Positions 1 to 9,344 of a DNA stretch of 9,344 nt are shown here, piece after piece. Where the stretch lies: positions 1 through 9,344 of the forward strand of contig CDMY01000943.1 in the NCBI GenBank assembly GCA_001179505.1. Direction: 5' to 3'. The number at the start of each line of letters is the position of its first letter. Position 1 is the first letter of the stretch. The translations under genes and the position numbers were made by a program. The DNA comes from Vitrella brassicaformis CCMP3155. Taxonomy: Eukaryota > Protista > Chromerida. Below the pieces are notes generated by a model. It searched no databases and was not told the DNA's origin. It saw only the letters and a program-made list of their open reading frames with translations.

Positions 1-313
1 AGAGGATCTGCTGGGCGGTAAGTCCCAGAGTAAGAGTGCTTTTACTTTAATAAGACCGATGGACTGGCCAGTCAGTCAAAGTTGTTTCTGTCCATGTATG
101 GCATCATGAAGGGTGGTCAACACAGATCTCACTTCGGTGATGGCTGATAAGATCGTGTCTCCTCAGAATGCTTTCCTTGTCTTTCCTTGTCTTCTCCTCT
201 CTCCACCCGTTACACAGCAGTATACCCTAGCTCACAAGCTCGCAGTGGTTCGTCTTGCCAAGCTGGCAATCCTGACAGAAATGTTGATGATGGATAGTGG
301 GGAAGACGGATAG
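1..313 (+). CDS. Possible 3' end of a convergent plus-strand gene (unknown product)
   Basis: Consensus donor GCG|GTAAGT at 18-23 and candidate acceptors (acacag| near 125; a pyrimidine tract then cag| near 217-220). All frames close by 313. No recognisable protein motif. Confidence 0.3.
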
Positions 314-599
314 ATGTATGAATGGATGGTCGGATGAATGGGATCTAACGAAACGCATAGATGGAATTATCCCATCTGGACAGCGAACACCACATCTCAA
401 CCCTCCCGGTTCTTCGAACAAGTGTGCTGGGAGGCCCTCAAAGATATGCAACGACGACTTTCTGGTATTAAAGTCCAGGCTCTTTTTTGTGAACGGAGGC
501 AGCTTCTTCTTTCTACCCTCGAACAAACAGTATATACTCTTTTGGTCAGCTCATAATCCTCAATTCAGGTCATAACTTCACATCCATCACAAAGTTGCC

Positions 600-1256
600 T
601 CAACTGACCTGCGCGGCAATCAAATGCCTCAGAGCTTGGGCCAAACGATGCGAGTCCGAGCGGATGGCGATGCGTAGTTTACCTCTGTACCTTCCCGTGC
701 CCAGCTCAATCCTGAGCAAACACATGAAGTGCAGCGCAACGATGGATAAGCTTATACTCGTACCGGGCGAGCACTATTGACACGCCAAATGCAGGTTTGA
801 CATCCTCAGCTCCACTGTCACGCGATGGAAGGACACCCGAAAGAACCTGAGCAGCATCAGGTTTGTATCAAAATACGTTAACCCATTCCCTGTGCCTCGT
901 ACTAGGTTGTCAGGATTTGCATCAAGCCCTGTGAGAAGCTCCAGTGCTCCTCCCTGAATGGAGTTGATAATTGTCACTGCCGAGGACAAGAAGCAGCTGA
1001 CAAGTTTCTTACTAGCTGAACGTTGCGCGCGAGATGCATCAGGGAGCCCCGAAGCCGATACGCCAAATTAACAATGCATATCGCTGACGGGCACGATTGG
1101 CAGTTGCGATTCGGAAACACACAATTATGATGCATAACATACCTTCGTGCAGAATGAAACTCTCATTTCGCCAAAGGGAAAAGAAATCTCGAGTTGGGAA
1201 CGCGCGCTTCTCCTGAACTTGTTAGAACGTCATGTGGCTCAGTTCGTCATGTGGCA

Positions 1257-1287
<31 letters not shown>

Positions 1288-1930
1288 TCTTCCTCATAGC
1301 GCGTCTTCTTACCATGAATTTCGATACGACGATTGGAAGCTTCAACTGCAGCGTCCGTGGGGTGTTGTCAGGTAGCCTGACAAGACCAACCAAACCATTA
1401 GTCTGTGACGAAGCCTGCCTGTGAAGTTACTGACAGAAACTGGATTTTTATCAGCGGGCAGCCTTCAAATGGACCTCGACATTCCACCGTCACTTCCTGA
1501 CCATGCACGAAATGTACTCGAATCAAATTGTTTGTGCGACCGCTTCCGCACCTGGCACGTTTGCTGCCTTGGAGCAAGTCGGCATTCCACGGATGATGCC
1601 GTAATCACAAGAGGCATGTGTTCCGCATCGTCGCCCCAGTCAGGGGGGGGCTGCACGCTCACGTGAAAGCTCTGAAGGACTCCGCGGGATTTGTTGCCGT
1701 AGTATACGCCCATATGTCCATCCAAACCGGTGTAGCTGGCCTTGATGCCAATCTGCAAGCAGTCAGCCTCCAACTAGGACGAGTGGATATGCAGGGTTGT
1801 ATACCTGCAGTGTGTCGTCTTCAAAGAAGACAGCATCATCCACCAAGACTAAGTGACGGAACCTGTGGGCAAGGATTCCCTTCAATTGCATTTAGTCCAA
1901 AGACATAAGTGTATAGACCTGTCATGGTTG
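600..1930 (-). CDS. AP-2 alpha-adaptin appendage (ear): Ig-like sandwich (about 1313-1930) plus platform subdomain (600-1212)
   Basis: RFRHLVLVDDAVFFEDDTLQIGIKASYTGLDGHMGVYYGNKS...QEVTVECRGPFEGCPLIKIQF...LKLPIVVSKFM...RDFFSLW...LLTGLDANPDNLVLSGVL...LARIEL...KLRIAIRSDSHRLAQALRHLIAAQVS*. This is collinear with the canonical alpha-ear motifs as I recall them (LFENQLLQIGLKSEF, FYGNK, VNIEC..F...P.L.IQF, KLPITLNKFF, DFFQRW, VDPNPENFVGAG, LLRLE, RLTLRT). Confidence 0.9.
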
Positions 1931-4900
1931 GCGAGTGCTTCTGGTGTGTTGTCGTCGGTAAGACCCAACAGAGGTGCGGGAATGTCTCCTTCGCCGATAC
2001 TATGCTGGGCAGAAAACAGCCACCGATTCACCCGCCTACAGCTGCAGCATCTGCATTCATCTAACCTGTAGATGCCATTCTGCAGTGTCACAGTGGATGT
2101 CAACAGCCGGATGATCCGCACTTCCCAAAGACCTATTGCACGCACAACGCAAACACGGCAACCCACGACATCTTTGTCTTCATCCATTCGCCTCCGTGTA
2201 TACGTGAGGCCATTTGGCATCGGCGGCGTCGCTGCTGGAGGCAAAAAGTACTCGACATGTGGATTCGAACCTCCTTCCGCTGCTCTGACAGAGGGCATTG
2301 CCGATGGCCGTGCGCGGTCCACGTTGGTGTTCAGATCGGTGGCAAGACTTCGATGCGGCCTGGACAGGTTGTGGGACAGAGGGGGAAGTCGGCCATCCTT
2401 GAAGCAGCCGACGAGAGACAGGTAACCAAGCAATCGTGCAGTGCAGTCGTTTACTCTCCCACTGGATTGCCGAATAGATGCTTCAATTGACGAAGCTCCT
2501 GCAAAGCAGGTACAATACACCTGAAAGATTGTGATTGCGTCTTTTTCGCACCTGTGTGGCTTCGACGTAGCGTTCAGTGAGCCGCACAGTATCCGACTCC
2601 TGGTTGGCAATCCTCTGCTCGGCAGCTGCAAAAGGTCAAACGGAGAGGTTACCTCTTCGTTTGTGAAACTGAGACGCGAACCATCGAGCTTGTCTGAAAG
2701 CGTAGCCGCCCGGCTGCTCTCCCTCAGCCACATCTCCTTTGCGTGGCTCACAGCATTCTCACGATCCCCAACTATCTGCTCGTAACGTTTCACGTCTTCA
2801 GTCAACGCCTGAATGGGGGTGAAAATCTGAAGACGTACGGATTTTGACGCACGCAGATACCTGTGCTCTGCCTTTCACTTCATCCAACTCCCTTTTCGTA
2901 AGGTTCAGTCCGGTCTCCGATGCATCCAGCCTCTTTTGAAGGGTTTCCACCTCCAGTCGCATCTCGCGCCGCTGGTTGTCCATCTCTAGTTGTACCTCAC
3001 TGCGGACCTCTGACTGTACATCGACCCGCCAAACATAATCCACACATCGTTAAATACCTTATACATACCCTCGACAGCCAGTTGTACCTCGATTTTTGGC
3101 CTCAGTGCTGCCTCTGCGACCTCAAGCTGAGTCTCAAGTGACTGTGGAATGCATCAAAGAGAATCCGATAATCGGTGCGTCAGATAATCCGATAATCGTA
3201 CCTCTATCCTCCTTCTCAGTGCCAGATGGCTGTCCTGCTCCATAACGCCACTTCGTCCTTGGGCTGCTGCTGGCGTGACGCCGAAAAAAGGCGCTGCATC
3301 TTTGCCCCTCGAGGGGCCTCCGTCTCCTTGTGCATCGGGCTCATCTTGTGCGCCGAGAGGGGCTGCCATCTGAGCATTCGACGACTGTGAAGGGAGGGCG
3401 GCTGCATCGTCAGCAAATGAAGCCGTGAAGGGGTCTGAGGCATCAACCTAAGATAGGAAAAGCCCCACTGGCAGTAAAGTCCATCCGCTGTTATTTCAAC
3501 CCCCTTGCCTTGCTCGGTGACTGTTCGAATCCCCATGAAGGTCCAGCGACTGGTGCGGCTGTCGTCTCATCGCCACGAGACAGAAAAGTGTCCATGCCAG
3601 CCGACACCGCGGCAGTACCAATTGGAGGCGTTGTGGTCCTGATTGAGTTCTCTGGCGCGGACGCAGCTGGCTGGAAGAAGTCGAAATCGGCAAACGCATC
3701 GAGCTGGGTCTTTGCTTTCGCGTCAACGGTAGAGCCGGTAGCGTCAGCATTGAATGAGGGGAAAGGTCCACCCGCTATCTCAGTAGAGAGACAGGCATCA
3801 ACACAACAGTCAAGCTTCAGGGCTGGATTCAAGTGAGCCTGTGCTCCCTCCAAGTATACCTGTGCCCTCGTCTGGTGCTAACTCTCTTGCCTCTGCAATC
3901 ATTTCCTTGTTTTTCTCCTCTGATTTGCCGCTATCGGATATCTTTCTCCTATCGGCAGGTGATGTACTTCTTTTCTTTCGGGGGACACTAAAGGAGGAGG
4001 CGGGCGGCGGGGCGACATCGTTCAGAGTGGTACCTGGAGCTGAAGAGCTCGGAAAGACGCTGTCACCCTACGCCGACAGGGAAACAATATGGCACATTTT
4101 CTCTGACACGATTCCGTCTTTGCTGTCTACCCAGCTGTTCTTCGCAGCACTGGGCGACGGGGCCAATACGCCGAAGGTTTCTGGAGTGGCCGGTTTGATC
4201 TCCCCTGCTGTACCATGGGCGCCAGAATGCTGAGGGGATGAGGCAACAGGAGCGGCCTCGAGCCTTGCAGGTGGGGGCGGTGGGGGAGGGGGAGAGGGGA
4301 CAGGAGAAGCCTGCATCTGTCTTTTCGTCCACTGGTCATAGGCCACAATGGCGGACGAGACACTCTCCATCGTCTGAAAGACAACACATTAATTACCTGC
4401 TATCTGTTGCATGTGCCCTGACCTTAGATATTTGTTCGAAGTCCTCCGCGTGACCAGCGTCCAATGCAGAATTCGCATCTTCCTGCAGCCGCTGCTGATC
4501 ACTACAGGCGGTGACCCCATCATGAAGATCATCGATAATGATCGAGTCACGAACAAGGTGCCCACTATTGTGAGTTACCTTCTGAGGGACTGCACTATAT
4601 CGTCGAGCATTGCCTTCATCTCGGGCCCACTCGCGGAGACAAGAGTCTCTTGCACTAGCTCCGCTGACGACATTGCAGCTGGCAGAGCGACAAAAGAGAA
4701 TAGCAGACGACTGATGAAGATCGCGGGTTCCAAAATTCTGTTCCTACCCGACAGTCTTTGCTTCAGCAATTCATCATTGGCTTTCTGATCACCACGAGAG
4801 AGTGAGTCAGCCTGCGCAGATAAACTTGCAAATATGATCTCATGACGTGAAGGGCAGCACGCTGAGGTTGAAACATGTGTCTGCCGCACCTGCCTCTCAT

Positions 4901-5716
4901 GAGGTATAGAAATACCTGAAAAGGGCAGATACCCTCGATATACTTCCGAATTGTCGATGTGCCTTTACCTTCATTAATGAGCGTCTCCCAAGCGGAGCGA
5001 AGGTGTTTGCCTCGTTCAGATGTGCTGGCAGTATTCAGCATGCCCTACATAGCGCATGCGGCAGGTGGTCACATTCATGGTGTTATGCTATGCGTGTCTG
5101 TCTCTTTCAATCGCCCACCCAGTGCTGGATCGCTCTCCCAGCTGCATCGATGCACTGGCTGACCTCACTGTCTTGAGCATTGCTTCCAAAGTAGGACGCC
5201 TTCTTTTTGGCCATACCGCGCTCCTGGAAGTCGCCAAGCATGACAAACAGAAGATGATCTTCAAGTCAAACCAGTACCTCGAACTTACGTTTTTCCGACG
5301 AGCAATTTCAAGAAGACGCTTCAACAGCTTTGACTCAATCAGACACTTCCCACAGTTCTCATCCACGCTCACAAGCGTGTCAATTAGCTGATCAGGACAC
5401 ACATGGCCACACGCGCAGCACTGATTTGCCTGTCCGTGACATCTCACCTCGACAGCGAGAATCTTGGTCTTCGTTGGCTCATTCTTGTCCTTGATAATAA
5501 CATGGAGTTGATTGATGGAAGCCCTCGCAGCATCAGGACCGGCCTGTGCAACAATATTGACCTGCGGCGTCATGCACAGGTAGTACATGTGGCACAGCAT
5601 CATGCACCGGCAGTGTGTATCTCGGTGCAGTTCCCATGACTCACCAAGGACTGAAGTTGTGCATCTAGTGTCTGTCGGCTCTCTAGAGCGGCACGTACTT
5701 GCTGAGCAACCGACAT
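600..5716 (-). CDS. Multi-exon VHS-GAT-coiled-coil-AP-2alpha-ear adaptor, about 1081 aa (Plasmodium KIC4 / Toxoplasma KAE-like, Kelch13-complex type)
   Basis: Manual splice reconstruction, minus strand, 5' to 3': 5716-5645, 5561-5448, 5387-5289, 5223-5119, 5044-4969, 4915-4890, 4811-4748, 4678-4579, 4501-4423, 4373-4131, 4067-3860, 3774-3509, 3447-3202, 3141-3069, 3009-2861, 2808-2682, 2625-2552, 2498-2455, 2359-2204, 2132-2066, 2004-1919, 1862-1805, 1752-1552, 1496-1435, 1376-1313, 1212-1143, 1083-1013, 953-903, 846-764, 711-600. All intron phases are compatible; 28 introns are GT-AG and one is GC-AG; ATG at 5716, TGA at 602-600; 3246 nt. Domain calls come from recognising family motifs by eye, not from a database search. 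A few linker junctions have in-frame alternatives. Orthology to KIC4/KAE is inferred from architecture only. Confidence 0.9.
1261..1286. repeat. (TC)13 microsatellite inside intron 25
   Basis: Directly visible. The same intron has an 11-bp direct repeat CGTCATGTGGC at 1228-1238 and 1245-1255. Confidence 0.95.
2460..3230 (-). CDS. Predicted coiled-coil segment (about 165 aa, end of exon 13 to exon 18)
   Basis: LALRRRIESLETQLEVAEAALR...EMDNQRREMRLEVETLQKRLDASETGLNLTKRELDEVKGRAQALTEDVKRYEQIVGDRENAVSHAKEMWLRESSRAATLSDKLDAAEQRIANQESDTVRLTERYVEATQELRQLKHL: E/K/R/Q-rich, nearly proline-free, with heptad hydrophobic spacing. Confidence 0.75.
3448..3508 (-). other. GC-AG intron (intron 12, 61 nt)
   Basis: Donor AAG|GCAAGG (plus strand 3507-3508) and acceptor cttag|GTT. 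Reading on without splicing hits TAA at 3493-3491, and the only nearby GT donor gives a frame that stops at about 3216. Confidence 0.7.
4330..4811 (-). CDS. GAT-like three-helix domain (exons 7-10 start)
   Basis: ELLKQRLSAAMSSAELVQETLVSASGPEMKAMLDDIVQSLRSDQQRLQEDANSALDAGHAEDFEQISKTMESVSSAIVAYDQW: three amphipathic helices directly after the VHS domain, ending in the GAT-typical '(L)..A(I/L)..Y' helix. Position and pattern fit GAT; the sequence is divergent. Confidence 0.6.
4890..5716 (-). CDS. VHS domain (exons 1-6, about aa 1-164)
   Basis: Spliced peptide MSVAQQVRAALESRQTLDAQLQSLVNIVAQAGPDAARASINQLHVIIKDKNEPTKTKILAVELIDTLVSVDENCGKCLIESKLLKRLLEIARRKN...AGRAIQHWGMLNT...AWETLINEGISIP follows the VHS pattern (GP.. 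helix, 'LLAL.LL.TLV', 'LIQ.W', terminal 'L..EG..FP'). Confidence 0.75.
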
Positions 5717-5842
5717 CTCTCCTCTCAACTGCTCACAACTCCCTTGGTCTCGTGAGCAGTTGAGTTGCTCGCGCGAACTTTCCTTGGTGTGACTTTGCCC
5801 TAACACAGACGCTTTTGCCCTATTTGGCAACGATGTAGAGAC

Positions 5843-6405
5843 CGACAGAGGACTTGGCCGTCAGGCCGCCTAGGGTGCTTCCTGAAAACCGCTGCATTTG
5901 GTCTGACCGCCTAGGGTGTTCCATGAAACGCTGAAGAAGGGCGGATACTTCTGCCAGTGGTTCGTCGCTCTGTCTAAGAGTGTGCTTTCTGCTGATCGTG
6001 TTTCTGCTCCCTTGTGATTGATCAAACGGTACTCCATCAGTGACATATGAACAGTATGGCAACACGCAATAAGTGGCTTGCACGTGCAAGGTGGCTGACT
6101 TATCCCGTTTCAGACAGCAGATGACGAATTGGATATGAACAGCACGTGTTGGATCAGTGAGCGGTCAACGTCGAGCTCTTTTGAGTGCCATGTATATGTC
6201 TGGCTGTCTTCTCGTATATGTGCAGCCGGTGGTGACAGTGATTTTTCTGAGCATCATGGGGTGGCACGTGCATGTCGGGTGGGTGGGTGGGTGGGATGGG
6301 TAGGCATGCCGTGTGCATGACCCTATCTACGTGCATGTTCCTAGGTTAGTAGTGCAGCGGTTTCAGGGAGCACCCTAGGCGGCCTGACGGCCAAGTCCCC
6401 TGTCG
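5843..6405. repeat. Inverted repeat, 54/53-bp arms (5843-5896 and 6353-6405), 456-bp spacer
   Basis: cgacagaggacttggccgtcaggccgcctagggtgcttcctgaaaaccgctgca versus the reverse complement of the right arm, cgacaggggacttggccgtcaggccgcctagggtgctccctgaaaccgctgca: 2 mismatches and 1 indel. Confidence 0.9.
6277..6300 (+). other. G-quadruplex-forming motif (GGGT)4GGGATGGG
   Basis: Six GGG tracts separated by 1-2 nt loops. G4 folding is predicted from the motif only. Confidence 0.7.
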
Positions 6406-6716
6406 ATGGAGCTCCCGCGAACGCGGGTCGACGAACGGCTACGAGGCGGTAGGGGCCCCCTCGTAACGGAAGGCGATCGGAAAAGGACACCTTACAAAAT
6501 TGCCAGCCTGAGGATCGAATATATACTGCATTAATGGCACTAGGATGCGTAGGGTAGCTGCCGTGAAATCGAATCGTGTAAAGGCTTAGGCCGCAGAGGC
6601 GTGCGATCGGTCGATCGGAGTGTGATCGTGCGTGGCCAGTGTACATGAATCGGACTCGCAAAGACTCGGAGGGCGGGGCATTCCCAGGGCCCGTTACCGT
6701 AACTAACTAACCAACC
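6353..6716 (+). mobile_element. Repeat element A (probable SINE or truncated non-LTR retroelement 3' end) ending in an AACT/AACC tail
   Basis: Its last 164 nt (6535-6698) match 6898-7061 at about 94% and are followed by gtaactaactaaccaacc. The 5' boundary is uncertain and no ORF is recognisable. Confidence 0.5.
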
Positions 6717-7061
6717 GGCTCCATGGCCGAGTGGTTCGCCACGGAGTCATGTGAGCCGGTCGTCATGGGTTCGAGCCCTCCATCGGACCCATGGCGCAAG
6801 TTTCGGGGGGGGAGTCTAGACTAGCTACCCTAAGGATTTCACTGGACTGCCTGTCAAACGGATCTCACTGGGCGCGCCGCGAGGACCAGCCGAGGAGTGG
6901 CACTAGGATGCGTAGGGTAGCTGCCGTGAAATCGAATCGTGTAAAAGCTGAGGACACAGAGGCGTGCGATCGGTCGATCGGAGTGTGATCGTGCGTGGCC
7001 AGTGTACATGAATCGGACTCGCAAAGACTTGGGAGGCGGGGCATCCCCAGGGCTCGTAACC
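6535..7061 (+). repeat. 164-bp direct repeat (6535-6698 and 6898-7061), offset 363 bp
   Basis: Manual ungapped alignment gives 10 mismatches in 164 nt. Confidence 0.95.
6717..6791 (+). pseudogene. tRNA-like sequence (degenerate; positions 34-36 read TGT, possibly of tRNA-Thr origin)
   Basis: Starts GGCTCCATGGCCGAGTGGTT and has an intact GGTTCGA. The acceptor, anticodon and T stems carry several mismatches, so it is not a functional tRNA. The origin assignment is weak. Confidence 0.6.
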
Positions 7062-7077
7062 AACCCAACCAACTAAC
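6717..7077 (+). mobile_element. tRNA-derived SINE-like element (element B)
   Basis: 75-nt tRNA-like head at 6717-6791 with A box TGGCCGAGTGG (6724-6734) and B box GGTTCGAGCCC (6768-6778), a unique middle, a 3' region repeated upstream, and a simple-repeat tail aaccaacccaaccaactaac. No distinct target-site duplication is seen. Confidence 0.7.
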
Positions 7078-7441
7078 ATTAAACCAGTGATCGCCACTGG
7101 CCAGTGGTTGAGCCTTAGGGTATGCGTCAAAAGGCGGCTGGGCAGTGTGAGGCGATTTGGCGGCCATTCCTGAAGACCTGGAAAGCCGAATGGAGACGTG
7201 CTTGCTCGTGAACGACGATGCTGGCCGAGAAGCGAAAAATCGGCTGCACTTGTGTGTGATCTGAAGAGAGGGCGCGGACAGCGAAGGGAGGTGGTGAGTC
7301 GGACGACGCAATGTCGCCCCCTCCCCCTTGAATGGGGGAGGGGGCTGCAAAAGGTCAGTATCCATGAGTCAGGGGTCACAGGCAGAAGAGAGCACGTCGA
7401 CCACAGACCGACTGAAGGCGATGGTGGCCGTCACGCAGCAT

Positions 7442-7741
7442 NNNNNNNNNNNNNNNNNNNNNNNNNNNNNNNNNNNNNNNNNNNNNNNNNNNNNNNNNNN
7501 NNNNNNNNNNNNNNNNNNNNNNNNNNNNNNNNNNNNNNNNNNNNNNNNNNNNNNNNNNNNNNNNNNNNNNNNNNNNNNNNNNNNNNNNNNNNNNNNNNNN
7601 NNNNNNNNNNNNNNNNNNNNNNNNNNNNNNNNNNNNNNNNNNNNNNNNNNNNNNNNNNNNNNNNNNNNNNNNNNNNNNNNNNNNNNNNNNNNNNNNNNNN
7701 NNNNNNNNNNNNNNNNNNNNNNNNNNNNNNNNNNNNNNNNN
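7442..7741. other. Assembly gap (300 N)
   Basis: Run of N; probably an estimated or placeholder length at an unresolved repeat. Confidence 0.99.
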
Positions 7742-8097
7742 CAGATCTACTCGTCTGAGCACTCCTGTGTCTGCCTGGCAGGTGTATTGATGTTTCGATT
7801 GGCCGCATTGCCGCCTTCTCTACTGCACGGTGAGCTGATGGCCGTCACGCAGGATTCTGGCACACAGATCTACTCGTCTGAGCACTCCTGTGTCTGCCTG
7901 GCAGGTGTATTGATGTTTCGATTGGCCGCATTGCCGCCTTCTCTACTGCACGGTGAGCTGATGGCCGTCACGCAGGATTCTGGCACACAGATCTACTCGT
8001 CTGAGCACTCCTGTGTCTGTCTGGCAGGTGTGTTGGTGTTTCCTCTGCCGCATTGCCGCCGTCTCTACTGCACGGTGAGCTGATGGCCGCGACGCAG
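7742..8097. repeat. 123-bp tandem repeat (minisatellite), about 2.9 visible copies, probably continuing into the gap
   Basis: Units start at 7742, 7865 and 7988 (cagatctactcgtctgagc...). Copies 1 and 2 are identical and copy 3 is diverged. A 14-nt piece of the unit (tggccgtcacgcag) lies just left of the gap at 7425-7438. Confidence 0.95.
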
Positions 8098-9280
8098 TAT
8101 TCCAGCTTATACACATATGCTCCCACATGTGTGCTCCGGTATGCCCGCGGGTCTTCCCGCACTCATTTGTATGCGCCATTGATTCGTGCATCCATAGCAT
8201 CTGAGCACAAAGCTCTTGGCGTGTTTTATCGTTAATTAATACGCCGACGGATGGGAATGCAGTGAGTGTCTATACAGCGTACATGGCATGTTGAGCGGGT
8301 CAGCTAAATATGCGTCAGAAGGATAGGAGTGCGAGAGATGTCTGACTATGCTAAAGGTCTGTTGGAGCCGGTCCGCCGCTCCTCTCCCTTGCTTGTGTCG
8401 CACCAGTAGCGGTGGGATACCGGTGGTGTAGGATTCATATTGTGTCTTTCTTGGCCGTCCCTCCCTCTATCCCAGTCTGTCTCCCTTCATGCTTCTCTTC
8501 ACGGCTCCCTTCCAATCGCCTTTTTGCTACCTGCCACGCCCTGTGCCAGCCTTTTTTTATTATGGTGTCGCGCACGTCCCAAGTGGCAGGTCTTTGCAGA
8601 CCTGCCACGCTTACGATTAATGATGGGGGGGAGGGGGAAGATTGAGACAAACAGAAGCTGCCCGTGTGAACAAACCCCTAAAAGCATGAGAAACCCCACG
8701 CGTTCCTCCTCGATCTGTCCAACATGAAAACACGCACCCTAACATGCAACACGGACACGCAACACGCAGCACGCAGAGGGCAGATGCAGCAAACAGGTGC
8801 AAATGCAAGGCGCTGCGAACGACGGCAAGTGCTGACACGCGATTTCAGACACTAGTAGTCACGCTAAAACACAACAAAACGAACCGACAGAAACGTGTCT
8901 TGGACTCTGTTGGCCGTTGCCTATTCATTCTTGACAAAAAATGTCTCCGCGGCACTCGTTGGGCCGCCCAGGCCCGGTGGGGGCCGGACTGCCACGCTCA
9001 TACCACACCCAAAGATGGTCAGATAATGTGGAGTCAAGTACACAGAACGGGCGACGATGTTCGTCTAAGCCTCAGACAAAGACACCACCGTTCGCACGAT
9101 GCAAACGGAACACCCCACACAAGGACACGAGCAAAGCTCAACGACTGCAAAAATCACAAGGAGAACGGACATAAGGATGTCGCGCACTGCACAGACACAA
9201 CCAAGCGGGGCGTGCACCCCAATGCACACGACATCCACATCATGTCAGCCGCCCCACAGCCCCGCGATTGTACGGCCCTT

Positions 9281-9344
9281 CGTGGCCCTCTGGCGGGTTC
9301 GCACCCTGCCCACGACTCGCGTGGCCCTCGCGGGTTCGCACCCT
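9281..9344. repeat. Short tandem duplication (about 39-bp unit) truncated by the window edge
   Basis: cgtggccctctggcgggttcgcaccct (9281-9307) recurs as cgtggccctcgcgggttcgcaccct (9320-9344). Confidence 0.8.

Follow-up and report, generated by a model that had tools for sequence, protein, structure and literature searches.

A trunkless alpha-adaptin ear in a probable KAE/KIC4-type adaptor gene of the chromerid Vitrella brassicaformis

The window analysed here is a stretch of 9,344 nucleotides (nt) from Vitrella brassicaformis CCMP3155 (contig CDMY01000943.1, positions 1 to 9,344). On its minus strand, a hand-built gene model follows a spliced open reading frame from an ATG at 5716-5714 to a TGA at 602-600. 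It comprises 29 exons, close to the 30 small exons counted in the initial annotation, and 28 introns, which are 49-104 nt long with a median of 61 nt. The spliced coding sequence is 3282 nt long with no internal stops, and the predicted product has ~1093 residues. Every intron ends in AG, and all but one of the donors (27 of 28) are GT, the exception being GC. A codon-usage test chose the proposed frame in 20 of the 22 confident exons, and did so for exons 11 and 12 too. At 9.3 kb the contig is short, and on the upstream side of the gene it carries repeats and an N gap. A large HMMER search with exon 21 found four relatives, and the gene's own protein was absent from the 1.8 billion library representatives searched, which fits the earlier guess that the gene is unnamed or fragmented in annotation. 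Two metagenome scans, one using exons 2-3 and the other exon 12 as the query, were blank, possibly because records near this genome had been left out of them.

All exons lie on the minus strand and are described here in the order of translation. Exon 1 (5645-5716; 24 codons) begins at the first in-frame ATG (5716) after an upstream stop, and has a GTGAGT donor and the best codon-usage frame. An N-terminal helical module is assigned to exons 2 (5448-5561; AG/GTGAGA borders, phase 0, no Pfam or PDB match), 3 (5289-5387; splice borders, nothing in Pfam) and 4 (5119-5223; splice sites and codon-usage frame), and ends in exon 5 (4916-5044), which is placed by the splice model, has an alternative donor ~60 nt upstream, and has no PDB match. 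A tripeptide in exon 3, N-C-G, resembles VHS domains by eye only. The next four exons encode a helical block of ~100 residues that is conserved with coccidian KAE proteins. It starts in exon 6 (4748-4811), whose junction with exon 7 aligns with coccidian KAE at L-S-A-A, the intron position being that of residue 622/623 in the Neospora protein. Exon 7 (4579-4678) aligns weakly but collinearly with the coccidian profile, immediately before the match of exon 8 (4423-4501), which aligns with Neospora KAE residues 673-697 at 56% identity (E 2e-6; coccidian profile E 1.7e-5). The start of exon 9 (4131-4373) extends the coccidian block after I-S-K and supplies its last helix, followed by a proline-rich linker. 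The linker continues as a disordered basic/Ser-rich segment in exon 10 (3860-4067), where codon usage favours the frame, and through exon 11 (3509-3774), which carries the motif F-A-D-F-D-F-F, aligning weakly to F-E-D-F-E-F-F at Neospora 1422-1428. The frame of exon 11 reaches a TAA at 3493-3491 unless it is spliced before. Exon 12 (3202-3447), an acidic linker with a DPF motif, has a strong pyrimidine-rich acceptor, and its best codon-usage frame scores as high as those of confident exons.

A coiled coil begins in exon 13 (3088-3141, by the splice model; an alternative donor would place its end at 3069) and continues through exon 14 (2861-3013, also by the splice model), which has a weak match to the coiled-coil Pfam family DUF1664. 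Exon 15 (2682-2808) carries the conserved motif A-K-E-M-W-L-R-E-S and matches Neospora 1668-1706 (E 2e-9), as well as two short proteins of other eukaryotes, P0003 and P0006. The match of exon 16 (2552-2625) to Neospora 1708-1729 (E 0.003) adjoins that of exon 15, and the coiled coil ends in exon 17 (2463-2498), which matches P0006 246-255 at 70%. This coiled coil, ~150 residues long, precedes the ear. Exon 18 (2204-2397), a pre-ear linker, is defined by its open frame and splice sites only, and exon 19 (1919-2004), also linker, by the splice model and codon usage. Between them, exon 18b (2066-2132) is uncertain: it gives two introns of typical size (71 and 61 nt), and codon usage does not favour its frame. 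The alternative to exon 18b is a single intron of 162 nt.

The remaining exons encode a two-subdomain alpha-adaptin-type ear, comprising a sandwich and a platform, at the extreme C-terminus. The first strand of the sandwich lies in exon 20 (1805-1862), which matches Neospora 1952-1969 at 72% identity, with an intron position common to both genes. Exon 21 (1552-1752) belongs to the sandwich subdomain, matching Pfam Alpha_adaptinC2 (5.6e-5, as a single exon), Neospora 1970-2029 (E 2e-15), and the product of a paralogue in the same genome (74%). The sandwich continues in exon 22 (1441-1496; Neospora 2030-2047, with a paralogue transcript junction) and ends in exon 23 (1313-1376; Neospora 2051-2070 at 65%, paralogue 90%), which also provides the linker to the platform. 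Exon 24 (1143-1212; Neospora 2072-2094) contains the F-F-x-x-W belonging to the motif pocket of alpha ears, and a coccidian profile aligns this stretch to FFQRW of solved alpha-adaptin. The platform proceeds through exons 25a (1013-1083; found via P0001/L019, Neospora 2097-2118), 25b (903-953; 100% identical to the paralogue product, with a coinciding transcript junction) and 26 (764-846; paralogue 65%, no Neospora match), and ends in exon 27 (600-711) with the TGA at 602-600. This last exon matches Neospora 2159-2194 (E 3e-10) and, again as a single exon, Pfam Alpha_adaptin_C (0.059, profile positions 77-112 of 113). Eight of the nine ear exons (20-25b and 27) are contiguous with Neospora KAE residues 1952-2194, and the two Pfam matches bear out the alpha-type, two-subdomain ear of the initial annotation.

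The genome comprises 72.7 Mb in 1064 contigs. The absence of an adaptin trunk, also proposed earlier, agrees with a whole-genome profile scan in which Adaptin_N (PF01602) had no match on this contig and 25 matches elsewhere. A separate, canonical AP-2alpha, which the initial annotation had asked to be looked for, is present on contig C989, where Adaptin_N and both ear models match on one strand. The ear had been described as easy to align to canonical AP-2alpha, and this did not hold: none of the ear exons matches the genome's own AP-2alpha ear in pairwise comparison, and exon 21 alone matches no PDB chain at E<=1 in a sequence search. The link between the KAE-type ear and canonical AP-2alpha is seen by profiles only, with the coccidian KAE profile matching solved AP-2alpha appendages at 8e-24. 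Alternatively, the locus could have arisen by decay of a duplicated AP-2alpha ear, as a pseudogene, or by an assembly error that parted an ear from its trunk; the shortness of the contig and its upstream repeats and N gap speak for this. This is highly improbable, given that the frame is kept without stops in all 29 exons with coding codon usage, that the ear is nearer to Neospora KAE than to the AP-2alpha that is complete on C989, and that exons for the N-terminus, including a start codon, are found immediately upstream.

The earlier description of the locus as one spliced open reading frame stands as far as the stop-free coding sequence goes. Continuity past the TAA at 3491 depends on how exons 11 and 12 are joined: by a GC donor at 3508, giving a 61-nt GC-AG intron, or by one of two weaker GT donors, at 3550 and 3576. 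Two adjacent genes would offer another solution, the first encoding a ~500-residue protein that ends at TAA 3491, and the second a short KAE-like protein that starts from an ATG near 3369. The first would then comprise the helical N-terminus, the GAT-like block and the linker, and the second the coiled coil and the alpha ear. Such an arrangement is suggested by the frame of exon 11, which leads straight to the TAA with no strong GT donor, and by the existence of P0003 (472 aa) and P0006 (603 aa) as complete proteins in other eukaryotes. Since these two consist of a coiled coil and ear only, a protein corresponding to the C-terminal half is a real architecture. However, one Neospora protein, KAE, has matches on both sides of the TAA and in the same order (exon 8 and, weakly, the exon 11 motif before it, the coiled coil and the ear after it), and this favours one gene. 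Moreover, the short forms start at I-V-D-F-E, resembling the exon 11 motif upstream of the TAA, the part of exon 12 upstream of the ATG scores as coding by codon usage, and the intergenic gap would be only ~120 nt. Two genes are quite unlikely.

Collinearity with Neospora caninum KAE extends over the exon 8 block, the coiled-coil motif and eight of the nine ear exons, and about seven intron positions are common to the two genes. An alpha ear of AP-2 type on a trunkless coiled-coil protein makes the product a member of a described family rather than a new kind of protein. Koreny 2023 (PMC10105704) reported KAE across Myzozoa, where chrompodellids have two paralogues, and found no further conserved domains in it; a second KAE ear in this genome, on contig C747, agrees with that chrompodellid pair. 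The C747 paralogue is 71-74% identical over exon 21, and a partly spliced transcript from it confirms four homologous ear junctions. Its upstream part is interrupted by N gaps, repeats and a copia-like fragment. A word search with the Neospora ear returned only two further coccidians. Scans with BTB and Kelch profiles revealed no clear BTB-then-Kelch gene in the genome. The two long Kelch open reading frames inspected, on C138 and C776, were not accepted as Kelch13: neither has a BTB domain, and in the PDB they match designed propellers and those of KLHL/KEAP1 best. The suggestion of orthology with KAE/KIC4 has gained from the collinearity, the common introns, the missing trunk, the separate AP-2alpha and the second paralogue, and the sequence data support assigning the gene as an orthologue of Toxoplasma KAE and Plasmodium KIC4 in a non-apicomplexan myzozoan.

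The VHS and GAT domains announced for the N-terminus in the initial annotation were not confirmed. Searches of Pfam and of PDB sequences, made one exon at a time like the other searches with this gene, gave no VHS signal for exons 1-5; neither the exon 6-9 block nor its coccidian counterpart matched Pfam GAT or solved GAT domains; and similarity of exons 1-5 to coccidian KAE N-termini was undetectable. KIC4 has been described as VHS-GAT-appendage, an architecture reported for KIC4 only (Schmidt 2023, PMC10718435). By analogy, the chromerid protein may start with a VHS-like helical domain of ~173 residues, followed in exons 6-9 by a GAT-like bundle. Conservation of the exon 6-9 block with coccidian KAEs supports this indirectly, as does a mid-confidence model of the Neospora N-terminus (pLDDT 59), which covers 85-91% of several VHS domains (Z 6.8-8.1), with VHS chains scoring no better than HEAT, TOG and ARM chains. 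A Foldseek search with the same model found no match. In the ESM Atlas, a query of exon 2, the in-frame intron and exon 3 fell near HEAT-like clusters (weak, 0.82); an AlphaFold model of this 91-residue piece was discarded (pLDDT 47). The N-terminus could alternatively be read as a generic HEAT/ARM-like repeat, or as what is left of an adaptin trunk, with an unrelated helical block after it. The missing VHS and GAT signal in the single-exon searches, the nearest language-model clusters, and the tie of HEAT and TOG with VHS chains are all consistent with that reading. Nevertheless, it is somewhat unlikely: a ~173-residue module followed by a ~100-residue helical block corresponds in size and spacing to the VHS-GAT of GGA and TOM1, VHS and GAT of KIC4 were assigned from structure (PMC10718435), the Neospora model covers VHS and ENTH chains almost end to end, and the contig has no Adaptin_N match. 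Taken together, the locus probably encodes a KAE/KIC4-type adaptor with an alpha ear, a coiled coil and a conserved block, no trunk, and a putative VHS-GAT-like N-terminus.

In Toxoplasma, experiments place KAE with Kelch13 at the micropore, where it binds Eps15L via WxxF (PMC10105704). By analogy, the chromerid ear may recruit accessory proteins such as Eps15L at a micropore via WxxF, DPF and FxDxF-type motifs. The coiled coil would anchor the protein in the stable K13 ring, while the N-terminal module, as in GGA and TOM1 proteins, could bind membrane, Arf or ubiquitinated cargo. The long disordered linker offers candidate docking sites in its DPF, its poly-proline run and its F-x-D-F-x-F-F motif. 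KAE is an essential protein of Toxoplasma, and in Plasmodium the susceptibility to artemisinin is affected by KIC4, yet the length and high divergence of the parasite proteins make them hard to analyse. With a short chromerid orthologue it could become easier to date the origin of the family and to define its conserved parts, namely the exon 6-9 block, the aromatic-acidic motif, K-E-M-W-L-R-E-S and the ear pockets. We tentatively propose, at somewhat less than even confidence, that the chromerid protein keeps a compact N-terminal helical domain abutting the exon 6-9 block with canonical VHS-GAT size and spacing. If so, the KAE/KIC4 family would predate myzozoan diversification, having combined a TOM1/GGA-like adaptor with a coiled coil and a duplicated AP-2alpha ear; P0003 and P0006 would be secondary truncations or a second ancient paralogue; and the gene would provide a reference of low divergence for a protein that is linked to artemisinin susceptibility. 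Since earlier publications cover the family, its occurrence across Myzozoa and the idea of a VHS-GAT-ear protein, the gain is incremental.

The closest known systems are the KAE proteins of Toxoplasma gondii (TGME49_272600) and Neospora caninum (P0004, XP_003883720.1), which likewise have a C-terminal alpha ear without a trunk, a coiled coil with K-(E/D)-M-W-L-R-E-S, the exon 6-9 helical block, common intron positions and a separate AP-2alpha in the genome. The chromerid protein differs in being about half as long (~1093 versus 2206 residues), in having an N-terminal module that abuts the conserved block without the ~400-residue insert, and in the undetectable similarity of its N-terminal sequence. 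Plasmodium falciparum KIC4, a Kelch13 compartment protein compared by description only, is reported as the homologue of TgKAE with VHS, GAT, sandwich and platform and no trunk (PMC10718435). Its platform was called beta-adaptin-like (Schmidt 2023, PMC10718435), whereas the chromerid and coccidian platforms match the alpha model as well as solved alpha appendages. AP-2 alpha-adaptin shares the two-subdomain appendage, with the platform-pocket F-F-x-x-W and the sandwich Y-G-N-K conserved, but the KAE-type protein lacks the HEAT trunk and shows no detectable pairwise similarity to the AP-2alpha on C989. GGA and TOM1 resemble the proposed arrangement of VHS-GAT followed by a disordered hinge, which is putative in the chromerid protein; neither has the coiled coil, TOM1 has no ear, and GGA has a gamma-type ear without the platform found in the alpha-type ear here. 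Finally, P0003 and P0006 contain no part of the N-terminal module or the exon 6-9 block, and share with the chromerid protein the coiled-coil motif, an ear 42-52% identical over the whole of exon 21, and possibly a common aromatic-acidic motif.

The gene lies on the minus strand and, as read from three-frame printouts, runs from an ATG at 5716-5714 to a TGA at 602-600. It was modeled with 29 exons; the 28 introns measure 49-104 nt (median 61) and have AG at every acceptor, with 27 GT donors and one GC donor. The resulting 3282-nt coding sequence has no internal stops and all of its split codons are resolved, and the exon count is close to the figure of about 30 small exons in the initial annotation. 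A leave-one-out test of codon usage, with the 22 confident exons as training set, chose the proposed frame for 20 of these exons, and also for linker exons 9-12, 18 and 19; it did not favor the frame of the small exon 18b, which is uncertain. Exon 5 could also end, and exons 13 and 14 could also be joined, at alternative splice sites without altering the reading, and a match to P0001, the product of a paralog within the same Vitrella genome, revealed that exon 25 is two exons (25a and 25b). Intron 23, at 100 nt the second longest of the gene, contains a (CT)n microsatellite (1262-1290). All similarity searches with this gene used single exons as queries.

Several repeats were observed upstream of the gene. 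Two 45-nt inverted repeats (5843-5887 and 6361-6405), 96% complementary and 473 nt apart, lie a short way upstream of the start codon and look like the termini of a small transposon-like insert. The two copies of a 164-nt direct repeat (6535-6698 and 6898-7061, 94% identity) enclose a segment around 6720-6800 with a tRNA-like appearance by eye, for which ARAGORN and Rfam gave no match. At 7442-8102, an assembly gap of 300 N precedes a 123-nt tandem repeat (2.9 copies, 95% identity).

The protein ends in an alpha-type ear, as established by Pfam matches, by serial matches to a trunkless relative, and by the similarity of a coccidian profile to solved AP-2alpha appendages. The Pfam model of the sandwich subdomain, Alpha_adaptinC2, matches the exon-21 frame (5.6e-5), and that of the platform subdomain, Alpha_adaptin_C, aligns to the last exon at its extreme end (0.059, profile positions 77-112 of 113). 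With exon 21 as query, full HMMER over 1.8 billion representatives recovered four relatives: P0001; P0003 (472 aa) and P0006 (603 aa), both from other eukaryotes; and, from Neospora caninum, P0004 (XP_003883720.1), which is 2206 residues long and has an alpha ear but no trunk. Exons 20, 21, 22, 23, 24, 25a, 25b and 27 match P0004 residues 1952-2194 serially and without overlap, with gaps of at most 2 residues up to exon 26, which itself has no match to P0004. A profile of three coccidian KAE proteins matches the solved AP-2alpha appendages at 8e-24 and aligns the F-F-x-x-W of exon 24 with the alpha-adaptin FFQRW stretch, which forms the platform motif pocket. These data support the two-subdomain alpha-adaptin ear originally proposed. 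The further expectation that this ear would align easily to canonical AP-2alpha is not supported by pairwise comparison: a search of PDB with exon 21 alone gave no chain at E<=1, and the ear of the genome's own AP-2alpha is not matched by any ear exon. The ear is thus not close to canonical alpha-adaptin.

A profile search of the genome assembly (72.7 Mb, 1064 contigs) located the adaptin trunk domain, Adaptin_N, at 25 places, none of them on the gene's contig, in agreement with an ear that lacks a trunk. An ordinary AP-2alpha is encoded separately on contig C989 (189348-193862; extracted as L010 and L004), where Adaptin_N, Alpha_adaptinC2 and Alpha_adaptin_C follow one another on a single strand. 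Since its ear scores weakly in Pfam (0.04 and 0.16), divergence in Vitrella may extend to the canonical alpha ear as well. A diverged canonical alpha ear is on record for Toxoplasma.

Correspondence with P0004, taken to be the ortholog of Toxoplasma KAE, extends beyond the ear. Exon 15 matches Neospora residues 1668-1706 (2e-9), centered on an A-K-(E/D)-M-W-L-R-E-S motif that is also present in P0003 and P0006, and exon 16 matches residues 1708-1729, immediately after. Exon 8 matches residues 673-697 with 56% identity (2e-6 pairwise; 1.7e-5 with the coccidian profile), and the one conserved block of ~100 residues in the coccidian consensus lines up with the window across junctions 6/7 and 8/9. 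To within alignment resolution, the Neospora exon ends at 622/623, about 698, 1969, 2029, 2050, 2095 and 2159 coincide with window junctions 6/7, 8/9, 20/21, 21/22, 22/23, 24/25a and 26/27, respectively. The ear, exons 8, 15 and 16, and seven intron positions therefore bear out the proposed KAE/KIC4 orthology; the gene is genuine and well preserved, and belongs to the KAE family.

The exon 11 frame terminates at a TAA (3493-3491); the coding frame of exon 12 is a different one. An in-frame join can be made with a GC donor at 3508 and a strong acceptor at 3447, giving a 61-nt intron of typical size, or with a GT donor at 3576 or 3550, giving an intron of 142 or 103 nt. Alternatively, two separate genes could be split at this TAA. 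P0003 is a complete gene on a compact contig of a very compact, intron-poor genome (L013:6620-8038), and P0006 is a complete open reading frame on ~2 kb transcripts (L014-L018); since both are complete with an N-terminal I-V-D-F-E motif, a K-E-M-W-L coiled coil, an alpha ear and nothing more, short forms are real, and may be a second KAE paralog type or truncated forms. However, as a weak lead, the I-V-D-F-E with which they start resembles F-E-D-F-E-F-F in Neospora and F-A-D-F-D-F-F in exon 11, which sits upstream of the TAA. The stretches before and after the TAA align, in order, with a single Neospora protein. This collinearity favors one gene, and a single gene is likely. Two metagenome scans, with exons 2-3 and exon 12, found no RNA from the gene.

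The VHS and GAT domains initially assigned to the N-terminus were not recovered exon by exon: exons 1-5 (173 residues) and 6-9 gave no Pfam, PDB-sequence or coccidian-profile signal except for the coccidian block in exons 7-8. An N-C-G tripeptide and the hydrophobic spacing in exon 3 look VHS-reminiscent by eye. The fold was approached indirectly with the first 296 residues of the large Neospora exon and an alignment of three relatives, yielding a model with eight main helices (pLDDT 59, pTM 0.62). Foldseek found nothing with this model. A wide structural search aligned it to the VHS domains of UVSSA (Z 8.1, 133 of 150 residues), Hrs (Z 8.0, 128 residues), STAM2 (Z 7.6, 125 residues), TOM1-like (Z 6.8, 121 of 141) and GGA2 (Z 6.8, 131 of 144) and to the TOL9 ENTH domain (Z 7.7, 122 of 136), with importin, TOG and armadillo proteins reaching the same Z, such values not being decisive for helical repeats. 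KIC4 was assigned VHS and GAT domains from AlphaFold models, with TgKAE named as its homolog (Schmidt et al. 2023, PMC10718435); no further conserved domain was seen in KAE (Koreny et al. 2023, PMC10105704). Because the 173 N-terminal residues directly abut the conserved block, this compact layout is somewhat more readily read as a VHS-GAT pair than otherwise, and the VHS-GAT label for the protein is plausible but unproven.

By analogy with work in Toxoplasma and Plasmodium, the protein would be an adaptor of the micropore, or K13, endocytic structure. The ear would recruit motif-bearing partners such as Eps15L, the coiled coil would scaffold the protein within the ring, the N-terminal module may bind membrane, Arf or ubiquitin-type signals, and the linker would offer DPF, poly-proline and aromatic-acidic docking sites. 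Kelch13 was not identified among the Kelch open reading frames examined in the genome. Two long, intron-free Kelch-propeller frames (C138:75784-77490, L011; C776:6414-7817, L012), 61% identical to each other, lack a BTB domain and are not obviously Kelch13. K13 has been reported in chrompodellids (Koreny et al. 2023, PMC10105704).

Contig C747 of the Vitrella assembly (G000) encodes another alpha ear of the KAE type on its minus strand (14485-15905, equal to 1989-3405 of the extracted stretch L009). It has the same exon structure as the window gene, with 71-74% identity in exon 21 and 62-100% per exon. L019, a transcript contig from JGI, represents this paralog in partly spliced form, and the four introns removed in it coincide with window exon ends 1552, 1143, 1013 and 953. 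The assembly upstream of the C747 ear is interrupted by N gaps and contains duplicated segments as well as a copia-like RNase H/integrase fragment (L009 about 4435-5301). The presence of two KAE-type ears in the Vitrella genome agrees with the pair of KAE paralogs reported for chrompodellids (Koreny et al. 2023, PMC10105704).
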